Assembly (NCBI RefSeq): GCF_018977255.1
Contig: NW_024704742.1
Span: 4,218,001-4,282,000, forward strand
Length of the DNA: 64,000 bases
Reading direction: 5' to 3'
From: Callorhinchus milii
Taxonomy: Eukaryota
Positions within the stretch are counted from its first letter, which is position 1. Each line of letters starts with the position of its first letter. Below the pieces are notes generated by a model. The model saw only the letters and a program-made list of their open reading frames with translations, did not search any database and was not told where the DNA came from. Positions 1 to 64,000 of the stretch are shown here, piece by piece. Made by a program: the position numbers and the translations under genes.

Positions 1-1099
1 TGACATGAAGTAAGTGTGGATGAACTAACATTAGTGCTGATTCAAATCTTGAATGAAAGAAAACAAAATGAGAAGGTATCCAGGAAGCACCCCTAACCGG
101 AGATTGAGAGAGCAATCACTTGCCTTGTAGTAAAATCCTCAGTGTTCTCTTGTTCTATAAGACTGCCAAAAGATCTGTTTGTAGGTAACAGCCAGAATTG
201 ATGTGAACGGCTCTGGCTGAATTTCATTTGTGTCGCTGGACCTACTCAAAGTATCCGCGATGACATTCTGTACCAGTGAAAAGTATTGAATAATACCGGA
301 ATAATATAATACGATACAAAATTATATTTGTATAGCACCTTTCACGTCGGGAGGGTGTCCCAACATGCTGGGATGTCCTCCCGACTAAACTGATATCAAA
401 TGCTTTAAAAATGACATTTTTGGAAAGCCATCCAAGATTGTCAAAAAAACGCTCCAAGCAGACACACTACCCATATCTTTTGTTTTGTCATCTTTTAAGC
501 AACAATGTGCTAAGTTGAACCAGGTGAAAGATCAAACCGTTAAAATTGTTTCATACAATTTGTACCTTTCTCTTTGCAAGAGTGCTTCTTTTGAAATAAT
601 ACATTCATTTCCTGCTAATGTAACATCCCCTTGCAATAGATGTTTTGACAGAATTGTTATTCGTGTTCTATTTATAGTTCTCAAAAAAAACATATACCTG
701 TTGCATTCATACACAATTAACAGTTTTCCAACATGCAAATGAGGGTCTATTTATGAACACTCTTGTACTTCCTGGCAAAAACCCCTCAAAAGGAACAGCT
801 GTTATCAGAATGTTGCTATTGCTATGACTATCTTTAACACACACAACAGTCAACCATCTCCTTGATAACCATGGTCAAATATCTAATTTCACAATATATT
901 AATAGAATAATTTAACGCGTTCAGACATAATCTATAAAACTGAATAATTGTGGGCAATTTTAAAATCCATCAGTTAATGGTTCAAACGGATTTGAGAAGC
1001 GGAAATTCCACCCAAATCTGATCATTTTTTCTCTTTTAAGAAAGTGACTCCACTCATGCATCACACAATCCCATTCACAACATAGCAAACATCTGTCTT

Positions 1100-1570
1100 G
1101 TGGGTTTGTAGCATCGGCGCTCCAGGACGCTACCCCGTGCGAAGGGCGCTATATAAATGCAAGTTGTTGTGGTTATTGGCGGCCAAACAGGAGAAAACTC
1201 AGGTATGCAGTTTTCTCTTTCTGTTTTGTCTTGATGCCCTTCTAATTCACCCGATTCCACTTCTATGCCATCCTCCAATCTCACCATCCAGGCCACCTCC
1301 TTTGCTCGGTAAACACTGGTCTACTTCACCTCCCCTGCCCTGTCCACCCCACCATCGGCAAGTAGGCTCTCAGTCATTCTGCCCCGCTTTCAAGACGGAT
1401 CTCTCAAAACGTGCCTCTTTGACTACGCTTTTCGTAATTTTCCCCCGTCTCCCCCCCACAAACACACACACCCTTGGCTCCCAGCTCGGGTGCCCATTTA
1501 ACACTGTGAAGCGCTTTGTGGGACGTTCTCCCAATGTGAGAATCATTGTATAAAACTAAATTATACTCTT
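1100..1570 (+). mobile_element. L2-clade LINE 3' end fragments (two tails)
   Basis: GGGCGCTATATAAATGCAAGTTGTTG tail at ~1145-1170. A second tail follows: CCCAGCTCGGGTG...TGTGAAGCGCTTTGTGGGACGTT. Confidence 0.65.
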
Positions 1571-4004
1571 AATTCAGGTGGTGCCCCTCCCCTCAGATTA
1601 ACACTGTTAATTCAGATGGCGTCCCCCTTTGATTTATACGCTAAATTCGGATGATGCAAATCCAAATGCTCATCGTTTGGGATTTTAGGTTCTTACTCCT
1701 GTTTTTCTCGTCCAGATTTATTGGAAGAAAATAAATATTCATAAACGATGCACCCTTAATTATTTCTGTGGGAAGACTTATCTTCGGAGGCTAACTGGAA
1801 AGTGACAATACAAGTCTCCGAAACAGTAACTTTTTTCAAGACACGCACCAAACAAAAAAAAAAGCACACACCTACTCTAACTGGAAGCAGCACATTCATT
1901 GCCTGGTCAATGTTTTTGCTGTAAGTAATCACGTCCTTCTCATCTACCACCTACACAGTTGATAAATTCATCTGCTATGGTTTTCTCCTCTAATCCCACA
2001 GGGACCCTTTTGTTAGTCAACTGGATGGCAGCTGAAAGATACAAACCGGCACCTCAGAGGGACAGCAAACAGCCTCAAGGGCCCAAGAATAGCATTAATT
2101 TTAGACTCTAATTAAAATATGGATGACAAGATTTTTTTCTCCCTTTTCCTGTGATGTGCCCTTTTTAACGCTGCCTAAATGACCTCTTACTATGAATTTG
2201 CTGACATGGATTTTATATTATATATAAAATATGCCACGGAAGTGGCTTTATGATACAAAATCTAAGGACGTTTTGAACTCACAATAAGATGTTCAAGTGC
2301 ATATTTAATGAAACCCTTTTTTAAAAAAAAACAGGGAGTATTACTTTTTTTTAAAAAAAGAAGCACAATGGTTGGAAGATGATTGGAAGCTGGTAAATAC
2401 AAAGCATCACCTGCAATAAATAGACCTGTTCACACATGTACTCTTGAACTACCAATCATTATGCTTTATACAAAGTATTTTTGTATACTAATAGTAAATA
2501 CTATTTACGAATCAGCAATCTCATTGTTTTTACTTTTAAATAAAGAACTACAGAAAAGAAAAAACTGGAAAAGCACATTTAATACACGAGTGGGTTCTTC
2601 CTCAAGAACAAAATTAATATTCAAAAATTGGGCAATTGGAGGTTAATAGTCAACTATGATAGAAATCTGTTTCAAATTAATTTTATTTGTTTTTAGTGGG
2701 CACTGTTAAAAGTATGGGAAGCGCTATTTCTCTCACCCCAACCATCATTGAGGCAGCTTTCACATCACTTCTGTGGTGTTTTCTACAATATCCCAAATCC
2801 CGTTAAACAGAAGATCACGTTTTTAAAAATAATAGGACTTTATAGCATCAAACAAACCCTATTTAAGTCGTCTGTGAAGCTAATGCGATTGAAAAATGTC
2901 GTCTCCGGTGTTTCAAGTTGTAAGTACTGCTATGCTTTTCAAAAGCTTTATTGAGAAATAGTACAGTATGTTCATCCATCGAGCTCATTACAATTAGTTC
3001 AGATCCAGATTCAAACCCATATTTTTACACTGAGCAACGGCTATGAAGTTATCTCCCCAATGAGGAGAGCAAACCTAAAGGCAGACCAACAGATAACGCT
3101 CTTGAGCTTCTGAGCAGCCAATAACACTGTCATTTATAGAAGCCTGATGGTAGCTCACATGTCCAGAGGATTTAAACAGTGGGAACGGGTGAATTATTGC
3201 AAAATGAGGAGAGAAAACAACAACAAATTACAATTGTATAGCGCCTTTCACATCAGGACGATGTCCCTGGTATCTCTCTGGAGAGGGGTTATAATCAATA
3301 AATGGCAAACATTGCAATGATATCGGAAATTAAAATTATAACCTAAAAATATTATTTTGGTCCAAATAAGTTCCAAACTTTTGCAGGAATTTTGCAATTT
3401 GTTTTGTAAAAAGATTGTGGGTATTGCTTTCAAATCGGAAATTGAAGGAACTCTGAAGAATATAGCTATAAAATGTGATCTTTCTGCATTTGTCGGAGAA
3501 CGATGAATATAATAATAATCCATGCATTTGATATAGCGCCTTACCACGTCTTTAAGACGTCTCAAAGCGCTTCACAGAATATAATCAAATTAATCAATAT
3601 CTATGGGTATAATTTTTTTTAAATTCTAACTTTCCTAGCTTTCAATAAAAAAGTTTGAAATGTTACCATCCCAACAGTAATTACAGCTTGAACTGTTTAA
3701 ATGGCCTCCTAAGGACTTATGTGCTGTTTGAGGTTGAGCACTGAAACATGACGTTTCTTCACTCAGCCAAACAACAACACCGATGCTCCAGTGAAGCATA
3801 CAAGAGCGATGGGGTGAGGGTATGCTTTGAGAGCCAATCTGAAGGCAGAAACTATCTCCTACTTTTATGAATGGTTCTAAGATGGCAGCTCCAATTAGAA
3901 GGTGATACACTAATCGGAAAGGTCTGATTTTTTTGGAAAAAAACCTTAAAATAACAGAGGAGGCAGATAAAAGAAAGTGTTCTGAGGTTTTAATAGAGGC
4001 AAAT

Positions 4005-4404
4005 TGGAGCAGAGAAGGTTAAGAGGAGACTTCATAGAAATTTTCAAAATTATGAGGGGATTCGATAGGGTGAACAAGGAGAGACTATTTCCACTGGCGG
4101 GTGGGTCGGTGACCCGAGGACACTGATTTAAAATAGTTGATGAAACAGAAGGGAGGTGAGGAGAAATTTTTTCACACTGCGAGTTTGGATCTGGAATGCA
4201 TGGCCTGAAAGGGCGGTGGAAGCCGATTCGATAACAACTTTCAAGAGAGAAGTCGATAATTATTTGGGGAGGATAAATCTGCAGGGCTATGGGGAGAGAA
4301 CGAGGGAAGGGGATTGATTTGGGTAGCTCTTTTCAAAGAGCTGGCACAGACACGATGGGCCGAATGGCCTCCTTCTGTGCTGTACGATTCTATGATGCTA
4401 TGAA
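4005..4404 (+). mobile_element. CR1 LINE 3' fragment
   Basis: Encodes EQRRLRGDFIEIFKIMRGFDRV (CR1 ORF2 C-terminus). Ends in GGCCGAATGGCCTCCTTCTG...ATTCTATG tail repeat. Confidence 0.9.
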
Positions 4405-6016
4405 ATTAAGTTGCAAGTCATTAGGTTTCTTCAGTTTGATCTGCTCATTAGACACGTGTAAACAATATGCATAATATCAGAAGGAAACAGACCCCATGAT
4501 TGTTACAGTCCATGAGATCTAGCCAAATGTGTCAATGTTTTATAACTGAAAGATCTATTGACATACACTACATATTTCCTTGGGCGTTTCTTTTGTGATT
4601 GCTTCAGTGGGTTTTAAGAGTCCTGGCAAGCCTTTCCCTTCTCCTGTTTTGCTGGTCCCAGCATGGTCCTGAATGCCCTCACAACCCGCTTTATGTCCCT
4701 GAAGCCGGCCTCAAAGTGCACAGTTACGAGTTTTTCCTGCTCCATTATTCCGTCCACTGGAATCATGGTTTAAGTGAGCAAGACAACCATCATTGACTGC
4801 AGCAGGAGAGGGAAACCTGACCACACAGAATAAACTGGAAGAGACATTCACTGACAGCTACAGAATATTAGATTAGATATCCACATTGGTTAAGTTTGGA
4901 GTTGGAGAGATTCTTCAATTATATCACAACTAGGGATGTTTGGGGGTTATCAGGAACATCTACAATTCTACCATGCGAGAGTCCTTGAACATAACTGGAG
5001 TTCTCAACTATTACACTCTCTCAATCACTCTTTCTCTCCCGCCCCCTCTCTCAACCTTGGGTTCCTGCCGCTGCCATGGGAAGACGTTCACCAGGGAGGA
5101 AGGGAGGGAAGGAGGGAGGGAGGAAGGGAGTGGGAGGAAGGGAAATTGGAATGTTGAAATTGGTCTCGGGCTGGATAAACATCACCCACCTAAGGTGGCC
5201 TAAGGTGCACATCTTGCAACAGCGATACTGTACTTCTCACGTTGCCACTGCTGATTCGATCTATGGTTGACAAGTATTCCTGGCAAATCTTAAAGTTTAA
5301 AGAGAATATTTTCGTAGGGCGTGTGCTCTCTCTCGAAGTAATACGTTCGCACTCTTGACTGTAACTATACGGTCCCCCATTGACTCTTTAACCAGTTTCT
5401 GGATGTGAAGGATATTCTTGTACTGAACAGCTGCTCCATAGTTACCAGTAGATCTACATTTATCGAGAGGATATGCTCTGCTGACTTCACCACTATCCTC
5501 CTTGGGGAGTGCGTCCGCGGGGAACAATGGAATTCAGCGCAGTGTTCTGTTCTATACATACGTTTGTGGGAAATACAATTCATTTCTTAGAGCAGTACTG
5601 AACAGGCTTTACTTTGTTTCAGAATAACCTATTACCTGCTGAGTTTTTGCTCTTACATCGAAAAGTGAAGTGAAACTCGGAAACGAACGTAAATCAAAAC
5701 TACGTAGAAATTAATTTCATTGTTCTCGTCAAATAAACTCCACTTCAGGTCTTGGGAGCTCACAATAGCACAACGCCCACTCGAATGCGGAGCAGCCATT
5801 AAAGGAAAGGTTATTCTTTACAGACGGGAATGAAAAATATTAGTCTTATGAAGAGATTAGGGAGGTAAGAAGTTTACACTGAACCACGTAGTCTTAAAGC
5901 AATATTCTCCTTCAAAGATCTGAAAAATATCTCTCCCAACCCCTAGAAAACATGCAGTATAAAAACATCCAAATACTGTAAAAATCTACAATTATTAAAA
6001 TGATCTATATTTGATG

Positions 6017-6452
6017 GTCAGCCTGGTGCTGTGGTAGCACTGTTGCCTCTGAGTCAGAAGTTGTGGATTTGGAATTACATAGTTTAAGCTCACGCTCCAA
6101 TGCAGTGTTAGGGGTGTGCTGCATTGTCAGAGGTGCCGTTCTCTGGATGAGAATTCAAACCGAGATCCTGTCTGCCTGCTCAGGTAGACGTTAAAGATCC
6201 CATGGCACTATTCAATAAGAGAAGGGTGTTTCTCCTGGTGTTCTGGCCAACAATCCCCCCAAGTAAAATTGGTCACTCACTCTATGGTTGTTTGTGGAAC
6301 ACTGATGTGCGCAATTGGCTGCTACGTTTTGCTCACAAAATATAGAGTAAATCCGCTTTACACTATATCCTGTGAAGTGCTTTGAAACATCTCAAAAATG
6401 CACAAGGCACCATACCAAATGCAAGGAGCATTAATGTTATTATTATTATTAT
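6017..6452 (+). mobile_element. Old tRNA-derived Deu-domain SINE (SacSINE1/AmnSINE-like)
   Basis: Head GTGGTAGCACTGTTGCCTCTGAGTCAGAAG, Deu core GACGTTAAAGATCCCATGGCACTATT, L2-type tail and (ATT)n. Confidence 0.8.
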
Positions 6453-7464
6453 AAGCTACAGTTCACTCACATGAATTTCACACAGTAAAATATGTTGCAA
6501 ACAGTCAGCGCAATCATACATTTTTTTTCTCATCAAGTCTTTTTTTAAGCAAACAATTCATTCCATATGCCAAAATTCAAATCAAAACCGAATCAAAACT
6601 TTAACTCATGTCACTTAAATAAATTCATAAAACAGCTGGTGAATGTGGTTTGGTAGCCGAAAAATCATGGGACTAAATTGTCACGTTGATTGACAGGCCT
6701 CTTTTAGCATGGTTTTAGTTTTCAGTGCAGACTCAAAATGAACAATTTTTTTTCAAGCCACATCTTACAAGGAATACCCGTTAAGAGAGGGAAAGAGAAA
6801 ACTATTCAAGAGTCTGGCACAACAAACTATACAGCAAGTGTATAAAGGTTTCTGTAATGTACAGCAGTCTTTACATTGCAGCGTTTAGATGTGGAGAAGT
6901 TAGAGGCTAAATGGTGAAATCTGATATTTGGTTCCAGAAAAAAATACATTGTATGGTATTGTACTGTATAAAATACAATTCGGAGAGGCAATTACGATTT
7001 TGTAATCCAACTGAAGGATTCTGCGGGCATGCTTAACAACGATAGTAAAGTTCAAAGTCAAAGAATGGATTAGAGCCTGTGACTGTCAAACCCTGTTATT
7101 TTACAGGTGATCAGGATCACTTACACACATCTATGTGAAAGTAGGACTTGGAGCAGTGTACTTACTACTTGTAAGCAGTAAAGCCAAAAGTATTTAAAAG
7201 ATTTAAAAACCTTGTCATAGATCAATAATTCATCCTGGGGCTATTCTAAGATATATCTGAGAGATATCTAACTTCCCTTCTCCATTCTTGCCATGAAGGT
7301 GAGATGATTGAGGAGTAATGTTGGAAGCCAACAATAGTGGACATCACAGGGACTAAATTACAGCAACATAATTTACTTATTCAGTTTACATTCAGAAATT
7401 CTAGGATACTAAAATACTTAGTACCATATACTGTGAATTTTTTTTAATTGAATAGTCAATTTGA

Positions 7465-7923
7465 CAGTGAAAATTATTCAATAAACCAAACTATTCATAT
7501 AATCAGACTAAATATAGGAGACAGACTCATCTCCCAGAGCTTGAGCCACTCGGCCTCCAATCACACCATACCCCGAAATGCTCTCCTCACCAATTAGACA
7601 TGTCCTCACTCACACATGGCCAACCAACTCTTCGCCAGCAAATAGGGAGCAAGGCGAGGGGACGGGGAAGGAGAGGGGGAAGGAGGAAAGGGGGAAGGAG
7701 CATGCTGTACTGCAGAAGATAGCGATTTGGGTCTATGAGTTTATTCAGACTCAAATTAATTGTTTTTTATATGAATGGACACAAGGAAAATTATTTAATA
7801 AATAGTATTCAATTTATCAATCTATATTCTTAGATCAGGCATCCAATGGTTTGGGATTTCTAAATGCTAATCAATAAACCAAACTATTCAATTATCCGAT
7901 ATTCAATAACTTGAATTTCACTG
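7465..7923. mobile_element. Possible degraded Tc1/pogo-type MITE
   Basis: Ends CAGTGAAA...TTTCACTG. AATAAACCAAACTATTCA is repeated near both ends. The TA target site is not intact. Confidence 0.35.
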
Positions 7924-9216
7924 CATTAATGACATTACCTCATCTCCTGGAATGCGATTTCTGCTGTTGTAATTCGAAAGCATCGCTGAATGATAAATAA
8001 GAAATATTACAGTCTTTTTGTAAATGTGATAAAAACAATACATAAATTGTATCCGCAGTTGTGGAACACCAGTTTCCTGGGCACAGAATGACAAGGTGTG
8101 GCTTTGCGCTGCTCCAAGTGCTAAGATTGCATCTCAAACTGTGTATACCGACCGGGGAGCGCAGACCAGCATCTCTCCACAAGGTGGTAGAGAATATCAA
8201 TCAACCTCACTCCCTGCAGCTCTCATGCTGGTGGCTGGTGAACAGCTACAGAAACAGTACTGGCAGAACCCTGGAAACAAGTCTCCAGCCTGACTTTTCA
8301 AATAGCACCAATGCTCTCTCTATTAGAGACGGTACGGCAAATCATTTTTTTTGGGGGGGCTTTGGATTATTTGTACTTTGTTTAATTTTTTTTACCAAAA
8401 TCAACTTTAAATAAATAACGTATTTTGCAAAGAAACAAACTCGCTGCTTATAAACTACTCATAATCCTTACATTTTAAATCCTTTCACGCCAGAAGGAGC
8501 GCCTCACAACACTTAGTGTAGTGACTGTATTTTGTAAGGATAAACAAGAATCATTTGTCAGTTTTTCATCAGTTATAGTTTAGTAGGAAATATAATGAAA
8601 GATGCGCTGGCTAAGTTTGTATTTTATTATGCTTTATTTATGACCACAAAATATTGGTTTGAATGCTATTTCTACTATCGGTCTGAGCATTTAGTGTCGG
8701 TTTCACCAATATTCAATTGCAAATTTGGCCAAAAGTGATTTGTCTGGGTTAAACTGGTACATAAATTAAACCGTCCCGAGTGTTTTACACAATAAAAATG
8801 TTCTGCCAAACTCGGCTCGGTCAGAATGCTTTTATCCAATCCTGCCAAGGGAAAAGGTCCACTTGAACCTGGCAATCCTACTCAATCGGAAGACAAAAAA
8901 GAAATAAAAACTCAAGTCTGTGCTCATTCTGTTCAACCAGACTCCAAGTATCAAAAACAGCGTCAACAATTTCACAGTGAGCCTAGTACATGGTGCACCT
9001 GCACTAGCTAGACATCAATAGCTCGATCACTTTGTTTTTGCCTACAAGCTTCCATTTTCAATATGCCTAATGTTTTATTGGTAATGAGGGAAGAACACTA
9101 AAAGTGTTTTCAAGTAATCTGGTTATTCACGATTAGGCAATGATCTGAGCACTCTATCAGTGATGTAACACGCTGAAAAAAAATTGAAGAGCACATTCAG
9201 AAAAATCTGACCTAAA

Positions 9217-9445
9217 ATAATAATCATACTTGCATTTGATACAGCGCCTTATCATGACTTCGAGAATACCCTGTAAAGTGAATTGACTGTATATTTTGTG
9301 GGCGAAACGCGGCAGCCAATTACACACAGCAGTGTCCCACAAACAGTCGTGGATTGAGTGACCACATTATTATTGTTATTTTGGAGGGATTATTACCTGT
9401 GGAAATCGATCCACTAACAACCACGTTCCTACTTACTGCTAAGTA
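9217..9445 (-). mobile_element. SINE, 5'-truncated
   Basis: Reverse complement of the family body (GTGGGACACTGCTGTG...AATTGGCTGCCGCG) and tail. Confidence 0.85.
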
Positions 9446-11084
9446 AAATGCACTTATATCCAATTTTATTTAATAAAAACATTCAATGGTTTGATCAATA
9501 AATATAACTATTGTAACATTGAGGAACAGCATTTTACACCAATTCCTCAAATATGTTACATTAGCTAATGGATCAACAATTGGTCAATATTTGGCTTCTG
9601 TGGAATCCCACACCTTTGAACATCCCATTAATAAGCAATTGTAACAAACACAAATTGCTGAACATTTTCTTTTGCCAATGAATCACCAAAATAATCACCA
9701 AAATAAAAAATCCAAACTAAATAATCAACTCACAAATGCACTACTTCTTGAATTTATAACATCTATTGATCTTCTCTCTATATATATACACACACACATA
9801 TAATCCTTAATAATAATCCTTGCATTTGATATAGAATAGTCCTCCCACAGGAGTTTAGATAAAGATGAAATATCTGTCGGTGTGTCAATCTACGTTCTAT
9901 ATTGGATCCTGTGGTTGCAAGCATAGCTACAACAGGTTATATATAACTGTAACACACTGTAAGAGGAGATATTTGTCTATCTAATATACTAACATCCAAC
10001 TTTCCAAAAGACCACTTCAATATATCTTATCTATTAACCTTGAATCATTTTAATTTCCTCGAACCTGTCTCATTCCTTCTTGAAATTATTCAGAATTCCT
10101 GTTTTTCACCACCAGTGCTCTGAGTTTGTTACATGTTTCTAGAGTCCTATTAGCAGAAAATATTCTACACTTCATATCCTCTCATTATTGTAAACCTAAA
10201 TGAGATACCTTGTCAATGACTTACATTTGAAAATATTTACTGACGCAGAGAACAAGAAAAATCCACGAATTTTGTCTCAATTTTACAAGTGCATAAAACT
10301 ACTGTGTATTCTCACCCATTACAGTACTAACAAGAAAACATAAACCCTTGAATGAGTTTCTGCCGCATCCCTTCATCAATATTTCAAAGCAAAAAATCAT
10401 TTTGTGAATCGTAGTGTAAATTTCAAAACTAACTCTACTATTCTTATGGATTCTACTCATGTGGACAAACTACAGAATGACCCAATTATTAAGCACCTCA
10501 CCAGAGCACAACTTCACTTTTAATACAGGTCTCCCATGGACCAACGGTTACAGGCTGGAAGCTGAAAGTGACACCAACAGGTATTTTTAGCTTATAGCCT
10601 GTAATCATAGATCATAGGAGCCCTGCATTAAGAGTCAACGTTAAAAGTAGCACGGCTCGCGGCAATTTTTTTTGCGGACCCATAGCAACACAGGGTCCAG
10701 TTTTTCGATCAAAAAAAAAAACAGAATGGTGTCACTCTGCATTGGGCGGCCCAAGAAAATCATTAAGTATTACTATTATATTCTGTGAAGGGCTTTGAGG
10801 CATCTCCACCTTGTGATAAGGTCTTATATCAAATGCAAGGATTACGATCATTGTAATATTAGACCAACAGGTGGTGATATTGAATAAAGGTTCCAGTTAG
10901 AAAAGGAAGGAGAAAAGAAACCTGCGAGTTAAAATATCCTAAGGCAAAATATTTTGAACCCGATATAATTTCAAAACCAGAAAAAAATTGTCCTCTTTTT
11001 CAAATCGCCCTGTAGCTTAATGGTTTGAGCACCTGTCTTGCAAGCGAGAGGACCTGGGTTTGATAAATAAATAAATAAATAAAT

Positions 11085-11690
11085 TGCAGCTCTCGCACCA
11101 ATGCTCTGTGGCAGTGAGCAAAGCAAACCAGATGTTGGGATGTATCAAAAGATCGATGGCAAGCCGAAACAGTGGTGTCATCCTGCCACTGTATACATCA
11201 TTGGCGAGACCATACTTAGAGTAAGTACTGTGCATAGTTCTGGTCGCCGCAGTACAAAAAGGATATTGGAGAAATCGAGAAGATACAGAGGAGGGCAACC
11301 AGAATGATTGAGGGAATGGAAGGCCTGGACGATGAGAAGCAACTGAATAAATTGGGCACGTTCACACTCGAAAAGAGAAGATTGAGAGGCGATATGATTG
11401 CTGTCTTTAAGATTCTAAAGGGGCAAAACAATACAGATCACGACAGGCTGTTTCAACTAGTCCAGAAGAGTGAAACCAGAGGACACGGCCTGCGATTGAA
11501 GGGGAGTAAACTCAGAATGAATCTACGCAAACGCTATTTCAGTGAGCGAATAGTGAACCTGCAGAACAGGCTCCCTAGGGAGGCGGTTGAAGCAGGAAAG
11601 TGTTGATTCTTTCAAACACAGATTAGTTTTTTCTTTTAGGAAATAACATTGTGGGATATAGTACATAGGGAGTTTGGGACATATGTGCAT
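11085..11690 (+). mobile_element. CR1 LINE 3' fragment (second family), preceded by a SINE head at ~11008-11062
   Basis: Frameshifted ORF2: ...RPYL..VHSSGRR.. and LGTFTLEKRRLRGDMIAVFKILKG...TRGHGLRL...FSERIVN. Confidence 0.9.
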
Positions 11691-13185
11691 GCGACCAAAA
11701 TAATGAATGACGGGCTGTTACAAGTTAAGCGAAGAAATATTGTTTCAGAATCCTAAGCTTCAGACACGATACAAATATGATGTTCCTGTTGAAGACAGTC
11801 ATTGAAAGACATCAAAAAAACACTCAACTGCACACTTTTGGATAAATTAGAGTTGTTGAATTGAACACAAAAGAAAATTCTCCAAGCACGATTACAGCTA
11901 TTACGTTTATCACAGCTTCATATTCCTTTTAGAATCACATTTTTTAAAAAAATATTCTGCATTTTGTCTACTGTATGGCTTAACGAGGTTGGTTCATTTT
12001 CCCTGTCTAAGGTTCGAGTGTGGCACCTGATGAAATTCTGAAACCCACATCAGTTCCTGGGTTTATAATGCAGTGGTTCTGAGGGAGTGTTGCATTGTTG
12101 GAGGTGTTAGCGTTCGCATGAGACACTAAAGCAGAAGTCTGATCTGCCTGTCAGCTAAATCTTGGCTCTTTCTACACAGCTTTACTTCGATTAAATATCA
12201 CCTCAACAGTAAACCCTTCAAATAGATCAACAACTACCTCCTCCGTCCAAATCAAATATAATGCCACAACACAAGTACTGTATTCAATCAAGCTGTGCAC
12301 ACACATTAGATGCATCAGTTTTACTCTTAAACACCCAGTTTTTTCAAATTCTGACTGCTCTGAACATTTTCTCCTGAAAGGTCATTTTTAAAAATCCAAA
12401 AGGGAAACGACTTCCATCTGATGCAGTAGAGATCTGTAAATCTGCACCTGTCCTCAAGGTAACCAAAACCTAAACGCTGTGCCTGTACATCAGTTTTCCC
12501 GGGATCGTAACTTATTATCCATGGATTAGTTGGACAGAGAATTCCCAGTGTGCCTATTTTTTAAAATCTTACGTGGCCTCCCCCTCCCCCCAACTCCTCC
12601 GCGCGCAACCACTGCATTATTTACCAATCAAAGAGAGCGGAGATCCAAGATCACAGCCAACGTAGCTCTAAAGGAACCAGGAAGTGCACAAGAACAGAGC
12701 ATGTTGACTTGACTGCTGAAATATTTTCCCCTGTGGGGAAATCACACGTCGACTAGGCGTCTTGTCCAAAGACATTAACTCAATGCACCAAACAGCTCTC
12801 TTAACACCAACTGGGTATTATTATGGTCATTCATTTCATAGCTGTTTGTGGGACACTGCAGCGTGCAAATTAGCTGCAGTATTCGTCCACAAATAGTCGT
12901 TACACTTACAGTAAATCCTGTGAAGTGTTTTGAAATGTTTGGACGTTGTGGTAAGGTGCTGTACCAACTACAAGGACTATTATTTTTAATATTATTTAGC
13001 TCAGATCACTCAAGTTTGTTTCTGTTGGGAAGTGCAACATTAAGGAGCGTTACTGTTCTTCATACCCTCCTCACCATACACACAGCACGTGAGACAACTC
13101 TGTTGTATGAATCTTGCTCATCACAAATGCTGACCTACTTCAGATACTTTCCCAAACATGTATCACAAGTAGCTTTTACTAAGTA

Positions 13186-13595
13186 AACTGAGTAAATTGG
13201 GCATCTTCACGTTGGAAAAGAGACGATTGATTGCTGTCTTTAAGATTCTAAAGGGGCAAAACAATATAGATCACGACAGGCTGTTTCAACTAGTCCAGAA
13301 TAGTGAAACCAGAGCACACGGCCTGCGATTGAAGGGGAGTAAATTCAGAACGAATCTACGCAAACGCTATTTCAGTGAGAGAATAGTGAACCTGCGGAAC
13401 AGGCTCCCTCGGGAGGCGGTTGAAGCAGGAAGTGTTGATTCATTCAAACACAGATTGGATAGTTTTCTTTTAGGAAAAAAAACATATAGTACATAGGCAG
13501 TTCAGCACACGTGCATGCCATCACCAGGAAGGTGGAAGGTGAACTAGATGGACCTTGGTCATTTTTTCTTCCAGCATTTCTCAAGTGCTTATGCT
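13186..13595 (+). mobile_element. CR1 LINE 3' fragment, same family as 11085-11690
   Basis: GIFTLEKRRLIAVFKILKG...FSERIVNLRNRLP, nearly identical to the 11.3-11.6 kb copy. 3'UTR CTAGATGGACCTTGGTC. Confidence 0.9.
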
Positions 13596-13692
13596 TTTGA
13601 ATTGAATGTACTGTACCACACGGAAGTTCTGTGACAACTGTTACCTGCTTAACCAGTGCCTGGTCTTCCGGGCAAATCTATTCTTTTATATT

Positions 13693-14023
13693 GGAGTCCT
13701 GTAGCTCAGTGGTTAGAGCACTCGCTTTGCAAGCGAGAGACCTGAGTTCAATTCCAGGCAGAGGGCGAAACCTTGGGCAAGTTTCCTTACTCCACACAGA
13801 GCCTAATAATAATCCCTCCAAAACCAAAAACAATAATAAATTGGTAATTTTCAATCCACGACTGTTTGTGGGACATTGCTGTGCGCAATTGGCTGCCGCG
13901 TTCGCCCACAAATATACAGTCAATTCACTTTACAGTATATTCTGTGAAGCGCTTTGGGACGTCCTCCCGACGTGAAAAGCGCTATATCAAATGCAAGGAT
14001 TATTATTATTATTATTATTATTA
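13693..14023 (+). mobile_element. Full-length young tRNA(Ala)-derived SINE
   Basis: A box TAGCTCAGTGG, TGC anticodon arm CTCGC-TTTGCAA-GCGAG, B box GAGTTCAATTCC, L2-type tail, (ATT)n. Near-identical copies elsewhere in the window. Confidence 0.95.
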
Positions 14024-14276
14024 TATTTCCAATATATTCTATCCAGCAGCAAGTACAGGGCACCGCATTATAAAAGCAAAATGCTGCCTTAATTCAAATT
14101 TTTTTTAAATTACATATTGGATGGCATTTAAAAGGAAGGCAATATTTTGGGGTTACCCTTCCAGAAGCATAACATAACCTTTACGGGTTATGCAGGGTGC
14201 AGGTGGGCCAGATAAAATGGCGAGGCAGATAAAATCAGCCCGCCACCCTGGATATACTCCTCATTGATGCGCTAAA

Positions 14277-14615
14277 AATAATAATAATCCTTGCATTTGA
14301 TATAACGTCTTATCACATCTTCGAGACGTCTCAAAGCGCTTCACAGAATATACTGTAAAGTTAATTGACTGTATGTTTTGTGGAAGAAACGCGGCAGTCA
14401 ATTGTGCCCAGCAGCGTCTCACAAGCAATCAAGGATCGAGTGACCAAATTATTATTACTATTATTTCAAAAAATTTGAAAAAAATCATTACCCCCTGGAA
14501 AAGCGATCCGCCAATCGACTAATAACCGGGTTTCAACTTGCCCAAAGTTTCGCTCTGCCGGGAATCAAACCCAGGTCTCTTGTTTGCGAGGCGAGTGCTC
14601 TAACCACTGAGCTAC
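14277..14615 (-). mobile_element. SINE, older/long subfamily
   Basis: Reverse-complement head (GTGCTCTAACCACTGAGCTAC), body and tail. Confidence 0.9.
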
Positions 14616-15326
14616 TGAATACTAAATAATAATAATAATACTGAATAATAATAAAAAAAAACTGCAAAACTTCATTTCACAGAAATATGAAGTTTAATCT
14701 TGGCAGTGAGTCTGAGTCAGACTTGTACAGCCGATGTTTGTGCTCCTTTACGCTGAATGTATATTGCAAACTTGCTTTGGGAACGGATTCTGCAAGTTCA
14801 ATTGAAGTTTCCAGTAAAACCTGGTCCATTTATACCACGGGGATGTTTCAACAGCACTGGATCTACCTGCATTATTTTTAAAATCATAAAATAAGCAAGC
14901 TTGTGATTTGTTGCTGGGGCCCACTATCTTCCCTGTGGTTGGAGCGTAGGACATCAGTGAGAGCAAACCAATTCAGCTCTTCAGCCCACCGCAAACCAAA
15001 ATTAGGGTCTCCGTCATTTCCAACAGAAAACTTGTCGCAGTCAGAGGTACGGAAGCTGATTGTTTGGTTTTAGGCAGTTTCACCACCGCACTCCAGTGAC
15101 AGCGGAAACATTCATCCTACTCTATTTTACTTGCTGAGAGACAAAGAAAATCAAGCTTTCTGCTGTACCACCAATTTATGGCAACTAAAAAGAGCTGCCG
15201 ATCTTGTTCGGAAGCCAGTAATCAGTACTTTATACAAGGAGCTCAGGGCACATGCACAGGACAGACCTCTGTTTTCTCTCCCACTCTATAGCAATAGTGC
15301 ACTAATAGCCATACAACTACATCTGT

Positions 15327-15651
15327 GGAGTCCTGTAGCTCAGTGGTTAGAGCACTCGCTTTGCGAGCGAGAGACCTGAGTTCAATTCCAGGCAGAGGGC
15401 GAAACCTTGGGCAAGTTTCCTTACTCCACACAGAGCCTAATAATAATCCCTCCAAAACCAAAACAATAATAAATTGGTCATTTTCAATCTACGACTGTTT
15501 GTGGGACATTGCTGTGCGCAATTGGCTGCCGCGTTCGCCCACAAATATACAGTCAATTCACTTTACAGTGTGTTCTGTGAAGCGCTTTGGGACGTCCTCC
15601 CGACGTGAAAAGCGCTATATCAAATGCAAGGATTATTATTATTATTATTAT
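15327..15651 (+). mobile_element. Full-length young SINE
   Basis: Near-identical to 13693-14023. Confidence 0.95.
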
Positions 15652-18600
15652 CTGCCCGCTTGCATCATTGCAAAAGGTGAAATTGACTCTGCATTAACCA
15701 GCACACTATAACTGGACATAAAGATGCAGCTGATATTCCACAAACCTTTCACTATATTAATATTGCAGCACAACCTGCCACGCTGCTTCATGTATTGTTA
15801 CATATATGTATAAAAAGTGGTACTTCCACCAGCAGGATATCAGGAAAATTCGTAGCGGTATGATTTCCAGAGGCAGAGACAGTTAAATTGATATCGGCTG
15901 AATTTATAAATAGACACTACTGACACCTTAACATCTGCTGGACTTTGTATTTAAAAAGGAATGACATTTGCATAAAAATATTAAAAGCCGAAGCGCCTCT
16001 AAAATCCATATTAAAGGGTAATTGGAATTTTTAAATATAGAAATTTATACATCTCTGAGGTAAACATATACAGCTCATAGCTTTGATGCTTGTGAAGCGC
16101 AATAAGGAAATATAAAACTAGTATTACACTGCAGTGCAGTGTTAAGGGGCAGAAGCAGAACAGACACTAAAGTTATGAAAGGTATGTTCTCCTTTCACGT
16201 GGAAATAAAACAGGGCCCTTTTTGTTTGGTTGTTGTTCAGTGATCTGTTTTTCTTCAGTTCAGTTATATAATAAAAATCAGGGGAAAAAATGTTTTTAAC
16301 CAATTGAGTTTTTAGAAAGTATTTATTGGTGGAAATTGGAAAACTAGCTCTCATGGTTCTTTTCTGTTTGGCAACAATTCTATTATTCGTCCCCATATTT
16401 TCATTTAAAGCATAAATAAATTTTTCCCCAAAGTATTTCATGTTAATTCCCTGTGTTTCAGGGTATTTTATAGGAACAATTTATAATATGTAGTAACATT
16501 CTTGCTTGTTACCCACATACAAGAGAGGAAAACTAAATTGTATTGTATGCCAGTCCAAGAGAGGTAACAGGGAATAGTAGTTAAGAGATGTCTATAGCCA
16601 AAGTGCAGTATCACACTGGCTTAAACATTTAGCATTGGTGACTGTTACTGTCAATTACAAAAACTTTCAAGATGAGTTTCTTTTGCCATTATAATACGGC
16701 ATATTCCAGCATCATTGTATTTGCTCTTGAATGAGTATTGTGGTTAGTTTAGGCGATTCAACCTTTTTTTAAAAAATTTAATTACATATCATGTTTGTAA
16801 ATACGTTGGAATCATCATATGACGATCTTGGATTTTTATTAAAAACTAGAATGCTGAAAACAACATTCAACATGTGTGGTTGGGATTCCTCAATCATAGC
16901 ACATGCCACATATCACAGCAATTACCACGGCCCACAAGAGCAATTATTTAGACCAGTGGGGTGGACGTGAGATATTATTTTGCCATCTTAACTAATTTGT
17001 AAGACATCAGCTGCGGAAAATCTCATCCATCAAAGTCTCCCATGCCCCAACTCAACTAAGTTTCCCTCATCATCCTGCTCTAACTTTCTATATCATTTTT
17101 AAAACATTTAGTGCTTCCTTTCTTCTCCCTGAGGTCGCCATGCGAAATTTCTATCTCGTCCTTTCATACCAATCTCAATCACAAGGTTCTCTCTTTCTCC
17201 TCAATCAATATCTGCCACCTCCCTCTCCAGCATCATGTTGGTGCCATATGTGCTGCTCTGTATTAATTAATACCATTCCCCTCTTCCACAACACGTTCTT
17301 TCTCTTGGAATCTCTCTCCCTACAAGACCTGAAAAGTAAGTGCAATCAAATAATCACCTTTTTAAATACAGTAGTCGGGACGCTGGTGCCACACCATTGA
17401 AGGACAACAAGTCTTATTGCTCCACTCTGTTGAATTCCTAATCTCAGCCATGCTGCTGTGCAGTGGTGACAAGATGAAGATAGATAGCTCTCCACTGGGG
17501 CAATAGAGAATTTGAACAAGATCGTTCCTCATGTGCTCTCATGCACCTCCTGGCAGCTGGCTCCAAACAACCCTGGCAGTGCTGCCTCCCAAATCTAGAA
17601 CCATTTCAAACAGCGCTTCTACATTAACATGTTTGACATTACCCCAGTAAACAAATAAAGCCGCGCACAATGCTGATCAAGCTCTAGACCCTGGAAAACA
17701 GCACCACAATCAAAAAAGAAATTGTTCCTGGAATGGTATAAATTTTCCTTAGCTGTACTGAGAGGGAAATCTAATTCGCTTTCAGGGTTCGTTCACTATT
17801 TTTCTCTCTGATGATTGTGAATTAAAAGCACTTAACTCTCTGGGAATGTGTGCCATTCTGTATTTACTCTCACCTAAAGTCTAAATGTACAAGTCTAGAT
17901 GTACCCATCTCTAAATAAAATACAAAGCATCACTGTTCTGCATGCTTTAGGCTCTCAATGACTGCCTCATTTCTAGCGCTGTTGATTCAGGAGGAATCAT
18001 GACATACATTGGACGAAAAAAATGCTTCGAAAAGCTCTTAGAAACATTGACCAAAATTTGATGAAGTCATAGTTCGATAACGAAGCAGAACATCAAAATG
18101 GGATCAGCATGAATGTAGCTCCCCGATGGTTTACTTTCCATTTAGTTGGTAGCTGCAGGCAGTGCTTTGTAAGACTATGAGCAATCATTGCAATGTTATC
18201 CTCTTTTATAATCTATCCTGTTTTGGCATTTTTACTGTTGGTAACACCGCGATTCAATTTAAGCAAAACACCTCTGACTGTAAAATATAACTAAATGGCA
18301 GATCAGAATTATTCAGTACAGTTTAGCTGTTGGAATGATTACATTCACTTGTTTACAGGAAGGAGGGCTCAGCAACAGCCATGACAGAAAAGATAATTTT
18401 TGTTTGACAAAATTGGATTTTTTTTATGCGTTAATGGCGTACAACCATTTAATACAAAATATAATTAATTGCAAGTTCAGTTTGAATGTCGTTCCCTTTT
18501 AAGCATTTTAACTTTCAAAGATTTGAAGAATTATTTCAAAGTTGATGCTGGAAGAATGTCGGGCACCTCTGCAATTATTGGGATTGTTTTGTTTCCAATA

Positions 18601-21600
18601 TTATATCTCAATTTAAATACAAAATTGGAACTATGAACGATGAGACAAAGAGGCATTTGTTAACATACCTTTCACTTATAAAAAGGAATTTCTCCACGAC
18701 AACTACTTTAGGTCTGAAGTGACACATTATCGTGGAATGGCTAAAAACACATTTTATATTTTTACTGATGTTACATCTGTATTTGTAGAAAGAGCTACAG
18801 TGACTTAGTATCTTGTTATTGACCAGTCATTCAACCCCGCAAGCTGGTATTTCAAACCTCCAGTAGTTACAAAAGCCCTCGTTTGGTTCTTTTGTTGAAG
18901 TCTTTTCACGAAAGGAAAAAGCAAACAATTTCTATTCTTCATAATCCACACGCAGGAGTCTGTCTGCTTCGAGCATGGCAGGCAATCTCCCCATTCGGCT
19001 ACTTTTCACGTTATCTTACTTATGGTTGATAAATAATTCTGTTTCATACTTCAGCTACTTTCTCAACATAACCCTCTTGGTTATATAAATTTGATTTGCA
19101 ATAGGCCCTGTTCAGTTTTGTACAAAACTAAAATTTACTGATGTCCAAATTACGTCCTACAATATTTCAGCAAAAATGGAACCTATGCATGGCCTTAATC
19201 AAATAATATATTATATATTTTTTAAATCACTAGGCACGGTTTTAAAAACAAAACAAAATACTGCACTATTATTATTTTTAAATGTAAAGTGAAAATAAAC
19301 CGCTGGCACACTGGTCTCCAAAATGTTTCTTTCATATGAATAAACACTACAATAAACTTTAATTCCTATTCTACTTAAAGAAACATGTCAGCTTCATTAA
19401 AATAAAGATTCTTTGCCCTTAAGACGATGGAATATGGTTTCCCACTTACATTTTATGATCACGTTTAAAAAGTCTGGATTGAGTTAGTGTCCGGGTTTTG
19501 ATTTTTTTTTAATAAATGACTTTAAAAAAATCCTTTTTTTTCACAGATCAGCGGACAAATATGAAACAAAATCAATATCGCAAATATAGTATGGAAAAAC
19601 AGCCACTGATTTCTGCAGACAGCAAGCTGCGGATTTCAATTGGATTGCCAAGGTGCAGAGCCACGCAGAAACGAGGTGCCCTATTGCTGGCGAGATAATT
19701 CCCCCCGAAATTAGCTTGGGAATTTTTTTCGGAAACTTTTACCAAATGGCAACAGTGTGGTGTTGACAGGCGTCATGTTTGTTCACCCGTCTTCTCAGCA
19801 AGAGTTGAGGGAGCACAGCCAAGCCGAGTACAAAAGGGAAATGTTATCTTTTACAAGCCTCAGCTCCACAAGAAATTAGCTGCACAAATATATGGCGCAG
19901 AGCTCTTGTTCAATTTCGACAGTTTTATACATTACGTACTCACTTATTCCACTATAAATGGAACTTCATTGTTCGCCACATGCACTAACGATCGCCTGAA
20001 AAAAAATTTCCAAATGAGAAATCTCCCTACAACCTGCACTCCTTCCAGAAAAGACATCTGTTGGCATGGGTACTTGCTTCAGAGCTTCGTATTTACTTAC
20101 ACAGCAACATCTACGCCCAATAAGACGTATTTTTCTTCGGTCAAAAAGACACCCAACAAAAATAAAATGATGTCGAAAAACCAGGGATTCAAAACAATGA
20201 TCGTCCTTAACACAAATTCAGCAGCCAGCAAACTGTGGATTTAGATAAAGCAATTTAAATATTAATCCTTTGAATCAATGTTATAAAGCCACTGAAACCT
20301 GAAACTGTCTGAAAACACTGCTGTGTAGACTGCTATTGCATATATACACAACCAAATTCAATATGTATCTTAAGTTTTAAATATTAATTTGTTTTAACAA
20401 TTTCCTCTCCCTCAAGGATTCATGTCTGGTCATTTGGTTAATATGTAAAACAGCAGAGGTCATCTTTTTAAAACTAAGACGGGGAATTTTTTTAAAAAAG
20501 TCGTAAGATGGGAATTTAAATTGATTTTATAATTTAGGCACAAATATTTTGCAGATATTCTAAGGTCTTAATTGTCCATCAAGAGAAATCGTAATTCAGT
20601 TGCTGTCAAATCACGTGACAACTGAGACTTTGCAACCACAACCACACTGTACAGGAAAACTATTTAATACATTTTAACAGTATTCATTACAATGTTTTAC
20701 TGAAAATATTATAATGCTGACAAAAAGTGGAATCAAAAAAATGGTGAAGGTGGAATGAATTATGTTGTAATCCAAGGAAGATCTCAGTCAAACAGTAAAA
20801 TATGTGTTGTTGTCATCAGTGCTACTGTTGACGAAATATAGAAACTGCTGTCAACATATAATATAAAAAATACTTTTACAATTTCCATCCAAATGAAATT
20901 GAATAAACAAAGCTGAAAGAATTCCAAACCTGTTTGGAAATCAGAACAAAAATCCAGGGGTCAGAAATGGAATTGAACAGATGGTACTTACCACCATATT
21001 TATATTAAAAATCTTAAAATCTTACATGAGGGCCTCTTAAAAGTTAAGTGAGTTTTTCCTCCTCCGTTTTATGTTCAATGAGATTTCCCTCACATTTTTA
21101 ATTCTAAAATAAAATGACTTTCCAATAAAAATGTATTTGCCTGCTACTTAATGATCCAAAATAGCTCGTCATTCAAGGCATAAAAAATAAAGGAATAAAT
21201 GAAGGAATGCACAGAGAAGTCAATGAACTGAATAACAGTCCCTCCTGAGCAACTGTTTTCCAAGACTGCAAAGTTACTTTGTTTTTAGCCAAATATATAA
21301 AGTAATATAACAGTAAAATCCATGAGGAGGAAAACATTTAGAGAACGTGTAGATTTTAAATACTTATTTGATGCAGTCCAAGATAACACAAGGAAAATTG
21401 CAATGCCCTGTAAACCTCAAGGTGAAGAGGAAAGAAGCAGTCCTATAAAACACAATATATTTTGTCCTTCGATATGGAGTAAAGGGATCTATGAGGTTAT
21501 GCTTTAGAGATAGCATTTTAAAGCACATTAGTATTTATCAGTATAGTTTTCAGCTCTGGATTTTAATTAAGCTTAAGAGTAGAGTTGCATGAAATCTGGC

Positions 21601-24240
21601 AAGCTGTTCCATCTCAACACGCCTGCACAGTCAGTCACGCCACTGTAAAGAAACAGAAGACAACTAACTCTTGCGGCTTACCTTTGTCACAGTCTTCGAT
21701 AACTGAAATGGATATAACAATTAAAAGTCATTAAAGTAATCGAGGTTAAGAGTTACTTGTTTAATTAATAACTTGGTGGGACATCAGGTCCTTCAAGACA
21801 GACTGGGGGGGGGGGGGGGGGGGGGGGGAGAAGGAAAAAAAACATGTGGCTGTCATGACTCACGTTTCACAGTTGGCTGAGAACGCCCTGCAAAGAGTAA
21901 GAACATTCATCCATAAGCAGCGATGACTTCAATGAGTTAAACTCGAAAGAAACTTTGGGCTGTGGGTAACAGCAGGGATTACATTAACATATATGTTAAC
22001 GTAGTCGGTTAGAAAAAAACCTTAACGTATTAAGTTGTTCAGCATTAATTTTAGTAACGAGTTTCCTCATTGTACATTTTATCGATAGAAAAATATCAGG
22101 CAAAACAAATTGCACAAGGATCACAAGTTGCTAGTTGTTAAAGCCGAAACTGTGCATTTTACCTTGATGTCCAGTTTTATACCACAGCAAAGCAAGAGAG
22201 TAAATGAACAAATGATTAGAAATGATTAGAAAGAGTTGCTGTTTCTGCTACTTATTCCTCATTTTCTTTGGTTTCAATTTTTTTGGAATCCTCTTGGTCA
22301 AGTTCTGTGAACACTGAAATTCATTTGCATTACTTAACAGAACAAATAAGTCAATTTGTTTTTATGCCTTGGAAGAGCTGTAAGGAATTTGGATTTCCCC
22401 TCAGATAGTGTTATTAGCAACACAAACATAAAGGGGTCAGTGTCAATTCATCAATGGATCAGTGACCACTTTAACACGTCAGAAGGATTATCAAAGAAAT
22501 TATAATTCTATGCCCACTGGATGACCCCCCTAAACTGTTTTTCTAATCATTAGGTTTCTTAGCAATGGGAAAGAGTATTACATTTTTGATCTCAGAACCC
22601 GAGGTTCTGAAGTCATGCATATTATACAAATAAACTAAAAACCATTAGTTAGTTTGACGCAAAATAGAAAGAGGCATAAAAAAAATGCTTTGAGTTACTC
22701 GATCGATATATTTGTACGTAAAGCTATGCTAGAGACGCCCCCCACCTCAAAAAAAAATTATTTAGGTTTCAGAAATTAAAAAAATGCTAAAATGTCGTTA
22801 TCCCTCAGTAATCAACAAAGCTGAGAAGAAAGGAAGAAAGAAAAAAGGGGAAAAGAAGGAAGAAAGCAAGCAGCCAAACAGCGTATATGACCATGTAAGC
22901 ATGGGCAATCTTGCAGAAAACTAGTCAGCAAACTAAAGCCTGGGGAATTTAAATTACTGCAAACCAACTCCACCACAGCGCTGAAGAATCTTAAAAAGAT
23001 GAAAGAGACTGCTGAAGCTGCAGGTTTTAGTCAAATCTTCAGAGGCCTTTCCACTATAGCTAAAGAACTTTTATTAATTTAACAATATTATTTAACGTGT
23101 GCGAAGCTAATTTTACAAGCGTCGGCTTCAAAAACAAGCTGTTATAAAAATTACTGCCCACTGCAGCTGACGCGACTTTGATAAACAGAGGGAGAAAGGC
23201 TGAGTAAGTGACAGAAGATGTTAGTATACCTTCAACAACAACAACAACAACTTGTCCACAATTAGGGACTGAACAGAAAATGAATACCAAGGAGCGATTG
23301 ACGTAGCTATGATCGTGATCTCATAAACCATGAGGGAGAAGGAAAGCCTGAAATCACGCCTGGGTATCGGTGGCCTTTTTGAACAATAAACTGTTATTGT
23401 GTGAAGTTTAAAAGCTGGTGCGATTTCATTTTCTCTCCGCTGTGACCATCATGCGAGATATCAACAGGCAGGTCCTCCATATTAGTGTGTGATGCCATCA
23501 CTGACAGACGAACTGTTATGATATAATCAATGCAAGCGATAACCTGGTCCAATATCGTCAACTATTCTCTCGGGCGTAGGAAACGTTTTTTGGTTGTGCG
23601 GTTTGAAATTTAAATGTGCATGTTGATACGAAAACAGTTCAAGTGCTTTTAGCCGTCACTGACAAACTGGCCCAAATCCAATAAAACTAACACTTTATAG
23701 CTCACAGAAGAAGCTGCAGGTTTTACTCTCCCTTTGCACCCACCCCCTCCCACTCCACCACCTGACCTTACCGCTTATTCTTGCGTATCTCCCTCCAGCC
23801 AGGAAATAGTACCAGACTAGATTGCTGAATTCTCCATGCCCATTGCAACTGGACAGCAGGAGGCACGACTAAATCAAACCACTGGGGCCTGGGTGCTTTT
23901 TTTTTTCCACCCGCCATGTCTGAGATGAAATGTCTTTCCTCTATGTGGCATACCATCCAGGTTTAAAGAAAAATCACCCAACCAAGGCAAACAAGTGACA
24001 GGCAGCCCTGAAGCCAAACTCAGAATCTTCTGCTTAAGAGAATCAACTCCACAATAAACTGAATATTGCATCGACAGATTCAGTCCTTTTGACATTCTTT
24101 AACGACGGTATACAAGAGACGGACCTCACAAACAACAAACAGTCATAACCCATTGTAACCAGTGAAACAGCACTGATTCATTCTTCAGTTTATTAGGTAA
24201 GCAACTTGCATACGTGCGATCTGAAGAACAATCGAGATGA

Positions 24241-24362
24241 GTTCGCCCACAAGTATACAGTCAATTCACTTTACAGTGTGTTCTGTGAAGCGCTTTGGGA
24301 CGTCCTCCCGACCTGAAAAGCGCTATATCAAATGCAAGGATTATTATTATTATTATTATTAT
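24241..24362 (+). mobile_element. 5'-truncated young SINE
   Basis: Matches the last ~120 nt of the 15327 copy. Confidence 0.9.
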
Positions 24363-25728
24363 GAGGCAGGTTTTAGTCAGGCTCCCAAGGCATCTCATTC
24401 TAGTTAACTGTGATCAAGGTGTTACACAATAAAAGACTAAACAAACCTCAGATCAAATAATTAATTGTTTCACAAACTACAGCATTTAATTTCAAATTAA
24501 TCATCGCATTGCGGTTTTGCTACAAAGCATATGATTTGTGCTGCTGAGGAGACTTTCGCATGTAGTTTAACACTGCAGAGAGACGTGTTAACAAGTAGCA
24601 GCATCAGTGAGTGTTGGGATTACAAGATTAGTGCTTGCAGTATCAATGTGTGCTTTACAAACCATTCATACTGTTGTCAGTAGCCATTAAAATATTCAAA
24701 CCTTAACCAGTTCTGCTTTCAGGAATTACTGCTAAGTTTTGTAAATAAAATTAAAGATCAGAAAACGTAAAACATGAAAGAAAAAAGGTTGTAAGTTTCC
24801 TTGATGTGAAAGGAAACTTTTCTAGCCATCTGAAGTTCAGTGTTTATACGGACCACAAAATGTACTCCTCAAGGATGCGCTTTTACACATGAGGAACCGA
24901 TTCTGATGACATTATAAATGAGGCACTTCTGTACATGAATTTATTATTAAATACTTGGTGACATCAAAAGCTACGTCAACGATGAAACGTCCTTTGCATT
25001 TGCTGCGAAAATGTAACTGAAAACGTAAGCTACTGGGTTAGTTCTCAAGAACTGTTTCGACTAAATGAGGCAAGGTTGTAGCCTAGACCTTCCATCTACA
25101 TCAGTTTGTGAATTACTGTCCCAATGACCCTTTCCAACATGCTAATAGTGTATTTATTTGATTTACAAATCATTTAAAACCCTGAAAAATATAATTTCCT
25201 TCTTTTGTACGCTTGTATTGTGTGTCTTTTGTATATCTGGCCATGCGTGTAAATGTTTTTCTGTAGATTCCCGAAATGCCTTGCAGCAGCACTAACACAG
25301 CAGAATCCTGATTAGCTCAAGTCTTTTTGTCTCTTTATTCTGTGTTACACTTATATACACACATTTTTGCTTAGCTACTCCTGTGGATAATATTTTGCGG
25401 CGAGCAGGTAGTTACGGAAAAAGCCTGTAATATGGATTGGGAAAATGGTTGCAAAAATGTGGTAGTGATGGAGGAAGGGTCGGCGGCATAGAAATAGTCT
25501 GCACGGTTTTGTGAGGCAGGCTTTTCTAAGGATATTATTCCATCTGTGAAATGGTTATCACCCGGAGTATGCAGAGATCTTGCAGATAAGGAAAAGGAGC
25601 TCTCATTTATATGGCTATCCTTGTTAAGAGATCTAGAATCGGGTCACGTTTTTCACCATTTCTGATAATGTACTGACGATACTTCTTCATAGAAATACTA
25701 TTTTTTGGAAGAGTTAGGTCGTATATAA

Positions 25729-26035
25729 TCCTGTAGCTCAGTGGTTAGAGCACTTGCAAGTGGGAGATCTGGATTCGATTCCCGGCAGGGCAAAACCTTG
25801 GGCAAGTTTCCTTACTCCACACGCCTGATAATAATCCCTCAAGAAAAAAAACAATAATAAACTGGTCACTTCAATCCACGACCGTTTGTGGGACACTGCT
25901 GTGCGCAATTGGCTGCCGCGTTTTGCCCACAAATATATACAGTCAATTTTACTTTACAGTATGTTCTGTGAAGCGCTTTGAGACATCTACAAAATGTGAA
26001 AAGCGCTATAATCAAATGCAAGGATTATTATTATA
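25729..26035 (+). mobile_element. Near full-length SINE
   Basis: Head CCTGTAGCTCAGTGGTTAGAGCAC, B box GGATTCGATTCC, family body and tail. Confidence 0.9.
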
Positions 26036-26369
26036 TAATATTGTAAGCATTTCCTCACTGGGATTTACTGCCATGGGCATTCTGAAATGCCGCATTTCTT
26101 TTTACAATAAATGCGTAAATGCAGATCCCAAATAGGTTTTGGATCATTGGCTTTCGATAAGATTTCATCTTTAGCCAATGTGGAAATTTGTATTCATATT
26201 TTCATGCCAACTTTTCTTATACACTTCTAAACCAATTTAATTATTTGTCCCTTGCCAAATCCCAATAAACACAATTCTCTGGTCTTAAGGTTGTCCATAT
26301 TCGCTCAATCTATTAAATTTGCAACTCATTCTTGTTTTTAAGGCCGTCCTGGAGACCAAATTAATCCAA

Positions 26370-27610
26370 ACGCCTGTCCTCCATCACCCACTCCGCACCC
26401 TCTCAAGCTCCCTTTGATCCTCACCAAGCCAAGTACAAAGAGATCATGGATTTCTTTGTATCGAAAGTAAAGATTGGCTTGGTTGCATCCTCTTCCTCTC
26501 TCCTGACCCCCCAGTCCTTCCCCCATGTCTTCTACATCCCCCCATTTCTGCTACTGTTCCTAGCAATGCCCTCACCCTTCACTGACACAGTCAATGTGTC
26601 CCTCAAATCCAGCACTGTCCCATTCTCCTCAAAACCGCCGTCACGACCTCTCTCCTAAAAAGAAACACCTTTGATGCTTCAAATTTCGCAAACTACCAGC
26701 CCGTCGTAAACTTGCTCTTCATCGCCGAAGTTCTGGAAGGCATTGTTGTCAATCTCACACCTTTCTCTCCACTCCCCACTCCAGTCTGGGATCCGCCTGA
26801 CTCAGAGCATTGAGACATCGCTCATCAAAGGCACAAATGACGTCCTCTCTTTTCTATGACCGGGCTCCATCTGCCTCCTTGACCTCTCCATTGCCTACGA
26901 TAGTCAACGATGCCTTCCTCCTTGACTGCCTCTCCTCCCTCATTCACCTCAGTGGGACTCCCCTCTTCTGGTTCAAGACCTACTTAACCCACAGCCACGC
27001 TTTTGTCTCTTCTAATGGTTTCTCCTCCTGTCCCTGCACAGTCACCTTTGGTGTATCTCAGGCCCTTCCATTTTCTCATTTATATGCTCACTCTCAATGA
27101 TTTCATCCACAGACATAGAGATCAACTTCCACATCTACGCGGATGACGCCCAAATCTACGCCAGATCCATCTATCCCCATTTGCTTGTCAACCATCAAGG
27201 CTTGGATAAGCGACAACTTTCTGCAGCTGAATCTTGATAAATCAAAAGCCATCCTTCTGTCTTCTCACCTACACCTCCGACCCCTTTAACCTCCTGACCT
27301 ATCCCCCAGATGTACTGAATATGTGCACAACCTGGGCTTCAGGTTCGATCGCCAGCTGTTCTTCTTTCACCACATCTGCTCCCTAATCAGGATTGCTTTC
27401 CTTCACCTCTGCAACATTGCCCACCTCTGACCAAACCACACACCTGACAAAGCTGAAACCCTTATCCATCCATTCATCATCTCCTGCCTTGATTATTTCT
27501 CACCCCAGCTCCACCGTTCATAAAATCCAATCAATTCAAAATTCCACCACCTGTATCACCCCAACTAAATTCTGTCTCCCACCCCAGTGATTGGGCTCTA
27601 CTGTTTCCCT
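26370..27610 (+). mobile_element. Degraded L2 LINE, reverse transcriptase region
   Basis: Broken frames give ANYQPVVNLLFIAEVLE, VTFGVSQ and FHIYADDAQIY (YADD at 27136-27147). Confidence 0.85.
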
Positions 27611-28669
27611 ATTCACTCCAAAATACACAAAATAACACTTTACAGTATATCCTATGAAGCGCTTTGAGATGCCTCGACACCGTGATAAGGCACTATATAT
27701 CAGGTGCAAGGATTATTATTAATTATTGCAGAATGGAACAATTTAAAGATTCTCATACACGTACAAATTACTTCATGCCCTGCCAACTCCCTCTCGCTCT
27801 GACCTACCTCCCTTCCCTCTTTGGGCATCAAACTCCGCCACGTGACTCAGTGTCTGTCCTTGGTCCCCCCTTCCCCCCACGGTGGCCTAGGGAAGCTCTG
27901 ATCGTCTGTCCTGATAGTTAACCATGAATATGGCTGGGGGAATGATAATTGGCCATCGCTAATTGAAGCACAGACATCACGAGTATAATTTATGAATCAG
28001 CCAAATACGTCATACAGTGTCGCCTCATTATGATGGTTTTCGGTTTACATGGTTCGGATAGAACTCGGGAACACCCTTGGATCCCCAAACTTTTCTGCAA
28101 CCTAACAACTTGTGCAACAGCTCTGCACTGACCCAGAGCTGAGACGCCGTCCGGAGTGGAGGGCGCTATATAAATCCAAGTTGTTGTTGACCCCTTTCCT
28201 TCAGGCACTGCAGTCACCTGCTTGGCCTCCTCCTCAGGATCTGTAGATGCAGCAGGGCACCATGACGTCAACGGCAACACCAGAAGCGTGTGAAGTGAAG
28301 CTGCCACTGCTGGTTCCAGAAGTGCCCTGATAGAGCGACGTAATGTGCCCCATGGATAGGTGAGGTTAAGCTTTACAGACTCCAAGTGCTGCATTACAAT
28401 CGGGCTGCACTGTAGTGCGTACTGAAAACCTTTGTTATAATAGCCAGAATGCTTCTAATAAGGAGTTCCCTCATGTGGAATGCTATTCGATAAAACAACT
28501 TTAGCCTCTTGATTGCAACAATCTTTCTGAAAGAATTACTTGACTTATTCCGAACATCTTGTAACTATAGAACTTGTAGAACTGCAGACGGCCAAACTGG
28601 CTTTCTGCATTAAAACAGCCTTTCTTCCAGGCTAGCACGCAGGAGGCCGACATGTCAAAATTAAAAGAA

Positions 28670-28922
28670 TAATAATTTGGTCACATAATCTGCAACTGTT
28701 TTTGGGATACTGCTGTGCATAATTGGCTGCCGCATTTCGCCCACAAAACAGTGTGTTCTGTGAAGCGCTTTGGGACGTCCTCCCGACGTGAAAAGCGCTA
28801 TATCAAATGCAAGGATTATTATTATCATAGCAAAATCACTTTACAGTATATTCTGTGAAGCGCTTTCAGACGCCTCGAAGAAGTGATAAGGCCCTGTATC
28901 AAATGCAAGGATTACTATTATT
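28670..28922 (+). mobile_element. SINE fragment with two tails
   Basis: Young tail at 28749-28825 sits inside an older diverged copy whose own tail follows. Confidence 0.85.
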
Positions 28923-29739
28923 ACGCCGTCTTGCCAAAGCCAACCGCATGCACACAGGACAACTGCCATAATCGAAGCAGCTTATACAACAGAGACAGAA
29001 TCCGCAATTAGGGTTGTTTCTCTACTACAGAGAAAATTTGGAGGAGAACTGATAGAGATTTTTTAAATTGTGAGGGGTGATGTAATAAACAAGGAACAAT
29101 TATTTTCCCAATTCCCAATCTTGACTGTATTGTCCATGAGAAGTAGCAAGCAAACATTAGGTCCTTCTAGGGGAGAGGTAGTTTGAAAGAGGAGCCCTCA
29201 AGACACCTCGTTGCAAATGTCTGGGCTTAACCTAGTCTGGAATTGCAACACTTTCTGGACTTATTAATTTTTGAGCAACAATACCCAGCTTCTATTAGAT
29301 TAAAATTGAAATATTATTAGATTGAAAAAGACTGAACGTTAATTATAGGACAATGATCTCTTCCAAGCCATTCACTCATTTTAGTCCCATATGATTGTTA
29401 TCCTCCTAAACTTATAGCTATTCTACTCAGGAACGTTTCAATAGTAAGGATCTTCCATTGAACACTTTAGAAGCATAGAAAATTAAACTAATTCTTGCAT
29501 TTGATGCAGTATCTTTCACTTCATGAAAGAGGGGTGATAGGGGCGATAGGGGTCATGGGGGTGATAGGGTCATGGAGCCTGGTCCAGGAGAGGACACATC
29601 TATCTGTATCGGCAATGGGAGGGAAGAGAAGAAAGGTAAGAACTTTGGCTACCAGGTGTTGGGTAAATCGGGTAAAACTCCCTGCCCCAATGCATCCCGC
29701 TTAAGCAGATTCCACTGTACGTATATCAGTCATCGTTTC

Positions 29740-30140
29740 ACGATCTAACACCCTTCTTGTGTGAAAAAAATCTCAACTTTTCCTTTGCTCTTTTAGTTAT
29801 TGTCTTATATCTGTGCCCCCTAGTTCCCATGAGCAGGGAAAATAATTGTTCCTTGTTTATTACATCACCCCTCACAATTTAAAAAATCCCTATCAGTTTT
29901 CCTCTGAATTTTCTCTGTAGTAGAGAAATAACCCTCGTTCTTCCACTTTCTCAACATAAGTTTCATTACTCATAACATCCCAATAAATCTCCTCTACACC
30001 TCTCTCTATTTTGACTTCCTTCCTATGTTGGAGTGCCCAAAATTGTACACAGTATTCCAACTGTGGCCTAAGTAATGATTTATACAGGTTTAGCATTATT
30101 GCTTTGTTTTTGTATACTATGCCCCTATTTATGAACCTTA
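29740..30140 (-). mobile_element. Degraded CR1 LINE fragment
   Basis: MLNLYKSLLRPQLEYCVQFW is a hallmark of CR1 ORF2. Confidence 0.9.
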
Positions 30141-31204
30141 ATTTGTATTAGTTCTTCTTAAGTCATTTGAAGGATGTCTTGGCCAAAAACGCAACTGCAT
30201 TTGAAGAGTGACATACAGTATACAGGATACTGCACAAACAGGAAGCAGCATAATGATACAGATGAGCAGTAGATGTTCTAGGGACCAGATAGCTTTTAAC
30301 TGATACACATGTGTGATCAGTTTTACTGCACGCTATTGGTACCGAAGGTACTTTGTGCCACCGAGGTATTGCCATTCAATCTTGTTCAAACACTGATTAT
30401 GCCCCATTTTATAATTTGTACCAAACCGAAGGTTGATAGCAAATCCAGATCTCTTTCTGTGTTTCACATTTCAGACCACTTTTTATCAAAATGTGAACCC
30501 TTGTCAGAATGCTTTCCCCAACTGTTCCCAATTTACGTGAATGCATGCCGCAAAAGCTAACGTGTTTGCGTGGACAATAACAGACTGATCCTATTCACTG
30601 GCTTAACTGCTGCAATCAAACAAAATACGCCAATCTGGTGACTTGAGACAGAGAACAATGGAGGGCTGAGAGTGCGTAACACGGCGGTAATGAACACAAG
30701 CGGCTCAGGGGACACTCGAGGGAAAAGGGAAGCAGAACCCTTCACAAGAGTCATCCAATCGCAGGAGGTGGTTACACCCTTTTGAATTTTTTGTAAAAAA
30801 TTCTATTGTGCCTTTTGCTTTCTCACCGTTGTAGCCACCTAGCTTCGCTCTGCACCTTTGCCTCAAGTGAGACGCACGCTTTCAGCTGAATAATACACTA
30901 CCTTTTCTGCATACCTGCCTCCCACCAAGCAGTTACATATCGAATACGATTTCATATCGAATACGGTTTTTTTTTTAAGTAAACTGTTGATCAGTCGAGA
31001 AGGTTGCAAAGGTTTCATGGAATCATTAAGTTGCCCTTTGCTTGCAAACATCCTGTCCATAAATGTCTAACATGATACCAATAAAAAGAAAAAAAAAAGG
31101 CAAATCGAACTGCTTCGCTAAAATTGTCATGGCTCAACGAGCAATTATAAGTAGTCATCTCGTCTTTTACTTCACAGACCTGTCTTCAGCTAATAACTTG
31201 CATA

Positions 31205-32015
31205 TTTATATAAATAATTCTTCCATTTGATATAGCGCTTTATCATGTCGCTGAAATGTCCCAAACTGCTTCCCAAGATTTACCGTGAAGTGTGACTACT
31301 GTGTATTTTTAAGCAAACATGGCAACAAATTTGTGCACAGCAATATCCCACAAATAGCTACAGGTGAATGACCAATTTTAATTGGGGTTCTGGTCCTTCT
31401 CTTTTCTAGTGCCACAGGATCTTCAGCATCTCACCAGAGCTTGGTTTAATGAGTCAGCTGCAGGACGGCACCTCTAACAGCGCAGCATTGTACTGGAGTG
31501 TCAGCTGCAACAGCAACAACAACTTGTATTTATATAGCACCCTTCACGAGGGGTGGGTCCCGGAGCGCTTGACAGTGGCAGAGTCCGACAAAGAGCCAGG
31601 AGGAGAGGGAGGTGACCGTAAGCATGATCAAAATGGCAGGTCTTTAGGCAGGAGTTGAAGGTGGGAAAGGGGCAAAGCAGAGCGATTGAGGGAGAGAGTT
31701 CCACAGTTTGGGGGTGTAGTGGTTAAAAGCACGGCTACCGATGGTGGAATGGAGGGGATGAGGGACAAACAGGGGCCATAGCCAGCCGAGCGGACGCAGT
31801 GGGGTAAACAGGTCAGATACGTAGGGAGGTGAGAGGGCATGAAGGGATTTGAAAACGAATGAGAGAATCTTGAAATCGATCCGTTCGGTAATTGGGAGCC
31901 ACTGGAGCCTGGCAAGGACCTGTGTGATGATAAGACTATAAGATCAAAGCCCTGACGTAGGACTTGAACACACAATCTTCTCTCTCAGAAGCAAGAGTGC
32001 AACCAACTGAGCAAC
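31205..32015 (-). mobile_element. Deu-type SINE interrupted by an L2 3' fragment (~31506-31925)
   Basis: SINE tail/Deu core at 31205-31505 and head at ~31935-32015. The insert has an L2 tail with (TTG)n and pyrimidine-rich ORF2 end. Confidence 0.75.
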
Positions 32016-32379
32016 ACATGCAGAGCTTTTCATGTAGAATAAATATCTTGAAGTGGTTTACAATGAAGGAGGGAGAGTTTGAAGGTGCGGACCTGGGCAA
32101 AGTGAGAATTTGTTGACAACAAGAGAACGTTCATGCTATATGACTTTGACAGACTATTCCAGAATGCGGGAATAGTGGCTGCGTAATTGGTCACTGACTT
32201 TGGAAAGGAGGGAGTAAAGAATGAGCAACAGAAAAAAAAATCAAAAGAGTGGAGGACACGGGCAGCTGATTAAGACTGGAGGCGATTGAGCAATGACTTG
32301 AGGTTAATGAGGGGTTCTCCCTCAGGTGATGATTTTCTCCACTCCTCTGAAATCTACATCAAAAGATATATTCAGTGAA

Positions 32380-33345
32380 GCCAAATGCCACTTGTTTCGC
32401 TTTTTTCTCTCCGTAAAGTCCCTGCATGAACTCCTCCAATCCGGCTTTCAATCTGCCCACAGTATCGAGACTGCCCTGGTCAAATTCACAAATTACATTC
32501 TCTCCATCTGTGACCAGGGCTTTATGCCTCCTCATCTTTCTCGACCTCTCTGCCACCTTCAACACTGTCGACCATTTTATTCTTCTCTCCCGCCTTAGCT
32601 TTCAACTTTACCTTCACAGTTCTGTCCTTTCCTGGTTTCATTCTTGCCTATCCCGGTGTCTCCATATAACATATTTGCCAATGGCATCTCCCTGTGCCTC
32701 TATCCCCCGGTTTTCTCCTCTTTAATATTTAGAAGCTCCCACTCGTCAATGTCATCTGCTGGCCTGGGGTTAACTTGCACATGTATGCGGATGACACCCA
32801 TCTTTCTGCCTCCAACCTCGACTCCAGGATCAACGCTGTCTTGACCACTGTCAATATTGCCTATCAGACATCAAGTCCTGATGAGACCTAACTTTCTCCC
32901 ACTCAGATGTCGAAAAGACCGTCTCTCTCCTGCTTGGTTCCCGTCAGTGCCTGCTCTTCTCAGAAGCTGACAGCATCAATCGACATGGATGCACTCTCCA
33001 CCTCACGGACCCATTGTGGAATCTCTTTTAATTGTCCTTTAAAGCCCACAACCTCTATCTTCACCCATTCAGCTTTTCACAGCCTCCACTACGTCTCTCC
33101 TTGGGCCAATAAGACTCTTATTCATCCTTTTATCCCATCTAGGCTTGCCTACGCCAACTCTCCGCTCACCAGACTTCCCAACTCTTCCCTCCACGAGCTG
33201 CAGACCATCCAGAACTCTGCAGCTCGTACCTTCTCCTACACCAGGCTCTGTGAGCCTAACTACACCATCCTCATTCGGCTACACTGGCTCCCCATCCCCC
33301 AGAGGATTAAGTTCAAGATCCTCATCCTCACTTTTAAATTATACA
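32380..33345 (+). mobile_element. Degraded L2 LINE ORF2
   Basis: LQSGFQSAHSIETALVKFTN, FLDLSATFNTVDH, MYADD (32781-32795) and LHWLPIPQRIKFKIL. Confidence 0.92.
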
Positions 33346-34198
33346 TTTCCCCAACATTGCTGGAAGGTCCAGTAGCGAGAAAGGAAACTTTCCACTGTGT
33401 AGCTGCTTGTTGCCCCATGGTTATAAACACCTGGGAGCTTAGGGTAGTACAGAGATCTCTAATTAAACCAGTCTGGAATGCTCTGTACATACGTACAGGA
33501 TCAGACTTCAGATATCGTTTACATATACTCAAGCTTCGCTCTTGTGGCATATCATATCTTCTGAACTCAATGCGATTGCAGCTTGAATCACTCTTGATTC
33601 CCAGTTTTGACAGACTGATGTGAAATGGTTTCTTATTTTATCTGGACATCAAATTATTTCATTGCTTGTTGAGTCATTTTCAAGCCTTGTCCAAGTCAAT
33701 AAATAAACAATTAACTATCAGCAGATCAGAGTACAGTGAAAAAATAACCTCAATTAAGTTAATAAATTGGATGCTTCATGTAATTGTCCAAATTAATACA
33801 TGAACGTTTATCTTTTAAGCAATCTATTTGATCACTTAATATATTTTGTAGCATGTACATCTCTGAAAGCTAGATGCGAAATAATATCAACATAACGTTT
33901 TTCATTCCTTCCTAAATGTTACATGATAAGAAAAGGGCTGTTAGGGTTTCACTGTGTAGATGTCTGGAGTCAGCATTTTGGATAGGTTTTCGCTTCCCAC
34001 TTTAATTGATGTGTTATTAAAACCCAAGCTTGGTATCACCTAAGCACCAGTTGTTGATCGTCTACTCTTGCCTCTGCTGGCCTACTCTTTCAATTTGAAG
34101 AGATCCTCAAAGCATAGAAAACAAGTTAGCAAATTTGGGTTCATCGCTATTTGCCTTGTTTACAATGTGGTGTCCCAACACATTTTTGAAGCTCCTAC

Positions 34199-34790
34199 CT
34201 TCATTGTTCAGCCTCGCAGACGTGTGTATGTTGAACTGCAAGTTTTTATCTTCTTCCTCATTATGTCCTAGGATCATCCAGCTCTTGATTTCATCATCAT
34301 TCTCTTCTTCTGAACTATCGCTGTCCTCTAATATTATAAACTCTTGGATTTGCTGACGTTTCCTGCCCAAACTAGAGTTTGCGGCGATATCTGCCGGAGC
34401 CAATCTGCATTTACTTGAAGTACACAGTCCAGACGTTCTACTGGAATTTGATGCTGAATGGAAGGCATGGTTGCTTGAATGTGATGCAAACTCCTCGATG
34501 GATTGATCTCTTTCTGTAGCTCCAGATTTTGAATCTTTAGAATCCTTGCTGCCATAAACACTGTCATCATCATCGGCAAAGTCTGAAATGACTATCACAT
34601 CAGTATCAGCCTTTTTAACATTGTTTTCGATGAAACTCTGTACTGGAGCATCCACTTCACTCAGATTGGAAGCATAATGCACTTGGCTGTATAACTGGAA
34701 CTCCACATCACTGTCTATTTCTGACTCACTGATCTGCTCACCATACAGGTCATTTTCATAGGCCTCCACATCTTCATAACCACTAAACAT
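34199..34790 (-). CDS. ZCCHC7: Zinc finger CCHC domain-containing protein 7 (Air1/2-like TRAMP component), first coding exon; 197 codons + 1 nt
   Basis: Translation MFSGYEDVEAYENDLYGEQISESEIDSDVEFQLYSQVHYA matches the recalled vertebrate ZCCHC7 N-terminus (MFGGYETIEAYEDDLY...SEVEFQLYSQIHYA); VIVISD and SWMILG motifs follow. Acceptor tttttatctgcAG ends at 34811 and phase-1 donor GAAG|GTAGGA follows 34199. The full exon is 34199-34810 with 20 nt of UTR. Confidence 0.95.
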
Positions 34791-35019
34791 CGTGAAAGAA
34801 CAAAATATGCCTGCAGATAAAAACACACAGCAGTTAAAAATTAAACAGAATTAGCCTATTCATCTTAGAACGAATGGTCGAGGAGAATTCTCACACACTT
34901 ATAAGATTCAACAACAAAACTATTTTAGAACATTCCACAAGGAGCCATGAAGTGAACGAACAAACAAAATTGATATTGATTGAAACCGAATCCTTTAAAA
35001 CACTTAAAGGTAGGCCATA

Positions 35020-35258
35020 CCTGAACCCACAGGATATTTAATTAATTACGTAATAACCCCTTCAAGAACATTTTTTAAAAAAATAATAATTTGGTCACTC
35101 ACTCCACGACTATTTCTGTGTCACAGCTACGCGCAATTCGTTGCCGCATTTCACCCACAAGATACAGTCACTATACTTTACGGTATATTCTGTGAAGTGC
35201 TTCGAGACATCCTGAAGACGTGATGAGGTACTATATCAAATGCAAGGATTATTATTAT
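35020..35258 (+). mobile_element. 5'-truncated SINE
   Basis: Family body and tail ending ATCAAATGCAAGGATTATT. Confidence 0.8.
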
Positions 35259-35551
35259 GTATTTTGAAATCTTAAAAGGTATTATTTTTTATAATGAAGT
35301 AGAAAACTTAATGTCACCTAATTTCTTGCTCGTTAATGGGAAGACAAAATGTTTGAAAAAAATTTGCATTTCAAACCATAAATAAACCTTAAAGATCACA
35401 GTTCTACTGTATGTAGTAAAGAACATATAAATTGTCTAAGTCTTGCAAAGGATATATCACACTCATTGCACATTGTCAGTAACTGCAAATGTAAGGATTA
35501 TTATGGTTTATAATACTAATAATGAAGAATAACAAAATATTAATAAATAAT

Positions 35552-35815
35552 ATTAATAACCCTTGCATTTGATATAGCGCCTTATCATGTCGTCAGGACA
35601 TATCAAAGCACATCACTGGATTTACAATAAAGTGCAGTGACTGTATTTCAACATCCCACAAAGAGCCATGAAGTGATGACTGATTTTTATCTGACCAGGA
35701 TACCCGGAAACACCCTTCTGTTTTCAAAGTGTCATGGAATCTTTGACGTCCACCTGAACAGGCAGGAGGCTCAGTTTAACAGCTCGCCCGAAAGGACGGC
35801 ATCTCCAACAATGCA
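35552..35815 (-). mobile_element. Deu-type SINE fragment
   Basis: Tail plus reverse Deu core GTGTCATGGAATCTTTGACGTCCACCTGA. Confidence 0.75.
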
Positions 35816-36375
35816 AGAACTACAGCAGGAAGGGCGTACACGGTGGTTGGCCCTCCCCACTTCCCCCCGCTGCCGTGCGCGATGACGTTGATGTTACACC
35901 CCTAGGAGGGCGAGCACAGAGTGTTGGAGTGCGCATGTGCGGGGCTCAGTTTGAGGTAGGCACAGGAAACAAAGTTTTGACCCGACAGCCTTAGCGGCAA
36001 ATGCCGTCGTGGCGAGTTACGGAGTTGTTAATAATAATAATCCTTGCATTTGACATTGTGCCTTATCAGGTCTTACGACTAATGCATGTAACTTTAAATG
36101 GACTTAATAGGAAATTGAATGGAAATTGGGCAGATGTACGACTTAGACGATTATACAATTTATACAGATCAGACTTATGTGAGTTGCACTGCGTTAGGTA
36201 CAGGTTGGCAAAAGCCAAGGTTTGAAGACCGCAGCATGTACATTGGTGTACTGTCCGAGTTTGACTAGCTCAAACGGTATATCTTGCCATCGAGAGCACC
36301 CTATCCACGAGGGCTTTAGCTTGGATGTATAATAGGAGCCAAATGGGAAGAATCTCTGGCTCCCGGTGACCCACC

Positions 36376-36960
36376 TGTAATGATACTCAAATCTAAAGCA
36401 CGGGAGTGTTAGCAAGTTTCTTTATTAGCAACTCAAGAGCATTCCAATCCACTCACCAAAACCATACCCATACCACTTCCTGTCTGGGATATCCCTTTAA
36501 TCCCAGTGTATACTACACTGTCTGCCCCTCTAAGTCCTGCTGATGAGTCAGGCTGACTTGTCTGGAGGCTGCAGACCAGTACGCTTTGGGTACAAAATTC
36601 CCGAGATCACCACAGAGTGTCACATTCCATTGCAAGCTTGTCACCTTGGAGCCAGCTCAGCAAATTACTTTCTGTGTGAAGAGGGTATCCACTGACCACC
36701 TTGCGCAGGAAGTTGATCCTGTGACGATGGGTGAAAGGCAAATCAGAGTACAGGAGGGGTGCATGGTATTAATGCTAAGTTCCTAAAAGCTGATCTGGAG
36801 GAACGGATGGGGAATGGTAAGGATTTTACAGACGTTTCCCCAGGAACTGTTGGGCTTGTCTTTGAGCTGCTCTGGTAAACTCGATTCTGTCTGAGGCACA
36901 CGTACTGTCAGTGAATCAAGAGTGCAATTAGAGTAGCTGTCCACAACGAGGGTGATGCAG
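36376..36960 (-). mobile_element. Probable Gypsy-type LTR (36376-36517) with adjacent internal remnant
   Basis: On the minus strand TGTAGT...ATTACA termini, an internal AATAAA, and an upstream purine-rich tract. Nearby frames give LVVDSYS (integrase-like) and YPKR...PPD. Confidence 0.45.
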
Positions 36961-36964
36961 TGAG

Positions 36965-37310
36965 ATCCTGGGGGTGGGAGGAGAAGCAGTTTGAACAGAC
37001 AAAGTGGAGACGCTGGAATTAGTAGGAGAAAAACCAAGATAGGACAGAACGTTGAAGGTGGAGCAGAGGAGACACGGTGGAAAAGGATAAGAGTCAAGGC
37101 AGCAGAGAGATTGAGGCGAACAAGGAAGCAGAGAGAGACCTGATTTATATGGAGAAAATGTTACTAATGATTTTGGCCAACGTCGTCTCTCTGTAGCGGA
37201 GTGGGCGAAAGCTGGATCGGAGGGGGTTCGTGGAAAGAGTGCCGGGAAAGGAAGATCAAAGCTGGAAAAGGAAAGAGGCTAAGCTGGGAAGCAAATGACT
37301 TATTCCAGCA
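36965..37310 (-). mobile_element. Degraded L2 RT fragment
   Basis: Minus strand TCCAGCTTTCGCCCACTCCGCTACAGAGAGACGACGTTGGCCAAAATC resembles the SGFRPLHSTETALAK motif. Confidence 0.6.
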
Positions 37311-37424
37311 ACTGAAGAAAAGAGGGATAGAGACGGACCAGTACAACAACAATATATATTTATGTAGCGCTTTTTATTTCTAGCGTGACTTTCCTTGCCA
37401 AAGTCCTGGACCGTGTCGTTGCAA

Positions 37425-37860
37425 ATTAAGTCCGCTCCCAACTCTCCCAACTCGAGCCCCTCCAGTCCGGTTTCCGCCCCGCGCAGAGACACCGCTCGTC
37501 AAAGTCACAAATGACGTGTCCCCCCGTCCCCCCCCTCCTCTCTCTCTCCCTCTGCCTCCTTGTCCTCCTGGACCTTCTCACTGCAGTCGATCGCCAATCA
37601 TGCAATTGGCGCGCTTCCAAATGGACTGCAAATCCCTTCACGCCCGGGCCACCCACCCCCGGGCCCCCCCCCCCATCTCTCCAATCTGCTTTCTCCGCTC
37701 CTCATCCCCCTCCCCGCGGCCCCTCACCCCCCCGCTCCACCCCCAGGGCGGCCGTGCTTTTGAGCCACCGCCTTCCAAAACTACGGAACTCTCTTTCCCC
37801 AATCCAATCCCTCCGCCTCGCCTCCTCCTCTTCCTCCTCCTCCTCTTCGCACCCCCGAAG
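37425..37860 (+). mobile_element. Degraded, internally deleted L2 fragment
   Basis: CAGTCCGGTTTCCGCCCCGCG...GTCAAAGTCACAAATGAC (QSGFRP...VKVTND) and LLVLLDL. Confidence 0.7.
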
Positions 37861-38277
37861 AAGACCTTCCCCCTCTCCGATGTCGTGCCCGCGGGCGGTC
37901 GGGTACCCATCGCTTCGCCAGACGCTGCCCCCTCCCCCCCCCCCCACCCGCCCTCCAGATTTCAACTCGTTTGAGGTTCGTCGGTTGGTTTGTTCCCCCC
38001 ACCCCCCGCCCCCTACCCCTCGCCCGCGGCGCCCGCCCCCCCACCCCTCGCCCTTGCCCCCCCACCCCTCACCCGCGGCGCCCGCCCCCCACCCCCTACC
38101 CCTCGCCCGCTCCCCCCGGGCGGTTTAAAGGTTATTCCTCGTGACCGTTTCTTTAATAATAATATATATATATATATTGTAAAAAAAAACACAAACAAAA
38201 ACAACAAACAAACAAAAAGGAGTGAAAACACCGTTTGGGGCAAAGCTCTGCTCCCCCCCCCACCCCCCACCCCCCCC

Positions 38278-38520
38278 GTGAGGGGGAGGGGAGAGGGGAG
38301 TGGGGGGGAGAGGGGAGTGGGGAGTGGGGGGGAGAGGGGAGTGGGGGGGAGAGGGGAGTGGGGGGAGTGGGGAGTGGGGAGAGGGGGAGTGGGGGGGAGA
38401 GGGGAGTGGGGGGGGAGAGGGGGAGTGGGGGGGGAGAGGGGAGTGGGGAGTGGGGGGAGAGGGGGAGTGGGGGGGGGGGAGTGGGGGGAGGGGAGTGGGG
38501 AGGGGGGGGGGGGGGGGAGG
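38278..38520 (+). repeat. G-rich tandem repeat (GGGGA/GGGGAGT variants)
   Basis: Directly visible runs of 4 or more G separated by A or AGT. Confidence 0.95.
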
Positions 38521-38652
38521 AGAGAGCTCTCACAGCCCCACACCAGGTGCTCTCACGCTCCTGTGACTCATCCGCGGCCACAGACTGAGCGAGAGGCCGA
38601 GGCTCGGCGCTGCCTCCCTCACAGGGCCCCACACCGGCCCCACTCTCACCCC

Positions 38653-39722
38653 CACACACACACTCACTCACACACACACTCACTCACTCACACACTCACT
38701 CACACACTCACACACACACTCACACACACTCACACACACTCACTCACACACTCACACACTCACTCACACACTCACTCACACACACACTCACACACACACT
38801 CACTCACTCACACACACACTCACTCACACACTCAAACACACACACACACACTCACACACACACTCACACACACACCACACACACACACTCACTCACACTC
38901 ACTCACACACACACACACTCACACACACACACTCACTCACACACTCACTCACCCCCACACACACACTCACTCACACACACTCACACACACACACACACAC
39001 TCACTCACTCACACACTCACACTCGCACTCACACTCACACACACTCACTCACACACGTGCTCAGTGTCAGGCCTCTCCCCACCACTCGCGGCCTCTGTCT
39101 GGTTGGTACACACTCACACACACTCTCTCTCTCTCTCTCAACACTCAATTTCTCTCACTCCCTCTCTCTCTCTCTCATTCACTCACTCCCTCCCTCTCTC
39201 ACACACACACTCTCCCTCTCACACTTCCTCTCTCTCTCTCTCCCTCACTCCGTCACACACTCACTTTCTCTCTCTCTCACACACTCACTCACTCTCACAC
39301 TCTCTCCCTCTCACACTCTCTCTCTCACACTCTCTCTCTCTCTCACACTCTCTCTCTCTCACTCCCACTCTCCCCCTCTCACACTCTCTCTCTCCCTCTC
39401 ACACACTCACACTCTCCCTCTCACACTCTCTCTCTCACTCCCACTCCCCCCCTCTCTCTCTCTCTCTCTCACACACACACTCACTCTCGCTCTCTCTCAC
39501 ACACTCCCTCTCACACTCTCTCTCTCACTCCCACTCCCCCCCTCTCTCTCTCTCTCTCACACACACTCACTCTCTCTCTCTCTCACACACTCATTCTCCC
39601 TCTCACACTCCCTCCCTCCCTCTCCCACTCCCTCCCTCACTCCCACTCCCTCCCTCACTCCCCCTCCCTCCCTCTCACACTCTCCCTCCCTCCCTCACTC
39701 CCTCTCCCTCTCCCCCTCTCTC
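38653..39722 (+). repeat. ~1.1 kb compound (CA)n/(CACT)n/(CT)n microsatellite
   Basis: Directly visible. Interrupted by a short unique stretch at ~39057-39107. Confidence 0.97.
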
Positions 39723-39728
39723 ACTGAC

Positions 39729-39830
39729 CTGTCCGCGCCGCCGCCGCCGCCGCCGCTCGGGGGCCGACCGAAACCGGTCGCCAGCGACGCCGGAGTTTTT
39801 TTTTAAAAAAAAGCAAAACTTCCGGCCATA
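39729..39830 (-). other. ZCCHC7: Putative non-coding exon 1 of ZCCHC7 (5' end approximate)
   Basis: CpG-rich segment with a (GGC)n run ending in donor ACAG|GTCAGT at 39729/39728, about 4.9 kb upstream of the first coding exon. Confidence 0.65.
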
Positions 39831-40070
39831 GCCGTGAGCGGCGCCTGGGCCGACCATCAGCTTACCCACAGCCCGGGAGTTTCACCTGTGGTCTATCTGT
39901 CTATCTGTCTGTCTGTCTGTCTGGCACCACCCCCCCACCACACACCCACACACACCCCCACACACACCCCCACACACACCAGCAGGCACTGTGAGCCGCC
40001 TCCCATGGGATGTCGCGCCCGACCGCATCACCCGAGACATCTCGAAGCGCTTCGCAGGATACACCGTGAA
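39730..40070 (-). promoter_or_regulatory. CpG-island-type promoter of ZCCHC7 with ETS/GABP motif
   Basis: High CpG density. CCGGAAGT on the minus strand at 39818-39825, within ATGGCCGGAAGT (YY1/ETS-like). No obvious TATA box. Confidence 0.6.
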
Positions 40071-40097
40071 GTGGAGTGACTTGTGTTATTATTTACA

Positions 40098-40438
40098 ATA
40101 ATAATAATAATACTACTACTACTACTAATAATCCTTCCATTTGATATAGCGCTGTTCACGTCTTCCAGACGTCCCAAAGCGCTTCACAGAACACACTGTA
40201 AAGTGAATTGACTGTATATTTGTGGGCGAACGCGGCAGCCAATTGCGCACAGCAATGTCCCACAAACAGTCGCGGATTGAAAATGACCAATTTATTATTG
40301 TTTTTGGCTTTGGAGAGACTATTATTAGGCTCTGTGTGGAGTAAGGAAACTTGCCCAAGGTTTCGCCCTCTGACTGGAATTGAACTCAGGTCTCTCGCTT
40401 GCAAAGCGAGTGCTCTAACTACTGAGCTACAGGACTCC
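40098..40438 (-). mobile_element. Full-length young SINE immediately upstream of the ZCCHC7 promoter
   Basis: Reverse complement of the 13693 copy. Confidence 0.95.
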
Positions 40439-40459
40439 ACAATTATTATTATTATTATT

Positions 40460-41085
40460 TATTCGGGTGAAATGTGGCTGCCAGTGGCGCACAACAGCGC
40501 CGCACAACAAGCCATGCAGTGAATGACCAATTTTTATTTGCGGGGATTGTTGGCCGGGATCCCAGGAGAGAAACTCCCTTCTCTTTGCGAACAGTGCCAT
40601 GGAATCTTCAACGCCCGCCAGAAGGGTCCTCGGCTTGACATTTCATCCGAAGGACAGCACCTTCGACAATGCAAATAATGCATTGCGTATCAATAGTATC
40701 ACACACGTCATATGGCAACGCAACTGATCTAATTTCTATTAACGTTATCTGCGTGAAGGGCACTATATCCATGTTATGGCATGAGTCTGTGAACAACTCA
40801 AGATTAAGGATTGGTAAATATCAATGAGAGAGCATAAATGTTTTTGAGAATGTTTATTTCTATTTTCTCCAATCCCAAGAACACATCAAGCACACATCAG
40901 GAGGACATTAAAGATCCTATGGCATTATTCAAAAAACAGAAGGGAGTTTCTTCCGGTGCCCTGGCCAACATTTCCCATGATAAAATTGATCATTCGTCTC
41001 ATGGCTGTTTGTGGGACACTGTTGGCACAAATTGGTTGCTGCATTTACCCACCAAATACATAGTCGCTACACTCTACAGTATACA
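40460..41085. mobile_element. Two Deu-type SINE fragments (minus ~40460-40675, plus ~40895-41085)
   Basis: Deu core seen as GTGCCATGGAATCTT and as TTAAAGATCCTATGGCATTATTC. Confidence 0.7.
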
Positions 41086-41094
41086 AAATATAAA

Positions 41095-41462
41095 TAATAA
41101 TAATCCTTGTATTTGATACAGTGCCTTATCACGTCTTCGAGATGTCTCCAAGCGCTTTAGAGAATATACTGTAAAGTGAATTGACTATGTTTTGTGGGCA
41201 ATATGCGACAGCCAATTGCCCAGTGCAGTGTCCTACCAATAGCTGTGGATTGAGTGACCAAATTATTATTTTGTTTTGAAAGGGATTATTACCCCTGGAA
41301 AAGTGATCCTCCAATCAACGAACAACCGGGTTCCTACTCACCGCTAGGTAAACAGAGGCGTGTGGAGTAAGGAAACTTGCCCAACGTTTCGCCCTGCCGG
41401 GAAACAAACTCAGGTCTCTCGCTTTACGAGGCAAGCGCTCTGACCACTAAGCTATAGGACTC
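41095..41462 (-). mobile_element. Full-length long-subfamily SINE
   Basis: Same head and tail as the young copies, with an extra central segment (CCCCTGGAAAAGTGATCC...CTAGGTAAACAGAGGCG). Confidence 0.9.
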
Positions 41463-42456
41463 ATACTATCTCATTTTAGGCAACTTCAGTGTTTCTTCTT
41501 AGTGATGGAGTAGAGTAGTCCTGTTAGAAGTTTCTATACAAATCCCATCTCTGCTTTGAATACCGTGTTGACTAATCGATGTAGTGAGGATAGTCCACTC
41601 AATGGCAGCCAACATTATTGAACAGATGTTGATGGCTCGTCAATCCTCTTGTTGCAAACAGAGTTGTTAGCTTTCAAGCCAAACTGGAACTTTTAAGTTG
41701 GAACTGCAACTCAACATTCAGATGAACCAAAATGTCTCAGTGACAAATATTCATGTGGTCCCATCCACACTATCTCGCCAGAGTGAAAATTGTATATTAA
41801 AATCCTGGGAAACATTTCCATTGAAAAGATTATAAAGGCCTTGTTCAATGCCAATTTTGCTTTTTCTGTCCCGTTGCTATGAAAACACAATCAACAGTTG
41901 ACAATTGTTATCGTAATTGTGATCTTTCTTATCCCTTCAATGGGCTCAAACAACTAGGTGTAAATACTTTTCAAATGCCCATTATTGAATTGAAAGCAAC
42001 AGGAAATTATCATTAAGAACTTTAGTAAAACATTCTGTGCTAACTCTGACAGCAGATTGAAAGTAACAATTTGTGATGTAAGGGGAAGTTCATAAGGTGG
42101 CAGTGTACACTGAAAGCAACGGTAGACTGATGTTAACATAGATTTGACTGAATGATATTTGCAATAGAAATGTTTCCCAAGAGATTTAATAGGCAATCTT
42201 CCTTTGCACAAATTTGCACGGATCCAATTGTGGTACTCTCAGAGAGATGAATGGTAAATAGCTGTCATCTCCTATTGCCATCTCGCTGGATTTGTGGAAA
42301 ATCATAATACATAACACGTGCTTGCAAACATTTTTACAGAGACGAAGAAAGTCGTGTGCTACATGAAAATATGCATTACATTGGGTGGGGGAGGAGAGTG
42401 TTCACATTGGCCTTTGATTTACTGGGATAGATTTTGCACCAAGACTATGCACAATG

Positions 42457-42590
42457 ACAACAACAACAACAACAAAATTACATTTGTATAGCGCCTTTCA
42501 CGTCGGGAGGACGTCCCAAGTCGCTGGACAGACAGAGTTACGGACCCGAGCTGGGGGTCGGGTGGGGGAGGGTGGAGGGCAGGGGGGGGG
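42457..42590 (-). mobile_element. L2-type 3' end
   Basis: Minus strand CCCCCAGCTCGGGT...GGGACGTCCTCCCGACGTGAAAGGCGCTATACAAAT then (TTG)n. A related plus copy lies at ~43920-44030. Confidence 0.75.
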
Positions 42591-44369
42591 AAATAATCCT
42601 TCAAAGTGGACAATTGTCAACATCAGCCATTACACCCGCTGCTGACAAACAAATTAACCAAAACTGCGGCCACTAATTCCTTAGTAAGATTATACTATTT
42701 TTAAAAAAAATTTTATGTAAAAGAGTGAGTCAAGAAATTAATCTCAACTCACGGTTCAGAGGAGTTTTATGAATGATGTGGGCTTGTTTCACTCTTGTGA
42801 TTTATGACATCAACTGAACCCCTGATGAGATTACTTCCAGTAATCACGCCCTGGTAACAATTATTCTCTGTCGTCCCATTTGTGAGACTGACACGATCGT
42901 CATTGGCTGATGATTTGTGTGACAGTCAGTAGTAGTGAAATGTTATATTTTTATTAGCTGTGTGCTTCTCCTTCCTTGGTAACCATGTTCTGTGTGGCGC
43001 AATAGAAAAACTGCATTACAGTTAGGCAGGTCAAAAGTCAACCACTGGAACTATTAGATTTTGATTCCTGGCCCAGTGTGATTTAAACTAAATAGCATAT
43101 GGAATGTGATGTGACGTTAACAAAGTATTCTCTTTCAAATAAATTCAAATGGGTTACATTATAAATATGCGTGAAATATGCTTTCTGTGCTCATTGAAGC
43201 TTATAGGCTTGGGATGAGTTCCTCGCACACTCCAGTGATGTTCGTTGGTCAGTAAGATTTTCGAAATGTTTATTTATTGAACTTTTATGTAGTGCAAAGA
43301 CAGTGGTCACGTGGGATAATTTTGTGTGTACGTGTACTAATATAACTAATTTCTGGGCAAATCAGAAAAACTGCTGAAACCACAGACATGATAGGCCGAA
43401 TGGCCTCTTTTCTGTGCTGCATAATTCTATGATTTGTTCATTTTATTTACCTGTTTTAAATTCAAATTTGTTCAGGTGGTTCACAAACCTGTGGGCAATG
43501 CAGTGGTGTGATCAATGCAACACAAATATGTGTGCCACAGAATGGTGCAATCATAGGTCAATCCCATAGTCCCAAACACTTTGACTTGACTGGAGACTAG
43601 ATCAGGCACTTCCTCAAGAGAAGAAATCAAATGAAGAACTATTGCCAGGCTAGGACTGATTCCTTGTGACCTTGACACATGTCTACCAATAGGCTGGACC
43701 AATAGAAGAGTGAGGAAATATTTGACAAAAATTGCGGGAAATTTGGAAATCTTGCAGGAAATTGCGGGAAGAAAAATCTTCTTGGTTAGATTCAAGTTAA
43801 GCAGGCAGGGAAGGATTGCTTCTGTGGACCAGGAAGGCAGAGATGGCTTATTCCATGCTCTCTGGGCACATTCCACTTCCCTGCTGCTCGCCTGTATTTT
43901 AGAAAAAGCCTGAAACCATTCCAACCCCCAGCTCGGGTGCAAACCCTTAAATGTCCAGTGCCTTGGCTCGTCCTTCCGACGTGAAAGGCGGAATATAAAT
44001 TTAATTTGTTGTCGTTATTATTATTGTTGTTGAAGAATATTCTCAATCTGCTACTGAGATCCAAAGATTTGTTCTGATGATTCTAGTAAAAAAAAGTCAC
44101 CAAATCCATAAATAGGATTTCACAAGTTTACTGTTCAGATATTTTAAACTTAAAGTTGCTTTGTGTCTGTCTTTGTTGGTCTTTTCCGGAAGTGGGTGTA
44201 CTGATGTTTGAGACACATTTATAACCCAAGGGAGCAGTGGCTAAAAATAAAGGATCTTTCACTTAAAGAGAATGTTCTCCACCTTACTTGCAATCCAATC
44301 CACCATGTTGGTCCCTTCAATAGTAGTCTGTAACATATTTATGCCAATATAAACCAACCACCTTGGGAC

Positions 44370-44950
44370 AGCCTGGTTCAGTTGGTAGCACTTTCACCTC
44401 TGAGTAGGGAACTGTGGGATCAAGCCATTTGGGGACTTTGACCTCATAGTCTCGGCTGACACTCCAATAAAGTGTTGGGGGAGTGATCCGTTGTTGGAGA
44501 TGATGTGCTTCAGATAAATGAAAGTCCTGTCCAGCCTATTCAGACGGACATTAAAAATCCCATGGCAATATTTAGAAAAGAAAAGGGTGTTTTTCCTGGT
44601 GTCCTGATCCCAGATAAAAAATATCACTCACTTCATGGCTGTTTGTAGGACATACAATCATAGAATCATGGAATCATAGAATTATATGGCACAGAAGGAG
44701 GTCATTCAGTCCATCGTGTCTGTGCCAGCTCTTTGAAAAGAGCTATCCAAATCAATCCCACTCCCCCGCTCTCTCCCCATAGCCCTGCTAACTTGTCTTC
44801 CCCAATCAAACATTGCTATGTGCAAACTGTCTGCCACAATCTCCTACAAAATACAGTCACTCCACTTTCCAATCAATCATGTGAAGCATTTTGAGATATC
44901 ATCCCTACATGAAAGGTGCTATATCAAATCCAAGGATTGTTATTACAGTT
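44370..44950 (+). mobile_element. Deu-type SINE with an antisense CR1 3' tail inserted (~44657-44805)
   Basis: Head and Deu core before the insert, tail after it. The insert starts with (CATAGAAT)n. Confidence 0.75.
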
Positions 44951-45144
44951 ATTTTATAACCATAAATCAGCAGTGCTCTTAAAGGAGTCTAAAATGATGG
45001 AATTTACAAAACTGATGGTATGAACTATTATATTAATGAAGTCAAATTAAACATGGATTTCTTTGTACAATATAAAGGCCTATGGAATTACTCTGAAATT
45101 AACAGATTGTGTTATTTTACTCTCCAATTTCAGCAAAATTTAGG

Positions 45145-45375
45145 GCGAATTTTTTCATCGAGAGTGTAGTTGGGATGTGGAATGCCCTGCATGCCCTATG
45201 TAGAGTAGTGGACACAGAGTTCACTGTAGCTTTTAAGAGGGAAATTGGAGAGGCATATGAAAGAGGGTCTTGAAGGGTTATGGGAATAAGGTGGGGTGGT
45301 GGGATTGAAATGATCTCCTTGCTCCGTGAGCTGAATGGCCTCCTTCTGCGCTATAGATTTCTATGTTTCTATGTC
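45145..45375 (+). mobile_element. CR1 3' fragment
   Basis: VVGMWNALH-like frame and GAATGGCCTCCTTCTG...TTCTATG tail. Confidence 0.8.
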
Positions 45376-45769
45376 TGAAAAATGTTATGCTCGCCAGACC
45401 TCCCAACTCTTCCCTTCACAAGCTGTAGACCATCCAGAACTCTGCAGCTCAAGTCTTCTCCCACACTAGGCTGCACAAGCCTATCACCCCCATCCTCACC
45501 CAACTTTCAGTCCCTCTGCCCTATCTCTCTGGAACTCAATCCCGGAGCCTCTCTGCCCCTTCCCTCGCCAGATCCATCTCAAGACCTTCCTCTTTGGTTG
45601 CGTCTTTGGTCATCTTTCCCCACCACCCCAACCCCCATTATACAGCCATGCCCCACACAGTTGTACTTATGTACTTATTATTTATCTCATGGACCATTCT
45701 TTCTTTATGTACATATCATCATAAGGATAAGCTTCCAACAAAATGGGAGAAATTAAAAAATCAGGTCTC

Positions 45770-46495
45770 CTGGAATTATTCTCCTTAGAGTAGAGAAGAT
45801 TAGGGAAGATTTAATAGAGGTGTCCACAATTATGAGAGGTTTTGATAGAATAGATAGAGAGAAACTGTTTCCACTGGCAGGTGAGTCGTTAACCAGGGCA
45901 CATAAATTTAAGATAATTGGCAAAAGAACCAGAGGAGAGAGGATGAGAATTTTTTTTTACTCAGAGAGTTGTTACAGTCTGGAATGCACTGCCTGAAAGG
46001 GTGGTGGAAACAGATTCAATAACAACTTTCAAAAGGGAATTGGATAGGTACTTAAAGAGGAAAAAATTGCAAGGATATGGGGAAAGAGCAGGGGAGTGAG
46101 ATTGATTGGGTAACCTGATTGTGGAGTCCTGTAGCTCAGTGGTTAGAGCACTCGCTTTGCCAGTGAGAGACCTGAGTTCAATTCCAGGCAGAGGGCGAAA
46201 CCTTGGGCAAGTTTCCTTACTCCACACAGAGCCGAATAATAATCCCTCCAAAAACAAAACAATAATAAATTGGTAATTTTCAATCCATGACTGTCTGTGG
46301 GACATTGCTGTGCGCAATTGGCTGCCGCGTTCGCCCACAAATATACAGTCAATTCACTTTACAGTGTGTTCTGTAAAGCGCTTTGGGACGTCCTCCCGAC
46401 GTGAAAAGCGCTATATCAAATGCAAGAATTATTATTATTATAACTCTTTGAAAGAGTCGGCACAGGTACTTCTGCGCTGTAATATTCTATGATTC
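45770..46495 (+). mobile_element. CR1 3' fragment split by a young SINE
   Basis: CR1 ORF2 end at 45770-46115; its 3'UTR resumes at ~46442 (AACTCTTTGAAAGAG...ATTCTATGATTC). Confidence 0.88.
46123..46441 (+). mobile_element. Full-length young SINE
   Basis: Near-identical to 13693-14023. Confidence 0.95.
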
Positions 46496-47254
46496 CTCAG
46501 ATTTAAGCCATTGCTTTCAGGCAGATATCCCAAACAAAATCTCAATTTGGATTCTCTGTAATCTTTTACTTTCACGTAACTCAATTATTTAAAAAAATAT
46601 ATTTGCTCCCTTCACTCGGCTGGCTCAGGTATTCTACGTTCCTTTGGCCTCTCTGCTCCACTGTCGGCTGTGCCCTCAACCTCTAGAATTCCCTCCTCAA
46701 TCCCTCTAACCTGCCCCTCTTTGCCAGTCTTTAGATCCCACCTGAAGACCCTTCTCCTCCTCCTCAACCATCCCTATGGTCACCTCCCCTTTCTTCCTGG
46801 CTCAACGTCAAACTGTGCCATTGTTAAGTGCTCTAAGTTGTTACCCTGCATGAAGGACATAAAATTGTATCCACTTTATATAATTATTTCTAAACTTTCC
46901 TTAAAATGTGATCTAAGATTAAACGCATTTTAACCTGTATTTTATTCTAAAATGATATCTGTTTGATGCAGACTGAATCTGACCGGTTTTATACTGTCAG
47001 CTGGGGTGGTTGTGTTGAATGTGAATGGATAGACCCATAATTGTTTTTAAAATCTTTTTCGTGGTCTAGGGATTATAACTCCTAGCCAGGTAAGAAAATC
47101 GGTTCCCGTGTGTAGCCAAACTGTAAAATCGCAAAGGAATTCATGAAAAGGTAGTTCACTCTACATTCTGAATGTTAGTTAAGNAAAAAAGAGATACTTA
47201 TTGTGATATATTTGCATTTTTTAAAATCTTAGTTGCTGTACCAAAAAAAAATGA

Positions 47255-47935
47255 TAGTTTGGTCACTCAATCCACGACTGTTTGTGGGACACTGCTGTGC
47301 ACAATTGGCTTCCCCATTTTGCCCACAGAATATACAGTCAATTCCGTGAAGTGCTTTGAGATTTCCCAAAGACGTGATAAGGTGCTATATCAAATGCAAG
47401 GATTGCTACTACTAGTAGTAATAGTAGTCAATGACTTGCCGCTGTATTTGTGCTGATTGATGGTACGGTATTATATAAAGATTGGTCATTTCTAACTTTC
47501 AATGTGATTTCATTCCTCACCATTAATGGTCCATATAATGAATTTCCAAATATCAGACAGTCCAACCAGGAGGAAATGGTGAATAGAGGAGACAAGTCCA
47601 AGTCACAGGCAAAACCACTGCTGCTGAAGATTTAAGTTTGATTCCTTACTCCAAACGTCTCTGTTTATCTAGCAATAAGTAGGAGCCCAGGTGTTTAGTC
47701 GATTGGCAGCTTGCTTTTCCGGGGGTAATAATCCCTTCAAAAAATAATAATAATAATAATTTGGTCACTTAATCAATGACTGTGTGTGGGACACTGCTGT
47801 GGCCACGTGGCTGCCATGTTTCACCCACAAAATATCCAGTCAATTCACTTTAGAGTATTTTCTGTGAAGCGCTTTGAGACGTCTCGAAGACATAATAAGG
47901 CGCTATATCAATTGCAAGAATTATTATTATTGTTA
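47255..47935 (+). mobile_element. Two truncated SINE copies (~47255-47425 and ~47640-47935)
   Basis: Family body and tail motifs in both. Confidence 0.8.
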
Positions 47936-49065
47936 TTTGTTTGTGTAGTTGCATTGCTAGGGGGCTGGGAAAATGTTGTGGGCCTATCTACCTTCAAAAG
48001 TCTGACTGCACGAGGCCACTTAAGAAGATATAAAATGTAAGGAAAGAGAGATATAGAGTGAGATAAATTAAGAAACAAAAACTTTAAATTGACCGTTTGC
48101 AAGAGATTGTTCCACGTCCCCTTTCTCCAGGTGTCCCTGGCTCATTTCCACTTCAGGGTGCCTTAAATTTATTTCCACTTGCCAGCCTGGGAACGCTCCA
48201 TCAGGATCCCATGCCGTTTTATACCGCTCAAATTAAGCGCATGTCCCACGTCCCAGTTAATTTGATTTTGCCGATAACTTCTTCTGACGCAAACAGTTTC
48301 TACCAAACAACCGATGGGACACAAGAAAGCGGGGAGTCAGGTCAACCTGCGGTGTCCTTTGAATAAACCCGTGTCACGGGTCCGATTGGAAGGTAGAAAG
48401 GGATTAGCACGAGAAACTCTACCATTTCGGATAATATTCCTTGAATTTGGGATTGACAAGATTTTAAAACACGAATCCACTGCATCGCCCATAAATTGTT
48501 CCTAAGGGTGAGCCGGCAGTTCTGGCATTTTTTTCCGACCCCCCGACCCAAAACCCGATTGTGTGTGTGTGTGTGTGTGTGTTTTTTGTTGTTGTTGAAA
48601 TCTCACCACCAGACAGACCTTTGAATCGTTAATAATGTGGATCCGGTGAAGTTGGCCAGGGGCTGGTGAAATCTGGTGACAACTTGGATCTTGTTTTGCT
48701 TTAACCTTAACAGCCAACGCACAAAAAGCCCTCGCATATTCTTTTTTTGGAGCAGGGAATGAATGTTAGCCACGCATTTACCATGTTCCTGGGTTATTCG
48801 TGAAAGGAATGAAGGAATGAATAGAACAGTGGGTTGAAGGATACACAGCTCTTCTGCAGGGACCTCCTGGTTATTTGGGACCTCGCTGTTATTTTCAGGG
48901 GGGACGCCCTTTTTCTAAAGAGCTGTGTGTACAAATACACTGCGCGGGTGGTAGCGCTAAATTCCGAACTTCCTAGAAAGAAATAGGTTCAGCAAACGTA
49001 GGAAGTTTCTCTTGTTGGGTTCGGTTTTCTGTGCTGGTGAAACGCTTGGCTTGCCACACAAAGAC

Positions 49066-49290
49066 ACAAAGCCTAATAATAATCCCTCCAAAAAACACAA
49101 ACAATAATAAATTGGTCATTTTCAATCCACCACTGTTTGTGGGACACTGCTGTGCGCCATTGGCTGCTGCGTTCGCCCACAAATATACAGTCAATTCACT
49201 TTACGGTGTGTTCTGTGAAGCGCTTTGGGACGTCGAGAAGACGTGAAAAGCGCTATATCAAATGCAAGGATTATTATTATTATTATTATT
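49066..49290 (+). mobile_element. 5'-truncated young SINE; last recognisable TE in the window
   Basis: Family body and tail with (ATT)n. Confidence 0.9.
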
Positions 49291-50759
49291 AAAGACAACG
49301 CGTGAATTTACTCTCTGAGGAAGCGCAATATTGCACACTGGTAACTAATGTCTGCAGAGGTCAGTGTGGTTCGGGAAAGTGCCCTTAACCCCTTTTGTTC
49401 CACTTCATGCAACTGCTTGTTGCTAATGAATGGAGAGGTACCAGCAAGAGGGCAATGAGTTAATGCCATCATCCTACATTGAACTTGATATCAGAGAGTA
49501 AATAAAACACCATCCACTGGACTCAAGGTGCGACTCACTGATCACATTTCAGGTACTTGCAAAGCCACCATTAATTTTCGAATAGTCCTTTTAAAACCGG
49601 TTGGATTTGTGGTCGATTCGTACAAGGAGTCAAACCGACAGTCACCGTAAAGATCCCAACAGTGGGCAACTTTTCTTTCTTTTTTTTAAATAAAATTTTT
49701 CTTTTAAAAATTTTTTTAAAAAAAAAAAACCCTAATCACAAGAGGAATTGTAAAAACCTAAACAAAAATATACGTTTCTTGTGTGAATAACGATTTAAAA
49801 CAGGATCGACTTGGCCAACAAATGCCTCTATTTTTACATCCTTTTTTTTGGTGGGGGGGGGGGGGGGGGGGATCCAAAAATTCAGAAGGACTTTTTAATG
49901 ATGAATCTTAGCCTCTGGAGGTTTACATTGGTCGATAGGATTTCCATACAATTTATAAACGAATGTTTTCCCCCTCCCAGAAACTACAGTTCCTATTTAC
50001 TTTACAGCACACAACACCATCCTGTCTTTCTGTAGTGCCTTTCAGGGTAAAACAGGGTCTCGAATGCTTGACAAGTATTGTGGTGGACAAAACCTCTCCT
50101 CACTCAGCCACGTTAAGGAGTTAGCACAATGTCACTGTTGCCCTGATGGGGCAGAGCGAATGAATTAAAATAAAACAAAAAGGTACATTTGTTCTAAATA
50201 AGGATGATTCTTGCAGTGTCAAAGTTGGTTGAAGTTTAAGTGGTGCATTGCACCCGACTCTGTCTGTACACGTAAACCGTGTGATAGATATGCAGAAACC
50301 AGGACTAAACCTGTTTGCACCGTTACAAACATACACATTGCAATTATTATTTCCCTGGTCCACAAGGTTGAAGCAAGGTTGCGACATTTATTTTTAATCC
50401 ATTATTTTATGACCGTTTAGTTTTTAACCCTGTGGGCGTTGAAAGCATTGAACAGAATGCTTCCCCCCCCCCTCCCACCCCATCATTTGGTAAATTGTCG
50501 AGCGTTAAATTGTAATGATTGATTATTGGTGTATCACTGAGAGAACGAACAAGGAATTAAGCACAAACCAACTCGCAATTATTGAGGGGAGCGATACACG
50601 TGAATGTACGGTGTTGTGTGAAGGCAAATGTGTGTTACAAACACAATTCTGCCCTTTTTGCTTTGATCTATATTTTTATACCCTTTAAACCATCTCCTGT
50701 TCTGACCCGTCTCAGGTCCACCTGCAAACCGAGCGCGCACTTTACACACACATATTGGA

Positions 50760-50796
<37 letters not shown>

Positions 50797-51116
50797 TATT
50801 GAAATATTTCCACGCACTGAAGTTGCGGGTGGGGTTGGTACCTGCCATGTGATTGCTGGTTCACAACCATCACTGACCAGTTATTTATTTTATTTTGTGG
50901 GGGGGGGTGTTGATCAATCTAATAAGACAGTGGGTGGGGAAAAAAAAGACAATAAATCTCAACTAACGCAACACAACACAGTGAATGAAATCCCATTTTT
51001 TTGCACACACACACCCCCCCCCCCTATGGAAACGCCTCTGATGAATTTATTCTGGTTTATTTATTTTGCCTTCGATTATTGAGCTGACCGATTGGCACAG
51101 GACTTTGCACATATTT

Positions 51117-51217
51117 TTTACAATTTACAATTTACAATTTACAATTTACAATTTGTAATTTACAATTTGCAATTTGCAATTTACAATTTGCAATTTGCAA
51201 TTTGCAATTTACTTTAC
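51117..51217 (+). repeat. Heptamer tandem repeat (TTTACAA/TTTGCAA)n
   Basis: Directly visible, about 13 units. Confidence 0.95.
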
Positions 51218-52490
51218 AGGGAAGCAAAACCCAATGGCAGAATTGAGAGGAAAAAACGGGTTGAGAGTGGTCGGCCAGAGTGAAAGGGTAATTCAGCTCC
51301 ACTGAGAGAGGAGGTCAGTGTTATTTCCCCCCTTTTTTTTTGCAACTTCCCCAAAAGTTCTGAGACGGTCGGTCGGTCGCTGCTTAAGAGTCAAGTGCAA
51401 TGCGAGCAAAAAGGAGCAGTGGTCCAGCCAGAGGCTGTGTCCCTCTCTCTGAATATCCTCTCCTCTTCACAACGAGGTGAATTACATGTTTCTGGCTCTG
51501 ATCTCCATTGTTTTGTGCACTGAGACACATTCCTGAGCCCCCAAACCACTGAAAAGGAAACTTTAGGCAGAATTAATCACACACACACAGACATAGACAC
51601 ACACATAGACACAGACACACAGACACACACAGACACAGACACACACACACACAGACACACACATACAGACACACACCAAATCCCACCATCCACTCCCACC
51701 ACCCCCCACCACCCTAAATTCTCCCCTGTTTTTTTCTTAAAAAAGTGGGTGCAGGGAGTGCTCGATGGAGAGATGTGGGTACAATCCTTTTAAGAATTGA
51801 GGGGTTTGAAAACTGTCACCATTCACTGCAGGAGGGTTTTTCTCCAGAAAGTGGATGGAAGTGGGTCTTGTCTTCGTGAGGCAAATCCTGTCCTGCAATG
51901 ACCATCTCCCACTCAAATAAACTCATAAAAAGCCACACAACAGGACCCAACACAGTGCGCAGTGGGCAGACAGTTGCTGGACCCCCCCCCCCCACCCACC
52001 ACCACCACCCAACCCCCAAAAAAATAACACAACAAGAGTCGTTGGGGTTTGAGAGGAAAGTTGCCTTGTGTGGAAGGTGACATAATAAGGTTTTATTATT
52101 TTATTATAATTTTATAATTATAATCATTTTATTATGGCTGTAGGTAAAAAAGACTACTACTGGACATTTCTTCGGGAGAATTAGGAGAGGGGAGGGTGAG
52201 AAGGAGGAGGAGGAGGAGAAGTAGGAGAGAGGGAGGGAGGGAAGGAGGGAAGGAGGGAGGGAGGGAGAAAGTGGTGAGAAAGAGTTTTTTAATTATTCAA
52301 GACTTTGAAGCCTGAACTGCTGGGAGAAATGCTTTGATCACGGTGTGTTGTTGCAGTGTCTCACAATCCTCACTCATCCTGGAGGGGAAAGGGGAAAGGG
52401 AAGAGGGAGAAAGCTGTAGAAAGTGGGGTGGAGGTGGGGGAGGGAGTGGAGGGGTGGGGTGGGGGATAACCACAGGACAAACAGACAGAC

Positions 52491-52521
<31 letters not shown>

Positions 52522-52627
52522 CGAGGGCAAAAAAAAAACACACACACACGAGGGGCAGAAAAGAAGTGGAGGGGGAGAGAAGTTGCAGTCTGAAAGTTGC
52601 TGAGAAAGAAAGGAAGGAGAGAGAGAA

Positions 52628-52659
<32 letters not shown>

Positions 52660-52761
52660 GTAGAGGTGGTCAGCAATTGCCTCTGCAGATGTGAGTTTGT
52701 TTTACTTTCTTTTGGGGGCTGTGCCTTTTTGTCATGGTTTTTTTTTCTCTCTCTCTCTATA

Positions 52762-52795
<34 letters not shown>

Positions 52796-52828
52796 CTACT
52801 CTCTCTCTCTCTCTCTCTGTCTCTCCAG

Positions 52829-53121
52829 CGAACAGGACATGATCTCACGTGTAACGAGAGCTCTTTTAGTTCCTTAATCATTTCACGGTTTGTTCAGAGG
52901 CTTTTCTCCACCTAAAACGTTTAGTCTCGGCTCAGTGGACAGCCCCAAAGACACTGCGGGGGTAGCGGAAGAGTCAAATTAACAAGAGCCCCCCTACCCA
53001 CCCCCCTACCCACCCACCCCCCCCAAAAAAAAAAACCCCACCCCTCACCCTCCCAGAGAAAAAGAGAGACAAAAACTTTTGCTGCATTTCTTCCACAAAG
53101 GAGTCAAATCTCAGAACTAAT
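52829..53121 (+). other. PAX5: PAX5 exon 1A 5'UTR with conserved block
   Basis: Contains GAACAGGACATGATCTCAC, TTTAGTTCCTTAATCATTTCACGGT and CCACCTAAAACGTTTAGT, which match the human PAX5 mRNA leader as I recall it. Confidence 0.8.
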
Positions 53122-53167
53122 ATGGAAATGGAAACACACAGCAGCTCGTACAGGAGTTCCCGATCAG
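53122..53167 (+). CDS. PAX5: Paired box 5, exon 1A coding part (MEMETHSSSYRSSRS-G)
   Basis: 46 coding nt ending in phase 1 at TCAG|GTAGGT. Same length, phase and R-x-S-R-x-G ending as recalled human exon 1A (MDLEKNYPTPRTSRT-G). The upstream UTR resembles human PAX5, and PAX5/ZCCHC7 are known divergent neighbours. The paired-box exon is not in the window. Confidence 0.85.
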
Positions 53168-53253
53168 GTAGGTTTGCAAAGCTTTCCACAAAGATATTTA
53201 TATGTGTGTGTGTGTATATATATATAATATATATTATAATATAATATATCAGC

Positions 53254-53292
<39 letters not shown>

Positions 53293-53405
53293 CGCCTGGT
53301 GACAGCTCTGGTGTGTTTCTGGTTAGGAATTAAATAGTTGTCAGTGGTGTAAAATCGGATCGGCAGTTCAGATGTTTTTTTGGGGGTTAAAGAAACAAAA
53401 AAAAA

Positions 53406-53437
<32 letters not shown>

Positions 53438-53715
53438 TAATGCCAAGAGGTGAAAAGGTTGGCTATTGGCCACCTCTCACTGGCCGTGTGGGGGAACGGT
53501 TGGACCCCCACGTTAAGAAACTTTGCAAACTTCTCATCGAAGGTGAATTGGGAGGTCTCCAGGTCAAGTCAAGGCGAGATGTCAGGGCCAAGACACCGAG
53601 TGCTTCTGCCCCATTGCAATGGACGGATGGTCAGGTTCACGTCAATGTTCCTCTGTCACCTCTCTCTGGTCGCCAAAGGGTCGGAGTTAACAGAGATGGA
53701 GAGAAGTGGGGGGAC

Positions 53716-53755
53716 CCAGGTCCAGGTCCAGGTCCAGGTCCAGGTCCAGGTCCAG
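53716..53755 (+). repeat. (CCAGGT)6 hexamer repeat
   Basis: Directly visible. Confidence 0.95.
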
Positions 53756-56700
53756 CCATGTTCTGCTGCTCTCTGCCCCCCCCCCCCCCCTCCCCTCCAC
53801 CCCCAGGATGGAGCTTTGCTATATAAACTTTCCACAAGTCAAGTGTTGGCCAATTTCGAGTCGCATTTTCTGCTTTTTTTTAAAAAAAAAGCCCCCCCCC
53901 CCCCCCCCCACCTCCCACCCCCCATCATTGATCTCCAAACAGATCAATAGACGCTTCTCGTGTCCAATCGGCTGCATAATAATAAAATCTATTTCACCCT
54001 TTTTTTTTTAAACTTTTTTTTTCTTTCCCAATCGTTGACTATCTATCTACTGATATTTGTACCCTGACTGCTGGAATGTGTGGGGGTGTGTGTGGGTGTG
54101 TGTGTGGGTGTGTGTGTGGGGGTGTGTGTGGGGGGGGGGTTTAGTGAGGATTTGGTGTTGATCAGACTGTCCAGACTCATGTGCCGCCGTGTGTGTTATG
54201 TGGTGTTGTGTTGTGTTGTAAACCGTTTAATTTTTGTTCCTGTTTTTTTTTTTCGCGATTAAAACGCAGTGTCTATGTTTTGTGTTGTTGTTTTTTTTGG
54301 GGGGGGGAGGGAGGGGTGTGGTGGGGCAAAAATGGCAGTTTCATGTCCTATGTACCTTTGTGTATTTGTTATCCACTTGATGTCCATTTCGATGGATGGG
54401 TGAGGCAACGCCAAGGCACTGTATGTTATAATATATTACATTATATTATATTATATTATGTATTATATTAGATCAGGAGGTTGCAGTGCTTCTTGTTTCT
54501 TGGCTCACGTCTTTGGGAATGTATTTGATAGTCGTTCTCCCCAACATTTTCTGCTTAAGCGAAGCGCTATTTTATCAAACATAAGATCCTGATCCTGCAA
54601 ACACCTCATTGGGAATAATGAATTGCCCTTTTATTTTTTGGGGGGACTGTCTGGGGATTTATTCTTGAACACTGGACATGAAGTCTGTTTGACGGATCTC
54701 CAAAACAAATAAACAAACAAATAAACAAACAAATAAACAAATAACCAAATAACCAAACGAACAAACGAACGAACAACACAACAAGAGAAAGTTCATTCAG
54801 ACTTTCCTCGGGGGAGTTGTGGGCGCAGTTTCTGGACGAAAAAAAAACACGTCCATTCGGTTTGGGGGTGGGGGGGGGTGGGGGGGGGGTGGGGGGGGGG
54901 GGGGTTGGGGGGGGTTGCGGCACATTGCGGGTTCGACGAATGATTTTTGCAGTAAAACGGTGGAAACACTCGGGTTTTTGTTTTTTCTCTCTCTGACACC
55001 TCAGGGTTCTCGGCGTTGGATTCATTCTGATTTCTTTCTGCTGTCTGTTGCCTCGTCTGCTGCAGCACAGACTGTTGCGTCTTTCTTTGCATTTATTACA
55101 TGTACATATATATATATATAATATATAATATATATGATGCAAACGCTCTTTTGAGCGCAGTATTTTCAAATCCACAGTAGAACCCATTCCTCGGTCTCTT
55201 TCTTTCTTGATGCAACTCCCCCCCCCCACACCCCCCCACCCCCTGCAATATTGCTTTCCCCACGTAAACCCACACTGTTTTTTTTTGCTCAGGATGAACA
55301 TTGCAGATTAAAACGATGGACTCCCCCCCACCCCCCCAACCCCCACCACCACCAATGGATGGTTTTCGGTCGTTGCGCTATTTTTTCAGAGCAGTTTCGT
55401 TCTTTTGCTGCCTGGAAAGCGGACTGGTAACTTATAATAATAATAATAACTTATTAAATAAGGACGTGTGTGTGTGCAGGAGGTTTCAGGAGTCCTGGGT
55501 GGTTCTCACCGTGGATGGAGGTCATTTTCCAGCCCAGTGTTACTCACTGTTTTATGCCTTTTTTATATATATATATACACACACACACACACCCTCTTGT
55601 ATTATTACTTAGCTTTTGCATTGATCACAGCCTAATCTAACTCAAAGTCTTGTTGGGAACAGGTTAGGGCAGGCAGTGTTGTACTTACTGGGAAGGAAAT
55701 GTGTTGGTCAAAGACTCCAGGGGGGTGGGGGTGGTGGTGGTGGGGGGGGGGGCTGTTATCATCTTGGGATGATTTTAAATCTCAGGACTAACACAACACT
55801 GTTGTTGTTTTATATATATATAATATATGTATTATATCAATTCAACAGGTCTTGTGGAGAGATCTTCCTGCAAGTGCTGGACGAAAATAAGCCCTGATTG
55901 AAATATATATATATATCTATATCTATATATCTATATATATGTATTTATATGTATATATTTATATATATTTCTTGAGTTTTTTTGTGTTGCAATGCCTTGC
56001 GATTTGGGCTATTTGACGGGCGGTTCTTTTTGTCGTGGGGGAGAGGGGGAACTTTCTGATAAAAGCATAACTGGGACTGGGGGGAAAAGTCTGGTCCTTT
56101 TCACGCCGTGAGATTATTGTCAGCTTTGGAAAATGATCGCAGTTTCTCCCCCCCCACCACCCCCCAACTCGGTTAGTTCGTGTAAACGAGCAATGAGTGA
56201 GTTTGATCTGTTTAACTGTGTGACTGACTCTCTTTACCCCTCCACTACCCCTCCACCTTGTTGTTTTTTTGTAGTTTCCCCACATTTCCTCTTTCAAGCC
56301 GCAGAGTTTAACGCACAGCAGAACCCAGTCCACTGGCACATTTTTATTTTAATTTTTTTAAATAGATATATAGATATATAAAATATATCTATAATATGTA
56401 TTTTATAAATATATATATTTATATATAAATATATATATATATATATTTATACATATATATTTTATAAATGTATATATATATATAAGCTGCCAGCTCGCAT
56501 TAAAAAGGCTTCGACTCTTATCAATTATTATTCCTTTTATAAATTATACTACGTGTTAAAAAGAAATAAATAAAACACCCCTTTGCGTTATCCCTTCACT
56601 GAAAACACAAAGAGACGGGAAAAGGAATAAGGTAGGGGGGGGGGGGGGGGGGGGGGGTGGGGGTGGGGGGGAGAGAGGCAGAAGAACAGGACCGATCCTT

Positions 56701-57335
56701 TGCTCTATACTTCCTGGAGGATTAAAAAGATGACTTGACCAAACACCCCCCACCCACCCACAACACAACCCCCACCCACCCACCCACCCACCCACCCCCT
56801 CCCCTGTCGCCTCCCCTCCGCACAGTTCAACTTTCGCCAGTTATTGATCAAAATAAAACAAAATTTAAAAAAATAGAGTAAGAGCCCCCAGTTGGTTGAC
56901 CAGACTGACACCAGAATGAATTTAGGCCATTCGTGGGAGGGGGTGGGGGTGGGGGGTGGTGGTGGGGGGGGGGGACATTAGCTGCTTTTCCTCTCTGTGA
57001 CCCGTGAAATAATCTATATCATTGTTTATTCTCAGCTTTGCGATCTGACAGATGACTGTGTGGAAATCCTTTTGTATCAGCACGTGTGAACCACGCTTGT
57101 TTGGGGTGTTTTTTTGGTGGTGGGGGGGGGGGGGGGGGGGGGGTCTGGTTTAAGGTGCTGCTCATTGTGAATTAGGTGACCTTGTTCCTGATGAACTTTA
57201 CACCACTGATTCGCCCATAAATAAATCCTTGGCCACTGTGGATGGATGGATGGATGGATGGAGCCCACTAGTCTCTCTCTCTCCTTCTCACTTGTTTTCC
57301 ATTTAACATCCAGTTATAGATGTATTTCTATAAAT

Positions 57336-57382
<47 letters not shown>

Positions 57383-59407
57383 TTATTGATCTGCCTGATC
57401 ATTTGGAAAGAGATATTTACAGTCGCTTCAATTACTTTATTTCCCTTAACTTTCAGGACGTTTTTGAAAAGGTGCCTCATAATTACTAAAAAGTCGCAAT
57501 CACATAAAAGGACATTTTTTTTCGACCCCCCCCACCACCCCCATTTTTGGGATGTTCACTGCATTTCGCTTGAACTCGGCAAATCAATGAATGAATTTAT
57601 ATCTTTGCCCCCTCTGGCGAGAGGGAAAGATATAATAAATCCGCACGTATTTATTAAAATCCACTCCGCTGGCAAATAAACCCACGTTGCACCTCAGAAA
57701 CCCCAAGGAAAATGTCCTCTGGCAATAGGTGAAAAGAAAAGAAAAAGGAAAGGAAAGATCATTTCCTGGGCTGGAAGTGAAAGCAGGTCAGACAGGAGCC
57801 AGAAAGTCCTGAAATAAACCAGTAGTGATTTCAGGATTCTGTGCTCAGGGACGACTGCATCTTCAGAGCAGACCAGACACCCTAAAAGGTGTGTGTGTGG
57901 GGGGGGGGGGGGGGGGATTACAAATTAAATGAATTCCGAGACAAAACGTCAGCTATGAGTCAATTCTGCTGCACTCTTCGGAAATCTTAACATCTCCAGT
58001 GAATTTGGATTTATATTTTTATTTTATTTTTGGTGGTGGGGGGGGGGGGGGTGGGGGGGGGGGAGAGAGAAAAAAAAACCCTGTGTTGCTGTAATGTGGG
58101 ACTGTACATACAGTAACTGAGCAGGAACAAAGGCAGACAGACAGACAGACAGACAGACGTGTGAAACACGCAGTGTGGAGAGAGTGGGCAGAGACTGTGG
58201 CTCAGAATGTCTCCCCTCTCTCTCTCTGACTTGACATTCATCACATTTGTCGCCTCTTTTTAATTTTGAATGTTTGCTTAAAAATAGCTCCCCCCACCCC
58301 CCTCCTCTCCCCAGCACCTCTCCCCACCACCTCTCTTTAATCAATCGTCTCGTATATCCTTTCATGTGGTGAAATTACTTTGTTTGGGGTCAGTTCGCAT
58401 CTGTTCAGGTTACATACAAACCTGAAACTCAGCTGAAGCCACAGTTTACGATCGATTGCGGTTGATGCCTTGTGACAATTCTTCCCACGGTGTTGTTTTT
58501 TTTCTTCCCAACCCCCCCCCCCCAAAAAAAAAAAAAAGTTTTCGAAGAGGCAAAGGGCTGAAATGTTGTCAGTGTTGGGCCAAGTTGCTTAATCAGTGTC
58601 CCGTCAGCGGAGGAGGGCGTGTGTCCAACTTCACAGTTACGCGGAGCAGATGGTGAAACAGGAATTTGTCAGTTTGTGGGGATTTATAACGGTGACCGTT
58701 GTGGATTTAAGGCAATCGAAGCCATCCCATCCCATCCCAGGGACAGGTGCAGCACATTGCACACTGTGGGATTGGGATTGGGATTGGGATGGGGCTGTGT
58801 GTGTGTGTGTAGGGGGGGGGGGACCATCGCAATTGGATGAAAGGGGGCGATAATTCACTGCACAGCCAACGCTGTCATTTTCGTTGATCGCATTGAAGGA
58901 AAAATACTGTTTGAAAATCACGAAAGTGGCAACTTGTTGGCAGACAACACCCTGTTTCAGAGGCAAAACAAGACTGGGGGATCAAATTTGGAAAAGGAGC
59001 AATTTTCCCTCATCTAAATTCAAGAGCTGTATGTACACATGCAGTGTATATATATATATACATACACATATATATATATTTAATACATATATCCAGGTGT
59101 ATATATATATATATATATAAAGCGTGCTTTATGCTGAGATTGTTCATTCTGGGGTTTGCTCTCCCTCAATAAAACCTAAGCTTTATTGACAAAATATCCT
59201 GCAGGGAAGCCCACCCCCCCCCACACACACACACACCCACCCACACAAATAGAAACCCATGTACAGTATCACCTCGTCTCATTTCCGATGTGGAAAGTAA
59301 ACATCGCCTCTTGAAAGTTGGTGACATTTAGGGTGAGTGTCAGGGACTCGTGGCTGCGGGTAATTACACACAGACACACACACACACACAGACACTTGGC
59401 GATTGAC

Positions 59408-59446
<39 letters not shown>

Positions 59447-61080
59447 TTCCACTGTTTAAACTGACTGCTGACAAGACGGAGACTGAACGACACTATTCCT
59501 CCTTGCACATTTATTTTGCATTTTGAAACGATTCTCGGGGTCCACCCCCCCCCCCCCCCACCCCCCACCCCCCCATCCCCGGGTTGATTGATAGGCGACT
59601 CTGCCGTTATTGTCTGGGCTGAAGTGAAACACTAATAATCACGGGTGGCAATGACTAATCTCACGGAGGGGAACATATTGACACGAGCTTTGATCAGCGT
59701 TATGACTTAACACGAGGTCCGCCGTCCCACAGGATGACGAATAGCATTTAACAAGAAATCCTAAACGCAAAGAAAGGTTTCTTGCACGAATTCGGATTGA
59801 GGAAGGTTAGGCTGCAGGAGAGGAACTGCTGAAGAGAGAGAGAGAGAGAGAGAGAAGGGGGGAGAGAGGGGGAGAGGAAGAAGGGAGGGGTTGGGGGTGA
59901 GAAGTTTGGGCACAAGAGGAATGGGTGTCCAAGAGGAAAGGTACCATTAACTGTGCGCGAAAGAAAATGGGGAGTAAAAGTCGAAATCGAGAGAAATTCA
60001 AATTAAAAGGGAGATTGGGGGGGGGGGGGAGGAGAATGGTGATGGTTGGGGTGGGGAGGGGAGGGGGGGATAGGGAGTGAGTTCGGGTGTGAAACATGTG
60101 CAGGAGAGAAGATCCTGTAGAGGGGAGGGGAGGGAGGGAGGGAGGGAGGGAGGGGAGGGGAGGATGGTGAAAGAGGAGAAAGTTCCAGGCAGGAAAGAGT
60201 TGGTGAGAGTTGTTGCTGATGCCCTCTATCGAGGTTCCTCTGCACAGCCTTTGCACAACCAGGGCTGGGGCTGTTCACAAGGGGGAGGGGGGGGGGGGGG
60301 GGCAAGGAATTAACTGGGAAGCCGAGGGTAGAAGAAGGGTTTGTAGACCAATATGGACCAAAGCTGGACAAGGTGCATGACTCACCTCACACAGGGTGAC
60401 CAAAGGAGTCGTGATCAAGGCACAAGGTCCATCTGATCCCAGTTCTGCAAGAAATGATGACTTGATTTTATTTTTTTGCAAAAAAAAAGAAAAGTAATTA
60501 TTATTATTATTTTTTAAAAAAACCACAACGACTTGTGGGTGGGGGGGGGTCACCCCGGTGCAATATTAACACTCTCTGACTTGGTCACCCTGGTATGGGT
60601 TAAAGTTGACCCATTACTTTCTCTTTCTGTAAAATAAGGGTAATAAGTAAGTGTCACGCGTTGAAACGGCGGTACAGCCGAGGAGTGGGTGGTGTGGGGG
60701 GTGGGGGGTAGGGGGGAGTGGGGCAGTGGGGTGGTGGGGGGGGGGGGGTGTCAAACACCTTACATACACACCTTGCACCAACCTGTTGTTACCGAAGCAA
60801 CAAAATCAGGTCAGAGATTCAGGTGAAATATGTGTTCCCCTTTCTTTAACCCTATCAACTATTGTAATTACCCCCCCACCCCCCACCCTCTCCCCACCCT
60901 CACCCCACCCTCACCCCCACCCCCTGTCTTGGCCCTTTACCGTCCAATTTAACAATCGCGTAAATAACTATTAATTTTGACAGCTTAACTCGTTGCTCAT
61001 GAATTCTGGAGACAATTTAATTCCATTTTCGTGCCATTTACACGACATAGCAGCGGTATAGCCGATGCCATACGCCTTAT

Positions 61081-61266
<186 letters not shown>

Positions 61267-62683
61267 CTGCTGATCTCTCCCACTGTTGCTTAGGTTGGTG
61301 CAAACTGCACGCCGTCTGTGCATTGCAACGGGATATGTATTACACAGCCGATGCGTATGTGTTTCGTTAACCTTTCGTGGGCAGATCTCGAGGGCATTCG
61401 GTGAAACCTTATCCCCCAGATCTCACCTGCATTTCGGGTACCTTGAGGTTGTTTCCCAGTCACAATTATCTCAGTCCCTGTAATTTTTGCCTCTTCTAAT
61501 TGTCCCTCCGAAGTACCCCCTGCCTCCCTGTCACATTCCCCTCTGCTATCAAACCCAATCCTGTGTTACATGGCATCAATCCTGTCCTCTGTACATCTGA
61601 CATCCTCTCCCTTTTTTTGTTTCTAAACCATCCGACTAAAACGACTGTACGATCAATACAACCGCCCGAGTCAATGCTGCCCCCACTATCTTTTTTAAAA
61701 AATATTATATTGTAAAAAAAAATCACCCTTTACAGCGTGGGAGAAAATTAAAAGAGTTTTGCGCCAATGTACTGTTGACATTTAGAAGGCGACCCTCGTA
61801 TTGATTTTAGAATAGATCGCACAGTCTTCGAGTGTGAGAGGCAAATTTCATGAAACAAAAAACACAAGTGGTGAAGTCAGCACCTCACCTGCTTCAACCA
61901 AAGCCCCACAAGTCAGTGGTCAAAGCACTGGTTTAAACATTAGAAATTTGTAACGTCGAGAGCCTTAGGATTTATGATGTTTCTCACATCACGATGATGT
62001 GTCTTTGAATTGGATCCTGTAAATGAAAGATTTCGTTGACGAAATCTTTATGATTTGATGGGTGCACGAGAGGTAAGGAACGTCGCCAATGCAACCCTGC
62101 TCCTTAAATCCCAAATAGTTGGCCTGGAATTGTAATAATCTCTGAAAGTCAGTAGCAAAAGCCATCTTCGGTTCTGTGGGATCATTTCGGCACGTTTCGA
62201 GAAATTGCTTGAAACGTGAGGCGTCAGTCGGTGAAAGGGTCGAGGATCCCAGAAGAAATATATTTCCTATTTGCTTTGCTTTATTAAGGAAGAAAGAAAG
62301 AAAGAGAGAGAGAGAGAAAGAAAGAAAGAAAGAAAGAAAGAGAGAAAGAGGCAGTCATCTCAATCTGGAACTCAAGAAGACAATGATGAAAAAGGCAGCC
62401 CTCAACCCTTGGCTCTCTTTTTTTTTTTTTTGGGGGGGGGGGGGGGTGGGTGGTCTTCCCTTTATCATCGAGAGGGATGGCAGAGAGGGATGGCAGAGAG
62501 GGTGGTCAGTGTCCAGATCACTGGGATTTGGAAACATCACACCAAACGCACCACACCGCACGCAGGGGTTAAACGGCAAGAGGATCTCTGTGATGTGACA
62601 CAGACCAGAGAGTGCCCCCACACCGTCCATTTGACTAGAGATTCACTGGGGTCTGTTTAATGGTTACCCAATCTCCCCCCCCC

Positions 62684-62716
<33 letters not shown>

Positions 62717-64000
62717 AGGACAGGTTAATGATTTCCACTGCTGGGGATATCAAGGTGGCCTTATTTTATTAGACATACAGGCGCAGCAAATGGAAATAGT
62801 CACGTTGCGCCCTTTATAAAGTCGACAGATAATACATCGCTAAGGTTGTTCTTAAAGTTGTTTTTTTTTTTTTGGGGGGTGGGGGGGGGGGGGCAGAAAC
62901 GGTGGTCCAGTTACTCCACAGATGGGAATCGGTGAGTTCACTCATTGCGACAGATGCCCCATCGCAGGAACCTGTCGCTGACTTTGATGTCAGATGGAGA
63001 TGGGGTTCCAGCGCTGTGAATGGCTCGTTGGGGGCAGTGCAATGGGGCATTGGTACTGAGATCTATCCCCCCCCCCCCCCACCCACCCCCCCCCCCCCAC
63101 CCCCACCTCACTGGTTAGGGGTTCAACATCGAAAGCAAATTACCGAACCACATTCATTCAATTGTAAGAAAAGGACTAACAGTTACATGGTTCTCTTTAG
63201 TAAACCGCTGTCTTGGCAGTGGTGGTGGTGGGGGGTGGGATGGGGGTGGGATGGGGGGTGGGATGGGGGGGGGGAGGTTATGCGTTATGGTTTATATTCC
63301 TGGTTTAATATTGACCTGATTTTATGAACTCTCGCCTTTAGCACTCCATCGCATATATCTGTTCAGAAAATTCGAGCCTCCTCGCAAGTTTGGACGCTTC
63401 GAGAGCCTTCTGTTACATTGCACTGAGAGAACTGTTTGGATTCTGGGCCGAAAGAGAATAAAATCCATGTGTTGGGCTTTTCTGGAATGCTGAGGACCAT
63501 TGGATCAGCAACTCGGGTCATCGTACGTGTTGTAGCAGAGTCGTAATCCATTCATTTCAATTCCACAGCATCTTATAAGGGATGTGTTATTTTTTTTCCC
63601 CCCCGCCCTGACTTCTAGAAATACTGTAGAATTCTGGAATAGATAGAATTAAAAACAGTGCATCCGAGAAGAGATCGGATCGCCCGAGCGATGTTTAAGC
63701 TTCGTTATGTGAAGTCCGATTTGGAAAGTTTTTTTAAAAATATAATTGCATTTTACAGTCGCTGCATTGTGACATTCGTGGGTTTATGATTTGCTTTGTG
63801 GCTGCGCCCTCCAAACGATACACAAAACAAAACTGTAAATAACCTCCATTCCCCCCCCCCACCGGACCTGGAGTATAGTATATCAGGTGTTTACAGAGCC
63901 ACATATATATATATATTATATATAATCATCCAGTTTCGGAAACGTGATGAGTTGCTAATTGCCCATTATTAATAACTATTCGGGTGTTTTCTGAACACGT

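What the first reader, a model, noticed from the sequence alone, without database searches (positions are those of the whole stretch)
52829..53173. Mammalian-type PAX5 exon 1A, missed by the ORF track, in an apparent cartilaginous fish
Seen: a 46-nt phase-1 coding exon with a GTAGGT donor and a distinctive leader. Knowledge: mammalian PAX5 has alternative first exons 1A (MDLEKNY..., the main B-lymphoid start) and 1B (MEIHCKH...), and many fish/amphibian proteins are annotated with the 1B start. Inference: 1A dates to the jawed-vertebrate ancestor, and its UTR is better conserved than its peptide, pointing to selection on a regulatory DNA/RNA element.
Basis: partly seen in the sequence, partly recalled or inferred. 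Interest (0 to 1): 0.7.

Follow-up and report, generated by a model that had tools for sequence, protein, structure and literature searches.

The report
Elephant shark PAX5 exon 1A
This is the elephant shark's copy of the upstream first exon of the B-cell master gene PAX5; it is already in the public annotation, but it shows that this exon, once described as a mammalian invention, goes back to the first jawed vertebrates.

Summary
Confirmed, but already annotated. The window is Callorhinchus milii (ZCCHC7 exon 100% identical). Bases 53122-53167 are a 46-nt phase-1 coding exon with a GTAGGT donor. RefSeq XP_042192453.1 (Pax-5 isoform X1) starts with exactly this peptide followed by the paired box; isoform X2 uses exon 1B, which lies outside the window. 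1A-type starts are annotated in 11 of 17 listed chondrichthyan species and in bichir, sturgeon, teleosts, amphibians, reptiles and birds, against a published table calling 1A mammal-only (PMC6132355). The leader claim holds for a roughly 100-nt block (52829-52930): three published chicken and mouse primers match 58 of 68 bases in order, versus 11 of 23 in the coding part. The block folds no better than shuffles, so a DNA element at the transcription start is likelier than an RNA structure; a 12-codon upstream ORF is a rival. Splicing and B-cell use were not shown here. TATA and EBF motifs of the mammalian promoter were not found. No earlier scan finding covers PAX5. Bolder lead: the exon may be paralogous to the PAX8 start.

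The parts
52829..52930 (+). Conserved block at the 5' end of the exon 1A leader (about 100 nt), matching the chicken and mouse exon 1A start region
   Evidence: Primer matches 19/22, 16/20, 23/26, collinear (primers)
52839..52877 (+). 12-codon upstream ORF inside the block; its ATG is also present in the chicken primer
   Evidence: use untested
52829..53121 (+). Presumed 5' UTR of the 1A transcript (5' end inferred, not mapped); 52990-53050 is a C-run/A-run tract; a weaker collinear chicken match at 52963-52989 (18/27, not above chance)
53122..53167 (+). Coding part of exon 1A: 46 nt, phase 1; two in-frame ATGs (53122, 53128), both with purine at -3 and G at +4
   Evidence: identical to the N-terminus of P0314, XP_042192453.1
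53168..53173 (+). Splice donor GTAGGT preceded by CAG; start of intron 1
   Evidence: junction inferred from the RefSeq model
52691..52828 (+). Possible 138-nt upstream intron (GTGAGT ... pyrimidine microsatellite, CAG) ending exactly where the conserved block starts; speculative
   Evidence: 19 GTRAGT on the + strand in 64 kb, about 4% chance per 140 nt
34200..34790 (-). First coding exon of the head-to-head neighbour ZCCHC7 (synteny and species marker)
   Evidence: 100% over 197 aa to P0001

Best explanation
52829-53173 is the elephant shark ortholog of PAX5 exon 1A, the upstream one of two alternative first exons. Shown: the exon, its donor, its place beside ZCCHC7, a RefSeq model joining it to the paired box, and a sister model using exon 1B. 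Inferred: an upstream promoter starts transcription near 52829; a leader of about 290 nt precedes ATG 53122 (or 53128); the donor at 53168 splices over exon 1B to exon 2. The two proteins differ only in the first 15 versus 14 residues, so the exon's main job is to give PAX5 a second, separately controlled promoter, most likely the B-lineage one as in mammals (about 65%; untested in shark). The ~100-nt block is most likely a DNA element at or just behind the transcription start (about 55%, versus 20% upstream-ORF control and 25% other).
For: P0314 starts with the window peptide then GHGG; P0300 starts with the 1B peptide; the two are identical after the first exon. Both PAX5 models and ZCCHC7 list the same 139,202,109-base longest contig, and in bamboo shark the two genes have adjacent locus tags chiPu_0011674 and chiPu_0011675. 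In the solved PAX5 chain 1K78_A the G of GHGG is residue 16 and P0314 aligns 1-149 without gaps. Arg11 is present in 35 of 35 distinct 15-residue 1A-type peptides (Arg14 and position 15 were part of my filter, Arg11 was not). Elasmobranch 1A peptides are 13 residues and align from position 3, where C. milii has its second Met, an intermediate state. Primers labelled 'TSS' (chicken, PMC4301804 supplement 5) and position 0 (mouse, PMC6132355 supplement 2) map to the block. The block folds worse than shuffles (z +1.66; 194 of 200 fold at least as well).
Against: The junction rests on a predicted RefSeq (XP_) model whose read support I could not see. Peptide identity to bony vertebrates is only 4-6 of 15. 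No TATA-like word lies between 52124 and 53121 and no EBF consensus with up to one mismatch between 44568 and 59724, unlike the mammalian promoter described in PMC2504290 and PMC4301804; the sequence just upstream of the block is microsatellite, and the upstream mouse and chicken primers tested did not match (12/17, 17/25, at chance). A possible acceptor at 52828 means the exon may not be the first exon here. No 1A-type start among the listed proteins of coelacanth (0 of 3), gars (0 of 5), salamanders (0 of 4) or Xenopus tropicalis (0 of 3); these lists are partial.
Confidence: 0.92

Rival explanations
1. Same exon, but the leader block is conserved for post-transcriptional control: the 12-codon upstream ORF (52839-52877) or a protein-binding site dampens PAX5 translation.
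For: The upstream ATG sits in a 17-base run identical to the chicken primer; it is the only ATG between 52829 and 53121.
Against: No stable fold (z +1.66 and +1.91); no Rfam family reaches its gathering score in 52000-54000 (0 of 28 listed); if transcription starts downstream of 52839 the ATG is not in the mRNA; conservation continues past the uORF stop to 52930. A search for PAX5 + uORF + leader gave 2 general reviews, seen as listings only.
Confidence: 0.2
2. In the shark this is an internal exon: a non-coding exon ending at 52690 splices to an acceptor at 52828, so the promoter lies further upstream.
For: GTGAGT at 52691, pyrimidine tract and CAG ending at 52828, exactly where conservation starts; no TATA-like word near the block.
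Against: The pyrimidine tract is a (CT)n microsatellite; a donor-like word within 140 nt has about 4% chance and was noticed after the fact; chicken and mouse primers label the homologous block as the start region.
Confidence: 0.12
3. The shark exon is not orthologous to mammalian 1A: it is a chance ATG-donor pair or an independently gained first exon.
For: Low peptide identity (5 of 15 to the primate peptide); only a predicted model.
Against: Same length and phase, Arg11/Arg14 pattern, collinear leader matches to chicken and mouse, 1A-type models in 10 elasmobranch species and all main bony lineages.
Confidence: 0.04

Closest known systems
C. milii Pax-5 isoform X1, RefSeq XP_042192453.1 (P0314)
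   Same: Identical first 15 residues; this window exon is its first coding exon.
   Different: Nothing; the record is a prediction, and I could not see its UTR or exon coordinates.
Mammalian PAX5 exon 1A / PAX5A (BSAP), PMC6132355 Table 1 and PDB 1K78_A
   Same: 15 codons plus one base, joined to GHGG; M-[DE]-x-[DE] start and Arg11/Arg14; leader block matches a mouse primer 16/20; alternative to exon 1B.
   Different: 4-5 of 15 residues identical; second in-frame Met at position 3; no TATA or EBF consensus found; 1B lies more than 10.8 kb downstream (about 7 kb in mouse); B-cell restriction untested.
Chicken Pax5 exon 1A (PMC4301804, PMC5737561)
   Same: Transcribed alternative first exon in a non-mammal; TSS primers match 42 of 48 bases.
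   Different: Coding primer matches 11 of 23. The primer over the chicken 1A ATG is labelled +1.2k, so the spacing from block to ATG may be longer than the shark's ~290 nt (unresolved).
Elasmobranch 13-residue 1A starts (e.g. P0334 basking shark, P0330 stingray, P0321 catshark)
   Same: Same junction to GHGG and same R-x-x-R-S-G end.
   Different: Two residues shorter, equal to starting at the second ATG (53128).
PAX8 N-terminus (PDB 2K27_A), smelt Pax-2a start (P0083), unnamed invertebrate-type Pax2/5/8 (P0168)
   Same: Short N-terminus ending R-S directly before GHGG; ray 1A and PAX8 share SIRSGHGG.
   Different: 7-8 residues instead of 13-15; too short to prove homology; exon borders not seen.

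Membership tests
PAX5 exon 1A (orthologous exon) | Short first coding exon, 15 codons plus one base, joined in phase 1 to the paired-box exon | tested here: met
   (46 nt, donor); P0314 N-terminus; G16 in 1K78_A. Junction from a predicted model.
PAX5 exon 1A (orthologous exon) | Belongs to the PAX5 gene, not PAX2 or PAX8 | tested here: met
   P0314 named Pax-5, aligns best to 1K78; ZCCHC7 head-to-head in the window. The mammalian PAX5-ZCCHC7 neighbourhood is recalled; bamboo shark locus tags are adjacent.
PAX5 exon 1A (orthologous exon) | Alternative to, and upstream of, an exon 1B (MEIHCK-type) | tested here: met
   Isoform X2 (P0300) carries 1B; 1B is absent from the whole window, including the ZCCHC7-to-1A interval, so it must be downstream.
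PAX5 exon 1A (orthologous exon) | Leader homologous to the tetrapod exon 1A start region | tested here: met
   3 of 4 leader primers above chance, collinear; no full-length alignment was possible.
PAX5 exon 1A (orthologous exon) | Is the first exon of its transcript (start at its 5' end) | not testable with these tools
   Needs 5' RACE, CAGE or raw RNA reads; possible acceptor at 52828.
Mammalian-type P1A promoter (not filed as a member; works-like claim only) | B-lineage-restricted activity | not testable with these tools
   Pax5 marks nurse shark B cells (PMC10529500 passages) but isoforms are not separated there.
Mammalian-type P1A promoter (not filed as a member; works-like claim only) | TATA-containing promoter (PMC2504290) | tested here: not met
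   Only TATA-like words in 52001-53121 are at 52105-52119, in an AT-rich repeat about 700 nt upstream.
Mammalian-type P1A promoter (not filed as a member; works-like claim only) | EBF1 site about 1.1 kb upstream (PMC4301804) | tested here: not met
   No match to a recalled consensus with up to one mismatch between 44568 and 59724; 18 in the window against 23 expected. A consensus scan can miss real sites.
Structured cis-regulatory RNA | Fold more stable than shuffles or an Rfam match | tested here: not met
   z +1.66 and +1.91; 0 of 28 Rfam rows reach gathering score. Covariation not testable without orthologous DNA.

The most novel reading that the evidence does not exclude
The two-first-exon design is older than PAX5 itself. 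The ancestral Pax2/5/8 gene had a 1A-type first coding exon (ending R-S/T before GHGG) and gained a 1B-type one before the vertebrate genome duplications; PAX8 kept the 1A type, PAX2 mainly the 1B type, and PAX5 kept both, turning 1A, with its 100-nt start element unchanged since the shark-human split, into the B-cell switch. In catsharks 1A can also splice into the front of 1B, giving a protein with both N-termini.
Probability: 0.3. Interest if true: 0.55.

Novelty: already known. Interest (0 to 1): 0.3.

Why it matters
The exon is in RefSeq for this species, so it is not a discovery. What is useful is the comparison: the one library paper that tabulates exon 1A across species (PMC6132355) reports no hits in Xenopus, zebrafish, fugu or lamprey and says PAX5A 'appears later, with mammals'. 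The database record shows 1A-type starts across jawed vertebrates; the peptide changes too fast for a peptide search (5 of 15 shark-primate, against 11 of 14 for 1B). This dates the promoter to the origin of immunoglobulin B cells and picks out a 100-nt block as a small, testable candidate for its oldest control element.

Tried and rejected
No whole genome is held for the window. Sequencing runs: no RNA holder listed (12 rows, 8 of them small shares of 0.06). Four runs were laid: X3, X6 and X8 laid nothing, which can be a filter effect; X9 gave two contigs identical to the window with no joints. None of this bears on expression. A 29-nt word from the leader found nothing in metagenome contigs. 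The paired-box pattern found nothing in viral or prokaryote contigs and 89 loci in metagenomes; none resembled window 52001-64000 by blastn. The 20-residue exon frame hit nothing in PDB, and a 41-residue frame ending in the exon hit nothing among cluster representatives (3 candidates); that blank was misleading, because isoform X1 is hidden behind representative X2. A paper search for leader words gave 4 unrelated listings. Rfam rows are microsatellite artefacts. The ATG-like word at 62791 is not exon 1B (stop after 9 codons, read; no MEIH in six frames). The ESM Atlas could not name the organism of P0168. Four of eight primers had no match above chance, and one was collinear but at chance level. 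Not seen: the 2004 skate paper on B- and T-cell regulators (reference only), the 2011 chicken 5'-structure paper and a 2001 report of a repressor element in the human 1A UTR (both recalled; one search found no library paper with those terms). Any of them may already state part of this.

Full report
Observation. The + strand has an ATG at 53122 and a CAG/GTAGGT donor with the last exon base at 53167: 46 nt, reading MEMETHSSSYRSSRS plus one base. A second in-frame ATG lies at 53128. A six-frame motif search and tblastn found neither a paired-box exon nor exon 1B in the window (at 15 residues the 1A exon itself is also too short for that tblastn).

Organism and locus. The ORF at 34110-34790 (-) is 100% identical over 197 residues to Callorhinchus milii ZCCHC7; the next hits are sharks at 35-47%. 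ZCCHC7 and the exon point away from each other. That PAX5 and ZCCHC7 are head-to-head in mammals is recalled; the adjacent bamboo shark locus tags for the two genes agree.

Identity. I reached PAX5 proteins indirectly: a paired-box exon from a metagenome locus was used against PDB and the representative library (best 150 of 2344), then a parrot PAX5 region against the named database (best 120 of 1683). The C. milii cluster has 2 members: XP_042192453.1, isoform X1, begins with the window peptide followed by GHGG; XP_042192456.1, isoform X2, begins with the 1B peptide; they are identical after the first exon. So the exon is already annotated. These are predicted models; I did not see their read support.

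Distribution. Of 27 chondrichthyan proteins listed (15 of 32 shown for the largest cluster), 11 join a 1A-type start directly to GHGG and 3 join it to the front of 1B; 11 of the 17 named species show the direct form. 1A-type starts also occur in bichir and reedfish, sturgeon and paddlefish, mormyrids, carps, frogs, a caecilian, alligator, turtles, lizards, birds and mammals. None was seen among listed proteins of coelacanth (0 of 3), gars (0 of 5), salamanders (0 of 4) or X. tropicalis (0 of 3); the lists are partial, so this is weak. Among 35 distinct 15-residue peptides Arg11 is invariant (not filtered for); the shark peptide is 4-6 of 15 identical to the other 34, while its 1B peptide matches the human one in Table 1 of PMC6132355 at 11 of 14 (counted by eye). 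Elasmobranch peptides have 13 residues and align from position 3, where C. milii has its second Met: plausibly a Leu-to-Met change in early chondrichthyans followed by loss of the first ATG (inference).

Leader. No orthologous DNA could be fetched, so I used published primers: 6 of 44 in PMC4301804 supplement 5 (chicken) and 2 of 192 in PMC6132355 supplement 2 (mouse), picked by me, the start-region ones after seeing a resemblance. Best ungapped match in the whole window, both strands: chicken TSS pair 19/22 at 52829-52850 and 23/26 at 52905-52930, facing each other (0 of 200 shuffles each); mouse position-0 primer 16/20 at 52877-52896 (2 of 200; this primer set was partly designed on conserved regions). 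A further chicken primer had its best match collinear at 52963-52989 but at chance level (18/27; 69 of 200). The remaining four had no match above chance; forced onto the ATG, the chicken coding primer gives 11/23. So the first ~100 nt are about 85% conserved and the coding part about 48%, on small samples. The block does not fold (z +1.66; whole leader +1.91) and no Rfam family reaches threshold. It holds a 12-codon upstream ORF (52839-52877) whose ATG is in the chicken primer. TATA-like words occur only about 700 nt upstream and no EBF consensus lies nearby.

How it most likely works. Shown: exon, donor, synteny, annotated splice to the paired box, sister 1B isoform, conserved block. Inferred: an upstream promoter starts near 52829 and the transcript skips 1B. 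Because the proteins differ only at the tip, and the mouse isoforms both drive B-cell differentiation (title of PMC6132355), the exon mainly supplies separate transcriptional control. In mammals 1A is B-lineage-restricted (PMC6132355, PMC9456430 passages) and nurse shark B cells express Pax5 (PMC10529500 passages), so a B-lineage role is likely (about 65%) but untested. The block is probably a DNA element at the start site; upstream-ORF control and an upstream non-coding exon are the rivals.

Literature. PMC6132355 (passages, Table 1, supplement 2) says PAX5A appears with mammals. PMC4301804 (passages, supplement 5) and PMC5737561 (passages) show chicken 1A transcripts. PMC2504290, PMC9456430, PMC13670022, PMC4034164 and PMC10529500 were seen as passages, PMC4488758 as passages and section 11; none of what I saw dates exon 1A. 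Searches found no paper placing 1A in cartilaginous fish, and only PMC6132355 prints any of six 1A/1B peptide words. The library lacks most subscription journals, and older skate and chicken papers may already say this. Other supplements of these papers were not read. Earlier scan findings hold nothing on PAX5.

Bolder reading. PAX8 (2K27_A), a smelt Pax-2a model (P0083) and an unnamed invertebrate-type Pax2/5/8 (P0168) also end their short N-terminus in R-S before GHGG, and a ray 1A peptide shares SIRSGHGG with PAX8, while 1B resembles the PAX2 start. The 1A type may therefore be the ancestral first exon of the subfamily (about 30%); the match is only 2-4 residues.

Verdict. Real, correctly identified, already annotated. 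Interest 0.3, for correcting a published date and isolating a testable 100-nt element.

Noticed in passing
Proteins P0316, P0319, P0328 (Scyliorhinus canicula), P0325 (Chiloscyllium punctatum): Catshark RefSeq isoforms splice exon 1A into an open stretch in front of the 1B ATG, giving 1A peptide, a 22-residue linker and the 1B peptide in one frame; the linker is nearly identical in bamboo shark. No match to the linker in this window.
   Followed up: partly
window 53122-53130: Two in-frame ATGs in good context; the second gives a 13-residue exon equal in length to the shark and ray form.
   Followed up: yes
window 52691-52828: GTGAGT donor-like site, CT microsatellite and CAG form a possible 138-nt intron ending at the first base of the conserved block.
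   Followed up: partly
P0083 (Osmerus mordax Pax-2a), P0168 (unnamed): Short starts beginning MPH and ending RS before GHGG, like the PAX8 N-terminus.
   Followed up: partly
window 39730-39830 (-): GC-rich stretch with a donor-like end, probably the non-coding first exon of ZCCHC7 in its CpG island; about 13 kb from exon 1A.
   Followed up: no
window 62720-62860 and 59480-59720: Non-repetitive stretches in PAX5 intron 1 among microsatellites; candidates for conserved non-coding elements, by eye only.
   Followed up: no
window 52600-52826 and 53248-53443: Facing (GA)n and (CT)n microsatellites flank the exon on both sides and produce spurious miRNA-family Rfam rows.
   Followed up: yes
P0320, P0329, P0316: Several elasmobranch models shorten exon 1B to four residues (MEIH) before the paired box, implying an internal donor in 1B.
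   Followed up: no
window 11238-11606, 13173-13496, 13601-13975, 15298-15711, 40156-40458, 45961-46353: LINE reverse-transcriptase-like fragments and recurring SINE-like copies (family names not tested).
   Followed up: no
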